Positions 1 to 64,000 of a stretch of DNA of 64,000 nt are shown one piece after another (the first letter of the stretch is position 1; every line of letters begins with the position of its first letter). Below the pieces are notes generated by a model. The model saw nothing but the letters and a program-made list of their open reading frames with translations, ran no database searches and had not been told where the DNA came from. The stretch is from Myxococcales bacterium. GTDB taxonomy: Bacteria > Myxococcota_A > Polyangia > Polyangiales > Polyangiaceae. The position numbers and the translations under genes were made by a program. The stretch lies in contig JACRDA010000497.1 in NCBI GenBank assembly GCA_016212965.1, positions 26,487 to 90,486 on the forward strand, given 5' to 3'.

Positions 1-760
1 CGTCGAGCGCACCGGAGTCCGCGGCACCCACGTCGGCGGGGGTCGTGCGCGGCACCTCGGCGAGCACCGGCTCGTGGAAGCGCAGGGCGAGGCCGGCGGG
101 CGCCCAGTGGGACGCGGCTGCTGCCAGGCCCTCGTCGAGGAGAGCGCCGCCGAGGGAGGTGGCGTCGGCGAGGGCGAGGGGCGCCGCCACGTACACCGAG
201 ACCGCGAGCGTGCGGCCTGCGCCGAGCGCGAAGGCGCCCACCTCCACGGTGGCCCGCAGGCGTGCACGCTCCGCCTCGCTCGGGGCGAGCGGCGTGCGCG
301 TCGCGCAGTCGCGGAGCGCCACGCGGGCGTCGAGGCCGGTGACCTCCGCCGGCAGGTCGACCCCGTCGTTGGGAAAGACGTAGAGCCCGGCACCGATTGC
401 GGAGAACACCCGCTGCGCGCAGTCGTGGCACGCGAGCCCCCAGGTGTCCGGTGACGCACCGTCGCTCACCCAGCGCGCGCCGTTCGAGGCCACGACGTCG
501 ACGAGCTGCAGGCAGTAGGGTCCGCCGAGCGCGGCCTCGGTGCCGAGCCGAACGCGGAGCGCCAGGGTGTCCGTGCCCGGGGGACGGACGACCTGAAAGG
601 TGTCGCTCTCTCCGTCGGCGTCGAAGCGGAGCTCGGCGAGCGGGGCGAACGCGCCGCCGCTAGCCGGTTCCGAGGTCGGCTGGACGCCGGGCGGTGCACA
701 CGCCGCGAGCGCGGAAGGCGCCGCGAGCAGGAGAGCCCAGCCGCGCCCCCGGAAGCGCAC
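1..760 (-). CDS. Hypothetical lipoprotein; the 3' end runs off the left edge of the window
   Basis: Absent from the ORF track because it has no stop inside the window. I translated the minus strand by hand from GTG at 760-758, giving MRFRGRGWALLLAAPSALAAC-APPGVQPTSEP..., which is a signal peptide plus lipobox. I checked every in-frame triplet down to position 2 and found no stop. Third positions are GC-rich. There is a 1-nt gap after the stop of the upstream gene (762-764), suggesting one operon. Confidence 0.5.
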   Translation of the reverse strand, partial: MRFRGRGWALLLAAPSALAACAPPGVQPTSEPASGGAFAPLAELRFDADGESDTFQVVRPPGTDTLALRVRLGTEAALGGPYCLQLVDVVASNGARWVSDGASPDTWGLACHDCAQRVFSAIGAGLYVFPNDGVDLPAEVTGLDARVALRDCATRTPLAPSEAERARLRATVEVGAFALGAGRTLAVSVYVAAPLALADATSLGGALLDEGLAAAASHWAPAGLALRFHEPVLAEVPRTTPADVGAADSGALD

Positions 761-761
761 G

Positions 762-2711
762 TCACATGGCACCGGCGAGCTCCAGCGCGGTCACGTACCG
801 GCCGATCAGGGCCCTCAGCGCCGTGAGTGGCTCCACGGCGTAGTGCGCGATCAGCGCAGTCCTGGCGCTCGGATCCTCCTTCGCCACGGAGCCGAGGAGC
901 AGGATGGCGAGCGCACGCACCTGCGCCACCTCGGACCCGAGCCGGAGTATCGTCCCTGCGACGTCCACCTCGACCTGGGCGACGTTGTCCGACACGAGCT
1001 GGGCCACGGTGTCGCGCGCCCCCGGGTCCGCGAAGCCCTCGAGGGCGCCGAAGAGCTCCTCCGAGGCCGGCAGGCTGCCCATCTTGGCGAGCGTCCGGAA
1101 CGCCGCCGTCGTCACGATGGCGCTCTCGTCACGCAGGTGCTCCCGCACGCGGGCGGCGTAGCGGGCATCGCGGCTGTTGCCGATGGCGTCGAGCGCCAGT
1201 GACAGATCGGACGGGGCGCGGGCCTCGTCGAGCGCCTCACCGAGCCGCGCATGCACTTTCTCGCGACCGACCGCGCCGAGGGCGGCGTTGTCGGCGAGCG
1301 CCCCGACGCCGAGGTGGGCGCTACGCCGCACGTCCTCGGCGCCCGCGCCGTCACCGGCGGTACGCGAGGCCGCGACGACGCTCTCGGCCACGTCGTCCGT
1401 CGGGTCGGGCACCGACGAAAGCGCCACCACGGCGCGCAAGCGGTTCTCGCCGGACAGCGCCGGATCGTGCGTCGCCTGCGCGAGCGCCGCGTGCGCCTCG
1501 GCGCCGCCGGCGGCCTGGAGTCCGAAGAACGCCAGCCGGCAGAACTCGTCGGAGGCGCCGCCCGCGCGGACCACGGCGACCAGCGCGGCCGCCGCCTCGG
1601 GCCGCGCGCGCAGGTACTGCACGAGCAGCTCCGTGGCCGCGCGGAGATCGCCGCCGGCGAGGAGCGCCGAGACGTCGCCGAGAACGCCGTCGAGCTCGCG
1701 CGCGCCGAGCCCGGCGACGGGCGGGCGATCCGCGTAGGGCAGCGCCGAGAGCGGCTCGAGCGCGTCGCTGTCGCGGCGCCACGCGACGCTCGGCACGGCG
1801 AGCGAGTGGAAGGCCGCACGGGCCCTCGCCAAGTCGATGACGCGCAACCGGCCACGTGTGTCCGCCTCGCCGAGCAGCGTGCCGCCGCGCTTCAGGCGCA
1901 GGTGCTCGCGGACCGCGGTCGCGGCGAGCCACTTGCCGCGCGGATGGAAGGTGGCCGTGGCGAGGCTGTGGACGATGTGCGCGCGCGGCGCCTGCTCGCC
2001 GGCGCGCAACGGCTCGGCGCCGAGGACCCCCAGGTAGTCGAGCCGGCGACGCTCGAGGCGCGGCGCGCCCTCGACCGGCAGGCGGCGGTACTCGCTCAGG
2101 TACGTACCGGTCGCGTCGGTGCCCTCGGCCCGCCAGCTCGCGGCGCCCGCGCCGCTGCCCTCGAGGTCGAACTCGAGCAGCTGCCACAGGAGCAACCACT
2201 CGTTGTGCACGGCAGGGCCGAGCGCCGCGTCGCAGCCGAGGGCCGTGAGCCTGCCGTGCTGGTCGAGCTCGAAGCGGCTCGGAACCCCGAGACCTCGCTC
2301 GAGCTCACCGAGCGAGCGCTCGTCCTCGGTGAGCCGCACCGGCCGCAGCAGGGCCGTGCCGCGGTAGGCACGGCCTGCCGGCTCCTCGGCGACCACGTCG
2401 ATCCGGAGGAGCAGCTCGCCGGTGAGGTGGCGGCGCCCAGCGACCTCGGCCCCGGAAGGGCCTGCGCTCGGGTTGGTACGAAACAGGGTGTCGATCTCGA
2501 GCTCGTACGCCAGGAGATCGCCCTCGTCGAGCTCGAGGCCAAGGGCTCCGTGCATGGCCGGAGCCCCCGCCGGACCGGCGGCGACGCCCGCGGGGGCGGG
2601 GCGCAGCGCCAGGAAGGCACCGAGCGCCCCGGCCACCAAGAGGACCGCGCCCAACAGGGCGCCGAATGCCCTCTTGCGCCGCGCCGCCTGCCTCGAAGCT
2701 CGCGCTTTCAT
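762..2711 (-). CDS. Membrane-anchored HEAT/armadillo-like repeat protein (hypothetical)
   Basis: This is the real part of ORF 762..2960(-). ATG at 2711 gives MKARASRQAARRKRAFGALLGAVLLVAGALGAFLAL (basic N-terminus plus one TM). The C-terminal half is Ala/Leu-rich helical repeats (..AAALVAVVRAGG.., ..NRLRAVVALSSVPDP.., ..LDAIGNSRDARYAARVREHL..) typical of PBS-lyase/HEAT-like repeats. It starts 12 nt after the stop of 2723..5035. Confidence 0.6.
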   Translation of the reverse strand: MKARASRQAARRKRAFGALLGAVLLVAGALGAFLALRPAPAGVAAGPAGAPAMHGALGLELDEGDLLAYELEIDTLFRTNPSAGPSGAEVAGRRHLTGELLLRIDVVAEEPAGRAYRGTALLRPVRLTEDERSLGELERGLGVPSRFELDQHGRLTALGCDAALGPAVHNEWLLLWQLLEFDLEGSGAGAASWRAEGTDATGTYLSEYRRLPVEGAPRLERRRLDYLGVLGAEPLRAGEQAPRAHIVHSLATATFHPRGKWLAATAVREHLRLKRGGTLLGEADTRGRLRVIDLARARAAFHSLAVPSVAWRRDSDALEPLSALPYADRPPVAGLGARELDGVLGDVSALLAGGDLRAATELLVQYLRARPEAAAALVAVVRAGGASDEFCRLAFFGLQAAGGAEAHAALAQATHDPALSGENRLRAVVALSSVPDPTDDVAESVVAASRTAGDGAGAEDVRRSAHLGVGALADNAALGAVGREKVHARLGEALDEARAPSDLSLALDAIGNSRDARYAARVREHLRDESAIVTTAAFRTLAKMGSLPASEELFGALEGFADPGARDTVAQLVSDNVAQVEVDVAGTILRLGSEVAQVRALAILLLGSVAKEDPSARTALIAHYAVEPLTALRALIGRYVTALELAGAM

Positions 2712-2722
2712 GCTCGCCAAGC

Positions 2723-5035
2723 TCAGAACAGGGTGAGCTGCGCGTTCTGGCTGAAGAGGTTGTAGCTGTAGTTGAGGCCAGCCCACTCGGCGATGTTCTT
2801 GTTGAACACGTCGGCCCAGTCGCTGCACGGCCACCAGCCGCACATGCTCGGCTGCCAGGCCTTCACCCAGACGTTGATGCTCCCCTGCAGCAACGTGAGG
2901 GAGAGGTCGAGGCTCGCCGCGCCGGTCACCACGAGCGAAGGCCCGGACACGAGGCCCCACTTCAGATCGCCCACGGCCGGCACGCGCAGACTCACGAGCG
3001 TGATGTCGCCGGTGGCGCCGCCCTTCAGCGCCGCGAGGTCGGCGTAGGCCGACGCCTGCGCGGTGATCTGGGCGTAGGGCGTGACCGTCAGGGTGGCCTG
3101 GCCGATCTTGGTCGACTGGTCGAAGGGAGGATTACCCGCCCCGGTCGCGGCGTTGATCGTGGCCTCGGCGTCGATCCCGGCCGACCCGCCCGCGCACAGC
3201 TTGACGTTCAAGCCTAGGCCGGCGACGCCGTAGTTGTACGTCATGCAATACTCGCGCTGGAAGCTGACGTTCCAGGTCTGGTGGTACGAGGGCACCTCGT
3301 CGGCGACCCCCCAGAGCTTGACCCCGAAGACCTCGACGCCCGCGTCGTAGCCCGAGCCGACGATCGACACGTTGGCGTTGGCCTTGGCCCAGAGGTTCAC
3401 GACGGGGAACGAGAACCAGCCGCCGACGTTGGCGACGGCGTAATTGTTGGTCGAGGCGCCGGAGAGGTTGAGGTAGTTCTGGGTGCCGAGTGCCAGGTTG
3501 GCCGAGACGACGTCGTTGCCCGTCGAGGTGCCCCAGTCCTTGACCATCTCCAGGTTCGACGCCCCCTGCTCGGGGAAGCTCCCAGGGATGAGCTGCACCT
3601 GCTTGACGATGCAGTTGTTGGCGTCGTGATCCCCGTGGTGGCTGTCTTCCGTGAAGCCCTCCGGCACGGCGCACACGCGCAGGTTGAAGAGGCCGTAGTC
3701 GCGCCAGCCTCCGAGGTAGGCGCTGCAGGCCGCGGTGCCGTCCTCCACGAAGATCTTGTGATGGAAGTGATGCGGCTCGCCCGCCGGCAGATCCGCGAAG
3801 TCGTCCGAGGGGACGAGCGGTGCCTGCTGCGGCCCCCAGGTGCCTGCGTGGCTCTCGCAGTCGGCCTGGGTGGTGTAGGCCGGGTTGCTGCACACGAAAT
3901 CGGCGTGCTCCGTGCTCGCGAGCAGGAGCGGCACGTAGCTCTCGCCGGCGACGCAATCGTAGGCGTCGCCCACCTTCTCGGCCGGACAGAAGTCGTAGAA
4001 GATGCGCAGCTTCGCGTCGGGGCCGAAGGTGTCGAGCACGTCGGGCTGCACGGGACCTTCCGTCACGCCGTCGTGGGCCTCCGCCCCGAAGAGCGTGAAG
4101 CTGCCGTCGACCTCGAGCACGGGCGCACCGTGATCCGTGTCGCACAGCTCGGTGGCGAGCTGCCACAGCTGCCCGGCCGCGAGGCAGTCGGCCTCGGTGA
4201 GGCTCACGCCGTCGTCGCAGGCGTAGCTGCCCTGGCGCGGCACCACGCCGATCTCGGTCTCGAGCTCGAACTCCTCGAACTCGACGTCGAGGCCGGGGCT
4301 CGCGTGCACCTCGAGGTCGACGATGCAGCCTTGGCCGGTCTGGCCGGCGAGATCGAGGTAGCACTCCGCGTTCCGATTCTCGCCCTCGGTGTCGGTGAGG
4401 TTGACGTCGAAGAACTGCGTGTTGTGCGAGCTCTCGGGGATGCCGGCGTGGTCGCCCTCCTCGGCGTGCGTGGGGTCGATGGCGACCCAGACGTTGAACG
4501 TCTGGACGGCGTCGCCCTCCCGCAGGCAGTCGTTGGGGATGATGAACTTGTGGCTGAACTCGACGGGTGCCGGAACGGCCTGGTCCGAGGCGAGGAGCTC
4601 GACCTCGAAACTCCCGAGCTGGCAGGTGTGCTGCGTGCTCTCGTCCTGCCCCGGCTCGAGCGCCTCGATGAGGCCGACCTGGATCGTGTGCTGGTGGTTG
4701 CCGTGCTCCGGGAGCAGCCAGAGGTGCACGGTGACCGGGTGGTGCTGGGCGAAGCTCGTCGCCACGTTGTCCTGGTTGTCCTTCACCGCCAGGGACACGA
4801 TCTTCGCGAGCTCCACCTCTGCGGGCGGGGGTGGCTCGAGGCTGCTGGCGTCGACGCAGAGGTCGGAAAGGCACGTGAGCCCCGTGTCGCAGGCGCCGTC
4901 GACGCACGCGCCGCCGACGGACCCCGCGCTCGGGTCGGTCGAGCAACCCGCGAGCGCCGCAGCCACGAGCGCGAGGCCACCGTGGTGCGCGCGCCCTGAG
5001 GAGCGGCCAGTGAAACGAGCAAACCAACTCGACAT
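2723..5035 (-). CDS. Large secreted lipoprotein with a Cys-rich N-terminal module and a beta-rich C-terminal domain ending in Phe (no family recognised)
   Basis: From ORF 2723..5047(-). ATG at 5035 is preceded by GGAGG with a 5-nt spacer (ttGGAGGtctacATG on the minus strand). The N-terminus MSSWFARFTGRSSGRAHHGGLALVAAALAGC is a signal peptide plus lipobox, followed by CVDGACDTGLTCLSDLC. The last ~270 aa are rich in N/S/T/G/W/Y with an alternating hydrophobic pattern and end ...NLFSQNAQLTLF. Confidence 0.7.
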   Translation of the reverse strand: MSSWFARFTGRSSGRAHHGGLALVAAALAGCSTDPSAGSVGGACVDGACDTGLTCLSDLCVDASSLEPPPPAEVELAKIVSLAVKDNQDNVATSFAQHHPVTVHLWLLPEHGNHQHTIQVGLIEALEPGQDESTQHTCQLGSFEVELLASDQAVPAPVEFSHKFIIPNDCLREGDAVQTFNVWVAIDPTHAEEGDHAGIPESSHNTQFFDVNLTDTEGENRNAECYLDLAGQTGQGCIVDLEVHASPGLDVEFEEFELETEIGVVPRQGSYACDDGVSLTEADCLAAGQLWQLATELCDTDHGAPVLEVDGSFTLFGAEAHDGVTEGPVQPDVLDTFGPDAKLRIFYDFCPAEKVGDAYDCVAGESYVPLLLASTEHADFVCSNPAYTTQADCESHAGTWGPQQAPLVPSDDFADLPAGEPHHFHHKIFVEDGTAACSAYLGGWRDYGLFNLRVCAVPEGFTEDSHHGDHDANNCIVKQVQLIPGSFPEQGASNLEMVKDWGTSTGNDVVSANLALGTQNYLNLSGASTNNYAVANVGGWFSFPVVNLWAKANANVSIVGSGYDAGVEVFGVKLWGVADEVPSYHQTWNVSFQREYCMTYNYGVAGLGLNVKLCAGGSAGIDAEATINAATGAGNPPFDQSTKIGQATLTVTPYAQITAQASAYADLAALKGGATGDITLVSLRVPAVGDLKWGLVSGPSLVVTGAASLDLSLTLLQGSINVWVKAWQPSMCGWWPCSDWADVFNKNIAEWAGLNYSYNLFSQNAQLTLF

Positions 5036-5358
5036 GTAGACCTCCAACGAACGTCGCCTGCCCGACGGCGCGACGATCGCCCTTCATCCGTCTTCTTGTT
5101 GTTCAGGCGCGCGCCGAGCCCGCCGCGCCGAGCGATCGCCGCGGTTCCGTGCTCGCGAAGATGGTGCCAGTCATGCGTCCATTGCTCCGACGTCGCTTCC
5201 CACCCTCGCAGCGGCCGTCGCGCATTCCGCCCAGAGTGCCGCAGGGCAGCGCCGGTCGCCATGATGTGTTCCCGTCATTTTGCTGATTCGTCTCGCCGGA
5301 ACGAGACGGCTCCTGTACTGGGGAAGCTGGCGGATTTCAGTGCACACACGGCAGGGAC

Positions 5359-6021
5359 ATGCGCGTCGGACAGGTTCAAGAGCTGGTAGCGAGCACGGCG
5401 GACGCGGCCTTCGCGATCGACGCCCAGGGCATCGTCGTCGCCTGGAACGACGCCTGTGCTGCGCTCTTCGGCGTGCCCGCGGTGAAAGCGCTGGGCGAGG
5501 TTTGCGGGCCGCTCGTCGGCGGCGTGGACGAGTGCGGTCCCGTGTGCTCACCGGAGTGCTGCGTGCTGCAGGCCGCTGGCGCGCGCCGGCCGATCGGCAA
5601 CTTCGACCTGCAAGTCAGGACCGCGGCCGGCATGCGCTGGTGCAACTGCTCCGTGCTGCTCGTGGGAGCGCGCGGCGCGGCGCGGTCGTGGTCGGTCCAC
5701 GTGCTGCGCAACGTCGACCTCAGGAAGCGCCTCGAGGTGCTGGTGCGCGACTTCGTCGTGTCGTCGACCGGTCTCGCCGCCGCCGACGCCGCGAACGTGC
5801 TCGCCGTACGCCGCTCGCCCGTCCAGACCGCGCGTCTGACGGCCCAGGAGCTCGCCGTCCTGCGGCTCGTGGCGAAGGGCAGCTCGACGGCGGCGATCGC
5901 CGTCACGCTCGGCATCGCACCAGTCACCGTCACCAACCACGTGCAAAACGTGCTGCGTAAGCTCGACGCTCACAGTCGGCTCGAGGCGGTGAGGCGCGCC
6001 GAACTCGCCGGGCTCTTGTGA
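5359..6021 (+). CDS. PAS-domain LuxR/GerE-family transcriptional regulator
   Basis: ORF 5359..6021 with an ATG start. The N-terminal region is PAS-like (AFAIDAQGIVVAWNDACAALFG). The C-terminus is a LuxR-type HTH (LTAQELAVLRLVAKGSSTAAIAVTLGIAPVTVTNHVQNVLRKLDAHSRLEAV). Confidence 0.8.
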   Translation: MRVGQVQELVASTADAAFAIDAQGIVVAWNDACAALFGVPAVKALGEVCGPLVGGVDECGPVCSPECCVLQAAGARRPIGNFDLQVRTAAGMRWCNCSVLLVGARGAARSWSVHVLRNVDLRKRLEVLVRDFVVSSTGLAAADAANVLAVRRSPVQTARLTAQELAVLRLVAKGSSTAAIAVTLGIAPVTVTNHVQNVLRKLDAHSRLEAVRRAELAGLL

Positions 6022-6197
6022 CCGCGGCGAACGGCACCGGCGCGAGGGTTCGCGGCGGCCGGTCGCGGCGGCGGCCCGAGCACCACACCTAGCCGGCGAC
6101 CGTGTTCCGTGCGAACACGGTATCTTGCTCGCCACCGCAGCGGCACACGCCGCTGCCTCCCTGCTGTGTGGTAAAGGAGGGCCGACGCAAAGCTGCC

Positions 6198-7361
6198 ATG
6201 AGCGATGGACACGAGGTGGGGGGGCCGGCGTGGCTCAGGGCACACCGGGCCTGCATGGACGCGGTCGCCGAGCCGCTCCTGGCGATCGGGCCGCGCTACG
6301 AGATCCTTGCCGCCAACCAAGCGTTCGTCGAGCAGACCGGACACACGGAAGCCGAGGTGGTCGGGCGGCGGTGCCACGTCGTGAGCCACCGGTCCGAGGT
6401 GCCGTGCTGGGCCGACGGGGCCACGTGCCCGCTCGAGGCAGTATTGCAGAACCGGCGCCCCTGCGCGGTGACGCACGTGCACCTCGATGCCGAGGGCCGC
6501 CGGCGTGTCGTCGAGGTTGCCGCCGCACCGGTCCGTGATGCCCGCGGGGAAATCGTGGCCGTCATCGAGTCGCTGCGTGACGTGACGGCCGAGGTCGAGT
6601 TGCGGGAGGAGCTCGCGCGCCAGAACGCCGAGCTCGAGCAGGCGCGGCTGCGGCGCGAGCAGCACACGAGCGCCGTGTGCCACGAGCTCGGGAACATCCT
6701 GAGCTGTGTGCGGCTGAACGCCGAGGCGCTCCTCACCCGGGCCGCCTCGCCGCAGGCGAGCGCGCACGCCTCGTTCATTCTCGACGAGACCGTTCGCTTC
6801 GGCCGCCTGCTCGAGGACCTGCGCGACGCAGCGGCGATGGAGACACAGCGCTTCACGTTGCGGTGCATGCCCTGCGATCTCGTCGAGATCGTTCGCGATG
6901 CGGTCGCGGAGCACCGGGCGATCGTCGGCGACCGGCTCGTCACGGAGCTCGGTGAGCCGGGCGTGGCGGGGCGCTGGGACGGGGTGCGCCTGCGACAGGT
7001 GCTCGACAACCTCATCGGAAACGCCGCGAAGTTCTCCGAAGCGGGCGGCGCGATCCGCGTCCGCCTCGAGCGCACGGCCTCCGGCGTGCTCGTTTCGGTG
7101 GAAGATCGCGGCTCCGGTATCCCGCCGGAGCGCATGGCGCACCTCTTCCAGCCGTACGCCCGTGCGCACGCAGGCGTTGCGGGCCTGGGGCTCGGCTTGT
7201 ACCTGAGCCGCGGCATCGTCGAGGCGCACGGCGGCCGGATCTCGGCTTCGAGCACCTGGGGCGAGGGGACGACCGTGACCTTCTCGCTGCCGTGCAGCGC
7301 GGATGCCGAGCATGCGGCCGGCGCACACGATGCAACCGAGGCTGGGGCGCACCCGCAGTGA
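6198..7361 (+). CDS. PAS sensor histidine kinase
   Basis: Part of ORF 6102..7361. ATG at 6198 (MSDGHEV) lies downstream of AAGGAGG. Domains seen are PAS (LLAIGPRYEILAANQAFVEQTGHTEAEVVGRRCH), an H-box (AVCHELGNIL), an N-box (QVLDNLIGNAAKF) and G-boxes (DRGSGIP, GLGLGLYLSRGIVEAHGG). Confidence 0.8.
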   Translation: MSDGHEVGGPAWLRAHRACMDAVAEPLLAIGPRYEILAANQAFVEQTGHTEAEVVGRRCHVVSHRSEVPCWADGATCPLEAVLQNRRPCAVTHVHLDAEGRRRVVEVAAAPVRDARGEIVAVIESLRDVTAEVELREELARQNAELEQARLRREQHTSAVCHELGNILSCVRLNAEALLTRAASPQASAHASFILDETVRFGRLLEDLRDAAAMETQRFTLRCMPCDLVEIVRDAVAEHRAIVGDRLVTELGEPGVAGRWDGVRLRQVLDNLIGNAAKFSEAGGAIRVRLERTASGVLVSVEDRGSGIPPERMAHLFQPYARAHAGVAGLGLGLYLSRGIVEAHGGRISASSTWGEGTTVTFSLPCSADAEHAAGAHDATEAGAHPQ

Positions 7362-7417
7362 ACGCGGCTCGCCTGCTGGGGCCACGGGTCGGCGCGGTGA
7401 CGCTCTCGGGCGGCTCC

Positions 7418-8551
7418 TCAGTCGAGCCCGGCGGTCGGGCTCGCCGCGACGAGGTCGCGCAGCGCGTCGAGCTCGCCTTGGGGGATCGCGAGGAAGGCGT
7501 CGGCGCAGGCCGGATCGAGCTGGGTGCCGCGCGATTTCTCGATCTCGGCGCGCGCCGCCTCGGCCGACAGCGCCTTGCGGTACGGTCGGTCCGTCGTCAT
7601 GGCGTCGTAGGTGTCGATGACGCCGAAGATGCGCGCGCCGAGCGGGATGGCGCTGCCCGCGAGCCCGTCGGGGTAGCCCTTGCCGTCGAAGCGCTCGTGG
7701 TGCGAGCGCACCATGTCCCGCGCGCCGCCCAGGAAATCGACGCCGGCGAGGATGTGGTAGCCGTGCAGGGAGTGCTTGCGCATCTCGACCCACTCTTCGT
7801 CGGTCAGCTTGCCGGGCTTCAACAAGATGGTGTCGCTGACGCCGATCTTGCCGACGTCGTGGAGCAGCGCCCCGCGCTCGATCTCGAGCACGAGGCGCGG
7901 CTCGAGGGCGAGCTGCTCGGCGTGCCGGCGCGCGTAGAGCGCGACGCGGCGCGAGTGCCCCTGCGTCTCGGTGTCGCGAAAATCGAGGGCGTTGATGAGG
8001 CCGAGCAAGAGCGCCGTCGTGCGCCCCTGGACCTCGGCGTCGAGCACGCGCGTCAGGTCTTGGAGCTCGACGTTGCGGTCGGCCAGCAGGGCGGAGAAGC
8101 GGCGGTGCTCGAGCCGCATCCGGTACTGCTCGGCCGCGTCCTTCACCGCGGCCCGGAGGTCCGAGCGCTCCCACGGCTTCGTGAGGAAGCGGAAGACGTT
8201 CGCGCGGTTGATCGCCTCGGCCGCCACGCTGAGGTCGGCGTGGCCGGTCACGAGGACGCAAGCAGTGTCCGCCGAGACCTCGCGCACGTGCCGGCAAAGC
8301 TCGATGCCGTTCATGCCGGGCATGGCGTAGTCCGCCACCACGACCGCGTAGTTGCGGCGCATGAGCAGGCCGAGCGCGTCCGCCGCGGTCTCGCACGCGT
8401 CGACCGTCCAGTCGGGCTGCCCGAGCGCGCGCGCCGTGGCCTTGAGCATGGCCGGATCGTCGTCGACCACGAGGATGCGCGCCGGCGACCTCGCGGAAAC
8501 CACCTTGTCGTCCGCAGCGCCCGGCGCCGCACCCTCTCCCAGCTCCGGCAT
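7418..8551 (-). CDS. Response regulator with HD-GYP output domain (RpfG-like c-di-GMP phosphodiesterase)
   Basis: From ORF 7418..8560(-). ATG at 8551 (MPELGEG); an alternative GTG lies at 8560. The REC domain shows ILVVDDDP...VVVADYAMPGMNG...TKPW. The HD-GYP domain shows HDVGKIGV...HHERFDGKGYPDGL. Confidence 0.85.
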   Translation of the reverse strand: MPELGEGAAPGAADDKVVSARSPARILVVDDDPAMLKATARALGQPDWTVDACETAADALGLLMRRNYAVVVADYAMPGMNGIELCRHVREVSADTACVLVTGHADLSVAAEAINRANVFRFLTKPWERSDLRAAVKDAAEQYRMRLEHRRFSALLADRNVELQDLTRVLDAEVQGRTTALLLGLINALDFRDTETQGHSRRVALYARRHAEQLALEPRLVLEIERGALLHDVGKIGVSDTILLKPGKLTDEEWVEMRKHSLHGYHILAGVDFLGGARDMVRSHHERFDGKGYPDGLAGSAIPLGARIFGVIDTYDAMTTDRPYRKALSAEAARAEIEKSRGTQLDPACADAFLAIPQGELDALRDLVAASPTAGLD

Positions 8552-8646
8552 CGCCCTCACCCTTCCGAACGGTTGGCCGCGAGTATGTCACTCGTTCACG
8601 GTCGCGGCAAACGGCGCGGACATCCTCGTAGGATACCCGAGCAGTC

Positions 8647-11600
8647 TCAAGCGTCGAGCACTGCGCGCACCTTCTGCGCCAGCGCTTCGGCCGAGAAGGG
8701 CTTCGGGATGAAGTGCGCCCCCGGGCCGAGCGCGCCCCACTCGGTCAGGGTGTCGTCGGCGTAGCCCGACACGAAGAGGATGCGCAGGTTCGGGACGACC
8801 GTCGCCAGGCGACCGGCGAGCTCGGGGCCGCTCATGAGCGGCATCATCACGTCGGTGACGAGGAGGCGGATCGCCCCGCGATGGCGCTCGCACAGGAGGA
8901 TGGCCTCGCCGCCGTTCGCCGCCGCCAGCACGTGGTACCCGGCACCGCGCAGGATGCGCACGGCTGCGCGCCGGACGCCCTCTTCGTCCTCGACGACGAG
9001 CACGGTCTCGGTGCCCCTCGCCCTGTCGCTGCCGCGCGGCAGGTCCGCGCCGGGCGCGGTCGCGGCCGCGAGCGCGAGCGCGTCGGTGCGCGGCAGGAAG
9101 ATCTCGACGCGCGCGCCGACGCCGGGCTCGGTCCACAGGTCCACGCTGCCGCCGCTCTGCGTGACGATGCCGTAGACGCTCGAAAGGCCGAGGCCGGTGC
9201 CCTTGCCCTTGTCCTTCGTCGTGAAGAACGGCTCGAAGGCCCGCTCGCGCACGGCCGGCGTCATGCCGCGGCCCGTGTCGCCGACCGCGAGCCGGACGAA
9301 GCGCCCGCTCCGGGCGCGGGCGGGACGCAGGGGGTCGCGCTCGTCGAGCTCGACGTTCGCCGTCTCGATGGTCAGGGTGCCGCCGCTCGGCATGGCGTCG
9401 CGCGCGTTGACCGCCAGGTTCATGAGCACCTGCTCGAGCTGCCCGCGATCGGCCTCGACGCGCCCGGTGTCGGGCGCGCACGTGACGACGAGCTCCACGT
9501 GCTCGCCGGCGAGTCGGCCGAGCATGGCCCGGCAGCCCTCGATGACCTCGGGCAAGAGCAGCGGTACCGGCTGCAGCACCTGCTTGCGGCTGAAGGCGAG
9601 GAGCTGGCGCGTCAGGGCGGATGCGCGCTCGGCGGCGCGCTGGATCTCGAGGACGTCCTCGCGCGCCGGGTGGCCCTGCTCCACGCCGTCGAGCGCGAAG
9701 CCCGCGTTCGTCAGGATCACGGCCAAGAGGTTGTTGAAGTCGTGCGCCACGCCGCCCGCGAGGTGACCGATGCCGTCGAGCTGCTGCGCCTGCGCGAGGC
9801 GTTCCTGGGCGCGGCGCTCCGCGGTCACATCCTCGGCGTGCAGCACCACGAGCGCGCCCGGAACGAGCCCGTAGCTGAGGATGAGGTTGCGCGTGCCATC
9901 CGCGCCCGGCAGGCGGCACTCGACCTCGCGCCGGACCGTGGCGCGCGCCTCGAGGCAGGCGGCGACGTCGGCCGCGAGCGACGGACCGAGGCGCGCGAGC
10001 TCGCCACCCGCTGCCACGCGCCCGGCGGCCGACACGGGCTCGAGCGTGGCCCGCGCGGCCTCGTTCCAGTCGGCGAGGACGAGCTCACCGTCGCGGTGCT
10101 CCCAGACGAAGGTGGCGCTCGGCAGGTGATCGTAGAGCGCGCGCGCGCGCGCCCGGCTCTCTTCGAGCTCGGCGAGCACGCGCACGTTCTCCATGGCGAC
10201 GGCGGTGGAGTCGGCGAGGGCCTGCAGCACCCCGAGCTCCTCTTCGGTCGCCGGGTGCTCGGCGGCCCAGTAGACGCCGATCGCCGCGAGCGGCCCGTCC
10301 GCGCGCACGGGTGTCATCACGAGGCTCTCGACGAAGGTCCCGCGGTAGGCGTCCTGCGGGATGCGGTCGTCGTCCCGAACGCGCTCGATGGCCACCTGCT
10401 CCTGCCGCAGCATGGCCCAGCCCGAGATGCACGCGGACAGCGGGAACTTTCGCCCCTTCCAGAGCGGCGCCACGGCGTCCTCGTCGAGGTAGTGACAGAG
10501 CGCTCCCTCCGCCACGACGAAGGTTGCGCCGTCGGCGCCGACGAGGGTGCGTGCCGCCTGGCGCACGACGTCCCCGACGGCCGCCGTCGAGCGCGCCCGC
10601 GACAGGTCCTGGATGGCCCGCGCCAGCGCGGCCATGCGCTCGGCGTGGCGCGCGCGCTCCTGCTCGGCGGCCTTGCGTGCGGTGACGACGTCGAAGACCG
10701 CGACGAAGTGGCCCGGGCTCGGGCAGTACGCCGAGACCTCGAACCACTGCCCGAGCGCCGCGACCCGGTGCTCGAAGTGCTCGGCGCGTCCGGAGCGCGC
10801 CACGCGCCCGTAGATCTCGAAGAGCTCCGGATCCGACGCGCGGATGCCGGGGATGAGCTCCGACACGCGCTTGCCGGCCGCGTCGCGGAGCCCGGTCTGG
10901 CGCTCGAACGCCGGGTTGACCTCGAGGTACTCGAAGTCGACCGTGCGCCCGTCCTCCTCGATGACGCGGCAGTAGGCGAGCCCCTCGGTCATACTCTCGA
11001 AGAGCGCGCGGTAGCGCCGCTCGCTGTCGCGCAGGGCGAGCTGGGTGCGCCACTCCGCGCGCCGCAGATCGCGGGAGCGGAGCGCGAACGCAAGATCTTG
11101 CGCGACCTCGGCGAGCAGGCTCGTCTCCTCGTCGGTCGCGAGCGACTCCGCCATCGAGACGAGCAGAGCGCCGTACACCGCGCCGTCGCACTCGAGGCGC
11201 GCCACCAGGGTACTGCGGTCGGCCGGGAAGCCCTCGCTCACGGGGCACGCGGGGCAGTCCGTCGCGGGTCGCCGGCAGATCACGGCAGCGTCGCGAAGTG
11301 CGGCGTGGAGGCACGCCGGCACCTCGCCCCGCCCGAGCACGCGCGCGATGCGCTCGAGCTTCTCGACCTCGCCGGCCTCGGCGGCGAGCTCGAGGCTTGT
11401 CCCGCGCTGCCGCACGATCGCGCACGTCGCGAAGCCCCGGGACTCGACCATGAGCTCCGCCGCGCGGGCGAGCAGCTCCGGGGAGTCGTGCTCGCGTGCG
11501 ATGAGTTGGTTGACGTTGCGGATCGCCCGGAGGACGGCGTTCAGGTGCTCGATGCGCGCGTCGGCGCGCCGTGTGGCGGTCAGCTCGACGGACAGGATGG

Positions 11601-11955
11601 CCACCCCGTCCGGAACGGGCACGAAGCGGAGCTCGAAGGTGCCGCGCGAGCCGTCCGGGAAGACGAAGTCGTTGTCGAGGCGGCGAGGCACGCCGTCGCC
11701 GAGGCAGGCCCGGAGCTCCGCGAACATCGCCGTCTGCTCGATCCCCGGGTAGCACTCCATCATGGTGCGGCCGAGGAGCGCCGCGCGTGTCGTCCTTCCG
11801 TGGAGGGTCGTCGCGTCGTTGACGTAAAGGTAGCGGAAGTCGGGGCCGATGATCTGGCAGCCCTCGAGCAGGCTGTCGACGAGGCCGCGAGGCAGCCCGC
11901 TCGTCGCACCTGGGTCGCGTGGCACGCTGAGCGATGGAGGCGCCGGTTCGGGCAT
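8647..11955 (-). CDS. Hybrid sensor histidine kinase (PAS-GAF-PAS-GAF-PAS-HisKA-HATPase-REC)
   Basis: This is the real part of ORF 8647..12435(-), starting at ATG 11955 (MPEPAPPSLS). Upstream of that the translation turns Arg/Gly-rich and junk-like. Motifs seen are GGVAHDFNNLL (H-box), QVLMNLAVNARDAM, DTGRGM, GTGLGLSSVYGIV, and a C-terminal REC (VLVVEDEE...LLVTDVMMP...PKPF). It ends 86-95 nt upstream of the HD-GYP regulator start on the same strand. Confidence 0.8.
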   Translation of the reverse strand: MPEPAPPSLSVPRDPGATSGLPRGLVDSLLEGCQIIGPDFRYLYVNDATTLHGRTTRAALLGRTMMECYPGIEQTAMFAELRACLGDGVPRRLDNDFVFPDGSRGTFELRFVPVPDGVAILSVELTATRRADARIEHLNAVLRAIRNVNQLIAREHDSPELLARAAELMVESRGFATCAIVRQRGTSLELAAEAGEVEKLERIARVLGRGEVPACLHAALRDAAVICRRPATDCPACPVSEGFPADRSTLVARLECDGAVYGALLVSMAESLATDEETSLLAEVAQDLAFALRSRDLRRAEWRTQLALRDSERRYRALFESMTEGLAYCRVIEEDGRTVDFEYLEVNPAFERQTGLRDAAGKRVSELIPGIRASDPELFEIYGRVARSGRAEHFEHRVAALGQWFEVSAYCPSPGHFVAVFDVVTARKAAEQERARHAERMAALARAIQDLSRARSTAAVGDVVRQAARTLVGADGATFVVAEGALCHYLDEDAVAPLWKGRKFPLSACISGWAMLRQEQVAIERVRDDDRIPQDAYRGTFVESLVMTPVRADGPLAAIGVYWAAEHPATEEELGVLQALADSTAVAMENVRVLAELEESRARARALYDHLPSATFVWEHRDGELVLADWNEAARATLEPVSAAGRVAAGGELARLGPSLAADVAACLEARATVRREVECRLPGADGTRNLILSYGLVPGALVVLHAEDVTAERRAQERLAQAQQLDGIGHLAGGVAHDFNNLLAVILTNAGFALDGVEQGHPAREDVLEIQRAAERASALTRQLLAFSRKQVLQPVPLLLPEVIEGCRAMLGRLAGEHVELVVTCAPDTGRVEADRGQLEQVLMNLAVNARDAMPSGGTLTIETANVELDERDPLRPARARSGRFVRLAVGDTGRGMTPAVRERAFEPFFTTKDKGKGTGLGLSSVYGIVTQSGGSVDLWTEPGVGARVEIFLPRTDALALAAATAPGADLPRGSDRARGTETVLVVEDEEGVRRAAVRILRGAGYHVLAAANGGEAILLCERHRGAIRLLVTDVMMPLMSGPELAGRLATVVPNLRILFVSGYADDTLTEWGALGPGAHFIPKPFSAEALAQKVRAVLDA

Positions 11956-12123
11956 ACGGGCGTGCGCGTCGTGGCTGCGACACGCGAATCGGGCCGAGCA
12001 TACCACTCGGGCCGGCCTGCATGCGTCGATTGCGACGAGCGACCGCGCCTGACTCCGCACCGCCACCGTGCTAACTTGCCAATCGCCACGGCGCCGGTTG
12101 CGCGTGGCACACACAGGGGGCCA

Positions 12124-14505
12124 TTGGACGACAGGCACGACACCTCGGGTGGCGATCCGTCCGGTCTTGCGTCGCCGACCGTCGGCGTAGCCGCCGGCGG
12201 GGCGCCGGTCCTCGCCTCGGCACTCGATTCCCGGGCCTACGAGCTCCTCGGTCGGGCGCTCGCCGGCTCGCCCGACCGTGCGGTGGCGCTGGTCGAGCGC
12301 GGCGGCGTCCTGCGCTTCGTCAATGCCGCGGCTGCGCGGCTCCTCGACAGCGTGCCGGAGCAGCTGGCGGGTCGCCCGCTCGCGGAGCTCCTCGGCGCCG
12401 AGCGCGCCGACGTGATGGTGCGGTCGATCGAGCACGTGCTTGCGACCGGGCAGAGCGTACAGGGCGTCGACGAGGTACGCCTTCCCGGCGGCCCGGTGTG
12501 GCTCGACTCGACGGTGGCGCCGTTCCGCGACGGGCCGGGCGCGAGCTCCGTCGCGCTCGTCATCGCCAAGGACGTGAGCGCGCGGATGCGCGCCGAGGAG
12601 CTACACCGCGCCATCCTCCAGACGGCCGTGATCGGCGTATGGCTCGTGGAGGTCGTGGACGGCGTCTCCCGCCTGGTCGAGGTGAACGACACCTACTGCG
12701 CCATGTCGGGCTACGGCCGCGACGAGCTCGTGGGCCAGCCCGCGTCGTTGCTCGACGGTGGCGACACGCCGACGCCGATCCCCGCGCCCCAAGCCTGGTC
12801 GTGTGCGGGCTGCGCGCGTTTCGAGGCGCGCCATCGGCGCCGGGACGGCTCGCGTTTCGAGGTCGAGGTGAGCGTCCAGCCGCTCGGCCGGACCGGGCGG
12901 ACGGTCCATTTCATCCATGACGCGAGCGAGCACCGCCGCGCGGTCCGCGAGCTTCAGGCCTCGAACCACGAGATCGAGGTGGCGCGGCGCTACTGGCAGC
13001 AGACCTTCGACTCGATGGGCGACGCCGTGACGATCCACGATGCGGGCTTTCGCATCCGGCACGCGAACCGCGCGGCGCTGACGCTGCTCGCGGGCGACGA
13101 GGCGTCCGTGCTCGGCCGGCACTGTCACGAGCTCTTCCATGGCCTGGCAGACGGCCCCGTGTCGGGGTGTCCCGGGCGCGAGGTGCTCGCGGCCGGCCAA
13201 TGCCACAGCTTTCGCCTCCACGAGCCGCACCTCGGCCGGTGGCTCGACGTGACCTGCGCTCCGCTCCGCGACGCCCAGGGCAAGCCGGAGCTCGTGCACG
13301 TCGTTCGCGACGTGACCGAGAAGCGGCGGCTCGAGCAGCAGTTCCAGGCGGCGCAGCGCATGGAGGCGGTCGCGCGGCTCACGGCCGGGGTGGCGCACGA
13401 CTTCAACAACCTGCTCGGGGTCATCCTGGGTGCCGCGAGCACCGAGGCGGAGACGGCCGAGGAGCGCAGCGAGGCCAGCCTTGCGATTCTTCACGCCGGC
13501 CGCCGCGCCGCGGAGCTCACGCGCCAGCTCCTGGCGTTCTCGCGGCAGCAGGTTTTCCGCATGGATCGGCTGGACGTGCGCGACGTCGTGCGCGACGTCG
13601 CGCGCCTGCTCGTGCACGTGGTGGGCGCGAGCGTCGCCGTCGAGGTCGCGGTCGCCGACGAGAGCTGCGTCGTCCTCGGCGACCGCGCCCAGCTCGAGCA
13701 GGTGCTCATGAACCTCGCGCTCAACGCCCGCGACGCCATGCCGGCGGGCGGACGGCTCGTGCTCTCCGCGCGCCGCGGTCACGTGCCGCCGGGCCGGTGC
13801 GCGGAGCTGCCCGAGCGCCTCGCGGGTCAGGTCGTGGTGCTGACCGTCGTCGACACCGGCACCGGCATGGACGCCGAGACGCTTGCGCTCGCGTTCGAGC
13901 CCTTCTTCACGACCAAGGAGCCCGGTCGGGGCACCGGGCTCGGCCTCGCCGCCGTGCACGGGATCGTGCACCAGCACGAGGGCCTCGTGAGCGCCGAGAG
14001 CGAGCCCGGCCGAGGCACGTGCTTCACGATCTTCCTGCCGCTGGCGCCGGAGGGGGTGTCGGTCTCGAAGCCCGCCCCTCGCACGGCGCGGCCGCCGCAG
14101 CCGGCGAGGCTCCGCGTCCTGGCCGTCGAGGACGAGCCGGACCTCCGACGGCTCGTCGAGCGGATCCTCGCGCGGGCGGGCTGGGAGCCGACGGTCGCGG
14201 CCGACGGCGCGGCCGCGCTCGCGCGCGCGCGCAGCGCCGCCGAGCCCTTCCACGTCCTCGTGACCGATCTCCGCCTGCCCGACATGACGGGCCTCGACCT
14301 CGCCGAGCGCCTGCTCGCCGTGCAACCGGACCTGCGCGTCGTGCTCACGACCGGCTTCACCGATGCGGCGCCGGACTGGTCGCGGCTCGGCGACGCGCCC
14401 ACCTGCTTCCTCGCGAAGCCGTGGACGGCCCAGGAGCTCGTCGAGGCCATCACGAAGACGGCCGCGGACGACACCGCCCCCGTGAGCAGCACCCCCCGGG
14501 TCTGA
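12124..14505 (+). CDS. Hybrid sensor histidine kinase (3x PAS-HisKA-HATPase-REC)
   Basis: This is the real part of the 8713..14505(+) ORF, whose first 3.4 kb is antisense to the previous kinase. There is no ATG. The best start is TTG at 12124 and the start is uncertain, because a later GTG at 12283 would truncate PAS1. Motifs seen are AGVAHDFNNLLGVIL, QVLMNLALNARDAM, DTGTGM, GTGLGLAAVHGIV, and REC (VLAVEDEP...VLVTDLRLPDM...AKPW). Confidence 0.7.
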   Translation: MDDRHDTSGGDPSGLASPTVGVAAGGAPVLASALDSRAYELLGRALAGSPDRAVALVERGGVLRFVNAAAARLLDSVPEQLAGRPLAELLGAERADVMVRSIEHVLATGQSVQGVDEVRLPGGPVWLDSTVAPFRDGPGASSVALVIAKDVSARMRAEELHRAILQTAVIGVWLVEVVDGVSRLVEVNDTYCAMSGYGRDELVGQPASLLDGGDTPTPIPAPQAWSCAGCARFEARHRRRDGSRFEVEVSVQPLGRTGRTVHFIHDASEHRRAVRELQASNHEIEVARRYWQQTFDSMGDAVTIHDAGFRIRHANRAALTLLAGDEASVLGRHCHELFHGLADGPVSGCPGREVLAAGQCHSFRLHEPHLGRWLDVTCAPLRDAQGKPELVHVVRDVTEKRRLEQQFQAAQRMEAVARLTAGVAHDFNNLLGVILGAASTEAETAEERSEASLAILHAGRRAAELTRQLLAFSRQQVFRMDRLDVRDVVRDVARLLVHVVGASVAVEVAVADESCVVLGDRAQLEQVLMNLALNARDAMPAGGRLVLSARRGHVPPGRCAELPERLAGQVVVLTVVDTGTGMDAETLALAFEPFFTTKEPGRGTGLGLAAVHGIVHQHEGLVSAESEPGRGTCFTIFLPLAPEGVSVSKPAPRTARPPQPARLRVLAVEDEPDLRRLVERILARAGWEPTVAADGAAALARARSAAEPFHVLVTDLRLPDMTGLDLAERLLAVQPDLRVVLTTGFTDAAPDWSRLGDAPTCFLAKPWTAQELVEAITKTAADDTAPVSSTPRV

Positions 14506-14508
14506 CCG

Positions 14509-15582
14509 ATGTCCACGAGCGACCAGGGCGGCCCCGAGCGCCGCAAGCCACTCGAAGCGCGCTTCGTCCCCCGCGCGGCGGTGGCGCTCGCGGCCGAGCT
14601 GCGGCTCGGAGACGCGGTGCTCGCTGGACGCGTCGAGAACCTGTCCGTGGGCGGAGCGTTTCTATGTGTCCCGGCGGACGCGCGTGCCGACGTGCCGATG
14701 GGGGCTCGCGTGGAGCTCCGGGTGGAGCTACCCGACGGGTCGCTCGCGGCACCGGCCCGAGTCGTGTGGCTGCGCGCCGACCGTGGCGCGAGCGAGCGTG
14801 GGATCGCGCTCGGCTTCGAGGATCTCCGCGAGGAGGCGGCCCTGCGGATCCACCGCGTCGTCGAGGCGCTCGAGCCGATGGCCTGGGAGGGAGCGCGGTC
14901 CGAGCGCGCCCTGCCGCGCGAGGTCGCCGCGCGCTTCGTCCCGGTGCTGCGCCGCATGGCGGCGCGGCTCGCGGGGTCGCGCCCGTCGAGCCGGACGAGT
15001 CCGGACGATCTCGTGGGCGCCGGCTTCCTCGGGCTCGTGGAGGCGCACCGGCGCTGGCCGTCGCGCACGCTCGCGGGGTTCGAGCCGTACGCTCTCGTCT
15101 GCATGCGCGGCGCCATGGTCGACGAGCTCCGCCGGGCCGATCCGTTGACGCGGCGGCAGCGGCGCCGCGCGCGCGAGATGGAGCTCGCGAGCGCGCGGCT
15201 CTGGACGGGGCTCGGCCGTCCGCCCGACGACGTCGAGGTGGCCGACTACCTCGGTCTCGGCCTCGACGAGTACCACGCCTGCCGCCGCGAGCTCGCCTCG
15301 GCGCAGACCGTCGCCTGGGTCGACGGGGCCGACCAGGTGGCGGCTCCGGCCTTCGACGCGCGCCCCGACGAGCACGTGATCGAGCGCGAGTCGCGCGCCG
15401 CGATCGAGGTCGCCTTGGCGGCCCTGCCCGAGCGCCTGCGTCGCGTGCTCGAGCTCTACTACGGCGACGAGCTCACGCTGCGCGAGATCGGCAACCTGCT
15501 CGGCGTGAGCGAGTCGCGCATCAGCCAGCTCGTCGGTCAGGCGGTCGCCACCCTGCGCAGTCGCGTGACCGACGCCGGCTGA
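14509..15582 (+). CDS. PilZ-domain / sigma-70-family (FliA/WhiG sigma-28-like) fusion protein
   Basis: ORF 14509..15582, with ATG 4 nt after the kinase stop. The N-terminal ~110 aa is PilZ-like (ERRKPLEAR...VENLSVGGAFL...ARVVWLR). The C-terminal part has sigma regions 2-4 (DLVGAGFLGLVEAHRRW, YALVCMRGAMVDELRR, LPERLRRVLELYYGDELTLREIGNLLGVSESRISQLVGQAVATLR). Confidence 0.75.
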   Translation: MSTSDQGGPERRKPLEARFVPRAAVALAAELRLGDAVLAGRVENLSVGGAFLCVPADARADVPMGARVELRVELPDGSLAAPARVVWLRADRGASERGIALGFEDLREEAALRIHRVVEALEPMAWEGARSERALPREVAARFVPVLRRMAARLAGSRPSSRTSPDDLVGAGFLGLVEAHRRWPSRTLAGFEPYALVCMRGAMVDELRRADPLTRRQRRRAREMELASARLWTGLGRPPDDVEVADYLGLGLDEYHACRRELASAQTVAWVDGADQVAAPAFDARPDEHVIERESRAAIEVALAALPERLRRVLELYYGDELTLREIGNLLGVSESRISQLVGQAVATLRSRVTDAG

Positions 15583-15641
15583 AGAGGCGCGATTCCCCTC
15601 AAGGTCGGCCGGCGGCGGCCGTTCGTGAGGGAGGAGCCCTC

Positions 15642-16820
15642 ATGAAAGCCGTCCGTCTCCGCCCCCGCCCCCGCCACGACCGCCGCGCGTCGCGCGTCGC
15701 GTGCGCCGCTTCGTTTGCCGCGGTGATGCTCGGCGCGGGGGCCGCGCGCGCGCAGCTCGGTTACGGGTTTCACGCCGAAGGGGCGGCGGCTCGCATGGTC
15801 GGCGAGCCGAAGTCGTCGCAGTTCGGCTGGGGCGGTGCCGGCCTCGTCGCGCCCGAGCTCACGGTGGCGGGGCGCGTCGGCTTCGAGGCGGCGCTCGGGG
15901 CGGTGGGCCTGTCGGACGGCGCCGTCGACGAGGCCGGGCTCGCCCCCACGGGCGCGGGTGCCGCGTTCCTGCTGCTGCCCGGCGTGCGGGTGCATCCCTT
16001 CGGCCAGCCGAGCGACCCCGGCCTCGCGGAGGCCCATGGCCTGTGGCTAGGGGGCGGGGGCGGCCTCGCCGTGACCGGCGGCTCGTCCCGGCCGGCCCTC
16101 GACGCGCGGCTCGGTTACGACCTCGACACCGGCCCGCTCCTCGTGGGCCCCTTCGCCGGGTACGTGCACATCGTCGAGCCGAACGACTCGGTGCGCCCCG
16201 CGGACGGGCGCGTCGCGCTGTTCGGGATCCACGTCGCGTTCGCGTCCCCTGCTCCGACGCCCGCGTCCGCGCCGGAGTCGACCGAGCCCGAGCACCGCGT
16301 GGCGAGCGTCCCGCCCGCCCCGGCGCGGGCGCGCGACGCGGACGGCGAGGGCGAGGTCGAGCTCGACGACCTCTGCCCGGCCGACGAGGAGACCGTGAAC
16401 GGCTACGCCGACACGGACGGCTGCCCGGACGAGCGCGAGGTGCGCGTCGTGGGCAGCGAGATCGTGCTCGACGAGCGCGTGCACTTCGCGGTGAACGGGG
16501 CGGCGGTCGAGGTGCGGAGCTGGCCCTTGCTCGCGCGGGTCGGGCGCCTCCTGCGCGACAACCCCCAGTACGCGCTCGTGCGCATCCAGGGGCACGCCGA
16601 CGACACGGGCGAGGAGAGCTACAACCAGCGCCTCTCGGTCGCACGCGGCCAGAGCGTGCGCGAGCTCATCGTGCGGACGGGCGTCTCCGACGCGCGACTG
16701 GTCGTCGAGGGCTTCGGCGAGACCCGGCCCGAGGCCGAGGGCCAGACGGAGCTCGCGCGCCGGAAGAACCGGCGGGTCGAGCTCCACATCCTCGAGCGCA
16801 GCGAGGCAGGCGATGAATGA
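15642..16820 (+). CDS. OmpA-family outer-membrane protein (N-terminal beta-rich domain plus C-terminal OmpA/peptidoglycan-binding domain)
   Basis: In frame with the tail of ORF 13167..16820. ATG at 15642 is preceded by GGGAGGAG. There is a signal peptide (AASFAAVMLGAGAARAQ). The C-terminus carries the OmpA_C signature (VHFAVNGAAV...IQGHADDTGEESYNQRLSVARGQSV...GFGETRP...NRRVEL) and thrombospondin-type-3-like DxDxD motifs (ADTDGCPDE). Confidence 0.8.
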   Translation: MKAVRLRPRPRHDRRASRVACAASFAAVMLGAGAARAQLGYGFHAEGAAARMVGEPKSSQFGWGGAGLVAPELTVAGRVGFEAALGAVGLSDGAVDEAGLAPTGAGAAFLLLPGVRVHPFGQPSDPGLAEAHGLWLGGGGGLAVTGGSSRPALDARLGYDLDTGPLLVGPFAGYVHIVEPNDSVRPADGRVALFGIHVAFASPAPTPASAPESTEPEHRVASVPPAPARARDADGEGEVELDDLCPADEETVNGYADTDGCPDEREVRVVGSEIVLDERVHFAVNGAAVEVRSWPLLARVGRLLRDNPQYALVRIQGHADDTGEESYNQRLSVARGQSVRELIVRTGVSDARLVVEGFGETRPEAEGQTELARRKNRRVELHILERSEAGDE

Positions 16821-17832
16821 CCTCACGCGCCGCGCGACGGTCGCGGCGGCCCTGTGCCTGTCCGCGGGCTGCGATCCGCTGGTGGGTGGCGAGTGCGCCG
16901 CCGGCCTCGCGCCGGTCGACCAGGTGTGCGTGCCCGTCGAGACCGTGGCCGCGTCGGGTGGGCAGGGGGGCTCCGGCGCCACGACGGCCGGGGGCGCCGG
17001 CGGCTCCGTGCTCGGTACGGGTGGCGCAGGAGCCTCCGAGGGCGGCGCGGATGCGTGCCCCTCGCCCCTCGCGGTGTGCGACGGCGCCTGCGTCGATCTC
17101 GGGACGAGCCCGCTCCACTGCGGCGCCTGCGGCCACGCCTGCCCGACCGAGGTGTGCGTGGAGGGTAGCTGCACGGGCGAGCCCGTGGGTCACGCCATCG
17201 TGCTCGGCGTCGACTACCGGCAGGTGGCGCTCGCCTCGCCGTCCGCGGTGCTGCTCGGCAACGCGGTGTTCATGACCGCCCACGACCCGGTGCGCCTCGT
17301 CGACTACCGCAAGCACGCCAGCGCTCTCGCGACCGCGCGGGTCGACGCGATCCTCGCCGCGGAGGCCGCCGCCCGCGGGCGCGGACTCGTGATCGAGCAC
17401 CTCGCGGACGCCGACGCCCTCGCCTCGTGCGTGGCGAACTCCACCTGCGACGCCGTGCTCGTGCATCACCAGACGGTGCTCTCCGGGCTCGCTTCGTCGC
17501 CGGGCGGCGCGTGGGCGGCTCCGCTCGCCGCCCTGGTCGATGCGGGCGGCGTCGCCGTCGTCCTCGCGAGCGCCACGGGCTCGAAGTCCGCCACGGCGGC
17601 GTTCGTGGACGCGCTCGGCCTCGTGCCGGCGACGGCCATCACGCCCGTCGGCGGGCAGCTCGTCTACCACGAGGGCTGGCTCGACGTGCTCGGGCAGGGC
17701 GTGCTCGCTCCCTTCCTCGCGCCGCCCGGCAGCGGCAGCTTCGTCACCGACGCCGAGCCCGGCGCGACCCTCTCGTTCGTGCTGCGGAGCGCGTCCGGCG
17801 AGCCCATCGCCATCCATCGCGCCTACCCCTGA
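16813..17832 (+). CDS. Lipoprotein with a Cys-rich motif and an alpha/beta C-terminal domain (hypothetical)
   Basis: ORF 16813..17832. The ATG overlaps the OmpA stop by 8 nt (ATGAATGA). Lipobox is LCLSAGC. It carries CDGACVDLGTSPLHCGACGHACPTEVCVEGSC, the same D..T.P.HCG.CG..C unit that is repeated in 41683..43884. Confidence 0.65.
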   Translation: MNDLTRRATVAAALCLSAGCDPLVGGECAAGLAPVDQVCVPVETVAASGGQGGSGATTAGGAGGSVLGTGGAGASEGGADACPSPLAVCDGACVDLGTSPLHCGACGHACPTEVCVEGSCTGEPVGHAIVLGVDYRQVALASPSAVLLGNAVFMTAHDPVRLVDYRKHASALATARVDAILAAEAAARGRGLVIEHLADADALASCVANSTCDAVLVHHQTVLSGLASSPGGAWAAPLAALVDAGGVAVVLASATGSKSATAAFVDALGLVPATAITPVGGQLVYHEGWLDVLGQGVLAPFLAPPGSGSFVTDAEPGATLSFVLRSASGEPIAIHRAYP

Positions 17833-17898
17833 CGGCTCCTTGCGGCGCGGCCCGATCTTTTCGCTCAAGTCCCGGGCCGCTCGGCCGTTGGTAGCGAC

Positions 17899-18579
17899 AT
17901 GAACGCGCCCCGCGAGACCACGACCTGGCTTTCCACCTTCGGTGCCGTCGCGCTCCTCGCCACCGTGTCCGGCACGACCGCGTGCTCGTCCGCGTGGTCC
18001 GGGCGGATGGCGGCGCACGGCTCGCACGACTGGGATCGCAGCCACCCGACGCAGCTCTGCGCCGAGGACTCCGTTCGCGCGCAGCGCGCGCCCCTGCCCG
18101 AGGGCGCCCCGGCGGAGCTCGCCGCCACCTGCGAGACCGGCGACGCGCGCGCCTGCAGCGTGCTCGGCGTGATGTACGAGGTCGGTCGCGGTGCCCCGAT
18201 GGATCGGGCACGGGCCGCGACGCTCTTCGGCTGGGCGTGCGAGCAGGGCAACCTGTGCGGCTGCGTGAACCTCGGGCGCCTCGAGCTCTTGGAGGGCACG
18301 ACGAACGAGGCGCTCGTGGCCACCACCCGGCGCTTCGACGCGATCTGCCAGCAGGGCAGCGCCGAGGCCTGCTACTGGCTCGGTCTCGTCAAGCGCGCGA
18401 GCGCGACGGAGCCCGCCGAGCGCGCGGTCGCGGAGCTGCTCTTCACGCGCAGCTGCGCGGCGGGCTACTCGGACGCGTGCTTCGAGCTCGGCCTCTTGCA
18501 CGACCACATCGACTCGGTCGCGAGCCGCGACGTGACGACGGTGGTCGCGCACTGCCCGGGCGGCCGCTGCGGCGAGTGA
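17899..18579 (+). CDS. Sel1-like (SLR/TPR-family) repeat lipoprotein
   Basis: ORF 17899..18579. Lipobox is LLATVSGTTAC. Repeats look like Sel1 units (CETGDARACSVLGVMYEVGRGAPMDRARAATLFGWACEQGNLCGCVNLG; CQQGSAEACYWLGL; CAAGYSDACFELGLL). Confidence 0.7.
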   Translation: MNAPRETTTWLSTFGAVALLATVSGTTACSSAWSGRMAAHGSHDWDRSHPTQLCAEDSVRAQRAPLPEGAPAELAATCETGDARACSVLGVMYEVGRGAPMDRARAATLFGWACEQGNLCGCVNLGRLELLEGTTNEALVATTRRFDAICQQGSAEACYWLGLVKRASATEPAERAVAELLFTRSCAAGYSDACFELGLLHDHIDSVASRDVTTVVAHCPGGRCGE

Positions 18580-18719
18580 GAGCCTGAGCAGCACCTGGCG
18601 TGCGAACCGGTCGTTGTGAAGTCTGTGATCGAGGGGACGAGGTTGAGCCCGAGCGAGCGCTGGAGCCTTGGCCTCTGAGCAGGCGGCATCCGGACCTGAC
18701 TTTTCCCCTCACCCCCCGG

Positions 18720-18743
18720 CCCCCTCTCCCGGAGGAGAGGGGG
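18720..18743. other. Perfect 10-bp GC-rich stem-loop inside a larger inverted-repeat element
   Basis: The sequence is ccccctctcc-cgga-ggagaggggg. I checked 18720-18729 pairing with 18734-18743 base by base. No U-tract follows, so it is not a classical intrinsic terminator. Confidence 0.5.
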
Positions 18744-18920
18744 TGGTCCCAGTCGGGGACTTCCGTCGTTGGCTCGGTTGCGGGCCCTCGAAATCCGCCG
18801 CGGATTGTCGGCTCGTCCTGATGCCGCCTGCTTCTCGGCAACGGTCCAGGGCCACTCGATCCGCGCCTCGCCACCGCCGCGCGAGCACCCGGGCGCCCGG
18901 CTGCGCTATGCTCCGCGCCG

Positions 18921-19532
18921 ATGCTCCCGAAGACGCTGCTCTTGCTCTGCGCCGCCGCGCTCGGCGCGTGCCACGAGACGCCCCCGCCCGGAGGCCACCC
19001 GCCGTCGAGCGGCCACCCCACCGCGCCGCCGCCGACCGGCACCGGCGCGGCCCCCACGGCCACGGCGCCCGGCACGGTGCAGCCGACCGCCGCTCCGACG
19101 CCCACGACTGCTGCGAGCGGTGCCGTCCCGGACAAGCTCGAGGGCCCGTACCTCCTCACGTACAACCAGACGGGCGGCATCGCGGGCCTGCACATGACCT
19201 TCGTGCTCGACACGAACAAGCGGACCGCGACCTACTCGGGCTTGCGCGGCGGCTCGCCCGAGACGAAGGACGTGACCGCCGCCGAGATCGCCGCCATCAC
19301 GCAGGCCCTCGAGGCGGCGCGGCCGTCGACCTTCGCCCCGGTCAAGGGTCCTGCCGTGCCCGACGCCTTCACCTACGCCGTCGCGCTCGACTACGGCGGC
19401 AAGCTCGCGCTCGCCACCTGGTCGGACGGCACGCCGGCGCCCGAGCAGCTCGTGACCCTGCGCGAGGCCATCGTGAAGCTGCGCGACGCGAAGTTCCCGG
19501 CACGGCCGCCGGTGAGTGGCCCGAAGCAGTAG
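18921..19532 (+). CDS. Hypothetical lipoprotein with a Pro/Thr/Ala-rich linker
   Basis: ORF 18921..19532 with an ATG start. Lipobox is LLLLCAAALGAC. This is followed by a PT-rich linker and a ~130-aa globular part (GPYLLTYNQTGGIAGLHMTF...). Confidence 0.6.
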   Translation: MLPKTLLLLCAAALGACHETPPPGGHPPSSGHPTAPPPTGTGAAPTATAPGTVQPTAAPTPTTAASGAVPDKLEGPYLLTYNQTGGIAGLHMTFVLDTNKRTATYSGLRGGSPETKDVTAAEIAAITQALEAARPSTFAPVKGPAVPDAFTYAVALDYGGKLALATWSDGTPAPEQLVTLREAIVKLRDAKFPARPPVSGPKQ

Positions 19533-19550
19533 CGCCTGGGGCAGTCGGCT

Positions 19551-21782
<2,232 letters not shown>

Positions 21783-21956
21783 CGGCGCTCTCCCAGCGGT
21801 GCCGGGCAGGCTCCCGTCCGGCCCCGCTCCGCAACCCCTGAGTCCTAGCTGTATCGCGCGGCGGCGACCGTCGCAAGGCGCGCCCGAGAACGAGCCGCCC
21901 GCCTGCTCCGGTCGAGAGCCTTCGCGCCCGTGCGGGATCGAGGCTAAGGCCGGCGC

Positions 21957-22775
21957 ATGCATCCGCCTCCACCGGCCTTCCACGCTCGCTACGGTCGCGT
22001 CGCGCTCGTCGCGGGCGGCTCGGAGGGCCTCGGCGCCGAGCTCGCGCGTGGGCTCGCCGCGCGCGGGCTCGACCTCGTGCTCGCGGCGCGGCGCGCGGAG
22101 CCCCTGTCCGCTCTCGGCGCCGAGCTCGCGCGCGCGCACGGCGTGTCGGTGCGCTCCGTCGCGGCCGACCTCGCCGAGCCCGACGGCGTCGCCGCGGCCG
22201 TCGCCGCGACCGAGGGGCTCGAGCTCGGGCTCGTCGTGTGCAACGCGGCGCTCGCGCCCGTCGGTCGCTTCCTCGCCGAGCCGGCGGCGCGGCACGAGCG
22301 CGTCCTCGCCCTCAACTGTCGCGCACCGGCGCTGCTGATCCACGCGCTCGCCCCGCGCCTCGTCGCGCGTGGGCGCGGCGGCGTCGTCGTGTGCTCCGCG
22401 CGGGCCGGCCATCGGGGAACGGCGCTCGTCGCACACTACGCGGCGACGAAGGCCTACCTGCGGGTGCTCGCGGAGGGGCTCTGGCAGGAGCTGCGCCCGC
22501 ACGGCGTGGACGTGCTCGCCTGCTGTCCGGGGCCGGTCGAGACGCCGACGTTCCGCAAGGACGAGCCCGCGACCGCAGGCTGGCTGTCGCTGCCCCCGAT
22601 GGACCCCGCCGCGGTGGCCGAGCAGACGCTGCGCGCGCTCGGCCGCGGGCCGGTGGTGGTCCCCGGGCTCCGGCCCGCGCTCGCGAGCGCACTCGTGACG
22701 CGCCTGTTGCCGCGGCGCCTCGCGATCGCGCTCGCCTCGGCGGGCACGCGCGCGATGTACGCGCGGCGCACGTAG
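21957..22775 (+). CDS. Short-chain dehydrogenase/reductase (SDR) family oxidoreductase
   Basis: ORF 21957..22775. It has a Rossmann motif (VALVAGGSEGLGAELARGLAARG), a catalytic YxxxK (YAATKAY) and NAAL. Its stop TAG (22773-75) abuts the stop CTA (22776-78) of the convergent ERG2-like gene. Confidence 0.8.
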   Translation: MHPPPPAFHARYGRVALVAGGSEGLGAELARGLAARGLDLVLAARRAEPLSALGAELARAHGVSVRSVAADLAEPDGVAAAVAATEGLELGLVVCNAALAPVGRFLAEPAARHERVLALNCRAPALLIHALAPRLVARGRGGVVVCSARAGHRGTALVAHYAATKAYLRVLAEGLWQELRPHGVDVLACCPGPVETPTFRKDEPATAGWLSLPPMDPAAVAEQTLRALGRGPVVVPGLRPALASALVTRLLPRRLAIALASAGTRAMYARRT

Positions 22776-23453
22776 CTAGCCGCGCGGAATCTCGTTCGTC
22801 CAGGGTCGCGGCGTGAACAGGCTCGCGAGCGGTGGGCCGACGAGCGAGGGAAGGATGCCGGCGAGCCGCTTGATGGGCCGCAGGAGCGGCGAGCCCGGGG
22901 CGTCCGGATTGCGCCAGTGCCGGCCAATGCACGCGGTGTAGACCGCGAGGGTCTGCGCCGCGGTGAGGCCATCGAGCGCGGACAGCGACACGTCCGCGAG
23001 TCCGAACGGGATCGAGAGCGGCAACGGGCCGCGCTCGTACTCGAGCGCCCACACGCCGTTCGTGAAGTTCATGCCGACCGCCTGGCCGGCGCCCACGTAG
23101 ATGCGGTCGCCGGGCTTGAAGATGCGCGGCTCGAACACGCCCTCGGCGTAGTACCAGGTCTCGCCGTCGAGCACCGTGTCCCAGAACCCGCAGGCGTGGC
23201 GGCCCGAGTGGCCCTCCGACCCGATCGGCGTCCCCCAGATCATGATGTACTCGAACAGGGACGCGAAATAGAGCTTCATCTGGATCATCGCGCCGCCCGC
23301 GATGCTGTAGAGCCAGGGCAGGCTGCGATCGATGTGGCTCGGATAGTGCGACTCGAGCGCGCTCGCGACGGCATCGAACAGCTCGGGCTTCGGCTTGCCG
23401 AGACCGGCGAGCGCGCACTCGTGGACGACGTCGGGGTCGAAGACGTACTGCAC
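22776..23453 (-). CDS. ERG2 / sigma-1-receptor family protein (C-8 sterol isomerase-like), without the N-terminal TM helix
   Basis: This is the C-terminal 225 codons of ORF 22776..24527(-). GTG at 23453 is preceded by GGAGGAA with an 8-nt spacer. From memory it aligns with human SIGMAR1:
- GGAMIQMKLYFASLFEYIMIWGTPIGSEGHSGRH vs [34 protein letters not shown]
- FWDTVLDG vs EISDTIISG (Asp126 equivalent present)
- WALEYERGPLP vs WMVEYGRGVIP (Glu172 equivalent present). Confidence 0.75.
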   Translation of the reverse strand: MQYVFDPDVVHECALAGLGKPKPELFDAVASALESHYPSHIDRSLPWLYSIAGGAMIQMKLYFASLFEYIMIWGTPIGSEGHSGRHACGFWDTVLDGETWYYAEGVFEPRIFKPGDRIYVGAGQAVGMNFTNGVWALEYERGPLPLSIPFGLADVSLSALDGLTAAQTLAVYTACIGRHWRNPDAPGSPLLRPIKRLAGILPSLVGPPLASLFTPRPWTNEIPRG

Positions 23454-23495
23454 GTAGGTGATTCCTCCGATGGGGGGTGGCCGGGCCGCTCGTCG

Positions 23496-23600
23496 GTGCG
23501 GGTGCGGGCGGGCGTGTGCGGGTGCGGGTGCGGGTGCGGGTGCGGGCGCGGGCGCGGGTGCAGGGGCGGGCGCGAGGGCGGGGGCGAGGGCGGGGGCACC
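23496..23600. repeat. Degenerate tandem hexanucleotide repeat (GTGCGG/GCGCGG/GGGCGA)n, about 17 units, G-rich on the + strand
   Basis: Read directly from the sequence: gtgcgg gtgcgg gcgggc gtgtgc..., then five perfect gtgcgg units at 23516-23545, then gcgcgg x2, gtgcag, gggcgg, gcgcga, gggcgg, gggcga, gggcgg, gggcac. It lies between the stop of 23624..23947 and the start of the ERG2-like gene. Confidence 0.85.
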
Positions 23601-23623
23601 CGTCGGCGGGCGCCGACGGGGTC

Positions 23624-23947
23624 TCAGCGTGGCAGCATCGCCATGACGCGCCGGCGCTCCCCTTCGAGGATCTCGATCGCGCGCCCGAGTCCGATCTCGC
23701 CCGCGACGGCGAGTAGGAGCGCGCCGGCCCCGGAGGTCGCGCCGCCCTTCGCAGCCACGCCGCTGCGGGCGCGGTCCGCGTCGCGTTGCTTGCGGGCGCG
23801 CGCCACGGAGCGGATCGTGTAGACGTACTTCTCGGTGAGGGCGAGCCCGACGGCCTTGCCCTTGGCGACGATCTCCTTCGCCATCAGATCCGGGTGCTCG
23901 AGGATGAAGTCGGACTTGTTCTGCGTCGTCTTCTTCTGCTTCGCCAT
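23624..23947 (-). CDS. Small basic hypothetical protein (107 aa)
   Basis: ORF 23624..23947(-). ATG at 23947 is preceded by AAGGAG about 10 nt upstream. It begins MAKQKKTTQNKSDFILEHPDLMAKEIVAKGKAVGL..., a composition unlike the GC-artefact ORFs. No family recognised. Confidence 0.55.
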   Translation of the reverse strand: MAKQKKTTQNKSDFILEHPDLMAKEIVAKGKAVGLALTEKYVYTIRSVARARKQRDADRARSGVAAKGGATSGAGALLLAVAGEIGLGRAIEILEGERRRVMAMLPR

Positions 23948-24305
23948 GGGGGTCCTGCTCCTTTGCGGCCCACGCTAGCATCATCGAGATCTCGGACGCA
24001 CCCCCCGCGGTCCCGCGGGAGCGCAAGCGCCAGCGCGCGTCCGAGCCCGTGCCGCGCCGCGGCGACCTGCCGCCGACCGCTCCCGACCCGCCGGCCCGGC
24101 GGCCCCTCGCGCTCGTGGCCGCGTTCGTGGCCGCGCTCGGCCTGCTCGTGCTTCTGGCGGTCGTCTCGCGACTGTGAGACACCGGGGACGCCGCGCTGCC
24201 AGCGTGGCGCGGCGTCCCTGCCACCTTGCGGGGGCGCCGCGGTGCCGGTCGACGCGTCGGGCAGCCCGCACCGGCGCAGAGCCGCACAACCCCGTGAGCG
24301 AAGAA

Positions 24306-26666
24306 ATGACCAAGGACCGCAGGGGGTCGACGCATCCCGAGAGCACGCACGGACGACGCGGCGTGCGACAGCGCTTGTTTCGCCGCATCGTCGCCTGGCG
24401 CTGGCTCGTCGTCGCCTTCTGGGTCGTCGTCAGCGTCCCGTGCGCCTTCTTGGCGACCCGCGTGGGGAACGACAGCTCGGTCGACGGCATCATCGACCCG
24501 AACGACCCCGGCATCGTGCAGAGCCACGCGTTCGCTGCCGTCTTCGGGCGCGGCGAGATGGCCGTCCTCATCCTCGAGGCCGACGACCCCTATGCGCCGC
24601 CGGTGCTGGCGCGCGCGGACGCGCTCGTCCAGGCGCTCGCGGCGGTCCCCGGCGTCACGGCCACGTCGATCGTGACCACGTTCCGCGAGGCGAAGGCGGG
24701 CTTCGACCCGCAGAAAGACGGCGAGCGGCTGCGGCGCTTCGCCACCGGCACGAGCTTCTTTCGCGAGCAGGGCCTCGTCGGCGACGACTTCCTCGTCGTG
24801 GCGCTCGTCCTCGACACCGAGCCCGGGGCGGAGCGCGACGACACGCTCGATGCCGTCGACCGCGCGCTCGACGAGGTCGGCACGGCCGGGCTTCGCCAGC
24901 TGCGGCGCGTCGGCAAGCCCTACGTGAACCGCTACTTCGACGCGGCGCAGAAGCGCTCGGGCCCGATCTACTTCGGGCTCTTCATGGCGTTCGTCGTGGT
25001 GCTGACGGTCGCGCTTTTCCGCTCGTGGCGCACCCTGTGCGCCATCCTGCTGACGCTCGGGGTGTGCCTCGCGGTCTCGATGGGCTTCATCGGCCTACTG
25101 CGGGGCAAGTTCACCCTCGTGTCGCCGATGGTGCCCATGACGATCCTCGTCACGGCGACGGCCACGCTCGTCTACCTGCACGCGCGCTTCGTCGACAAGC
25201 CCGACGAGCGCAGCGTCGAGGACCACCAGATCTTCGCCCTCGGCAACAAGTTCCTCGCCTGCACCGCCTCGATCTTCGCCGCGGCCGTGGGCTTCGCCGC
25301 CCTCTTCGTTTCCCACATGAAGGCGATCCGCGACATGGGCGTCTGGGTGGCCGGGGGTCTGTTCTTCACCTGGCTCGTGGCGTTCACGCTCTTCCCGGCC
25401 CTGCAGCGGCTGCTGCGCACCCCGACGCGCAGCGCGCGCAAGGCGACGGCGAGCTCCTGGTTCGCGGCGCTCGCGCGGGTGCTGCCCGGTTTCACGTACC
25501 GCTTTCGCTGGCCGCTGGTGCTCGGCGCGCTCGTGCTCTCGGCGGGCGGCGTGGTCGCCGTGTTCGGTGCCGGTCGGGCGCTCTCGCCGATGACGCCGCT
25601 CACCGAGCCCATCGAGTACGTGAGCCGCGACTCCGACGTGTACCGCGACACCGTGCGGGCGCGCGCCATCCTGCCGGGGCTCAGCATCACCCAGGTGTGG
25701 ATCAAGGGCGACGCCAAGGTGAATCTCGCCGATCCGCCCATGCTCTCCGGCCTCGAGCGCTTCGAGCGGGCGCTCGCCGCCGACGAGGAGGTCGGGTCGG
25801 TCGTCGGCTTGCCGAGCATCCTGCGCATGGTCCTCTACGCCGGCGACCGGGGCGACAAGTGGCCAGGCGACGACGAGGGGCTCGAGGAGCTCGCCGAGAT
25901 GCTCGAGTCGCTCAGCGTGGCGAAGCCGCAGGCGGTGCGCGCCTTCGTCGACCGGGGCCTGACCCAGACGCAGTTCACGGTCATCAACGGCGCGACGGAG
26001 CACGAGGCCTTCGCGCGCCTGCAGGCCCGCATCGATCACCACTGGCAGGAGGCCACGGCGGCACACCCGGCGCTCGCCAAGCTCGAGCTGTCGACCGTGG
26101 GCCTCGGGCCGCTGCAGGCCAAGATGAGCCAGAGCCTCGTCCCGACGCTGGTCGAGAGCTTCGCCCTCACGGCGGGCATCATCTTCGTCACGTTCCTCAT
26201 CGTCTTCCGCAGCGGCGCGGCGCGCATCATGACGATGCTGCCGTCGCTCTTCGCGATCCTCGTGATGTTCCTCGTGATGCGCATCACGGGCATGGCGCCG
26301 AACGTGGCGACCATCCTCATCGCCTCGACCGTGCTCGGCACCTCCGAGAACGACCAGATCCACTTCTTCTACCACTTCCAGGAGGGCCGGCGCCGCGGCA
26401 CGGTGCAGCAGGCGCTCGAGCACACCTTCCTCGTGGCCGGCCGCGCCGTCTTCTTCGCCACCATCATCAACGCCGGCGGGTTCCTCGCCTTCGCCTTCGC
26501 CGAGGTGCGCCCGATGCAGCAGTTCGGCGGCCTCACCGCGCTCGCGCTCGGGCTCTCGATGGTCGCCGACTTCACGGCCCTGCCCGCGGCGCTGTGGCTC
26601 GTGTTCCGCGCCAAGCCCGACGCGGTCGCGCCCGCCCCCGCCGCCGCGACCGCGCCAGAGGCGTAG
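24306..26666 (+). CDS. RND-superfamily / MMPL-type transporter (HpnN-like lipid exporter architecture)
   Basis: This is the real part of ORF 24174..26666, starting at ATG 24306 (MTKDRRGS). It has two TM bundles of about 6 helices, each preceded by a large soluble loop. The TM bundles (GLFMAFVVVLTVALFRSWRTLCAILLTLGVCLAVSMGFIGLL...; ALTAGIIFVTFLIVFRSGAARIMTMLPSLFAILVMFLVMRITG...) are typical of MMPL/SSD-containing RND proteins. Confidence 0.8.
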   Translation: MTKDRRGSTHPESTHGRRGVRQRLFRRIVAWRWLVVAFWVVVSVPCAFLATRVGNDSSVDGIIDPNDPGIVQSHAFAAVFGRGEMAVLILEADDPYAPPVLARADALVQALAAVPGVTATSIVTTFREAKAGFDPQKDGERLRRFATGTSFFREQGLVGDDFLVVALVLDTEPGAERDDTLDAVDRALDEVGTAGLRQLRRVGKPYVNRYFDAAQKRSGPIYFGLFMAFVVVLTVALFRSWRTLCAILLTLGVCLAVSMGFIGLLRGKFTLVSPMVPMTILVTATATLVYLHARFVDKPDERSVEDHQIFALGNKFLACTASIFAAAVGFAALFVSHMKAIRDMGVWVAGGLFFTWLVAFTLFPALQRLLRTPTRSARKATASSWFAALARVLPGFTYRFRWPLVLGALVLSAGGVVAVFGAGRALSPMTPLTEPIEYVSRDSDVYRDTVRARAILPGLSITQVWIKGDAKVNLADPPMLSGLERFERALAADEEVGSVVGLPSILRMVLYAGDRGDKWPGDDEGLEELAEMLESLSVAKPQAVRAFVDRGLTQTQFTVINGATEHEAFARLQARIDHHWQEATAAHPALAKLELSTVGLGPLQAKMSQSLVPTLVESFALTAGIIFVTFLIVFRSGAARIMTMLPSLFAILVMFLVMRITGMAPNVATILIASTVLGTSENDQIHFFYHFQEGRRRGTVQQALEHTFLVAGRAVFFATIINAGGFLAFAFAEVRPMQQFGGLTALALGLSMVADFTALPAALWLVFRAKPDAVAPAPAAATAPEA

Positions 26667-26788
26667 CGTCCACCGCGGGCGTCCTCGGCCGCACGCGTGC
26701 CCGTTGCTCGGCGCGGCGGGCGGAGGCATAAGGTGCCCCGAGCACCGCGCCACTGGGCCGGGCGGTTCGGGGGTCGAGGGCAAAGACC

Positions 26789-29017
26789 ATGGACACCGAG
26801 ACCGACATCACCCACCTCGCCGCGGGCCTCGACGCCATCCTCCGACCGCGCTCGGTCGCGGTCGTCGGCGCGAGCCGGCGCGAGGGCAGCCTCGGCCACG
26901 GCGTGGTGCAGAACCTGCTCGGCTTCGGCTTCCAGGGGCCCGTGTACCCGGTCCACCAGAAGGCCGACCACGTGGCGTCGATCCGCGCCTACCCCACGGT
27001 CGACGCGATCCCGGACCCGGTCGATCTGGCGGTCGTGGTGGTGCCGCGCACCGAGGTCGTGAGCGTCGTCGAGGCCTGTGCGAAAAAGGGCGTGCGCGGC
27101 CTCGTCGTCATCACGGCCGGCTTCCGCGAGGTCGGCCTCGAGGGGGCGACCGAGGAGGCACGCCTGCAGGAGATCGTGCGCCGCCACGGCATGCGCATGA
27201 TCGGCCCCAACTGCATGGGCATCCTCAACACCGACCCGAAGTACCGGCTCAACGCGTCGTTCTCGGCCACCAGGCCGCGCCACGGCAACGCGGGCTTCGC
27301 GAGCCAGTCGGGCGCGCTCGGCGAGGTCGTGCTGGCGACGGCCTGCGCCGTCGGCCTCGGCGTCAGCCAGTTCGTGTCGCTCGGCAACAAGGCCGACGTG
27401 TCGGGCAACGACCTCCTGGCGTACTGGGCGAACGACCCGCAGACCGAGGTCATCCTGCTCTACCTCGAGAGCTTCGGCAATCCGCGGCGCTTCGCGACCC
27501 TCGCGCGTCACATCACGCGCGTGCGCGGCAAGCCCATCCTGGTCGTCAAGAGCGGTCGCACGGCGCAGGGCGCGGCCGCGGCGAGCTCCCACACGGGCTC
27601 GCTAGCGGGCAGCGATCAGGCCGCGAGCGCCATGCTGTCGAGCTGCGGGGTCATCCGCTGCGACACCGTGATGCAGCTGTTCGACTTCGCGCTCGGCTTC
27701 TGCAACCAGCCGCCGCCCGGAGGCTCGCGCGTGGCCGTGCTCACGAACGCGGGCGGCCCGGGCATCATGGCGACCGATGCTTCCATCCAGGCCGGGCTCA
27801 CGCTCGCCGACCTCGCGAGCGCGACGGAGCAGGCGCTCGGCGCCGCGCTCCCGCCCGAGGCCTCGGTGCGGAATCCGGTCGACATGATCGCCTCGGCGGG
27901 CGCCGAGCAGTACCGGCGCTGCGCCGCGACGCTGCTCGCCGACGACGCGGTCGACGCCCTGCTCGTCATCTTCGTGAGCCCGGTCGTCATGGACCCGCCG
28001 GCGGTCGCGCGCGGCATCGTGGCGGGTGTGACCGAGGGGCTCCTGCGCGCCGGCCGGCCGAAGACGGTGCTCGCCTGCTTCATGGGACGCGACCTCGACG
28101 ACCGCGGCATCGCGATCCTGAGCGAGGCCAAGATCCCGAACTACCCCTTCCCCGAGGCCGCCGTGCGCACGCTCGAGGCGATGACGCGCTTCCAGAGCTG
28201 GCGCGCGCAGGCGCCCGGGCGCGAGGTGCGCTTTGCGGTCGACGCGCAGGCGGCGCGCCGCCTGGTCGACAAGGTGCAGGCCGACGGACGCACCTGGCTC
28301 TCGGGCATCGAGGCGATGGAGCTGCTGCAGGCCTACGGCATCCCGACGGCCCCGAGTCAGCGCGTGAGCGGACCGGACGAGGCCATCGCGTTCGCCGACG
28401 AGGTCGGCTACCCGGTGGTGCTGAAGCTCGACGCCGCGAGCGTGCTCCACAAGTCCGACGTGGGCGGCGTGAAGATCGATCTGCGCTCGCCGGGCGAGAT
28501 CAAGGGCGCCTTCTGGGACATGCAGGCGAGCGTGCAGAAGGGCGCGGTCGCGGACGCGCGCTACCTCGTGCAGAAGATGGTGACCGACGGCACCGAGACC
28601 ATCATCGGCGCGGCGCAGGACGCGCACGTCGGTCACCTCCTCATGTTCGGGCTCGGCGGCATCTACGTGGAGCTCATGCGCGACGTCGCCTTTCGCATCC
28701 ACCCCATCACGGACGCGGACGCCGAGCGCATGACGCGCGAGATCAAGGGCGCCCCGCTGCTCGACGGCCACCGCGGGGCCGAGCCCGTGGACCGGCAGCG
28801 CCTCACGGAGGTGCTGCTGCGCGTGAACCAGCTCATCGCCGATTTCCCGATGATCGCCGAGATGGATCTCAACCCCTTCATGGCCCAGCCGCGCGGCCGC
28901 GGCGGCGTCGTGGTCGACGCGCGCGTGCGCCTCGAGCCCGAGGAGCTCGAGCCACCCATCGCGAGCCTGCGCGGGCTCCCGTCGCGGCGCGGGCTCTCGT
29001 CGCGGCCGGGCGAGTAG
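26789..29017 (+). CDS. ADP-forming acetyl-CoA synthetase / NDP-forming acyl-CoA synthetase (CoA-binding plus ATP-grasp fusion)
   Basis: ORF 26789..29017. It has a CoA-binding/succinyl-CoA-synthetase-like N-terminus (SVAVVGASRREGSLGHGVVQNL, MIGPNCMGI, SQSGALG, and the phospho-His region SSHTGSLAG). The C-terminus is ATP-grasp (GYPVVLKLDAASVLHKSDVGGVKIDL). Confidence 0.85.
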   Translation: MDTETDITHLAAGLDAILRPRSVAVVGASRREGSLGHGVVQNLLGFGFQGPVYPVHQKADHVASIRAYPTVDAIPDPVDLAVVVVPRTEVVSVVEACAKKGVRGLVVITAGFREVGLEGATEEARLQEIVRRHGMRMIGPNCMGILNTDPKYRLNASFSATRPRHGNAGFASQSGALGEVVLATACAVGLGVSQFVSLGNKADVSGNDLLAYWANDPQTEVILLYLESFGNPRRFATLARHITRVRGKPILVVKSGRTAQGAAAASSHTGSLAGSDQAASAMLSSCGVIRCDTVMQLFDFALGFCNQPPPGGSRVAVLTNAGGPGIMATDASIQAGLTLADLASATEQALGAALPPEASVRNPVDMIASAGAEQYRRCAATLLADDAVDALLVIFVSPVVMDPPAVARGIVAGVTEGLLRAGRPKTVLACFMGRDLDDRGIAILSEAKIPNYPFPEAAVRTLEAMTRFQSWRAQAPGREVRFAVDAQAARRLVDKVQADGRTWLSGIEAMELLQAYGIPTAPSQRVSGPDEAIAFADEVGYPVVLKLDAASVLHKSDVGGVKIDLRSPGEIKGAFWDMQASVQKGAVADARYLVQKMVTDGTETIIGAAQDAHVGHLLMFGLGGIYVELMRDVAFRIHPITDADAERMTREIKGAPLLDGHRGAEPVDRQRLTEVLLRVNQLIADFPMIAEMDLNPFMAQPRGRGGVVVDARVRLEPEELEPPIASLRGLPSRRGLSSRPGE

Positions 29018-29022
29018 GCGCG

Positions 29023-30465
29023 TCAGTGGGCCGGACCGAGCTCGCGCACGAGCTCGAGCCGGCCACCCGCCGCGCGCAGGCAGGTCCGGCGCTCGCCGCC
29101 GGCCGGCAAGAGCTGGTCCAGCGTCGGCGCGTCGCGCGCGAGGTTCGGCCAGATGCGCGCGAACGCGATGGGATACGCGGTCCACCCGGCCTCCTTGACG
29201 TGCTCGAGGCGCTCGCGGGGTCGAGCGTAGTCGGGGCCAGGGTCGCCGAAGGCCGCGCAGAGCGGCGCGAAGCGCGCGCTCGCGGCCCCGGCGCCGTCGG
29301 CGCAGCGCTCCGTTCCGAAGGCCGCCTCGACCTCCGCGCGCGCCGGTGGCGCGAGGGTCCAGCTCGCGCGCACGGTCGCGCCCGGGATCCCGGCCGTCGT
29401 GGTCAGCGCGACGCTGCCGTCGTCGAGCAGGCGCCGCGCGGGCGCCGCGAGCTCGAGGTTGCGCGCCGCCTCGTCGCGACCCGCCTCGAGCAGGACCTTT
29501 CGCTCTGTCGGCGCGATCCCCGCCGTCATGACGGCGTAGGCGGTCTTGCCCCAGCCGACCGCGGCGCCGAGCTCGGCCGTCCGATCGGCGTCGACGCAGA
29601 GCGCGGCCCCGGCCGACGGCGCGACCGCGCAGCGCCCCGGCGCGGGTCCGCCGCCCGGCGCGCCCGCGAAGGCCACGAGCGCCCGCACCCCGGACGGGTC
29701 CGCGCCCGACGTGTAGAGCGGCAGCGCCAGATCGAGCTCGGCCCACCCGTCGCGCAGGCGCAGGGCGAGCGCGACGTGGCGGGCGGTCGCCACGGCCACC
29801 AGGTCGGGGACGCCCGCGGGGCAGCCGCGCGCGGTGCCGGCGCCCGGGCAGCGCAGCACGTGCACGTCCGGGTCGGCGGCGAGCGAGCGCTCGAGCGCCC
29901 CGACGAGGTCGGCGCCCGGGCGCGGGCGGGTGCGCAGGCGCACGAGCGCGGCGACGGCCGGCTCGTCGGCTCGGGGCTCGGGCGGCGGTGCGCCCGCGAT
30001 GAGCGCGTCGAGGTGGGCGCGCGCCTGCTTCACCGCGGGCGGCAGGACCGCGAAGTACACGGCCTCGCCCGCCGCGACGCCGAAGGGCGCGAAGGCCGCC
30101 GCGAGCGTGCCCTGCCGGCCGAGCCACGCGGTCAGCTCGGCGCGCATCTCCGGCCCGTCCGGCACGAGCGCCGCGAGCGCATCGAGCGCGGCGGGCCGCA
30201 CCCATCCGTAGAACGCGGCGTCGCGCGGGAGCGCCGCGAGGTCGGCCTGCGCCGTCGGGGGCGGCGCCAGGAGCTCCTCGCCGGCAGCTGCGGTCGCGTC
30301 CGCGCCCGCACTCGGGACGAGCGCCACCGCGGCAGACGCCGTGGGCGTGGGGGGTGGCGGAGCGGCGGCCGTGGTGCCGGTCGGCGGTCCGCCGCCCGCG
30401 CACGCCGCGAGCGCGAGGAGCGAGAGGAGTGAGAGAGGCGAGGTCACGTGATCCCGGGGTCGCAT
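29023..30465 (-). CDS. Hypothetical lipoprotein
   Basis: ORF 29023..30465(-) with ATG at 30465. Lipobox is LSLLSLLALAAC. It starts 10 nt after the stop of the upstream membrane-protein gene, suggesting an operon. Confidence 0.6.
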   Translation of the reverse strand: MRPRDHVTSPLSLLSLLALAACAGGGPPTGTTAAAPPPPTPTASAAVALVPSAGADATAAAGEELLAPPPTAQADLAALPRDAAFYGWVRPAALDALAALVPDGPEMRAELTAWLGRQGTLAAAFAPFGVAAGEAVYFAVLPPAVKQARAHLDALIAGAPPPEPRADEPAVAALVRLRTRPRPGADLVGALERSLAADPDVHVLRCPGAGTARGCPAGVPDLVAVATARHVALALRLRDGWAELDLALPLYTSGADPSGVRALVAFAGAPGGGPAPGRCAVAPSAGAALCVDADRTAELGAAVGWGKTAYAVMTAGIAPTERKVLLEAGRDEAARNLELAAPARRLLDDGSVALTTTAGIPGATVRASWTLAPPARAEVEAAFGTERCADGAGAASARFAPLCAAFGDPGPDYARPRERLEHVKEAGWTAYPIAFARIWPNLARDAPTLDQLLPAGGERRTCLRAAGGRLELVRELGPAH

Positions 30466-30474
30466 GGGACGAGC

Positions 30475-32805
30475 CTATACACGAGTGCGACGCCGCCGGA
30501 GTGCGGCGAGCCCGCCGCCCGCGACCGACGCCATCCCGACGAGGGCGAGTCCGGCGGCTCCGAGCCCGACGCCGTAGCCCGGCGGGGAGCCCACGGTGGC
30601 CTCGACGCGATGCGCGCCGCCCGGAACCGTCACACCGACGAAGCCGGGGGCCACGAGAAACGGCTCGGCCTCCGCTTGGTCGACGCGCACGCGCCACCAC
30701 GGCACGTACGTCGCGCGCAGGACCACCACGGCCTCGGCCGGCCCGTCCGTGGTCGCGACCCAGTGGCCCGCCTCCCGTGACACGATCTCGACCCGCGTCG
30801 CGTCGGCCCGGCACGGGCCCGGGTCCACGCGCTCGCGGCGCAGGGGCCCCTCGGACGGCGCGAGTCGCACGAGCGCCTCCGGCTCGAGGGTCTCGGCGCC
30901 GCCGAGGGCGAGATCGTCGAGCATGGCCCGGCGCAGCGCGGCGCGCGAGCCGTGCCAGATCGCGCGCACGCACCCGACGCCCACGTCGTCGCGACCGCCG
31001 ACGCGGCGGGACAGCGCCGCGTCCTCCGCCGCGGCCACCGAGTGCCACGCTCCGGGCGGCTCGAGCGCGGTCGTGCGCCGGTGCAGCAGCGTCCGCACAC
31101 CGAGCGCCTCCGCGCGGCGCGCGCCGCCGGCCGCGTCGGCGCGGAGCACCCGAAAGGCCTCGAACAGCAGGCCGACCTGGGAGCCCGGACCGGCGGTCCC
31201 CTGGCCGAGCGGGCGGGCACTTTCGAGCTCCACGCCGGCCATGACCGGGCAGGGGGTCTGCGGCGCGCCCTGGTACACGACGAAGCGACCCGCGTCCTCG
31301 TGGCGCAGGCGGGTGCGGATCGAGTCCGCGTCGAAGCCCGACCAGCCCGAGCTCCGACAGCGCCCGGCCTCGGCGACGGCGATCGACCGCACCCGCCCGT
31401 GGAGGCGCCGGGAGGCTGCCGGCCCGGCGACGAGCGCGACGGCGGCGACGGCGCAGAGCTCGGCGGGGCGCAGCGCGCGCCAGGCGCGACCGGGGCTGCC
31501 CGTGCCGAGCGAGGCCAGGCGCGCCGACACCTGCGTGAGCGCCACGCACACGACGGCCGCCGCGGCGAGCGGCACGAGCGACAGCACGCGCACCGGCGAG
31601 AACACCTCGACGATGCGCGCCCCGACCGAGCCCAGGCTCGCCACGAGCGGCCCCGTGAGCACCACGCCGAGGGCGGTCGCGAAGCAGAGGAGCGCGCCAC
31701 GGCTCGCCCGGCTGCGCCACGTGAGCCCGAGGACCACGAGCCCGAGCCACAGGAGCGCGCTCGTCACGGGCGCGCGTCCCACGTCGAGCAGCCGCCCCTC
31801 GAGCAGCCACGCCAGGACGTCCTCGGGCGGGAACCCCGCCACGCGGAAGCTCGGGACCTTGGGCCAGCCGAAGGGCAGCGAGAACGACACGAGGCCCGGA
31901 CCGTAGAGCGCGGCCCCGAGGACGAGCGCTCCGGCGCAAGCCCAGCCAAAACGCCGCCGCGCCTCCGGGGGGGCACACGTGAGGACGGCCGGAGCGCTCA
32001 CGAGGAAGGCGCCCACGCCGAGCTGCGCGTGAGCGGCGGCGAGGCACGCGCCGAGCAGCGGCGCCGCGGCGGCCGGCAAGCCGCCCAGCACGGCCGCGGC
32101 GGTGAGCAGCAGCAGCGGCGTGGCGACTGCCTGGGACACGAGACCGTCGTTGAGGACGACCCAGGGGCCGCCCATGTACGAGTAGGCGGGCACCACCCAG
32201 GCGAGCAGGAGCGCGCCCGTGAGCGCCGCGCCCGGTGCGGCGCCGGCGCGCCGCGCGACGAGCACGAAGAGCGGTGGGACGAGGACGAGCGAGCCGAGCC
32301 CGACGAGCAGCGTGGCCGAGGCGGCCTCGAGGCCGGCCCGCACGAGCGCGGCCGTCACCAGCCGCGCCAACGGCTGGTAGTGCGGCCCGAGCGGGAACCC
32401 GCCGCTGTACGACTCGATCCAGCCCTGCCCGAGGCCCCCGAGGGCGATCTCGGACGACACCCGCGCGTGCGCAGCGGCGTCTCCGGGCAAGAGCGGCCGC
32501 CCGGCGCCGACCTCCACGAGCGCCGCGAGCAGGGGGGCGCAGGCCACGAGCGCCAGGCCCGCCAGGGCCTGGTCGAGGCGTCGCGCCCGTCGCGAGCGCG
32601 TCGCGGCCGTGCGCCAGCGCGCCGGGCGATCCGCGCGACCCGTGCGCCGCAGCCACACGAGCCAGCCGAGCGCGAGCCCGAGCGTCGCGACGAGCGTGAG
32701 CAGGAGCGCGCCGAGGTCGGCCTCCGCCAGGCTGCTCACGGCGCGCTCCCGGGCCTGCTCGTCATACGAAGCCCACCAAGACGCCAGGTCCCGCTCGGCT
32801 GTCAA
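30475..32805 (-). CDS. Polytopic integral membrane protein with a C-terminal extracytoplasmic domain and terminal TM (hypothetical; glycosyltransferase-39/YfhO-like topology)
   Basis: ORF 30475..32805(-). There are at least 10 hydrophobic helices in the first ~430 aa, then a soluble ~300 aa, then GLGAAGLALVGMASVAGGGLAALRRRRTRV. The start is uncertain: TTG at 32805, with an alternative GTG at 32739. Confidence 0.6.
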   Translation of the reverse strand: MTAERDLASWWASYDEQARERAVSSLAEADLGALLLTLVATLGLALGWLVWLRRTGRADRPARWRTAATRSRRARRLDQALAGLALVACAPLLAALVEVGAGRPLLPGDAAAHARVSSEIALGGLGQGWIESYSGGFPLGPHYQPLARLVTAALVRAGLEAASATLLVGLGSLVLVPPLFVLVARRAGAAPGAALTGALLLAWVVPAYSYMGGPWVVLNDGLVSQAVATPLLLLTAAAVLGGLPAAAAPLLGACLAAAHAQLGVGAFLVSAPAVLTCAPPEARRRFGWACAGALVLGAALYGPGLVSFSLPFGWPKVPSFRVAGFPPEDVLAWLLEGRLLDVGRAPVTSALLWLGLVVLGLTWRSRASRGALLCFATALGVVLTGPLVASLGSVGARIVEVFSPVRVLSLVPLAAAAVVCVALTQVSARLASLGTGSPGRAWRALRPAELCAVAAVALVAGPAASRRLHGRVRSIAVAEAGRCRSSGWSGFDADSIRTRLRHEDAGRFVVYQGAPQTPCPVMAGVELESARPLGQGTAGPGSQVGLLFEAFRVLRADAAGGARRAEALGVRTLLHRRTTALEPPGAWHSVAAAEDAALSRRVGGRDDVGVGCVRAIWHGSRAALRRAMLDDLALGGAETLEPEALVRLAPSEGPLRRERVDPGPCRADATRVEIVSREAGHWVATTDGPAEAVVVLRATYVPWWRVRVDQAEAEPFLVAPGFVGVTVPGGAHRVEATVGSPPGYGVGLGAAGLALVGMASVAGGGLAALRRRRTRV

Positions 32806-32873
32806 GCCTCACCTCGACGCCGCGCCGCGCCCTTGACGCGCCGGCCTGCCGCACCGACAACCCTGCGCCTGCG

Positions 32874-33875
32874 ATGAGTGGCCACGGCGGCAATCCCAAG
32901 AAGGTCGTGCGCGCGGCGCTCGTGGCGAACCTCGCGATCGCGATCGCGAAGTTCGTGGCGGCGGGCCTCTCGGGCAGCACGACCATGCTCGCCGAGGCGG
33001 TGCACTCGCTCGCCGACACCGCGAACCAGGCCCTGCTGTGGGTCGGGATGGCGCTCTCGGAGCGCCGGCCCGACGACCGCTTTCCCTTCGGGCGCGCCTC
33101 GGAGTCGTACTTCTGGTCGTTCGTGGTGGCGCTCCTGCTCTTCTTCCTCGGCGGCGTCTTCGCCATCTACGAGGGCATCCACAAGCTCGGCAGCACGGAG
33201 CCGCCCGGTGCGCCGTGGGCGCCGCTCGTCGTGGTCGGGGTCTCGCTCGTGATCGAGTCGGCGAGCTTCGTGGTCGCCTGGCGCGAGTTCAAGAAGACGC
33301 GCGGCGACAAGAGCTACCGGGAGGCGCTCTTCGAGGGCAAGGACCCGGTCATCCCGGTCGTGCTGCTCGAGGACTCGGGCGCCGTCTTGGGCCTGGCCGT
33401 CGCGTTCGTCACCATCCTCGTGACGTGGCTCACGGGCAGCGACATCCCCGACGGCATCGGGTCGATCACCATCGGCGTCCTGCTCTGCACGGTCGGGCTC
33501 TTGCTCGCGCGCGACACGCGCAGCCTGCTCATCGGCGAGGGTGTGACCCGCGAGGTGCGCGTGCGCGCCATCGAGCTCGCCGAGCAGACGCCCGGCGTCG
33601 AGAGCGTGCGCCAGTTCCTGAGCCTGCACCTCGGCCCCGACACGGTGCTCCTCGCCCTCAAGGTGCGCTTCGCGCGCGGCCTCGCGCTCGCGGACATCGA
33701 GCGCGTCACCGACGAGCTCGAGGCCAACGTCCGCGCGGAGCTGCCGATGATGAAGCGCATCTTCGTCGAGCCCGACAGCGACTACGAGGCGGCTCGCGAC
33801 GCCGACGCGGTCCCGCTCGGCGCGCCTGCGCCGACGGCGCCCGCACACCCGGAGCGCACCCGGCCGCAAGACTGA
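32874..33875 (+). CDS. Cation diffusion facilitator (CDF) family metal-efflux transporter
   Basis: ORF 32874..33875. The signature is ALVANLAIAIAKFVAAGLSGSTTMLAEAVHSLADTANQ, with a C-terminal cytoplasmic domain (VESVRQFLSLHLGPDTVLLALKVRF). Confidence 0.85.
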   Translation: MSGHGGNPKKVVRAALVANLAIAIAKFVAAGLSGSTTMLAEAVHSLADTANQALLWVGMALSERRPDDRFPFGRASESYFWSFVVALLLFFLGGVFAIYEGIHKLGSTEPPGAPWAPLVVVGVSLVIESASFVVAWREFKKTRGDKSYREALFEGKDPVIPVVLLEDSGAVLGLAVAFVTILVTWLTGSDIPDGIGSITIGVLLCTVGLLLARDTRSLLIGEGVTREVRVRAIELAEQTPGVESVRQFLSLHLGPDTVLLALKVRFARGLALADIERVTDELEANVRAELPMMKRIFVEPDSDYEAARDADAVPLGAPAPTAPAHPERTRPQD

Positions 33876-33927
33876 GAGCCCGTCGCGGCGCGGCGACGCA
33901 CGCGCGCGCCCCGTGTAAGCTCGGACG

Positions 33928-35214
33928 ATGAAGCTGGGATGGCCGATCGGGCTGGTGGCGGTCGTGTGGCTCCTCGCCCCGGCGTGCAGTTCCGAGCCGG
34001 CGCAGAGCGCGGGTAGCGGCGGCAGCGGTAGCGGCGCGGCGGGCGGCAGCGGCGGCGTCGCGCCCGGCCCGAGCGACGCCTGCGGCAGCGTGCGGCTCAC
34101 CTCCTACACGGCGGCGCCGGGCGGCTGGTGCGAGTTCGACCGCACCGCGCCGATCCTGCCGAGCTCCGTGCTCGCCGGCCTCACGCTCGCCGTCGCCGAG
34201 CCCTACGACGGAAGCTCCTACGGTGGCGAGCCCGGCGAGGCCTGCGGCGAGTGCTGGGAGATCGACACCATCACCGACACCCGCATCGTGATGGTGCACG
34301 ACCTCTGCCCCATCCAGGGCAACCCGCTCTGCGCCGGCGGCCACTTCCACTTCGATCTCTCGACCGAGGCGGCCCAGGCCCTGCACGGCGGCGGCCTCGA
34401 CGAGGGGCAGGCGCGCCGCGTGCCGTGTCCCGTGACGGGCAACGTCCACGTGCAGGTGAACGACCGCAACGAGTGGGGCTACCTGCGGCTCGCCTTCCTG
34501 AACCACCGCATCCCGATCCGGTCGGCCGAGTACCGCGCCGTGGGCGACGCCGTGTGGCACTCGGTGACGCGCAGCGGCGGCGCCTTCCACGTGCTCGACG
34601 ACGGCGTGACCTTCGCGGCGGCGGGGCCCGGCGGCGTGTTCCGCCTGACGAGCGCACAGGGCGAGGTGCTCGAGCTGCCGAACGCGCTCGACTACGGCGT
34701 CGGGACCGGCACGACCTTCGACCTCGGCGCGCAGCTGACGGACCAGGCGCCGGGCGGCGGGAGCTGCGTCTTCGTGCCGCCGGCCGAGGTGTACGGCGAC
34801 GGCTTCGGCGGCATCGACGAGGTGCGCTGGGCCGTGAACCCGTGGGGCGAGGCGGTGGCCTCCGAGACGACCGACGGCTGCGACGGCGGGACGGGCTCGT
34901 GCCTGCGCATCGATTCGCTCGGTCAGTACAGCGGCTTTCACCTCTACTACCGGCAGCCCTTTCCGACGGCCACCTTCGCCAGCGTGTCTCTGCGTCTGCG
35001 CGCGCTCTCCGGCTCGGGCAGCGTGATCGTGGCGCCCAGCCTCGACGGCACGCGCTGCGGCGAGACGAGCGTCCCGGTCGGGCCCGACTTCGGCGGCGTG
35101 ACCGTCGACCTCGCGAGCGTGTGCGCCGGACAGACCGAGCTCAACGCGCTCACGGTCGACAACCCGGGCAATCCCCTCGTGCTCCTCGTGGACGAGGTCC
35201 GCTTCGGGCCCTGA
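33928..35214 (+). CDS. Expansin-like lipoprotein (DPBB/GH45-like D1 plus CBM63-like D2 plus an extra C-terminal beta domain)
   Basis: ORF 33928..35214. Lipobox is LLAPAC. D1 has [10 protein letters not shown]...IVMVHDLCP...[16 protein letters not shown] (the HFDLS motif of expansins). D2 has [39 protein letters not shown]...[11 protein letters not shown]. Confidence 0.65.
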
Positions 35215-35353
35215 CTCGATTTTCCGCCGGGCGGTGCGATTCCGCACGAATGCAGTGCGGAATCGCACGCGCTCGGGGCGTCGGGCCCGGCATTCGTCGT
35301 CGCGCCGCATGCGAGCGATGACACGCGTGCCATCCTTCGTGTACCCCGGGAGC

Positions 35354-36994
35354 ATGGCACGCAGCATCTCGAGGTGGGGCTCCGTCGGTATCGTCGTCGC
35401 GCTCTGCGCGGCCTGCAGCGATTCGGGCGAGGAATCGATCGTCACGCCCGGCACGGGCGGCAGCGGCGCGACGACCGGGACCGGCGGCGCAGGCGGGCAG
35501 GCGACGGGTGGCGGCGGCGGCGCCGGCGTGTGTCAGCCGAATCCGTGTCTGCACGGCGGCAGCTGCCACGACGCCGGCGCGACCTTCACCTGCGAGTGCC
35601 TGGCCGGGTACTCCGGCGACAGCTGCGAGGTGGACATCGACGAGTGCACGCCGAACCCCTGCGTCAACGGCGGCCAGTGCGTGGACGGCGTGGCGAGCTA
35701 CACCTGCCAGTGCCCGGCCGGCTACGGCGGCACGAATTGCGAGCTCAACATCGACGACTGCACGCCGGATCCCTGCCAGAACGGTGGCACCTGCATCGAC
35801 GGCGTCGACTCGTACGGCTGCGACTGCCTGCCCGGCTACACCGGCGCGAACTGCGAGACGGTGGCGAGCGGCTGCACGCCCAATCCGTGTCTCAACGGCG
35901 GCACCTGCAACGACCTCGGCGGCGGCAACTACGATTGCAGCTGCCTGCCCGGCTACACCGGGAACAACTGCGCGATCAACATCGACGACTGCACGCCGAA
36001 TCCCTGCCAGAACGGCGGGGGATGCGTCGACGGAGTGAACGGCTACGGCTGCAACTGCGTGAACGGCTACAGCGGCACCAATTGCGAGGTCGCGCCGGTG
36101 CCGACCTACTGCGACGTGACCTACGTCGTCGGCAGCGGGGCCTGCGGCGCGCCGACCGAGAACGGTCGCTTCCACAACATCAAGACCGGCTTCGGCGGCA
36201 TGAACGTCTACTACGGCGTCGGCCTCAACTGCACCACGCCGAAGCGCGGCACGGGCAACGGGACGGCCGTCGCGTCGCCGTTCACACCCGCCCTCTTCCC
36301 GCGCGGCTACCTGCGGCTGCGGTTCCCGACGAGCGGCGGCGTGCCGGTCGCGGGCGCGGTCTCGCTCGTCGAGTACTACCTACCCATCGAGTTCACGGTG
36401 AACGGCCTGCTCAACACCAACGTGACGACCGACGTCGACCACAGCGCCGGGCTCCTGCACCACGAGACGGCCGGCTGCCCCGGCGGCTACACGGGCTGTC
36501 TCACCGGCGTGTCCGACTCGGTCGCTCCGACCCTCGAGCGGCCCTGCACCGCGGTGGCGGCCGGGACCTTGAACGGCACGACGCTCACCTGGGGCAGTTG
36601 CGGCCTCACCCCGCCCGGCCCCTGCCTCGGGGTCGGCTGCACGCCGACCAACGCGCAGCTCAACTGGACCGGGGCGAGCTCGCAGATCGACACGTCCGTG
36701 AACCCTGGCTGCGTCGCGAACGTGACCTCCTGGGGCGGCGTGTGGTGCACGTCGGGCCTGTGCAACGCCGTGCCCGGCACGAACGCGCCCTCGAACGACA
36801 CCTGGGATCACGAGTTTCCGAGCCTGACCTTCAGCTCGACCGCCTACGCCACGGCGGGCACGACGGTGACCCTCACCGAGAGCGTCGTGCCGGACGGCTA
36901 CGCCGACGTGTACTCGGGCACCGAGGTGGTCACGGCGAGCTACGCCGCGATCGAGTGCGGCACGCTGCCGCAGCTCACCTGCGACGAGCAGTAG
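35354..36994 (+). CDS. Lipoprotein with five tandem EGF / calcium-binding-EGF repeats and a ~300-aa C-terminal domain of unknown function
   Basis: Part of ORF 35234..36994. ATG at 35354 gives [21 protein letters not shown] (lipobox); alternative ATGs at 35309/35318 are possible. The repeats follow C.PNPC.NGG.C.DG...Y.C.C..GY.G.NCE, with D-I-D-E/D-C linkers, and span 35531-36088. Confidence 0.7.
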
Positions 36995-37014
36995 ACGGAC
37001 GAAGCGCGGGCGCT

Positions 37015-37208
37015 CTCAGTCTGGATTTCGCGCTGCGCGCGAGGCTTCGGGCTCCAGGCTCCAGGCTTCAGGCGGGATTCGGTCTTGCCGACCCATTCCG
37101 AGCTTGCCCGGTAGGTGACTTCGCGGCGGTCGACTCGGCGCGGATTCCTCCCTGAAGCCCGTAGCCGGTAGTCTGGAGCCTTCGCGCTCGCGCGAAATCG
37201 AGGCTCAG
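37015..37208. repeat. Long imperfect inverted repeat filling a convergent intergenic region (bidirectional terminator or MITE/REP-like element)
   Basis: The left arm (~37015-37085) and the reverse complement of the right arm (~37139-37208) share ordered blocks: GATTTCGCGC (37024-37033 vs 37190-37199), GCGCGA, GGCTCCAG, GGCTTCAGG and GGATT/GGAAT. There is also a short direct repeat, ggctccaggctccaggcttcagg. The right arm overlaps the stop codon of 37205..40720. Confidence 0.6.
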
Positions 37209-40200
37209 TCCGCGCGGCTCGGGACGTCGCTCTCCGGCAGGAGCTCGGCGTCCGGCACGGCGCTCTGGCCGATCCGCTCGCTGAGCGGCGCCATGTCGGC
37301 CACGTGGATCGCGCCCTCCTCGCCCGCGAGCTCGGCGCGCGCCGCGGCGAGCAGCGTGTCGCTCTTGCGCAGCCGGTCGTTGAGGACGCGGATGACGCCC
37401 ACGGCGAGCTCCGAGCTGGCGCGCACGGCGTCCTGGAACTCCTCGGTAGCCACGCGCAACAGGCGCACTTCCTCGCGTGCGGTGGCCGTGACGCCGCGCG
37501 CCTGACGCTCGAAGATGGACAGCTCGCCGAAGGCCTCGTTCGGACCGAGCACGGCGATCTCGCGCCCGTCGACGTCGAGCCCGACCGCGCCCGAGATGAT
37601 GAAGTAGAGCGCCGCGCCCATGGCGCCCTGGCGGAATACGACCTCGCCGCGGCCGAGGTCCACGACCTGGGCGCCGCGCGCCAGCTCCACGAGGTCCTCG
37701 CCGGCGACCTTCGCGAACACCGGCACCCGCTGCAGGAACAGGACCTTCTCGACGGTGGTGAACATGGGCGTCTCGACCGGGGGGGGTGTCGGGGGTGTGG
37801 CGTTCGACCCCGCGTCCGCATTGTGCAGCGCACGGCGCGCCCAGGCCAACACCACGGGGTCGGCGTCGCGACTCAGGGTGTCGAGGCAGCCGCGCGCGCC
37901 GTCCGGGCGCAGGCGCGCGAGGGCGAGGACGGCGTTCTCGCGCACGAGCGGGTGCGGATGGAAGGTCGCCTCGAGCGCGTAGGGTCCGACGTCGTAGAGG
38001 GCGTGGTGAGCGGCGGCCTCGAGCGCGAGGGCCGTCCGGTAGGGGATGCCGCCCTCGATCTCCTGCGACAGGAAGGTGACGGCGTAGGCGGCGCGCGGTC
38101 CGAGTGGCGGCTCCGGGAAGCGCCCGGCCACGAGCTCGGCGAGGCGCTCGGCCATGCGGACGAAGCGCTCGCCGAGGGCGCGATCGAGCAGGGCCGTCAG
38201 GAGCTCGATGGCGTTGGCGCGCCGGGCCGGCTCGGCGTCGAAGAGGCGCGCCCGCACCGAGGCGATGGCCTCGCGCGGGTAGCCGAGCTCGCACAGGCGC
38301 AGCGCGCGGACGAGCGCGCGGCGCAGCCGGTCGAGCACGTGCGCCTCGAGCAGCGGACGCAGGACCAGCGGCCGCACCTCGAGGTACTCCTCGCACAGGC
38401 GCTCGTGGCACGCGAGCTCGCGCAGGATGCGCGGCCGCAGTGGCGCGAGGGGCACGCGCGGCAGGGCGAGCGCGCGGCGCGCCCGCGAGGCGGCCGCCAC
38501 CACCCGCCCGCGCACGAGCTCGTCCTCGACGTCGACGTGGCGCAGCAGGGCGTCGAAGGCGCTGCGATGGTCGATGCGCCCGAGCACGCGGGGAACCGCC
38601 AGGCGCAGGCCGGGCGCCGCGTCGGGGTCGGCGAGCTCCCGCTCGAGGGCGGGGACGGCCTCGGAGCCGAGGGCGGCGAGCGCGAGCTCGGCCTCGCGCC
38701 GCAGCGCCGGCTCGCCGAGGGCGCGCAGCATCGAGGCGAGCAGGCGCGCCGGTCGCACGCGCACCGCGGCCGCGAGCGCGGCACGCCGCACCTCGCGCTC
38801 GGGGTCGTCGCACAGCGGCGCGAGCGAGCGCACGAGCGAGCCCTTGCCCACCATGCCGAGCACGTGCGCGGCCGAGATGCGCTCGGACGCGAGGGGGCTG
38901 TGGAGCAGGGCGGCGAGGCGCGGCGCCCCGAGCAACATGCCGTCGAGCCCGCAGTGCAAGAGCAGCTCGGCGGTCGCGGTCTCGCGCAGGGCCGGGTCGT
39001 CGTCCCGCGCCGCGAGCGCCTCGAGCTCGCCGAGCACGTCCTCGTGCCGGCAGGTCGCGAGCGCCTCGATGGCGCGGCGCCGCACCTCGACGTCGGGGTC
39101 CGTGAGCGCGGCGCGCGCCAGCTCCGGGGCGGCCTCGTGATCGAGCTCGCGCGCGAGCCCGAGGGCGAGGGCGCGCACGCGCGGCGCCGCGTGGCGCGCG
39201 AGCTTCGGGACCGCGGCGCGCAGGCTCGGCGGGTCGAGCTCCCGTAGCTTCTGGGCGGCGAAGCCCACGCGCAGGGCGTCGTCGCTGGCGAGCGCCTCGC
39301 AGAGGCCCGCGAGGGCGGTGCGGTCGAGCTCGCCGTCGCCTCCGACGTCGTGGCGCATGAGCGAGCGGCGCATGGCGTCGAGGTAGCCGCGTCGCAGGGC
39401 GGGCATGAGCCCGAGCACGCCGAGGCCGAGCGGCACCGTCACGAGGGCGAGCAGCGAGACCTCGGTCACGAGCTCCGGTCCCGGGGCTGCGTCGGCGCCC
39501 GGCGCGAGCAGCACGAGCGCGAGCCCGCCGAGCCCGTAGCCGAGCGGCTTCACGATGCCGGCGAGCAGGGTCCGGACGCGCGAGCGCTGCTCGCTCGGGT
39601 AGGGGAAGAGCAGCATCTGCAGCGAGGCCTCGTGGACCGTGAACTGCAGCCCGTTGTCGCTGCCCTTCATGACGGCTGCGAGCCCGAGGCTCGGGTAGAG
39701 CCCGACGGCCGCGCTCGCGAGCGTGAACACGAGCGGCACGAGCACCATGCCCGCCATCACGCCGAAGCGCTCGAGCAGGCGCGGCGCCACGACGAGCTGC
39801 ACCACCACGGCCGCCGCCCCGAGCACGCCGTAGAACAGGCCCATGAAGCTCGCGAGCGCGTCGCGGTCGGGCAGGGCGCTCCGGGCAATGGCCTTCCACT
39901 GGTAGTCGCCCACCGTGAGGATGGCGAAGAGCACGAGCGTCGCGAGCGCGATGGTGCGCGCGTAGCGCGAGCGCAGCACCGGCAGGCGGCGCAGCCGCGC
40001 CTCGATGACCCCCTCGCCCGCCGCCCGCGGCTCGGGCAGGCGGCTGCCCCGCGCCAGCAGCCACACGAGCGCGCCGAAGAGCGCGAAGGCCGCCATGAGC
40101 ACGTAGAACAGGTCGAGCGTGCCGACGGCGTGCGCGAGCGCGCCAGTGAGAAAGCCGCTCACGGTCATGCCGACCACGCGGCCGGTCGCGATCCAGCCGA

Positions 40201-40720
40201 ACGCGCGCCGGGCGCTGCGCGCATCGTGGAGGTCCTGTGCCAGCGTCCAGCCGACGACGGCCATGAGGTTCGCGACGACCTCGCTCCACACGTAGAAGAC
40301 GACGTAGGCCCACGCGACGTCGAGCCCGATGAGGATGCGGAGCACGCCGTAGCTCACGCAGCCGACGGCCGCGAAGCCGAGCGCGAAGCCGCGCCGCGGC
40401 AGCCGGTCGGCGAGGCGCGCGTAGCCGACGGCCACGAGCCCCGCGACCGCCGCGTACGCGATCCACATCGGCGCGACCCACCGCACCGGGAAGCGGGTGA
40501 GGAAGAGCGCGTCGCGCGCCGCGCGCCCCACGACGAGCACGAGCGCCGCGAGGAAGAGCAAGAGGAAGAGCAGCGCCGTGCGCGTGGCCGCGTCGAGCTC
40601 ACGCTCCGGGCCCCGGGTGCCGTCCGGCCCGCCACCCTCGGCGGCCGCGTCGAGCGCGAGGTGCGGCGGGCGCCCGACCGCGTCCTCGGCGGCGAGCGGA
40701 TCCGGGCTCTCGTCCTGCAT
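37205..40720 (-). CDS. Fusion protein: 12-TM MFS/ATP:ADP-antiporter-like (TLC/Npt-type) transporter domain + HEAT repeats + C-terminal cyclic-nucleotide-binding domain
   Basis: From ORF 37205..40738(-). ATG at 40720 (MQDESPD), with an alternative GTG at 40738. The N-terminal ~430 aa is polytopic (LFLLLFLAALVLVVGRAARDALFLTRF..., as in nucleotide-transporter/MFS families). The middle has repeated ..DPD.EVRRRAIEAL.. and ..DDPEREVRRAAL.. HEAT/PBS-lyase units. The C-terminus is cNMP-binding (FLQRVPVFAKVAGEDLVELA...GEVVFRQGAMGAALYFIISGAV...GPNEAFGELS). Confidence 0.75.
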   Translation of the reverse strand: MQDESPDPLAAEDAVGRPPHLALDAAAEGGGPDGTRGPERELDAATRTALLFLLLFLAALVLVVGRAARDALFLTRFPVRWVAPMWIAYAAVAGLVAVGYARLADRLPRRGFALGFAAVGCVSYGVLRILIGLDVAWAYVVFYVWSEVVANLMAVVGWTLAQDLHDARSARRAFGWIATGRVVGMTVSGFLTGALAHAVGTLDLFYVLMAAFALFGALVWLLARGSRLPEPRAAGEGVIEARLRRLPVLRSRYARTIALATLVLFAILTVGDYQWKAIARSALPDRDALASFMGLFYGVLGAAAVVVQLVVAPRLLERFGVMAGMVLVPLVFTLASAAVGLYPSLGLAAVMKGSDNGLQFTVHEASLQMLLFPYPSEQRSRVRTLLAGIVKPLGYGLGGLALVLLAPGADAAPGPELVTEVSLLALVTVPLGLGVLGLMPALRRGYLDAMRRSLMRHDVGGDGELDRTALAGLCEALASDDALRVGFAAQKLRELDPPSLRAAVPKLARHAAPRVRALALGLARELDHEAAPELARAALTDPDVEVRRRAIEALATCRHEDVLGELEALAARDDDPALRETATAELLLHCGLDGMLLGAPRLAALLHSPLASERISAAHVLGMVGKGSLVRSLAPLCDDPEREVRRAALAAAVRVRPARLLASMLRALGEPALRREAELALAALGSEAVPALERELADPDAAPGLRLAVPRVLGRIDHRSAFDALLRHVDVEDELVRGRVVAAASRARRALALPRVPLAPLRPRILRELACHERLCEEYLEVRPLVLRPLLEAHVLDRLRRALVRALRLCELGYPREAIASVRARLFDAEPARRANAIELLTALLDRALGERFVRMAERLAELVAGRFPEPPLGPRAAYAVTFLSQEIEGGIPYRTALALEAAAHHALYDVGPYALEATFHPHPLVRENAVLALARLRPDGARGCLDTLSRDADPVVLAWARRALHNADAGSNATPPTPPPVETPMFTTVEKVLFLQRVPVFAKVAGEDLVELARGAQVVDLGRGEVVFRQGAMGAALYFIISGAVGLDVDGREIAVLGPNEAFGELSIFERQARGVTATAREEVRLLRVATEEFQDAVRASSELAVGVIRVLNDRLRKSDTLLAAARAELAGEEGAIHVADMAPLSERIGQSAVPDAELLPESDVPSRAD

Positions 40721-40777
40721 CGGCCCGCATTGGACCACGTTCGTGCACCCGGCGCACGAAGGTGCCCGGCGCGCCCG

Positions 40778-41506
40778 CTACGCCCCGCGATCCGTTGCGT
40801 CCGGCGCAAGAGCGCGCGCCACACCGGCCACCGACGCGAGCGTCTCGCGAAACGCCATGGCGCCGCGCGTGCGGCCCGCGGCGACGAAGCGAAACGCGCG
40901 CGTCGGCCCGAGCCGCGCGGAGCCGCTCGCCAGGAAGGCGTCGACGGCGGCGCGGGCGTCCTCGGGGAGCGCCGCGAGCCACGCTTCGGCCGCGGCGCGG
41001 TCGTCGGCCACGAGGCGACCTCCCGGCGGCAGGAGCGCACTCGCGACCCCGTCGTCCGGCGCGGGCGGCCCGACGAAGCGCACCCCCGGCGCGAGCCCCG
41101 GCGCGTCGAGCGCAAGGGGCGCGGCGGCGAGCCAGGCGATGGCTCCCGGGCGACCGCCGACGGCGCGGCCGAGGACGAGCTCGACCTCGACGCCGTCGAT
41201 GCGGCCGCGGAAGGCTTGGGTGACGGCCTCGCAGGGGTAGCCGCGCGCCGGCCCCTCCGCCGCGCCGTCGCGCACGAGGCCGAGCTCCTGCGCCGCGGCG
41301 TGGGCCGCGAGCTCGACCGCCCGCGTCGCCCGCAGCCCCTCGGTGCCGAGCCACAAGAGGACACCGAGCAGCGCGAAGTTGCCGAGCACGACGACCGGCA
41401 GGAACGCGTCGGCCGCGAGGGCGAGCGCGAGGAGAGCGAAGAGGCCGAGCGCTACCACCGGCAGGAACCAGCGCTTTCGGCCGACGTCCGCGACGCTCCT
41501 CGCCAT
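40778..41506 (-). CDS. Hypothetical membrane protein (2 TM plus soluble domain)
   Basis: This is the last 242 codons of ORF 40778..44071(-), starting at ATG 41506 (MARSVADVGRKRWFLPVVALGLFALLALALAADAFLPVVVLGNFALLGVLLWL...). GC3 is high. No family recognised. Confidence 0.5.
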   Translation of the reverse strand: MARSVADVGRKRWFLPVVALGLFALLALALAADAFLPVVVLGNFALLGVLLWLGTEGLRATRAVELAAHAAAQELGLVRDGAAEGPARGYPCEAVTQAFRGRIDGVEVELVLGRAVGGRPGAIAWLAAAPLALDAPGLAPGVRFVGPPAPDDGVASALLPPGGRLVADDRAAAEAWLAALPEDARAAVDAFLASGSARLGPTRAFRFVAAGRTRGAMAFRETLASVAGVARALAPDATDRGA

Positions 41507-41682
41507 GGCATCTCGCGCTCTACGACGGGGGCGCGCGGCTGTCGAACGCCTGGGCACTCCCGACGGCGAGTGCCCCGGCAAGCTCGTGTGCAGCGGCCAG
41601 GGGCGCGCCTGCATCGAGTGGCAGGGCGTGCTGCCCGAGGAGCCGTGGCCGAAGTGAGCGGGCCGTGCAGGGGACGCCGTGC

Positions 41683-43884
41683 CTACGGGCAGCGCGCGAC
41701 CCAGCCGACCGCGTTCGTGACGAGCCGCTGGACGTTGGCGTTGGTCCAGCCGTTCGGCGCGTAGTTGCCCGCGTGGGCGAGGTGGACGACGCGTCCGACG
41801 CCCGTGTTCCGGATGGCGACGGCGTCGATGGCCTGCGGGCTGCCGGCGATGCGGAGCACGCTCGGCGCGAACTTGGTGACCCCGACGTTGGACGTCGAGG
41901 CGAAGGTGAAGCTCCCGGGCAGGCCCGCCCACAGCGGGTGGGACGCGAAGGCCGCGTCGACGGTGTACGTGACCTGCCCGCTGTAGGCGACGGTGCGCTG
42001 CAGGAGCACGAGCGGCTTGACCGTTTGCCAGCGGTTCTGCGCCACGTGGTAGGCCGCCCACTCGGTCAGGACGACGCCGCCGCCCGCGAGGTTCGCGAAG
42101 TCGACGAGCGCCTGCTGTCCGGCGACCGGCATGTCCGTGGTGAACGACGCGCCCGGTCCCCCGGCGAGCACGAGCACCGCGCCGAAGCCCGCGAGCGCCG
42201 GGTTCGCGCCGTTGTACTGGTACGACGGCGTGGGGCTCGTCGTGACGGTGTAGCCCGCGGCGCCGAGGGCCGTGGCGAGCACGGCCGTACCCGTGTCGCT
42301 GTCGTCCTTGATGACGAGCACCGTCTTCTCGCACACGCAGGCGGCGTTGACACACGAGCCGGAGTGGCACTTCACGCCGCAGCCGCCGCAGTTGTTCGGG
42401 TCGGTGAGCGTGTCGAACTCGCAGCCGTCGGCCGGGTCGTCGTTGCAGTCCGAGAAGCCGGGGTTGCACGCCGCGAGGCCGCACACGCTGCCCACGCACG
42501 ACGGCGTGGCGTTCGGCGGGACCGGGCACACGTTGTTGCAGATGTTGCAGTGGGCGACGTCGGTGGTCGTGTCCACCTCGCAGCCGTCCGCCGGCAGGAC
42601 GTTGCAGTCGGCGCGCCCCACGACGCACGACGCGACGCCGCACGTGCCCTGGTCGCAGCCGCGCTGCCCGAAGGGCACCGCGGGGCAGACGTTGCCGCAG
42701 GAGCTGCAGTGGGCGACGTCGTTCATGAGGTTCGTCTCGCAGCCGTCGCCGGCGCCGCCGGTGCAGTCGTCGAAGCCGACGGCGCACGAGCCGATGCCGC
42801 ACGCGAAGCCCGTGCACGACGGCGTGCCGTTCGCGATGGCGGGGCAGGCGTTGAGGCAGGCGCCGCAGTGCTGTACGTCGTTCGCCAGATCGACCTCGCA
42901 GCCATCGGCGACGAGGCCGTTGCAGTCGGCGTAGCCGGACTCGCAGCCGCCGATCTCGCAGGCGCTGTTCACGCACGCCGGGTAGGAGTGCGGCATCGTC
43001 GCGCAGGGTGAGCCGCAGAGGCCGCAGTGCTCCGAGTCGGTCGCGAGGAAGGTCTCGCAGCCGTCGAAGGTGGACGCGTCGCAGTCGTCGTAGCCGAGGT
43101 CGCAGCTGCCGATGACGCAGGCCGCCCCGACGCAGTCGGGGGTCGCGTGCGGCAGGGGCGGGCAGACGTAGCCGCACGCCGCGCAGTTCTGCGCGTCCGT
43201 CGTCAGATCGACCTCGCAGCCGTCGAGCGGGATGTCGAGGTTGCAGTCGCCGAAGCCGAACAGGCAGCCGCCGAAGGTGCAGTTGCCCGCGAGGCAGTCG
43301 GGCTCGGCGTTCGGGGGCGCGACGCAGGCATTGCCGCAGGTCGTGCAGTTGAGCGGATCGGTGCCGAGGTTCACCTCGCAGCCGTCGGCGAGCACGTCGT
43401 TGCAGTCGTCGAAGCCCTGCACGCACGCGAGGATCCCGCACTGCCCGGAGACGCACGCGGGGGTCGCGTGCGCGAAGAGGCACAGGGTGTCGCAGTCGCC
43501 GCAGTTCGTCACGCCGCTGGCGAGGTCGGCCTCGCAGCCGTCCTCCGACAGGCCGTTGCAGTTGTCGAAGCCGAAGGCGCACTCGAGCGCGCACTCCCCC
43601 GCGACGCAGATCCCGCTCGCGTTGTTGCCTCCGTTGCAGTCGATGCCGCAGTCGCCGCAGTTCGCGGCGTCGCTGTCGAGGTCGGAGCAGAAGCCGTCGC
43701 AGCACACCTCGTCGACGGCGCACCCGACGTCGCAGCTCACGGCCGCCCCGCCGCCGCCCGCGGTGCCGCCCTGCCCGCCGTCCTCGCAGTCGACGCAGAA
43801 GGCGAGCGTCGTGCAGCCGTGGACCGAGGCCGCGCCGCCGAGCAGCAGGGCCGCCGCCCCGAGGGCGAGGGTCACGCGGCTCAT
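41683..43884 (-). CDS. Secreted protein with ~10 tandem Cys-rich ~42-aa repeats fused to a C-terminal ThuA-like (class-I glutamine-amidotransferase-fold) domain
   Basis: From ORF 41683..43920(-). ATG at 43884 (MSRVTLALGAAALLLGGAASVHGC) has GAGGAGG upstream. The repeat unit is C..GF.DCN....DGCE..L.TD..NCG.CG..C.......C..G.C and spans 42328-~43750. The C-terminal 214 aa (41686-42327) reads VLVIKDDSD...VVLTEWAAYH...HPLWAGLP.SF.F...GRVVHLAHAGN...GWTN..VQRLV.NAVGW, matching the ThuA pattern as I recall it. Confidence 0.7.
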   Translation of the reverse strand: MSRVTLALGAAALLLGGAASVHGCTTLAFCVDCEDGGQGGTAGGGGAAVSCDVGCAVDEVCCDGFCSDLDSDAANCGDCGIDCNGGNNASGICVAGECALECAFGFDNCNGLSEDGCEADLASGVTNCGDCDTLCLFAHATPACVSGQCGILACVQGFDDCNDVLADGCEVNLGTDPLNCTTCGNACVAPPNAEPDCLAGNCTFGGCLFGFGDCNLDIPLDGCEVDLTTDAQNCAACGYVCPPLPHATPDCVGAACVIGSCDLGYDDCDASTFDGCETFLATDSEHCGLCGSPCATMPHSYPACVNSACEIGGCESGYADCNGLVADGCEVDLANDVQHCGACLNACPAIANGTPSCTGFACGIGSCAVGFDDCTGGAGDGCETNLMNDVAHCSSCGNVCPAVPFGQRGCDQGTCGVASCVVGRADCNVLPADGCEVDTTTDVAHCNICNNVCPVPPNATPSCVGSVCGLAACNPGFSDCNDDPADGCEFDTLTDPNNCGGCGVKCHSGSCVNAACVCEKTVLVIKDDSDTGTAVLATALGAAGYTVTTSPTPSYQYNGANPALAGFGAVLVLAGGPGASFTTDMPVAGQQALVDFANLAGGGVVLTEWAAYHVAQNRWQTVKPLVLLQRTVAYSGQVTYTVDAAFASHPLWAGLPGSFTFASTSNVGVTKFAPSVLRIAGSPQAIDAVAIRNTGVGRVVHLAHAGNYAPNGWTNANVQRLVTNAVGWVARCP

Positions 43885-43916
43885 GACGGCGGGGCGGCCT
43901 CCTCGCTCCGGGCGCG

Positions 43917-46900
43917 TCACCGGTCACCCCGACTCGGCTGGCTCGGCTCCGCGCCGGCGCCGCGACGACGCCGGCGCGCGAGCACGAGGCCGAGCGCCGA
44001 CAGAGCCGCCACGAGCGCCGCCTCGGAGTCCCGGTCGTCACCCGCGAGCACGCAGGCGCAGCCGCCTCCACCGGTCGCGAGCCGCCAGTCGCCCGCCGGT
44101 GCGTGGCCGTTGCCCGTGCCGCCCTGGCCCGTGCCGCCGTGGCTCGTGCCGCCCGTGGGCGGGCTGCCGCCGGCGCTCTGCCCGCCGCCGCCGGTCGGGG
44201 CCGAGCCTCCGGTGCCGCTGCCGCCGGCGCCGCCAGTGCCCTGATCCTCGCACAGGCCGTTCACGCAGGTCTGCCCCGACGGGCACACCGTGTTGGCGCA
44301 GCTGATCGGTACGCAGTGCCCGTCGTAGCATTGCTGTCCGGCCGGACACGGGAACTCGCCGGGCGAACAGGGCGCCACGCACTGGCCCCACAGGCAGATG
44401 TCGGAGGGCGAGGGGCAGTTGCCCGGGAGGTCGACGATGCCGTTGCAGTCGTTGTCCGCTCCGTCGCAGACCTCGAGCCCGGGCTTGACCGCACCGACGC
44501 AGTCGAACTGCCCGTTGACGCACACGAGCTGACCCGGCTGGCAAGGCGCCTGGTCGTAGGGCGACTGGGGCACGTCACACGGCTGGCCGACCTGCGGATC
44601 GTTCGGCGTGCAGCAGGTCGGATCGTCGAGGTGCTGGCAGGTCCCGCCGGGCCCGGTGCAGCTGTCGGTCGTGCACGGGTCGCCGTCGCTGCAGTCGGGG
44701 TCGACGTTGCAGCACCCGAGCGGCTTGAGGTCCACGAGCGTGCACGTGCCCGACAGGATCTCGCAGCCGTTCTGCGTGCAGAGATCGTCGGGGTTCTCCC
44801 GGCAGTCGGCGTCCACGGTGCAGCAGCCCGGGGTCGGGGTGTGCTGACACAGGTTGTTCGGCGGGCAGACGTCGACGCTGCAGCCGTTGCCGTCGTCGCA
44901 GTCGGCGTCGGTCTGGCAGCAGCCGCTGATCGGGGTCGACGTGCAGGTCCCGCCCGGCCCCGAGCACTGGTCGACGGTGCAGAACACGCCGTCGTCGCAG
45001 TTCGAGCTCGAGTTGCAGCAGTTCGGCACCGGCGCGTGGTTGCACGCGTTGATCGCGACGTTGCACGTGTCGGTGGTGCACAGGTCGGAATCGTTGCAGT
45101 CGGGATCCTGGGCGCAGCAGTCGAACACGGGCGCGTGCTGGCACTGGCCGCCGGGGGTCGGACACACGTCGGCCGTGCACGGGTTGCCGTCGTCGCAGTC
45201 GGTGTTCGAGATGCAGCAGCTCTGGTCGATGGGGTCGCACGGGCCGACGACCGTCACGTCGGACAGCACCGACGTGACCCAGCCCGGGCCCTTGAGGTTG
45301 GTGCGCACCTGCACGTAGCGGCCGGCGATGCCGGCGAGCGGCGCGCCGTTGACGGCCGGCGCGTACGCCGCCTGGCCCAGGGCCGCGAGCGTGTTGGCCG
45401 CGCGCACGTTGACGGTGAGCGAGGTCAGGGCCGGCACCGCGCCCTGCGGCTCGAGGTTCCAGCGGACCGTCGACCACGGGATGTCGTCTGCGCCGCCGTC
45501 GTAGCCCGAGGAGTCCCAGCTGCCGAGATAGGTGTACGGTGCCTGGCGATCGATCTGGACGCCGGTGAAGTCGCTGTAGAGGTAGGGCCCGTAGTTGTAC
45601 GCGTTCTGCCCCGGGGGCATCGGCACGGCGCCGCGATCGATGGGGTAGGCGGTGCGGCCGCAGTTCGCAGCGGTCTGGACCGGATCGAAGCGCACCAGGT
45701 GGTTGGGCCCGTCCTGCACCGACCAGATGAAGCCGTCGAAGTCGACCGACAGGCCGTGCGGGTTGGCGCCGCCCGTCGGGCAGGTGGCCTCGATGACATT
45801 GGTCGTCGGGTTGATGCGGTAGACGTTGTTGCTGCTGTACCCCGAGGCCCAGATCTTGCCGTTGAGGTCGTAGGTCACGGCCGTGACCTGGCTCGGCACG
45901 GAGACGCAGGTGCAGGTGGGTGGGCTGGCGTCGAAGTCGACCTTGTAGACGCCCGTGCCCGAGTAGCCGCCGGCCCACGCCTTGTGGGTGCCCGGGATGG
46001 CCACGAGGCCGTACACGCTGCCGCAGGTGCCGACGCCGCCGCCGCACGTGACCGAGTCGGCCTGGGCGATGTTGTTGATGTGGATGCGGATGATCTGCCC
46101 GGTGTTGCCAACGCCCGACCAGCCCGGGTTCGACGTGAGGTAGATGTAGTCGTCCGCCGTCGCCGCCGAGTAGAACCAGGCCGTGGTCGGCCAGCCGAAG
46201 GCGGGTGTGAAGACGCGCGACGTCTCGAGCGCGACCGGCTCGTTCGGGTTGAAGCGGTAAACGGTGTGGCCTTGCCAGTTCGCGACCCAGATCTTGCCCT
46301 CGCGATCGACCGCCACCGCGCGGGGAATGTCCCCGACCGCGCCGACGGGAATGGTCGTGAGGATGCACTCGTCGGCCTGCGCGTAGTACTCGACCTCGGC
46401 CGCGGGGGTGCCGAGGGCGGGAGTCTTGTACGGGTCGACGATGCCGTCGCCGTTGGCGTCGTGCGAGGTGTCGATGACGCCGTTGTTGTTGCGATCGATG
46501 CAGTGGGCGAGGTTGCCGGAGAACTTCGAGAGGCTGCCCTGCTTCGCGCCCTCGTAGTAGGCGCGGTTGGCGATCCACACGTCGCCGTTGGTGTCGACCG
46601 CGACGCGGCCCGGGTTGTTGCCCGACGTCGAGGCGCCCGTCGGCAGACCGTTGATGGAGGTGAGCACCGAGTCGAAGCGCGCGGTCTGCCGGCCGAGCGT
46701 GGGGCCGAGGGTCGTGTCGATGCGCACGAGCCAGCCGGGGCTGAGCGGCGTCGGCGCCGTGCCGCCCGGCGAGGTGTTGCTGACCCAGACGAGCCGGGTC
46801 TTCGAGACCGCCGTGCGGCCGAGCACGAGCTGGTCGTTGACGGGGGCGTGCCGGACGTTGTCGAGGATGCCGAGGTCGAAGTCGGCGTTGGTGGTGAACG

Positions 46901-46985
46901 TCCTTTGCTGTGCGGAGGCGGTCCCGTCGAGCAAGGCGGCCACGGCGAAGAAAGAGGCTCGGAGCCAAAGCTTGCAGGCGTTCAC
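43917..46985 (-). CDS. Secreted beta-propeller (NHL/SMP-30-like) protein with a CC..DC.DGN.CT.D.C repeat module, a MopE-like DNDC motif and a MYXO-CTERM-type sorting tail
   Basis: This is the real part of ORF 43917..48473(-). GTG at 46985 is preceded by GGAGGG with a 6-nt spacer, and gives MNACKLWLRASFFAVAALLDGTASAQQ (signal peptide). Propeller-like repeats include GRVAVDTNGDVWIAN, AVAVDREGKIWVANW, TYDLNGKIWASGY and LSVDFDGFIWSV. The Cys-rich module spans 44247-45242. The tail is GGGGCACVLAGDD...ALVAALSALGLVLARRRRRG. Confidence 0.7.
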   Translation of the reverse strand: MNACKLWLRASFFAVAALLDGTASAQQRTFTTNADFDLGILDNVRHAPVNDQLVLGRTAVSKTRLVWVSNTSPGGTAPTPLSPGWLVRIDTTLGPTLGRQTARFDSVLTSINGLPTGASTSGNNPGRVAVDTNGDVWIANRAYYEGAKQGSLSKFSGNLAHCIDRNNNGVIDTSHDANGDGIVDPYKTPALGTPAAEVEYYAQADECILTTIPVGAVGDIPRAVAVDREGKIWVANWQGHTVYRFNPNEPVALETSRVFTPAFGWPTTAWFYSAATADDYIYLTSNPGWSGVGNTGQIIRIHINNIAQADSVTCGGGVGTCGSVYGLVAIPGTHKAWAGGYSGTGVYKVDFDASPPTCTCVSVPSQVTAVTYDLNGKIWASGYSSNNVYRINPTTNVIEATCPTGGANPHGLSVDFDGFIWSVQDGPNHLVRFDPVQTAANCGRTAYPIDRGAVPMPPGQNAYNYGPYLYSDFTGVQIDRQAPYTYLGSWDSSGYDGGADDIPWSTVRWNLEPQGAVPALTSLTVNVRAANTLAALGQAAYAPAVNGAPLAGIAGRYVQVRTNLKGPGWVTSVLSDVTVVGPCDPIDQSCCISNTDCDDGNPCTADVCPTPGGQCQHAPVFDCCAQDPDCNDSDLCTTDTCNVAINACNHAPVPNCCNSSSNCDDGVFCTVDQCSGPGGTCTSTPISGCCQTDADCDDGNGCSVDVCPPNNLCQHTPTPGCCTVDADCRENPDDLCTQNGCEILSGTCTLVDLKPLGCCNVDPDCSDGDPCTTDSCTGPGGTCQHLDDPTCCTPNDPQVGQPCDVPQSPYDQAPCQPGQLVCVNGQFDCVGAVKPGLEVCDGADNDCNGIVDLPGNCPSPSDICLWGQCVAPCSPGEFPCPAGQQCYDGHCVPISCANTVCPSGQTCVNGLCEDQGTGGAGGSGTGGSAPTGGGGQSAGGSPPTGGTSHGGTGQGGTGNGHAPAGDWRLATGGGGCACVLAGDDRDSEAALVAALSALGLVLARRRRRGAGAEPSQPSRGDR

Positions 46986-47099
46986 GGGAAGCCCTCCAGT
47001 CTCCGTCAGAGTAGGGGAGCTTGACGCAGGCCACAAGGCTGGCGGACGCTCGCGACCCGCCCGACCCGCTCCTCGCGCTCCACGCCCCCGCCTCGTCGC

Positions 47100-48182
47100 A
47101 TGCGTCGCAAGAGCAAGACCCAGCTCGTGTTCCCGGCCCTCGGCGCGGCCGGGCTCGCCCTCCTCGTCCTCGCGCTCTTCCTCGTCGTTCCGGGCCGGGG
47201 AGCCCGCGGGCGCGAGGTCCGCGTCCTCACCGACCGCACCGAGTCGCACCTGGCTCCGCTCTTCCTCGCCTTCGAGCACGCCACGGGCATCACCGTCCGG
47301 GCGGTCTACCTCGAAAAGGGGCTCCTTGCCCGGCTCGAGAGTCGACCCGACGAGGCGGACGTCGTCATCACCAAGGACGCCGATCTGCTCGAGATCGCCA
47401 GGCACAAGGGGCTGCTCCAGCCGCTGTCCTCCGCCGCGATCGAGGAGGCCGTGCCCGAGCGCTTTCGCGAGCCCTCGGGCGCCTATTTCTCGGACTCCTA
47501 CCGTGCGCGGGTCATCTTCTACGCGCGGGATCGAGTCGCGCCCGAGGAGCTGTCGACCTACGAGGCGCTCGCCGAGCCGAAGTGGAAGGGCCGCGTCTGC
47601 ATCCGGTCGGGCTACCACGACTACAACCTGAGCCTCTTCGGCCAGATGATGAGCGTGATCGGGCCCGAGCGGACGCGCGCCTTTCTCGAGGGGCTGCGGG
47701 CGAACCTCGCCCGTACGCCGGGCGGTGACGACCGCGGTCAGGTGCGCGCCATCTACGAGCGCAAGTGCGACGTGGCCATCGCCAATTCCTACTACATGGG
47801 GATCATGCTCTCGTCGGCCGAGCAGCGGCCGTGGGGGCTCGCGTCGGCCGTGTTCTTCCCCGACCAGAGCGAGGGCGGCAGCTTCATCCTGCGCAGTGGG
47901 CTCGCGCTGACCCGTGCCGGCGACAACGTCGCAGCGGCCACGCGGCTGCTCGAGCACCTGGTGTTGCCGGAGACGCAGGACCTGATGGCCAACCTGACCT
48001 TCGCCTATCCCGTGGCCGGACGGGCCACGTTGAACGAGGTCAACCAGGAGCTCGGAGCGGGCCAGCCGGGGATCGAGCGCGGTGCGTTCGAGGTGCACAG
48101 CGTGCCGCTCGCCGATATCGTGCGAAACCGGGAGGCGGTGCTCCGCATGCTCGATGCGATTGAGTTCGACCAGCCGCGCTGA
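47100..48182 (+). CDS. fbpA: Fe(3+) ABC transporter substrate-binding protein (FbpA/HitA/AfuA family)
   Basis: ORF 47100..48182 with a signal/anchor (LVFPALGAAGLALLVLALFLVV). It closely resembles Haemophilus/Neisseria FbpA as I recall it: KGRVCIRSGYHDYNLSLFGQMM, EGLRANLARTPGGDDRGQVRAI, and ANSYYMG carrying the two iron-liganding Tyr. Confidence 0.85.
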   Translation: MRRKSKTQLVFPALGAAGLALLVLALFLVVPGRGARGREVRVLTDRTESHLAPLFLAFEHATGITVRAVYLEKGLLARLESRPDEADVVITKDADLLEIARHKGLLQPLSSAAIEEAVPERFREPSGAYFSDSYRARVIFYARDRVAPEELSTYEALAEPKWKGRVCIRSGYHDYNLSLFGQMMSVIGPERTRAFLEGLRANLARTPGGDDRGQVRAIYERKCDVAIANSYYMGIMLSSAEQRPWGLASAVFFPDQSEGGSFILRSGLALTRAGDNVAAATRLLEHLVLPETQDLMANLTFAYPVAGRATLNEVNQELGAGQPGIERGAFEVHSVPLADIVRNREAVLRMLDAIEFDQPR

Positions 48183-49725
48183 GCGGGCGGCGCGCGCCGC
48201 GCCCCTCGTGCTCGTCCTCGCCGTCGTCGCGCTCCCGGTGGTGACGCTGCTCGCGGTCGCGTTCGCGCACGCGACCCCGGCCTCGGCGGAGCTCCTCGGC
48301 CACCTGCTCGGCACGGTCGTCCCCGCGCAGACGGCACAGGGGCTCCTCGCCGCGGGCGGCGCGGCGCTCCTCGGGGCCGCGCTCGCGGCGGGTGGGCTCG
48401 CGGCCGCGCTTTTCGACTTTCCCGGCCGCGCCGTGCTCGAGCGCGCGCTCCTCGTGCCCCTGTTGCTCCCCACGTGGTTCGTCGCGGTCGTCCATCGCGA
48501 GGTCCTCGGCGCGCGGGGCGTCGGGTGGCTCGGCTTGTGCCTCGGTGTCGGAGCGGCGCCGCTGTTCCACCTGCTCGGCAGCGCGGCGCTCCGCGCGCTC
48601 CCCGGCGCCTACGTCGAGGTCCTGCGGCTCGCCGGACGCGCGCGCGGGCTCGCCGTCGCGCGCCACCTCGTGCCGCTCGCTCTTCCGGCGCTCGGCGCGG
48701 CGGCCGCGCTCGCCGCGCTCACCGGCTGGGCCGATGCGCCGACGGCCCGTGTCCTCGCCGTTCCCACGCTGGCCGTGGGCATGCTCGATCAGTGGTCCGC
48801 CCGCGAGGACGCCTCCGCCGGGGCGCTGCTCGGCCTCGGGGTCGCCTCCGTCAGCATGCTCGGGGCCTGGGCGCTGCTCCACGCGCTCGGGCGCATCCGC
48901 TGGCAGGACGACGCGCGGCTCGGGGCGTCGCGCGCACGGCGCGTCCGCCTCCGGGGGATCTCGGCAGCGGTCCCGTGGTTGCTCGCCGCCCCCCAGCTCG
49001 TGCTCGGGCTGGTTCTGCCGTGGGCAGCCATCGCCGGCTGGGCGGCGGAGCGGTTCGAGCGCGCGACGCTCGCCACGCTCGGCGGCGACGCTGCCCGCAC
49101 GCTCCTCTGCGCCGCCGCCGGCACGCTGCTCGCCGCCGCCCTGGCGCTGCCGATCCTCCACGCCCGGGCCTTCGCGCCCGCGGGCCGCCTCGGCAGGGCC
49201 GCCGCGGCGCTCGCGCTCGTGCCGTTCGCGCTCCCCGCCGCGGTGCTCGCCGCCGCCGTCCTGTGGATGTCTCCGAGCGGTGCCCGCTCGGGCCCCGCCG
49301 CGGCGTTCAACGCCACGCTCCTGCCCCTCGTGATGGCGCTCGGCGTGCATCTCTGCGCGGTCTTCGTCGCGGCCGGCCTGGCTGGCCTCCGGCGTCAGGG
49401 GCGCGAGCACGTGGCGTTGCTCCTGCTCCTCGGGCACACTCGGGTGAGGTCGCTCGGCCTGCTCCGGCCGTTTCTGTCGCGCCCCGTCGCGGCGGCGGCG
49501 GCCTTCGTGTTCCTCGAGTGCATCAAGGACGTGCAGCTCACGACCGTGCTCTCGCCCTTCGGCTTCTCCTCGATCTCGGCTCGCGTGCTCGAGCTCGCCC
49601 AGACGGAGCGCATGCGCGACTGCGCGGTCTGGATGCTGGGCCTCGGCCTCATCGGGCTCTACCCGCTCATGACGCTCGCGCGCACCGCGCGCGACCCCGA
49701 GGAGCCCGAGACCGAGCCATGCTGA
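48154..49725 (+). CDS. fbpB: Fe(3+) ABC transporter permease (two-domain FbpB-type)
   Basis: Part of ORF 48082..49725. ATG at 48154 overlaps the end of fbpA by 29 nt; an alternative TTG lies at 48160. It is about 12 TM, Ala/Leu-rich, with a duplicated permease architecture. Confidence 0.75.
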   Translation: MRLSSTSRAERAARAAPLVLVLAVVALPVVTLLAVAFAHATPASAELLGHLLGTVVPAQTAQGLLAAGGAALLGAALAAGGLAAALFDFPGRAVLERALLVPLLLPTWFVAVVHREVLGARGVGWLGLCLGVGAAPLFHLLGSAALRALPGAYVEVLRLAGRARGLAVARHLVPLALPALGAAAALAALTGWADAPTARVLAVPTLAVGMLDQWSAREDASAGALLGLGVASVSMLGAWALLHALGRIRWQDDARLGASRARRVRLRGISAAVPWLLAAPQLVLGLVLPWAAIAGWAAERFERATLATLGGDAARTLLCAAAGTLLAAALALPILHARAFAPAGRLGRAAAALALVPFALPAAVLAAAVLWMSPSGARSGPAAAFNATLLPLVMALGVHLCAVFVAAGLAGLRRQGREHVALLLLLGHTRVRSLGLLRPFLSRPVAAAAAFVFLECIKDVQLTTVLSPFGFSSISARVLELAQTERMRDCAVWMLGLGLIGLYPLMTLARTARDPEEPETEPC

Positions 49726-50732
49726 CCGTCGACGATCTCCGGATCCGGCTCGGCACGGGCTTCGCGCTCGACGGCGTCTCCTTCGCCGTCGCGCCGGGCG
49801 AGATCTTCGCCGTCCTCGGCCCGAACGGCAGCGGCAAGTCGACCCTGCTGCGGCTCCTCGCCGGGCTCGTGGCTCCGGCGGGCGGATCGATCGCGTGGTG
49901 CGGGGCGAAGCTCTCCGAGGGGCGGCGCGTGCTCGTGCCCCCCGCGCGGCGCGGGGTCGGCCTGCTGCTGCAGGAGGGCGTGCTCTTTCCGCACCTCGGG
50001 GTGCGCGCGAACGTGGCGCTCGGGCTCGGACCCGGGCGCTCGGACGACGAGACCGAGCGCCGGGTGTCCGAGGCGCTCGCCACGGCCCGGATCGGCCACC
50101 TCGGTGCGGCGCGGGTCGCGCGCTTGAGCGGCGGCGAGGCCCAGCGCGTGGCCCTCGCGCGCGCGCTGGTGCAGAGTCCTACCGTGATGCTCCTCGACGA
50201 GCCGTTCCACAGTCTCGACACCGAGGTGAAGACCGCCATCATGCGCGAGATCCGGGCCCTCGTGGCGGACCGGCGCCTCGCGGCCGTGCTCGTCACCCAC
50301 GACGCCGACGAGGCGAGCGCGCTCGCCGACCGGGTCCTGCTCCTCTGCGCCGGGCGCAAGATCCAGGAGGGTACGCTCGACGAGCTCTACCGCGCCCCCG
50401 CCGACGCCTGGGTCGCGCGCTTCCTCGGCGAGGTCGAGTCGGTCGACGCCGCGACGGCTGCCGCGGCGGGCATCGCCCTGCCGGAGCACGCCGGCGGCAC
50501 GCTCTCGTTCCGGCCCGACGCCCTCTTGCTCGAGCGCTCGGATGGCGAGGGCGGCCTCGAGGTGACCGCCGTGCGCCGGTGCCGGCAAGTCACCGAGGTG
50601 AGCGTGGCCTTGCCCGGCGGCCGAGTCCTCGTCGGCCGGTGCGCGGCGGAGCCGTTGCCGACGGTCGGCGAGCGCGCCCGCGCGCGCCTCGCGTGGCTCT
50701 TGCCGCCGAGCGCGGAGCAGGACGCCGCATGA
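49719..50732 (+). CDS. fbpC: ABC transporter ATP-binding protein (FbpC-type, with C-terminal regulatory/TOBE-like domain)
   Basis: In frame with the tail of ORF 48474..50732. ATG at 49719 overlaps the permease stop (ATGCTGA). Motifs are Walker A GPNGSGKST, signature LSGGEAQRV, Walker B MLLDEPF and the H-loop THD. Confidence 0.85.
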   Translation: MLTVDDLRIRLGTGFALDGVSFAVAPGEIFAVLGPNGSGKSTLLRLLAGLVAPAGGSIAWCGAKLSEGRRVLVPPARRGVGLLLQEGVLFPHLGVRANVALGLGPGRSDDETERRVSEALATARIGHLGAARVARLSGGEAQRVALARALVQSPTVMLLDEPFHSLDTEVKTAIMREIRALVADRRLAAVLVTHDADEASALADRVLLLCAGRKIQEGTLDELYRAPADAWVARFLGEVESVDAATAAAAGIALPEHAGGTLSFRPDALLLERSDGEGGLEVTAVRRCRQVTEVSVALPGGRVLVGRCAAEPLPTVGERARARLAWLLPPSAEQDAA

Positions 50733-51052
50733 GGATCCTGCGCATTCGCCGCGGTTTCACGACCAACTCGTCCGGCGCCAACGAGTTCCTCCCCGACGGC
50801 GGCGTCGTCATCTACGACGGCGGCACGCCCCGCGACGGCGGGACGCTGCCGGGCCCCAGCCCCGCGCCGGTGCTCACCGGCGTGCGGCCGTGGGAGCCCG
50901 AGCCCCCGCCCCCCGCGGGCTGCACGCCGTCGAGCAACGCGACGGCCCTCGGCGTGGTCTCGCTCGTGGTCGCCGGCGCGTTTCTCGTGGTCCCGGTGGT
51001 ACGCCTGCTGCGGCGCCGCAAGCGCAAGGAGCGGCACGACGATGAGACCTGA
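50729..51052 (+). CDS. Small protein (107 aa) with a Pro-rich middle, a single Cys in a GCTPSS motif, a C-terminal TM helix and a poly-basic tail
   Basis: In frame with the tail of ORF 49895..51052. ATG at 50729 overlaps the fbpC stop (ATGA). Nearly every third codon position is G/C. The sequence is MRILRIRRGFTTNSSGANEFLPDGGVVIYDGGTPRDGGTLPGPSPAPVLTGVRPWEPEPPPPAGCTPSSNATALGVVSLVVAGAFLVVPVVRLLRRRKRKERHDDET. There is no N-terminal signal peptide. Confidence 0.55.
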   Translation: MRILRIRRGFTTNSSGANEFLPDGGVVIYDGGTPRDGGTLPGPSPAPVLTGVRPWEPEPPPPAGCTPSSNATALGVVSLVVAGAFLVVPVVRLLRRRKRKERHDDET

Positions 51053-52313
51053 GGGGCGAGGCGACAGGCCGGCCCAGCCCCTCGTGCTGCGGCGCGAGGT
51101 CTTCGGCGGCATCCTGTTCGACCCCGTCGATGGCACCCACCTCGAGCTCGACGCCGCCGGCTTCGAGGTCGTGCGCGGCTGGCTCGTCGACGGGCGCGAG
51201 CCGACCACGTCGGAGGCGCGCGACTTCGTCGCGAGCGTGCGCCGCGAGATGCCCACCCTCGGCCCGGGCGCGCGCCGCGTGCGCGCACGGCTCGAGCTCC
51301 CGGCCATGCCGGAGGCGCGGCACGCCAGCGTGCTCGCCTCACCCACGCTCGTCGATCTGCAGGTGACGCGCCGCTGCACCATGGGTTGCCCACAGTGCTA
51401 CGCCTCGTCCGAGCCCGAGGGCGCGCACATGGCCCTGTCCGACGCCGCGCGGGTCCTCGGCGAGGTCGCCGCGGCGGGGACGTGCCAGCTCGCCATCGGC
51501 GGTGGCGAGCCCCTGCTGCACCCCGACATCGTGCCGATCCTCGAGCTCGCGCACGACCTCGGGCTGGTCCCCAACCTGACCACGACCGGGCTCGGGCTCA
51601 CGCCGCACGTGCTCGACGCTCTGGCGCGCTCGTGCGGGGCCGTGGCCCTCAGCCTCGAGGACGTCGGCGCGGGCTTTCGAGAACGCCGCAAGGCGGGCTT
51701 CGCCTTCTTCGAGGCGTCGCTCGCGAAGCTCCGCGCGCACGCGATCCGCACCGTCTTCCAGGTGACGCTGAGCGGCGAGAACCTGCCGCGCCTGCCGGCC
51801 ATCGTCGACTACTGCCTCGGGGTCCCCGAGCTCTACGGCGTCATCTTCCTCGCGCACAAGCCGGTCGGGCGGGGCGAGGGCTACGACACGCCGCTCTCGG
51901 CCGTCCACCCCGACGAGCTCTACCCCTGGCTGCGCGAGGCCTTCCTGCGCCTCGTCGGGCACACCAAGGTCGGCTACGACTGCTGCCTCACCCCGGGCAT
52001 CGCCGGCATCGACGTGGAGCTCGGCTTCGGCGAGCGCGAGCAGCTCGAGGGCTGCTCGGCGGCGCGCTCGAGCGTGGGCGTGAGCACCGACCTCGACGTG
52101 GTGCCGTGCACCTTCTTGACCCACCGACCGCTCGGCAACCTGCGGAGCCGATCCTTGCTCGACATCTGGCAGGGCCCCGAGGCGACCGCCTTCCGCGCGG
52201 AGCTCGACGCCCTCGGCGACGGGAACGCGGCCTGCCGGACCTGCCGGCTGCGCGACGCCTGCCTCGGAGGATGCCCGGAGTGGGACCTCGTGCGCTGCAC
52301 GCGCGACGGTTGA
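51042..52313 (+). CDS. Radical SAM / SPASM-domain enzyme with an N-terminal PqqD/RRE-like extension
   Basis: ORF 51042..52313. The ATG overlaps the small gene by 11 nt. N-terminal residues ~15-70 read LRREVFGGILFDPVDGTHLELDAAGFEVVRGWLVDG, which is PqqD/MftB-like. The rSAM cluster motif is CTMGCPQC, with a GGGEPLL SAM motif. The SPASM part has CSAARSSVGVSTDLDVVPC and then CRTCRLRDACLGGC, which fits C-x2-C-x5-C-x3-C exactly. Confidence 0.85.
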   Translation: MRPEGRGDRPAQPLVLRREVFGGILFDPVDGTHLELDAAGFEVVRGWLVDGREPTTSEARDFVASVRREMPTLGPGARRVRARLELPAMPEARHASVLASPTLVDLQVTRRCTMGCPQCYASSEPEGAHMALSDAARVLGEVAAAGTCQLAIGGGEPLLHPDIVPILELAHDLGLVPNLTTTGLGLTPHVLDALARSCGAVALSLEDVGAGFRERRKAGFAFFEASLAKLRAHAIRTVFQVTLSGENLPRLPAIVDYCLGVPELYGVIFLAHKPVGRGEGYDTPLSAVHPDELYPWLREAFLRLVGHTKVGYDCCLTPGIAGIDVELGFGEREQLEGCSAARSSVGVSTDLDVVPCTFLTHRPLGNLRSRSLLDIWQGPEATAFRAELDALGDGNAACRTCRLRDACLGGCPEWDLVRCTRDG

Positions 52314-52326
52314 GTTCGTCACCGGC

Positions 52327-53214
52327 TCAGCGCTTCTCGAGCTTGCCGTCGGCGCCGAGCCCGAAGCGCTCGTCCACGTCCGCGCCGGAGAGCTCCCGGT
52401 TGGAGATCCGGTCCCGCACCGAGCGGCGCCCCGTGACGCGCAGGCCGTCGGCGAGGATCTCGAGCCGGCCGAGGAAGTAGACGACCCCGTTCGGGTCGCG
52501 GGCGTCCGTCTCCGACAGGGAGATCTCGCCGACGCGCTCGAGCGGCGGCGCGAGGCGCATCACGACGAGGCTCTCGCCCGTCCACTGCCGGCTCCGGATC
52601 CAGTGGCTCCAGGCGAGCACGATGGGGCGCTCGTCGAGGGCGACGACCCGGACCTCGGAGAGCGCGGGGACGGTCGAGCCGTGGACGACGCCCGCCTCGA
52701 GCTCGGCGATCGGACAGTCGGGCTGCCAGCAAGGCACGTAGGCGAGCAGCGTGCTCTCCGTGGCGACCGTGCGGCGCAAGCGGTCGGCGCACTCCGAGGC
52801 GGAGACGGAGCGACCGAGGGCCATGCGCGGGCAGAGCCACGCGGCCGTGGGCACGTCGGCCTCGAGGAAGTCCGCGTCGAAGGCGAAGCGCGGCGCGTCC
52901 GTCGCCGTGCGGACGAGCTCGACGAGCCCGGTGCGCTGCTCGATCCGCCCCTCGAACTGGCCCGCCCACGCGAGCTCGGGCCGGCGGGCGCGGACGAAGT
53001 ACGCCTCGCCCCACGTGACGGCGCGGTCGGCGTTCGCGCGCGGGAGGGGCTCGGAGAGCGCCGGCGCGGAGGCCACCCTGGTCACGAGGAGCTTCTCGGT
53101 GGCGACGCCCTCGCGCTCCGGCCGCTCGCTCCGGCAAGCGCCGGCCGAGAGCGCCGTCGAGCCGAGCGCGAGGCCGAGCGCGAGGCGCGAGATCGCCCGG
53201 TCGAGGCGGAGCAC
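52327..53214 (-). CDS. Hypothetical lipoprotein
   Basis: Part of ORF 52327..53394(-). GTG at 53214 gives MLRLDRAISRLALGLALGSTALSAGAC (lipobox). Upstream of that the translation is Ser/Thr/Arg-rich and junk-like. The start is uncertain because there is no clear RBS. Confidence 0.5.
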   Translation of the reverse strand: MLRLDRAISRLALGLALGSTALSAGACRSERPEREGVATEKLLVTRVASAPALSEPLPRANADRAVTWGEAYFVRARRPELAWAGQFEGRIEQRTGLVELVRTATDAPRFAFDADFLEADVPTAAWLCPRMALGRSVSASECADRLRRTVATESTLLAYVPCWQPDCPIAELEAGVVHGSTVPALSEVRVVALDERPIVLAWSHWIRSRQWTGESLVVMRLAPPLERVGEISLSETDARDPNGVVYFLGRLEILADGLRVTGRRSVRDRISNRELSGADVDERFGLGADGKLEKR

Positions 53215-53263
53215 GCCGGCATCTTGCAGCGCTCGGGTCGCGGGCTCAAGCGGCGCAGGGGAG

Positions 53264-54070
53264 TCAGTCGCAGCGCGCGGCCCAGCCGACCGCGTTGGCC
53301 ACGAGCCGCTGGAGGTCGATGTTGGTCCAGCCGTGAGCCACGTGGTTGCCCGCGTGCGCGAGGTGCACGACCCGGCCGGCCGGCGGCAGGTCACGGATGG
53401 CCACCACGTCCTGCGCCTGGGGGCTCCGGGCGATGCGGGCCACGCCCGGCGCCGGGCGGATCGCGCCGACGTTCGAGGTCGACGTGAAGGAGAAGGATGC
53501 CGGCAGGCCGGCCCAGAGAGGGTGCGAGGCGAACGCCGGCTCGACCTCGTAGGTCACCTGTCCGCTGTGACCACCCGTCCGGCCGAGCAGCACCAGCGGC
53601 GCGAGGGTCTGCCACCGCGGCGTGCCTTCGGCAGCGACGTGGAACGCGGCCCACTCCGTGAGGACGAGCCCGTGCCCCGCCGCGACGAAGTCGACGATCG
53701 CCTGCTGTCCCTCGAGGGGCATGTCGGGGTGCGGCGTGCGCGCCTGGCCTCCCGAGAGCACCACCACGGCGTCGGGCGCGAGCTCGCCCGCGAGCGCCGG
53801 ACTGCCGGCGTACGCGCTCGCGGCGACGTCCGAGGTGGTCACGCGGAAGCCCGCGGCGGTGAGCGCGACCGCGAGCGGCGCTGCGCCGCCCGGTACCTCG
53901 TCGACGAGGATGAGCACCTTCTTCGGGCAGCCGGCCGCGGTGCCGGCGGCAGGCTCGGCGGCGCCGCCGTCACAGGCTGCGATGGTGGCGGTGAGCGCAG
54001 CGAGCAACCCGAGCCGGGCGGTCGTCGGAGCCGAGCGCCTCACGCCTCGCACGGTGGAGGACTCTAGCAC
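53264..54070 (-). CDS. ThuA-like domain lipoprotein; stand-alone paralogue of the C-terminal domain of 41683..43884
   Basis: ORF 53264..54070(-). Lipobox is LLAALTATIAAC. It is collinear with the 41686-42327 domain at the protein level (VLTEWAAFH, HPLWAGLPASFSFTSTSNVG, GRVVHLAHAGNH, LQRLVANAVGWAARC). The similarity is also visible at the nucleotide level (53267-53380 vs 41691-41800). Confidence 0.7.
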   Translation of the reverse strand: MLESSTVRGVRRSAPTTARLGLLAALTATIAACDGGAAEPAAGTAAGCPKKVLILVDEVPGGAAPLAVALTAAGFRVTTSDVAASAYAGSPALAGELAPDAVVVLSGGQARTPHPDMPLEGQQAIVDFVAAGHGLVLTEWAAFHVAAEGTPRWQTLAPLVLLGRTGGHSGQVTYEVEPAFASHPLWAGLPASFSFTSTSNVGAIRPAPGVARIARSPQAQDVVAIRDLPPAGRVVHLAHAGNHVAHGWTNIDLQRLVANAVGWAARCD

Positions 54071-54484
54071 GCGGCGCGGAGCCGCCGCTCACGGCGCCAC
54101 GGTCCGGATCTGGCCCTGGGTCGCGAAGTACGCGCGCTCGGCCCAGACGAGATGGGCGCCGTCGACCGCCAACCCCGCGACGAACGACTGATTCGTCGCG
54201 AGCGGGACGCTGGTCCCGCCGCCGACCGGAACGCGCAGCACCTTGGAGAGCTTCAAGAACTCGTGCCCCGAGACCTCGGACCCACCCCGAGCTACGGCCG
54301 CTTCGACGCGTCGTCCGGGGGCGATACGTCGGTCCCCGCACGAGCGATCGGCCCCATGCTAGGCCACCGGAGGCGCAAGGTTCTCGGCAAATCTGCTCCC
54401 CCGTCCTGGCCCAGACTGGCACGGGTGACCTTAGGGAATATAAGTAATGGCAATGATTCCGAATTGTTGGACTCTTGCCGGCTG

Positions 54485-54501
54485 TGGCATGCGGCCTGCT
54501 T
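54485..54501 (+). promoter_or_regulatory. Candidate sigma-54 (-24/-12) promoter upstream of the Gly-rich lipoprotein pair
   Basis: The site is TGGCAT-gcggc-CTGCTT. GG at 54486-87 and GC at 54498-99 are separated by exactly 10 nt, against the consensus TGGCAC-N5-TTGCW. It lies ~45 nt upstream of ATG 54545 and just downstream of an unusually AT-rich patch. Confidence 0.3.
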
Positions 54502-54544
54502 ATCTCGCTGGGAGCTGCTACCTCTGCCACCCAGGACGCACGCC

Positions 54545-54967
54545 ATGACCCTCCGCCAATCGAAGCCGCGCCCCCGTACCGCGATCACCGCCCCGAGCTA
54601 TCCCCGCGCGCTCGGGCTGGTCGCGCTCGGCATGTTGACCGCGTGTGCCGGAACGGTGCAGGTCGAGGGCGAGACGACCGCGTCCGACCCGATCGTGACG
54701 GGCAGCGGCGGTAGCGGCGCGGGCGGCTACGGCGTGGGCGGTGGGCTCGACGGCGGTATGCCCGAGCCCTTCGGCGGCTCCGGCGGAGCCGGCGCGACCG
54801 CGGGAGCGGGCGGCGCGGGCGCGAGCGCCGGGGCGGGCGGCGTCGGCGCGGGTGGCTACGGCGACGGCGGCTACGGCTACGGCGGTGGCCTCGACGGTGG
54901 CATCGGCGAGTCTTTCGGCGGAGCCGGCGGCGCGGGTGCGGCGGGTGGAGCCGGAGGCGCGCCATGA
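54545..54967 (+). CDS. Gly-rich lipoprotein (copy 1 of a tandem pair)
   Basis: This is the real part of ORF 54152..54967, starting at ATG 54545. It begins MTLRQSKPRPRTAITAPSYPRALGLVALGMLTAC (lipobox), followed by TVQVEGETT and G/A-rich tracts containing two (E)PFGG(S/A)GGAG motifs. Confidence 0.6.
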   Translation: MTLRQSKPRPRTAITAPSYPRALGLVALGMLTACAGTVQVEGETTASDPIVTGSGGSGAGGYGVGGGLDGGMPEPFGGSGGAGATAGAGGAGASAGAGGVGAGGYGDGGYGYGGGLDGGIGESFGGAGGAGAAGGAGGAP

Positions 54968-55362
54968 CCCTGCGCCAGGCGAAGCCGCGGCCGCGGACCG
55001 AGATCGTCGTTCCGCGCTATCCCCGCGCCCTCGGGCTGGTGGCGCTCGGCATGCTGACCGCGTGCGCCGCGACGGTGCAGGTCGAGGGCGAGACCACGAG
55101 CTCGACCGACACGGGCACCGGCGCGAGCGGTCCCGCGGGGGGCATCGCCGAGCCGTTCGGCGGCTCCGGCGGCGGCGGCGCGAGCGCGACCGCGGGAGCG
55201 GGAGGTGCGGGTGCGGGTGGCGCGGGCGCGAGCGCCGGAGCGGGCGGCGTCGGCACGGGTGGCTACGGCTACGGTGGCGGGCCCGACGGCGACATCGGCG
55301 AGCCCTTCGGCGGAGCGGGCGGAGCGGGCGCGAGCGGCGGAGCGGGCGGCGCCGCGCCGTGA
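54964..55362 (+). CDS. Gly-rich lipoprotein (copy 2 of a tandem pair)
   Basis: ORF 54964..55362. The ATG overlaps the stop of copy 1 (ATGA). It begins MTLRQAKPRPRTEIVVPRYPRALGLVALGMLTAC, and its first ~130 nt are visibly very similar to copy 1. Confidence 0.6.
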   Translation: MTLRQAKPRPRTEIVVPRYPRALGLVALGMLTACAATVQVEGETTSSTDTGTGASGPAGGIAEPFGGSGGGGASATAGAGGAGAGGAGASAGAGGVGTGGYGYGGGPDGDIGEPFGGAGGAGASGGAGGAAP

Positions 55363-55370
55363 GAGCCTGA

Positions 55371-56789
55371 CTACGGCACGAGCCGCACGACGAGGTCGTA
55401 CGGCTTGTGCGCCGTCTGGAACCAGCTCGAGGCGAAGACCTCGACGAGGTAGCTCGTGCTCGCGGCGACGGCGCCGCTCGTGAGCTCGTCGAGGTAGGCG
55501 GCATCGTCGCTCGGACCGGCGAAGAGGTTCTGTCCGTTGGCGGACCAGATGGCCACGACGGTGTCCGTGTAACGGTCCATGCCGACGGTCTGGACGCGCA
55601 GCTTCAGACCCGCGTCGCCCGCGCCGGTCGTGACGCGGAAGTAGTCGTGGTCGTCGACGTTCTGCAGGGTCGCGCCGCGGACCACGTGCGGCAGCGACGC
55701 GAGCACGTCCGGCGTCGTCGGGTTGCCGTTCGGGACGTCCGCCTCGACGCTGCCGGCCGCGCTCGTCTCGGCGAGGGCGAGACCCGCCGTGTAGCCGGCG
55801 ACGCCGCCGCCGTCGACGAAGAGGGCGTAGTAGGGGTCGGTGGAGTCGATGGCCATCGTCATGGCCGGGGCGTAGCTGAAGAAGTCGAGCACCTTGCCGC
55901 TCATGGGCAGAAAGTAGGCGGCCGGCGTGGCGTCCGTCGCCGGGGTCGCGCTCGCCGTGAAGTCCACGATGCGCAGGCCCGCCGTCGGCGTGTAGCCGAA
56001 GAGCACGCTGTCGCCGACCTCGGCGAGCGTCGCGGAGCCGGGGGTCGCCGGCGTGACGGCGATGGGCGCCCGCGCCGCGAGCTCGCGGGCGGCCGGGGCG
56101 GGGAACGAGACGGTGCTGCCCGCGGGACCGCTCTCGATCGTGAGGTCGAGCGGCCCGGGGGTGGCCCCGACGTCGGGCAGGAGCAGGTAGTCGATCTCGT
56201 ACTCGCCGACGCTGTTCAGCTGCACGTCCACACCGTCGAGCACGGGCAGCGCGATGTTCGTGTAGACGATGGGCGTGAAGAAGCCGTCGCCCGTGTAGGT
56301 CGCGTCGAAGGGCGTCGCGAAGTCGAGGTTGCGCGCCTTGACGGCGATGAGGCTACCCTGCGCCAGGCTGCCCGACGCGGTGATGTGGAGCGGCGAGCCG
56401 ACGTCGAACACGCCGGCGAGCACTTGCGGGGCGCCCGAGCCGTCCGTGACCGTGATGTCGCGCGCGCCGACGGGCGCGTCGGGCGCGATGGCGAGCGTGA
56501 CCTCGAGCGCGGTCGGGCTCGCGACCGACACCGCCGTCACGTCGATGCCGGCGCCGAAGTCGACGGTCGTCGCATCGCTCCAGCTCGTCGCGTAGCCGCT
56601 CACGAGCACGTCGAGCGTGCGCCCGAGGAACGCGGCTGTCGGCGCGACGCCGCTCACGCTCGGCGTCCCGTTCGCGGAAGCGCCCGGGGCGCCCGCCTCG
56701 CCCGGATCGCCCTTGCAGCCGGGCAGGCCCGCGGCGCCGAGCGCCGCCACCAGGTAGAGGAGGGACCGGTTCTTCGCGAAGGCTCGCAT
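55371..56789 (-). CDS. Lipoprotein with an IPT/TIG-like N-terminal domain and a pre-peptidase C-terminal (PPC)-like domain
   Basis: This is the real part of ORF 55371..57215(-), starting at ATG 56789. It begins MRAFAKNRSLLYLVAALGAAGLPGC (lipobox). The C-terminus (...NVDDHDYFRVTTGAGDAGLKLRVQTVG...DTVVAIWSANG...YLVEVFASS) resembles PPC domains. Confidence 0.6.
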   Translation of the reverse strand: MRAFAKNRSLLYLVAALGAAGLPGCKGDPGEAGAPGASANGTPSVSGVAPTAAFLGRTLDVLVSGYATSWSDATTVDFGAGIDVTAVSVASPTALEVTLAIAPDAPVGARDITVTDGSGAPQVLAGVFDVGSPLHITASGSLAQGSLIAVKARNLDFATPFDATYTGDGFFTPIVYTNIALPVLDGVDVQLNSVGEYEIDYLLLPDVGATPGPLDLTIESGPAGSTVSFPAPAARELAARAPIAVTPATPGSATLAEVGDSVLFGYTPTAGLRIVDFTASATPATDATPAAYFLPMSGKVLDFFSYAPAMTMAIDSTDPYYALFVDGGGVAGYTAGLALAETSAAGSVEADVPNGNPTTPDVLASLPHVVRGATLQNVDDHDYFRVTTGAGDAGLKLRVQTVGMDRYTDTVVAIWSANGQNLFAGPSDDAAYLDELTSGAVAASTSYLVEVFASSWFQTAHKPYDLVVRLVP

Positions 56790-56895
56790 GGCCACGAGCC
56801 TACACCGTCCACCGCGGCGCCGGACAGCCGCGCGCGCCGCCGCAACCGCCCCGCGTCGTGTATCATCGCCGTGTTCCCTTTTCGCGGAGGTTCCC

Positions 56896-58860
56896 ATGGG
56901 TCGCGCCACGGCTTTTCTTGGTCTCGGAGGCGTGCTCCTCGGCGCGCTCGCGCTCGTCGACTGCGACGACGGCGGTGAGGTCGTCGAGACGCCGACCGGC
57001 ACGACGACCGGCACGGGTGGCAGCGGCACCGGCGGTGGCGCCGGCGGCGGGATCGGCGGCTTCAACGTCGGCAACTCCGGCGGCTCGGCGGGAGAGGTGA
57101 ACGGCGGCGGGGGGCAGGGCGGCGGCCCCGGGCCGGCGTGCGGCGACGCGGCGATCGATCCGGGCGAGCAGTGCGACGACGCCAACACCGCGTCGGGCGA
57201 CGGCTGCAGTGGCAACTGCCAGGTCGAGAGCGGCTACGCTTGCCCGGTACCCGGCGCGCCGTGCGTGTACACGGTCGTGTGTGGCGACCACGTCATCAAC
57301 GGCGCCGAGACTTGCGACGACGGCAACGCGACCCCGCTCGACGGCTGCGATGCGAGCTGCCACGTGGAGCTCGGCTGGCAGTGCCTGAGCCCGGGCGTGG
57401 CCTGCATCGCCGCGGCGTGCGGCGACTCCCTCGTGGCGGGCCAGGAGCAGTGCGACGACGGCAACGGCGGTGGCGGCGACGGCTGCAGCGCGACCTGCCA
57501 GCTCGAGGCGGGCTTCAAGTGCCCGACGCCCGGCCAGCCGTGCGTGCCCACGGTGTGCGGCGACGGCCTCGCCGAGGGCACCGAGCAGTGCGACGACGGG
57601 GACCACGACATGGGGGACGGCTGCTCGCCCTTCTGCGTGAAGGAGCCCGACTGCACGCAGGGCGCGTGCACCTCGGCGTGCGGCGACGGCATCAAGCTCC
57701 CGAACGGCCCGGAGGCGTGCGACGACGGCAACACGAAGAGCGGCGACGGCTGCAGCGCGACCTGCGAGCTCGAGCCGGGCTACGCGTGCATCGACGCGCT
57801 CTTCGACCCGGATCCGCTCCTCTTGCCCATCGTTCTCCGCGACTTCCAGGTCGCCCACCCCGATTTCGAGGGCCCGTGCTGCGGCGTCGACAACGGCATC
57901 ACGACCGGCCTGCTCGGCCTCGACGGCAAGCCGGTCTACGCCAACCCGGGCGGCACCACGCCGATGACCACGGGCCAGGCGAACTTCGACGAGTGGTATC
58001 GCGACGTCGCCGGCGTGAACCTGACCCTGCTGCAGACGCTGTCGCTCGCCAAGCAGGGCAACGGCTCCTACCGCTACTCGAACGGCAGCTTCTTCCCCGT
58101 CGACAACCAGGGCTTCGGCAACGAGGGCAACGCCCACAACTTCCACTTCACGAGCGAGGTCCGGTACTGGTTCGCGTACCAGGGCGGCGAGTCCCTGCAG
58201 TTCACGGGCGACGACGACGTCTGGGTGTACGTGAACAAGCAGAAGGCGGTCGATCTCGGCGGCGTGCACGGCGCGCTCTCGGCGGGGGTCGTGCTCGACG
58301 CCGCCGCGGCCGCGACCTACGGCCTCGCGGTCGGCGGCATCTACGAGATCGTGGTGTGGCAGGCCGAGCGGCACACGACGCAGTCGAGCTACACGCTGAC
58401 GCTCGGGCAGTTCACCCACTACAAGACGGGCTGTCAGAGCGTGTGCGGCAACGGCGTCAAGACGCCCGACGAGGCGTGCGACGACGGCGTCAACGACGGC
58501 AGCTACGGCGGCTGCAACCCGGACTGCACGCTCGCGCCGTACTGCGGCGACGCCGCGGTGCAGGTGCAGTTCGGCGAGGAGTGCGACGACGGCGCGAACC
58601 TGAGCCCCTACGGCGGCTGCGCGCCCGGCTGCGTGCTCGGGCACTTCTGCGGCGACGGCATCGTCGACGGGCTCTTCGGCGAGGCGTGCGACGATGGCAT
58701 CAACGTCGGCGGCTACGGCGAGTGCGAGCCCGATTGCTCGCTCGGCCCGCGCTGCGGCGACGGCGTCGTCCAGACGACCTTCGGCGAGCAGTGCGACGAC
58801 GGCAACACGACCAGCAACGACGGCTGCGACGCCGTCTGCCACGCCGAGGTGCCGCAGTGA
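56896..58860 (+). CDS. Secreted protein: Myxococcus-type Cys-rich repeats (CGDG..GE.CDDGN...GDGCS..C) flanking a fibro-slime / PA14-like domain
   Basis: This is the real part of ORF 56788..58860. ATG at 56896 is preceded by GGAGG with a 5-nt spacer. The signal peptide is MGRATAFLGLGGVLLGALALVDC. There are six repeats N-terminal and four to five C-terminal. The central domain is FFPVDNQGFGNEGNAHNFHFTSEVRYWFAYQGGESLQFTGDDDVWVYVNKQKAVDLGGVH. Confidence 0.75.
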   Translation: MGRATAFLGLGGVLLGALALVDCDDGGEVVETPTGTTTGTGGSGTGGGAGGGIGGFNVGNSGGSAGEVNGGGGQGGGPGPACGDAAIDPGEQCDDANTASGDGCSGNCQVESGYACPVPGAPCVYTVVCGDHVINGAETCDDGNATPLDGCDASCHVELGWQCLSPGVACIAAACGDSLVAGQEQCDDGNGGGGDGCSATCQLEAGFKCPTPGQPCVPTVCGDGLAEGTEQCDDGDHDMGDGCSPFCVKEPDCTQGACTSACGDGIKLPNGPEACDDGNTKSGDGCSATCELEPGYACIDALFDPDPLLLPIVLRDFQVAHPDFEGPCCGVDNGITTGLLGLDGKPVYANPGGTTPMTTGQANFDEWYRDVAGVNLTLLQTLSLAKQGNGSYRYSNGSFFPVDNQGFGNEGNAHNFHFTSEVRYWFAYQGGESLQFTGDDDVWVYVNKQKAVDLGGVHGALSAGVVLDAAAAATYGLAVGGIYEIVVWQAERHTTQSSYTLTLGQFTHYKTGCQSVCGNGVKTPDEACDDGVNDGSYGGCNPDCTLAPYCGDAAVQVQFGEECDDGANLSPYGGCAPGCVLGHFCGDGIVDGLFGEACDDGINVGGYGECEPDCSLGPRCGDGVVQTTFGEQCDDGNTTSNDGCDAVCHAEVPQ

Positions 58861-58914
58861 GGGGAGCCGGCGACCCCTTCGCGCGCGCGCGAAAACGGGG
58901 CTAGGCTTGCCGCC

Positions 58915-59388
58915 ATGCAGAGCGATACCGAAGAGCCCGGCACCGCGCAGCTCGTGTGTCCCCGTGACGGAGCCCCGCTCCGCGTCGAGAAGTACGAGGC
59001 CAACATCGAGGTCGACGCCTGCCCGGCGTGCCGCGGCATGTGGCTCGACAAGGGCGAGCTCCTTGCCATCGAGCGCTCGAGCGAGAACGACTACGGCAAG
59101 GCCCTCGAGGAGCGCGCCGGCACCGAGCCGCGGCGCATCGCGGACCTCGAGCAGGAGTCCCGGCGCGGGCCCATTGCCTGCCCGAAGTGCGGCGGGCCCG
59201 CCGAGGCGCGCGAGTACGGCATGGCCTCGCGCGTCACCATCGACACCTGCGTCGACGGCTGCGGCGTGTGGCTCGACGCGGGCGAGATCCAGGAGCTCGA
59301 GGAGTTCTTCGAGCGCAACCGCGGCAACGTGACCCTGCCGTTGCGCTGGCGCCTGTGGGCGAGCGTGCTCAGGGTGCTGAAGCGCTGA
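58915..59388 (+). CDS. Zinc-ribbon protein with two CPxC...W(L/F)D.GE(L/I) units (zf-TFIIB-like family)
   Basis: ORF 58915..59388. Unit 1 is CPRDGAPL...CPACRGMWLDKGELLAIE. Unit 2 is CPKCGGPA...CVDGCGVWLDAGEIQELE. Confidence 0.7.
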   Translation: MQSDTEEPGTAQLVCPRDGAPLRVEKYEANIEVDACPACRGMWLDKGELLAIERSSENDYGKALEERAGTEPRRIADLEQESRRGPIACPKCGGPAEAREYGMASRVTIDTCVDGCGVWLDAGEIQELEEFFERNRGNVTLPLRWRLWASVLRVLKR

Positions 59389-59418
59389 CGCGCGCCCCAC
59401 CGGACGCAGAGCCACTCC

Positions 59419-60921
59419 ATGTCGGCCTACGGCGATTGGGAGCCCGTCATCGGGCTCGAGGTGCACGCCCAGCTCTTCACGGAGACGAAGCTCTTCTGCG
59501 GCTGCGCCACGAGCTTCGGCGACCCTCCGAACACCCACACCTGCGCGGTGTGTCTGGGCCTGCCGGGGGCGCTGCCGGTCCTCAACGGCGAGGCCCTGCG
59601 CCTGGCCGTCACCGTGGGTCTCGCGCTCGGCTGCCGCATCGCCCGGCGCAGCATCTTCGCGCGCAAGAACTACTTCTACCCGGATCTGCCGAAGGGCTAC
59701 CAGATCAGCCAGTACGAGGAGCCGCTCTGCCTCGACGGCGCGCTCGAGATCGAGGGCGACGGCGGCCCGAAGCGCGTGCGCATCCGGCGCGCCCACGTCG
59801 AGGAGGACGCCGGCAAGAACCTGCACGGCGCGTCCGCGCTCGCCCTGGCCGGCGGCGCGGCGGACGGCGCGGAGTCGATCGTCGACCTCAACCGCGCCGG
59901 CACGCCGCTCGTCGAGATCGTGAGCGAGCCCGACCTCCGGAGCCCTGCCGAGGCGCGCGACTACCTGAAGCGCCTGCGCGAGCTCTGCGTCTTCGTGGGG
60001 GTCAACGACGGCAACCTCGAACAGGGCAGCTTCCGCGCGGACGCCAACGTGTCGGTGCGCCGCCGCGGCGACGAGGCGCTCGGCACGCGCGTCGAGCTCA
60101 AGAACCTGAACTCCTTCCGCTTCGTCGAGGACGCCATCGACGGCGAGGTGCGCCGCCAGATCGCGCTCCGCGAGCGTGGCGAGGCGGTGCGCCTAGAGAC
60201 GCGCGGCTACGCCGCCGACAAGAAGCAGAGCTACCTCCTGCGCGACAAGGAGGGCGACGCCGGCTACCGCTATTTCCCGGAGCCCGATCTGCCGCCGCTG
60301 TCGGTGGACGAGCTCTTCGTGGCCCAGGTGCAGGCCACGCTGCCCGAGCTGCCCGACCGCAAGCGCGCGCGCTTCGTCGAGGAGTACGGCCTCACGCCGC
60401 AGGCCGCGGCGGTGATGACCGGCCACCCGCGCCTCGCGGCGTTCTTCGAGGAGGCCGTGCTCTCGGGCGGCAGTCACGCCGAGCTCGAGGGCAACGCGGT
60501 CGCGACCGCGAACTTCATCCAGAGCGAGGTCCTGCGCGCCGCCGTCTTCGAGGGCCTCGACGCGCGCCTGCCCGTGACCGCGCGCCAGGTTGCGGACCTG
60601 CTCCGCCTCGTCGCGGACCACCGCATCAGTGGCAAGCAGGCCAAGGAAGTGTACGCGGCTCTCTGCGGCACCGACCGCACGGCCGAGTCCGTCGTGACCG
60701 AGCGCGGCCTGGAGGTCGTGGGCGACCGCGGGGCGCTCGAGAAGCTCGCGCGCGAGCGCGGGCGCGAGCACGCCGGGCAGGCCGACAAGTACCGGAAGGG
60801 CAAGACGGCTCTGCTCGGCTTCTTCGTCGGGCAGCTCATGAAGCAGACGCGCGGCAGCGCCGACCCGGCGCTCGCCAACGAGGTCGTCAAGGCGTGTCTA
60901 GACGAGCCGCCGGGGGACTGA
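59419..60921 (+). CDS. gatB: Asp-tRNA(Asn)/Glu-tRNA(Gln) amidotransferase subunit B
   Basis: ORF 59419..60921. It carries canonical GatB blocks: WEPVIGLEVHAQL, KLFCGC, CAVCLGLPGALPVLN, FARKNYFYPDLPKGYQISQY, EEDAGK, DLNRAGTPLVEIVSEPD, RADANVSVR, ELKNLNSFRF, YRYFPEPDLPP, and a C-terminal YqeY-like tail. Confidence 0.95.
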   Translation: MSAYGDWEPVIGLEVHAQLFTETKLFCGCATSFGDPPNTHTCAVCLGLPGALPVLNGEALRLAVTVGLALGCRIARRSIFARKNYFYPDLPKGYQISQYEEPLCLDGALEIEGDGGPKRVRIRRAHVEEDAGKNLHGASALALAGGAADGAESIVDLNRAGTPLVEIVSEPDLRSPAEARDYLKRLRELCVFVGVNDGNLEQGSFRADANVSVRRRGDEALGTRVELKNLNSFRFVEDAIDGEVRRQIALRERGEAVRLETRGYAADKKQSYLLRDKEGDAGYRYFPEPDLPPLSVDELFVAQVQATLPELPDRKRARFVEEYGLTPQAAAVMTGHPRLAAFFEEAVLSGGSHAELEGNAVATANFIQSEVLRAAVFEGLDARLPVTARQVADLLRLVADHRISGKQAKEVYAALCGTDRTAESVVTERGLEVVGDRGALEKLARERGREHAGQADKYRKGKTALLGFFVGQLMKQTRGSADPALANEVVKACLDEPPGD

Positions 60922-60928
60922 CGCCAAG

Positions 60929-61813
60929 ATGAACCGCCCTCCGGACCTCGCGGCCGAGCTCAGGCTCGCGGCGCGCAGCGCGGCCGCGCTCGCGACGACT
61001 CTCGCGCTCTGGGGCGCGCTCGACGTCGAGACCGCCGCGCGCGCGCTCGTGCGGGCTCGTGCGCTCCCCGGTCCGGCGCCCGCCCCCTCCGAGCCCGCGG
61101 CCACGCCCGAGCCGTGGCGGCGCATCCTCACCGAGGCGCGCACCGGGCGCTGGGCGCGCCTGCTCTGCCGCATGCTCGGCGTGCACGTGTCGGGCGGCGG
61201 CCCCTTCGTCGAGCACGGCGTGCGCTACCCCGCCACCGGCCCCGGCGGTGTCGGCCGGCTGTTCGTCATGAACCACCGCTCCGGGCTCGACATCCTCGTG
61301 TGCCTCGCCGCGCTCGAGGCGAGCCTCGTCAGCCGCGCCGATCTCGGCGACTGGCCCGTGGTCGGGCGCGGGGCGCGGCGCATCGGCACCTTGTTCGTCG
61401 ACCGCGACGACGCCCACAGCGGCCTCGCCGTCCTGTCCGACATCTCCCAGCGGCTGCGCTCCGGGCGCGCGGTCGTCATCTTTCCGGAGGGCACGGCCTT
61501 CGACGGCGACCTCGTACGCCCCTTCAAGCCGGGGGCTTTCCTCGCGGCGCGCCGCACGAAGAGCGAGGTCGTGCCGCTCGGCATCGCCTACCGCGAGCGC
61601 GAGGTGGTGTTCGGCGACGAGGGCTTCGTCTCGCACATGCGGCGCGTCGTCGGCCTGCCGGCGGTGCACCTCGCGCTCGAGGCGGGCGAGCCGCTCGACG
61701 TCGGCACGGGCCGCGCAGCCGAGGTCGCCGAGCGCGCGCGCGCCCGCGTCCAGGCACTGGTCGAGCGCGCCCGTGCCCGCGTCGGCCTTGGCGCCGGGCC
61801 CGGGCCCGGATAG
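60929..61813 (+). CDS. 1-acyl-sn-glycerol-3-phosphate acyltransferase family (PlsC-like) protein
   Basis: ORF 60929..61813. The HX4D box is VMNHRSGLDI, followed by FVDR and IFPEGT motifs. Confidence 0.8.
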   Translation: MNRPPDLAAELRLAARSAAALATTLALWGALDVETAARALVRARALPGPAPAPSEPAATPEPWRRILTEARTGRWARLLCRMLGVHVSGGGPFVEHGVRYPATGPGGVGRLFVMNHRSGLDILVCLAALEASLVSRADLGDWPVVGRGARRIGTLFVDRDDAHSGLAVLSDISQRLRSGRAVVIFPEGTAFDGDLVRPFKPGAFLAARRTKSEVVPLGIAYREREVVFGDEGFVSHMRRVVGLPAVHLALEAGEPLDVGTGRAAEVAERARARVQALVERARARVGLGAGPGPG

Positions 61814-61822
61814 CGTCGGGCC

Positions 61823-62776
61823 ATGAAGCTCGACGGCCTGGCGCAACGGCTCGCAGATCGTGGTCGCATCGGCTTGAGTGCCCCGCTCGCCGACAAGCTC
61901 GGCATCGGGACCACCGAGCAGCTCCGGGCGCGGCTCATGGCCGAGGCGGAGGACGATCGCGGCCACCTCGGCGTGTATTTCCTGGCCTGCTACGTGGTCG
62001 ACGACACGGACTTCTGGGGCGACGGCGAGATCTACTGGTGGAGCATTCCGGCGCTCGTGGACGACGCGGGCCGCGTGGAGAAGGATGCCGTGCACGGCCT
62101 GCCCACCGGCGCGCCGCCGCACAAGTGCGGCGACCACGAGTGGATGACGAACCTCTCGCTGCGCGAGCCGCCGCTGCTCGCCGTCATCCCGCCGGATGCG
62201 AGCGTGAGCGCGTGCAGCATCCGGCTCGGCCTCTACGACGACGACGGCGCCGCGGCGGACATGCCGACCGCGATGACGGCCGGCCTCGAGGCCTTCCTCG
62301 CGCTCGGCAAGGAGCCGCTCTCCGGTGCCTCGCAGCTCGTGACCCCGGTGCGCCAGGCCATCTGGGACAGTTTGAAGGCCGACGAGGACGACATCCTCAT
62401 CGAGCAAGATCTCGTGCTGCGCCGCGGCGAGGTGAGCCGCTTCGGCGTCGGCATGGTGGGCTCGGTCATGAACGCGATGGCGCGCGCCTACTACTTCGTG
62501 CGCGACGAGGCGCGCACGCAGCAGTTCGGCCCCATCACGCTGCACAAGGGCCAGAGCGAGATGGTGCGCTTCGACACGCCCTTGAAGGCGCCCGGCAAGA
62601 TCGCGATCTTCGCGCGCGGTGCCGACGTGAGCTGCCCGGCCTTCGGCGATCTGTCGACCGACATGGCGTTCATCAACCGCGTGCTCGAGCCCCGGCAGGA
62701 GCCGAGCCTCGCGACCGGCTTCCCGGTCGTGGGCACCGGCCCCGCGAAGCTCATCGCGTTCTACACGCCGGGCTGA
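61823..62776 (+). CDS. Hypothetical cytoplasmic protein (no family recognised)
   Basis: ORF 61823..62776 with an ATG start. Its composition is balanced and unlike the artefact ORFs (MKLDGLAQRLADRGRIGLSAPLADKLGIGTTEQLRARLMAEAEDD...). GC3 is high. Confidence 0.6.
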   Translation: MKLDGLAQRLADRGRIGLSAPLADKLGIGTTEQLRARLMAEAEDDRGHLGVYFLACYVVDDTDFWGDGEIYWWSIPALVDDAGRVEKDAVHGLPTGAPPHKCGDHEWMTNLSLREPPLLAVIPPDASVSACSIRLGLYDDDGAAADMPTAMTAGLEAFLALGKEPLSGASQLVTPVRQAIWDSLKADEDDILIEQDLVLRRGEVSRFGVGMVGSVMNAMARAYYFVRDEARTQQFGPITLHKGQSEMVRFDTPLKAPGKIAIFARGADVSCPAFGDLSTDMAFINRVLEPRQEPSLATGFPVVGTGPAKLIAFYTPG

Positions 62777-62801
62777 TCCGGTCTCGCAGGCAGCGCCCGA
62801 C

Positions 62802-63791
62802 TCACTGCACGACGTCGGCCATGCTGCGCGGATAGATCTCCTTGAACTTCGGCCCCGACGGCGGCGGCACGAAGAGGCCGAACACGCCCGTCACCGACAC
62901 GAAGGCGATCTGTCCGCCCCCGAGGCCCGTGAAGACGGCGTTCGGGAGGAAGAAGGGGCTGAGACTCACGACCTCCGAGATGCCCGCGTCGCTGAACTGT
63001 CCCGTCTCCCAGAGCCCGAAGGTCTCGAGCGGCAGGCCCGGTGTCCCGGACACCGTGTCGACCTGGATCAAGAGCGGTCCCACGTCCTGCTCGTAGGCCT
63101 GCACCGTCAGGTCCGCGAGCGTGACGCCGGTGATCGGCTGGGCCGGCAGGTTGCCGACCGTCTTGGCGCAGCCCCGGAGCTGGCTGTTCACCTGCAGGAG
63201 CAGCTCGTTCTGGGTGTCGAGGTTGTAGCGCCACGCGTGGGCGAGCACGTCGACGACGTCGTCGACCCCGACACCGGTGAAGTACTGCGCCGTCGGCCCC
63301 GAGACGAAGAGCTTGATGCCGTGGTGCGCGCCCGCGGCGAGGCTCGCGTAGCTGCTGTCGGCCTGGAGGAAGATCTGGCACGCCTGCCCGGCCACGCAGC
63401 CGTCGCGGCTCACCGCCGTCACGATGGCGTCGTTCACCCAGACCTCGGTCGGCGTCGCCGGATCGGCCTGCCAGATCTCGGGGATGGTGAGTGTCGCCAC
63501 GCCGCCGGGCTGCGCATCGCAGGTCGGCCAGGCCGCGCCCGCGCCGCCGGTGCCGCCGGCGCCACCCGGCGCGCTGCCGCCCGACGTGGTGGTCGAGCTC
63601 GTCGTCGTGCCGCCCGCGCCGCCCGTCTGGGTCGTGCTCGAGGTCGTCGTGGTCGTGGTGGTGGTCCCCGTGCTCGAGCTGTCGCTCGAGCACGCGGCGA
63701 CGAGCGCGCCGCCCGCGGCGAGACCGGCGGCGAGCGCACCGAGCAGGGCGCGGAGGCGAAGGCGAGAGGGCATGGAATTCGGGGCAGTCAT
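62802..63791 (-). CDS. Hypothetical lipoprotein with a Thr/Ser/Gly-rich linker
   Basis: ORF 62802..63791(-). It begins MTAPNSMPSRLRLRALLGALAAGLAAGGALVAAC (lipobox), followed by TTTTTTTTSSTT.. and then a ~230-aa globular domain. Confidence 0.6.
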   Translation of the reverse strand: MTAPNSMPSRLRLRALLGALAAGLAAGGALVAACSSDSSSTGTTTTTTTTSSTTQTGGAGGTTTSSTTTSGGSAPGGAGGTGGAGAAWPTCDAQPGGVATLTIPEIWQADPATPTEVWVNDAIVTAVSRDGCVAGQACQIFLQADSSYASLAAGAHHGIKLFVSGPTAQYFTGVGVDDVVDVLAHAWRYNLDTQNELLLQVNSQLRGCAKTVGNLPAQPITGVTLADLTVQAYEQDVGPLLIQVDTVSGTPGLPLETFGLWETGQFSDAGISEVVSLSPFFLPNAVFTGLGGGQIAFVSVTGVFGLFVPPPSGPKFKEIYPRSMADVVQ

Positions 63792-63881
63792 GGGTACCTC
63801 GGCGAACGGCGAAGCGGCGGGCCGCTGGCGACATCCTACGCCAAACGCGCGCTGCGCGGAGGGCGGTGATAGCCTCGAGGC

Positions 63882-64000
63882 ATGGTGCGGCTCGACGCGG
63901 CGTGTGCTTCGTTCGTGCTCGCAAGCGCGCTCTCGGGCGCGGCCCTCGGGGCGGACCCCCCGGCGCCCGTGGTCGCGTCCCCGGCAACTGCGCTGCGCGA
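63882..64000 (+). CDS. Possible secreted protein, 5' fragment only
   Basis: ATG at 63882 gives MVRLDAACASFVLASALSGAALGADPPAPVV..., which is signal-peptide-like and open to the window end. It is too short to judge further. Confidence 0.3.
   Translation, partial: MVRLDAACASFVLASALSGAALGADPPAPVVASPATALR

Follow-up and report, generated by a model that had tools for sequence, protein, structure and literature searches.

A widespread small membrane protein with a conserved N-terminal motif is paired with a radical-SAM/SPASM enzyme, usually at the end of a putative ferric-iron uptake operon

The window considered here is a 64,000-nucleotide stretch of genomic DNA from a Myxococcales bacterium of the family Polyangiaceae (assembly GCA_016212965.1, contig JACRDA010000497.1, positions 26,487 to 90,486). 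Within it, genes for a periplasmic substrate-binding protein, an ABC permease, and an ABC ATPase were followed on the same strand by a gene for a small membrane protein and another for a radical-SAM/SPASM enzyme (Table 1). The stop codon of the ATPase gene overlapped the start codon of the small gene (ATGA), and the start of the enzyme gene overlapped the end of the small gene by 11 nt. An earlier note on this DNA had described the small protein as having a single cysteine in a GCTPSS motif, a 19-residue hydrophobic helix, and an Arg/Lys tail, with a radical-SAM/SPASM gene downstream, and all of these elements were present.

Table 1. Genes and features of the locus, with positions in the window and the basis of each assignment.
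Feature	Position	Strand	Basis
Periplasmic substrate-binding protein, FbpA/FutA-type, with N-terminal signal/anchor	47100..48182	+	Pfam SBP_bac_6/1/11
Double-domain ABC permease, approximately 500-550 aa, start uncertain	48082..49725	+	ORF; homologues with BPD_transp_1; tblastn synteny
ABC ATPase, 337 aa	49719..50732	+	Homologues with ABC_tran, in some loci TOBE_2
Small membrane-protein gene, 107 aa	50729..51052	+	ORF list, sequence read
N-terminal linear motif MRILRIRRGFTTNSSGANEFLP, residues 1-22; proposed radical-SAM recognition/modification site	50729..50794	+	Family conservation, codon entropy
Pro/Gly/Ala-rich variable tether, residues 23-71, with Cys65 inside	50795..50941	+	Family alignment
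C-terminal module: transmembrane helix (residues 72-90), Arg/Lys cluster, short acidic tail	50942..51049	+	Hydropathy, HMM, AlphaFold2
Radical-SAM/SPASM enzyme, 423 aa	51042..52313	+	Pfam Radical_SAM, SPASM
Predicted RRE-like domain of the enzyme, residues 14-69, three strands and two helices	51081..51248	+	AlphaFold2 fold
CxxxCxxC radical-SAM cluster motif, C112/C116/C119	51375..51398	+	Invariant in 63 homologues
SPASM domain, C338, C356, C398-x2-C401-x5-C407-x3-C411-x7-C419	52053..52298	+	Pfam; Cys all invariant in 63 sequences

Judging from their sequences, the upstream genes encode a predicted ferric-iron ABC importer of the FbpABC/FutABC type. Specifically, the binding protein matched the PDB sequences of FbpA (1q35, E 1e-58) and FutA (2pt1, E 1e-51), and its segments SGYHDYNLS and NSYYMG, which were kept in most binding proteins of the cassettes, aligned with segments of 1q35 that we take to hold the Fe-ligand tyrosines. 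The arrangement recurred among relatives: an ABC ATPase gene lay directly upstream of the small gene in 26 of 30 loci, and a complete set of binding protein, permease, and ATPase was present in 13 of 15. The small gene and the enzyme gene usually close a putative ferric-iron uptake operon. The pair stood without an adjacent ABC transporter in the remaining four of the 30 loci, which included L005, L015, and L019. An Rfam scan of the operon region returned no match, and no obvious Fur box was seen by eye in the 65 nt upstream of the binding-protein gene. The connection of the small protein to iron is a putative one, drawn from gene neighborhood.

The 107-aa ORF is a genuine gene under selection, given the 167 cluster representatives recovered in a profile search and the distribution of entropy over codon positions, which in codons 1-22 was 0.42, 0.40, and 1.26 bits for the first, second, and third positions, the third being approximately threefold higher than the other two. 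Thirty-nine sequences were close homologues. The small protein matched no Pfam or NCBIfam family, even at E-values up to 10, and belongs to an unnamed, widespread family of single-pass membrane proteins, with carriers in Polyangiaceae, Haliangium, Halochromatium (Chromatiales), Sedimenticolaceae, Rhodobacterales, and Silvanigrella. The pairing with the radical-SAM enzyme is kept in several bacterial phyla, from Myxococcota to Gammaproteobacteria. Additionally, a metagenome scan with the pattern RRG[FY]TTNSS yielded 21 loci, a sample in which variants of the Cys14 and HH types are under-represented because the pattern is narrow. Literature searches on the motif strings returned unrelated papers only, and those that linked radical-SAM or SPASM enzymes to iron ABC transporters, FbpA, or a C-terminal transmembrane precursor did not turn up a description of the system.

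Family members share a common plan in which an N-terminal linear motif of 22 residues is followed by a low-complexity tether (Pro/Ala/Ser) that spans 13 to 130 aa, and then by a C-terminal helix with an Arg/Lys cluster. Conservation in the small protein falls on the stretch of residues 1-22 rather than on the cysteine motif. The earlier note had proposed that conservation of the N-terminal block RRGFTTNSSGANEF be checked, and this block proved to be the conserved element. The family consensus at the extreme N-terminus was M-[KR]-I-L-[RK]-x-[RHK]-[RK]-G-[FY]-T-T-N-S-S-x-x-x-[ED]-[WFY], in which G9, N13, and S15 were invariant and T12 nearly so, while position 14 was Ser in 163 sequences, Cys in seven, and Phe in one. 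Residue 20, a Phe in the protein from the window, was Trp in most members. When the small protein was modelled alone with AlphaFold2 the motif was disordered (pLDDT 53-59), and this lack of a fold of its own is as expected for a peptide ligand or substrate. An Asn-glycosylation sequon, N13-x-S15, also falls within the motif, and the cassette has no glycosyltransferase gene.

Residues 1-30 (MRILRIRRGFTTNSSGANEFLPDGGVVIYD) lacked a hydrophobic core, as did the same region across the family, and we found no signal-peptide-like hydrophobic run there, in agreement with the statement of the earlier note that an N-terminal signal peptide is absent. A Tat signal was considered and rejected; R7-R8-G-F is present, but it is followed by the polar stretch TTNSSGANEF and has no h-region.

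At the other end of the protein, the hydrophobic stretch of residues 72-90 (ALGVVSLVVAGAFLVVPVV) leads into RLLRRRKRKER and then HDDET. AlphaFold2 predicted a helix at residues 70-103 as the only structured element, with a pLDDT of approximately 95 over residues 71-100. Across the family, 98% of members had a 19-residue window of Kyte-Doolittle hydropathy above 1.6, and the mean number of Lys and Arg per 15 residues was 5.8 past the helix versus 0.8 ahead of it. The basic cluster was usually followed by a further 5-20 mostly acidic residues, unlike known CTERM signals.

Of 30 distinct loci, 29 had a radical-SAM/SPASM gene directly downstream of the small gene. At one locus, L028, the small gene had no adjacent radical-SAM gene. 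The ends of the two genes overlapped by 4-38 nt in 12 of the 13 loci examined, and were 3 nt apart in the other. These data support the suggestion of a functional link between the small protein and the enzyme encoded after it. No NCBIfam equivalog reached its cut-off against the enzyme, and the anSME model was absent among the 25 NCBIfam matches listed for it. Its AlphaFold2 model (pLDDT 91) found its best PDB fold matches in SuiB (E 7e-20, TM 0.68, full length), SkfB, and CteB, with which the enzyme shares 16-18% sequence identity, while anSMEcpe ranked lower (TM 0.55). The N-terminal strands and helices were predicted with pLDDT values above 90, and the best PDB match of the enzyme profile fell in the N-terminal part of SuiB (residues 24-56) and was weak, at E 0.13; Pfam PqqD did not match the enzyme. 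Within this N-terminal domain, R17, E19, G22, and D37 were invariant in the full alignment, and G23 and F26 were invariant in the alignment of the domain. We predict the domain to be RRE-like and peptide-binding, and the modelled enzyme resembles peptide-modifying maturases in its domain arrangement.

On balance, and with moderate confidence, we favor the reading in which the small protein serves this enzyme, with its predicted RRE-like domain, as a dedicated partner and most likely as its peptide substrate. The N-terminal motif is most likely the site of both recognition and modification, and Ser14 would be the prime candidate for the modified residue, because it is the sole conserved position that swaps with Cys. 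In the sequence of events that we propose, the small gene and the enzyme gene are translationally coupled, their ends overlapping, and the finished small-protein chain would initially be free in the cytoplasm, as tail-anchored proteins are, because it has no hydrophobic segment other than the one at its very C-terminal end. The RRE-like domain may then bind the basic stretch M-R/K-I-L-R-x-R-R, and the radical-SAM core, together with the two clusters of the SPASM domain, could modify the adjacent G-F/Y-T-T-N-S-S...E-W/F/Y, Ser14 foremost, after which the C-terminal helix would fix the modified protein in the inner membrane, its basic cluster facing inward. Lastly, and more speculatively, the modified head might cooperate with the co-encoded FbpA-type importer in iron capture, hand-off, or regulation.

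It is a good deal less probable that all parts of this scheme hold in their most specific form, namely that the ferric-iron importer includes, as an integral part, a ribosomally made head that is modified by the radical-SAM enzyme at residue 14, the transformed center, and is joined to the inner membrane by a flexible stalk rich in Pro and Ala. Such a head would be, for example, a tethered metallophore, that is, an iron-binding or hand-off group, or a switch that responds to iron status. For the substrate reading as a whole, the topology signals are in conflict, as the basic cluster predicts a C-in/N-out orientation, yet the protein has no signal peptide and a strongly basic N-terminus; were it C-in/N-out, the motif would be periplasmic and thus apart from the cytoplasmic enzyme.

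Several characterized systems resemble parts of this arrangement. In organization the cassette resembles the streptide system SuiA/SuiB and the related radical-SAM maturases of the SPASM or twitch type, SkfB and CteB, with a short ORF beside an enzyme that combines an N-terminal RRE-like domain (predicted here), a radical-SAM barrel, and a C-terminal auxiliary-cluster domain. In contrast to that group, the motif here is located at Met1 and not behind a long leader, the peptide bears a C-terminal membrane anchor, and the cassette sits in an iron-import operon, has no protease or exporter gene, and is kept across phyla in a manner that is housekeeping-like rather than that of an antibiotic cluster. 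A leader/core plan with release of a mature peptide does not fit these features. As the motif begins at Met1, a leader could comprise approximately eight residues at most, and so short a leader is atypical for RiPPs. Radical-SAM/SPASM enzymes paired with peptides have been a source of new chemistry and cofactors, including PQQ, mycofactocin, streptide, and the cross-links of quinohemoprotein amine dehydrogenase (QHNDH), of which QhpC is the gamma subunit. The present pair is unusual in the position of the motif at the very N-terminus, the membrane anchoring of the peptide, and its location within an operon for ferric-iron uptake. Should the peptide prove to be modified and to work with the importer, FbpABC-type iron acquisition would have a component that has so far gone unrecognised, and the protein would be a modified membrane protein of a new kind; if the tethered-head reading in particular is true, it would found a new class, that of membrane proteins modified after translation that serve iron acquisition in bacteria.

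The passage of a modified protein across the membrane has a precedent in QhpC, which is cross-linked in the cytoplasm by the radical-SAM enzyme QhpD and then translocated to the periplasm (PMC7876137). Both cases involve a small protein encoded in the same operon as a radical-SAM/SPASM enzyme and lacking a Sec signal, with modification in the cytoplasm established for QhpC (PMC7876137) and predicted here. However, QhpC has a cleaved leader of 28 residues and Cys-Asp/Glu thioethers, and comes with both a dedicated protease (QhpE) and QhpF, an ABC transporter for efflux, while the present family is mostly Cys-free, has no protease, and is accompanied by an ABC system that is a binding-protein-dependent importer. 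Bufferins, which are exported RiPP metallophores widespread across bacteria (PMC11626156), offer a functional parallel, being ribosomal peptides that are modified in the cytoplasm and act outside it in metal homeostasis (PMC11626156), as may be the case here. They differ in that MNIO/DUF692 enzymes act on their Cys residues, and in being soluble, provided with a Sec signal peptide, and concerned with copper, whereas the present system combines a radical-SAM/SPASM enzyme with a mostly Cys-free, membrane-anchored protein that has no signal peptide and neighbors genes for ferric-iron import.

The adjacency and conservation data would be equally fitting if the motif bound the RRE-like domain without being modified, and the small protein either recruited the enzyme to the inner membrane by the importer or itself served the importer as a subunit with an accessory or regulatory role. 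In that case the enzyme would act on something other than the small protein, such as an imported compound or another protein, or function as an Fe-S-based iron sensor. The conserved helix, basic cluster, and acidic tail do resemble an interaction module, the length of the tether varies within the 13-130 aa range noted above, and the ABC genes lie upstream in most loci; moreover, one database protein (P0160) is a fusion of the ATPase and the small protein, although this is probably a read-through of the ATGA overlap. We nevertheless consider this alternative rather unlikely. The enzyme is built like peptide-modifying maturases, and the conservation of T12, N13, S14, and S15, together with the aromatic/acidic pair and the Ser/Cys switch, is what one would more readily expect at a reaction site than in a docking strand. 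The retention of the pair in the four loci without an adjacent ABC transporter likewise argues against this alternative.

A different role for the C-terminus was raised by its likeness to MYXO-CTERM and PEP-CTERM sorting signals, whose layout likewise combines a short motif with a transmembrane helix and a cluster rich in Arg. The window does contain the true MYXO-CTERM tail that the earlier note had pointed to; the segment at 43920-44129 on the reverse strand matched TIGR03901 (24.6 bits versus a cut-off of 20). The likeness held insofar as the module of helix and basic cluster is conserved and is shared with an FGE-like protein, but membership of the small protein in either CTERM class did not: no NCBIfam CTERM model matched it at E-values up to 10, while the TIGR03901 control passed, and the protein lacks a signal peptide, a conserved Cys, and the PEP signature. 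The occurrence of the family outside Myxococcota, in Chromatiales, Rhodobacterales, and Silvanigrella, is also contrary to MYXO-CTERM membership. One might still suppose that the helix and basic cluster constitute a new CTERM-type signal that is cut by a dedicated membrane protease or transpeptidase, with the N-terminal part released or re-anchored outside the cell membrane, and the layout, in which a short polar motif (often S/G-N) precedes the helix and basic cluster, would suit this. The module is, furthermore, sequence-specific. In a search of 2321 ORFs, its HMM matched the small proteins and, beyond these, a single FGE-like protein, encoded at locus L021, which is exported by way of a signal peptide and ends in the module (E 6e-10). 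We regard such processing as quite improbable, however, as the small protein itself has no signal peptide, no sortase-like gene was seen in the cassettes, acidic residues usually trail the basic cluster, and the module occurs on just one other type of protein; a database search with the module profile added four short fragments and no new cargo, a result probably affected by a word-index limitation.

The earlier note had placed its emphasis on the sole Cys of the small protein, residue 65 (codon 50921-50923, within PPPPAGCTPSSNAT), as the site at which the enzyme acts, and had staked this on conservation of G-C-T-P-S among homologues. Neither the motif nor the Cys was conserved. No Cys at all was present in 131 of 170 members, a Cys within 15 residues ahead of the helix occurred in only 8 of 173, and P0001, a close homologue (75% identical in the alignment), has PIEPSSNAAT at the corresponding site. 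The occurrence of GCTPSS is no more than chance would give, and its cysteine is a lineage-specific accident that has no conserved role; the motif is irrelevant. The conversion of Cys65 to formylglycine, as in sulfatase maturation, or its incorporation into a thioether cross-link is therefore scarcely credible, because the Cys and CTPS are lost among homologues, even though CTPS agrees with four of the five positions of CTPSR, a radical-SAM/SPASM enzyme lies downstream, and a few relatives (P0006, P0033, P0035, P0039, and P0161) have a Cys 7-8 residues ahead of the helix. The analogy with formylglycine formation also fails in its particulars, given that position +4 is Ser (CTPSS) and not Arg, that neither Pfam nor NCBIfam detected a sulfatase domain, and that the enzyme has a predicted RRE-like domain and is nearest in structure to SuiB, SkfB, and CteB rather than to anSME.

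A separate resemblance to sulfatase maturation concerns position 14 of the N-terminal motif. In the subfamily in which Ser14 is replaced by Cys, both loci with enough flanking sequence carried a gene for an exported protein with an FGE-sulfatase domain, and no such gene was found in any Ser14 locus. The encoded protein is PvdO/FGE-like and would be periplasmic. The extra protein was ruled out as a true FGE, as the canonical catalytic Cys pair is missing from the FGE-like proteins of the Cys14 clusters, and the parallel to conversion of Ser or Cys to formylglycine is just an analogy for the same reason. The system departs from anSME and AtsB in its motif, T-N-(S/C)-S-(G/A/S)-x-x-E versus (C/S)-x-(P/A)-x-R, in the absence of a sulfatase domain, and in FGE-like proteins that are exported and devoid of the catalytic pair, while anSME, for its part, has no RRE and is the weaker fold match. 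The likeness lies in the SPASM class of the enzyme and in the alternation of Ser and Cys at position 14, which, together with the FGE-sulfatase-domain protein of the Cys subfamily, echoes Ser-type and Cys-type maturation.

The gene for the small protein, which is 107 aa long, overlaps both of its neighbours: its start codon shares ATGA with the stop codon of the ABC ATPase gene upstream, and at the other end 11 nt are common to it and to the beginning of the next gene, a Radical_SAM and SPASM (rSAM/SPASM) gene. What the earlier note had read from this ORF was recovered, namely a single Cys (residue 65 by sequence reading), a 19-residue hydrophobic run (residues 72-90), a basic cluster after it, here closed by a short acidic end, and the rSAM/SPASM gene downstream. 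A word-indexed search returned 39 homologues, while an exhaustive profile search with a threshold of E≤1e-3 returned 167 cluster representatives, 91 of which reached E≤1e-10; Pfam and NCBIfam hold no model for the protein. When 31 distinct DNA versions of codons 1-22 were compared, entropy was 0.42 and 0.40 bits at the first two codon positions and 1.26 bits at the third, so that the amino-acid sequence is what selection acts on, and the ORF is, judged by these comparisons, a real gene.

Features of the window and of loci holding family members (L-numbers)
Feature	Location	Strand	Remarks
Large Cys-rich-repeat protein	window 43917-47034	-	genuine MYXO-CTERM at end
MYXO-CTERM tail	window 43920-44129	-	TIGR03901, 24.6 bits vs cut-off 20
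Iron-binding protein	window 47100..48182		
Small-protein gene	window 50729..51052	+	ORF; product MRILRIRRGFTTNSSGANEFLPDGGVVIYDGGTPRDGGTLPGPSPAPVLTGVRPWEPEPPPPAGCTPSSNATALGVVSLVVAGAFLVVPVVRLLRRRKRKERHDDET
N13-S14-S15	window 50765-50773		N-x-S
rSAM/SPASM gene	window 51042..52313		
Lipoprotein-like protein without family	window 52327-53394	-	convergent, directly after rSAM gene
Weak ThuA-like protein	window 53264-54070	-	convergent, after rSAM gene
Tandem paralogous ORFs	window 54152-54967, 54964-55362	+	contain or begin with MTLRQ(S/A)KPRPRT...
ebo-type cluster	L009 8397-14813	opposite to cassette	directly downstream of cassette
FGE-sulfatase-domain protein, 426 aa	L021 8783-10063 (also L022)		after rSAM gene, overlapping; PF03781, E 2e-39
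Flavodoxin_2/FMN_red protein, 456-492 aa	L021 10199-11569; L045 7918-9396	-	beside Cys14-type cassettes, opposite strand
Family member, 73 aa	L028 2392-2613		no rSAM or ABC gene beside it
Orthologous FGE-like gene, 301 aa, lipoprotein-type	L045 1359-2264 (also L046)		just upstream of binding-protein gene

The 34 distinct loci in which neighbours were scored with tblastn came from one isolate genome as well as from metagenomes and MAGs. A three-part architecture ran through the family, adjacency to and overlap with the rSAM/SPASM gene were near-obligatory, and embedding in an FbpABC-type operon was frequent. Specifically, the rSAM/SPASM gene lay directly downstream in 29 of the 30 loci with room, and the end of the small gene overlapped its start by 4-38 nt in 12 of 13 loci examined (a 3 nt gap in one). 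The ABC ATPase gene was directly upstream in 26/30, and in 13 of the 15 loci with enough flank the genes for binding protein, permease, and ATPase were all present. Four of the 30 loci (L005, L015, and L019 among them) had the pair but no transporter, making the small gene and the rSAM gene the core of the cassette. The sole pairing exception among the 30 was the L028 member, on a low-GC metagenome contig with neither an rSAM nor an ABC neighbour. Named carriers were Polyangiaceae, Haliangium, Halochromatium glycolicum, Sedimenticolaceae, Rhodobacterales, an unclassified gammaproteobacterium, and Silvanigrella. The rSAM family reaches records of Planctomycetota, Spirochaetales, and Oligoflexales at 45-50% full-length identity; neighbourhoods among distant members were viewed for Halochromatium and two others. 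In the former (L009), the adjoining ebo-type cluster (EboA, UbiA, TatD, AP_endonuc_2, and Phosphodiest) is probably a coincidence.

The enzyme carries CxxxCxxC at 112-119, invariant in 63 homologues, as were C338, C356, and C398-x2-C-x5-C-x3-C-x7-C419, a set that makes the SPASM domain complete. Among NCBIfam equivalogs, none came near its cut-off (best StsB, NirJ2, and PqqE, at 70-78 bits versus 380-625), and the enzyme and small protein belong to no named rSAM system there. When the AlphaFold2 model (pLDDT 91, pTM 0.91) was searched against the PDB with Foldseek, SuiB came first (E 7e-20, TM 0.68), over ~450 columns and hence with the N-terminal domain included (strands 14-19, 22-27, and 32-36; helices 38-48 and 57-69). 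SkfB and CteB followed, and PqqE and anSME were weaker matches, to the core only. When the first 98 residues were turned into a profile, the best PDB match was again the N-terminal segment of SuiB (24-56), weak at E 0.13, the two having R-x-E-x-F-G-G-I-L...E-L-D in common. The SPASM set, fold matches, and N-terminal domain together indicate an enzyme with the architecture of a peptide maturase, including a putative domain for peptide recognition; the RRE-like domain and maturase-type fold are well-supported predictions.

The N-terminal block of the small protein, which the earlier note had proposed to align, proved to be the conserved element of the family: M-[KR]-I-L-[RK]-x-[RHK]-[RK]-G9-[FY]10-T11-T12-N13-S14-S15-[GAS]-x-x-[ED]19-[WFY]20-[LVI]-P. 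G9, N13, and S15 were invariant, T12 had one exception, and residue 14 was Ser in 163 members, Cys in seven, and Phe in one. A Pro/Ala/Ser/Thr-rich linker of 13-130 residues follows. AlphaFold2, with 94 sequences, produced only a helix at residues 70-103 (pLDDT ~95 at 71-100) and left residues 1-60 as low-confidence coil, so that the block reads as a linear motif needing a partner. The invariant N-x-S, which reads N-C-S where residue 14 is Cys, also fits an N-glycosylation sequon; the cassette has no gene for a glycosyltransferase.

Seven cluster representatives had Cys14, in the form G-F-S-T-N-C-S-G, and two independent Cys14 loci had enough flank (L021/L022 and L045/L046). Both encoded an FGE-like protein, the gene for which was absent from every Ser14 locus among those scored. 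The L021/L022 version has an N-terminal signal peptide and, at its C-terminus, the helix-plus-basic-cluster module seen in the small proteins. True formylglycine-generating enzymes they are not, as RGGSW is followed by ANKGKL and INEGQL instead of the canonical catalytic Cys pair, and they fall nearer a non-FGE branch (PvdO, GldK, EgtB-C). Residue 14 is the only conserved position that alternates between Ser and Cys, which, with an exported enzyme-like protein accompanying the Cys form, makes it the best candidate for a functional centre, a lead from two loci. The alternation faintly echoes the Ser-type and Cys-type forms of sulfatase maturation, although site and motif differ from those of the sulfatase-like proposal in the earlier note. 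The Flavodoxin_2/FMN_red protein beside these cassettes could be a reductase partner or lineage synteny.

On balance, we lean towards the small protein being a substrate of the rSAM/SPASM enzyme, which would bind its basic N-terminal strand and modify residues within 9-20; the anchored product may work with the iron importer. The cassette resembles RRE-dependent rSAM/SPASM peptide-maturation pairs such as SuiA/SuiB and QhpC/QhpD, but departs from RiPPs in having no long leader and no protease or exporter, and in retaining a membrane anchor. Set beside an enzyme of maturase type, a role as adaptor or tether only, with binding and no modification, appears rather unlikely.

A hydrophobic helix near the C-terminus was found in 98% of family members, often directly preceded by S/G-N, with a mean K+R per 15 residues of 5.8 after versus 0.8 before it, and usually with a short acidic tail after the basic cluster. 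An HMM of this module, searched against all 2321 ORFs of ≥60 aa in the window and loci, matched only the small proteins and, at E 6e-10, the L021/L022 FGE-like protein at its C-terminus (next-best match, E 2.9). Given its signal peptide, the module of the latter is C-in and the preceding domain outside, in agreement with the positive-inside rule, and the same orientation is predicted with good support for the small-protein anchor. The tether and N-terminal motif would then be periplasmic, beside the iron-binding protein and, in Cys14 types, also adjoining the FGE-like domain. Against a periplasmic N-terminus stand the absence of a signal peptide, the three or four K/R at the N-terminus, and the cytoplasmic location of the presumed partner enzyme. 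With the hydrophobic segment at the extreme C-terminus, membrane insertion must be post-translational, leaving time for cytoplasmic modification before any translocation. As a precedent, QhpC is cross-linked in the cytoplasm by the rSAM enzyme QhpD and only afterwards moved to the periplasm (PMC7876137). One metagenomic protein (P0160, 433 aa), the only database protein with ABC ATPase and small protein fused in one frame, probably reflects read-through or sequencing error at the ATGA overlap; were it real, the N-terminal motif would be forced to be cytoplasmic.

That this module, recurring on a second protein type, is a new C-terminal sorting signal we consider improbable. Assignment to MYXO-CTERM/PEP-CTERM proteins was rejected, as was a Tat substrate; the tail cited for comparison in the earlier note is itself a genuine MYXO-CTERM. 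Modification at Cys65, within the GCTPSS that had prompted the investigation, is barely credible: the column block is variable among the closest relatives (it reads PIEPSSNAAT in P0001, whose aligned identity is 75%), 131 of 170 family members have no Cys at all, and only 8 of 173 have one ≤15 residues before the helix. Such non-conservation is what the earlier note had named as refuting its proposal. The motif itself is ordinary, and a sulfatase-type formylglycine substrate was likewise rejected.

The window binding protein matched Mannheimia FbpA (1q35) at E 1e-58; E-values of 1e-39 to 1e-52 were obtained for iron-binding proteins of Bordetella and Campylobacter and for cyanobacterial FutA. 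Its SGYHDYNLS and NSYYMG segments, which most binding proteins of the cassettes retain, align with segments of 1q35 that we take to carry the three iron-ligand tyrosines of that protein. With the double permease (~510-550 residues) and the ATPase, it constitutes an FbpABC/FutABC-type importer, the substrate, by homology, being ferric iron. Bufferins (PMC11626156) show that a ribosomal peptide, modified after translation, can act in metal homeostasis outside the cytoplasm; they differ from this cassette in enzymes and export logic. The uncharacterised, phylogenetically broad cassette would connect ferric-iron import with radical-SAM peptide chemistry and merits experimental follow-up.

Beyond the rSAM gene, the lipoprotein-like and ThuA-like genes were syntenic with the cassette only in myxobacterial-type loci (L001-L006 and L013) and are outside the conserved core. 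In L001 and L003, the cassette is flanked by genes for 977-978-aa proteins that share the weak Vgb_lyase Pfam match of the large Cys-rich-repeat protein in the window, each with a 732-775-aa gene after it, a hint that synteny extends further in Polyangiaceae-type genomes. The tandem paralogous ORFs of the window combine a lipoprotein-like signal (GMLTACA) with C-terminal halves that are Gly-rich and of low complexity.
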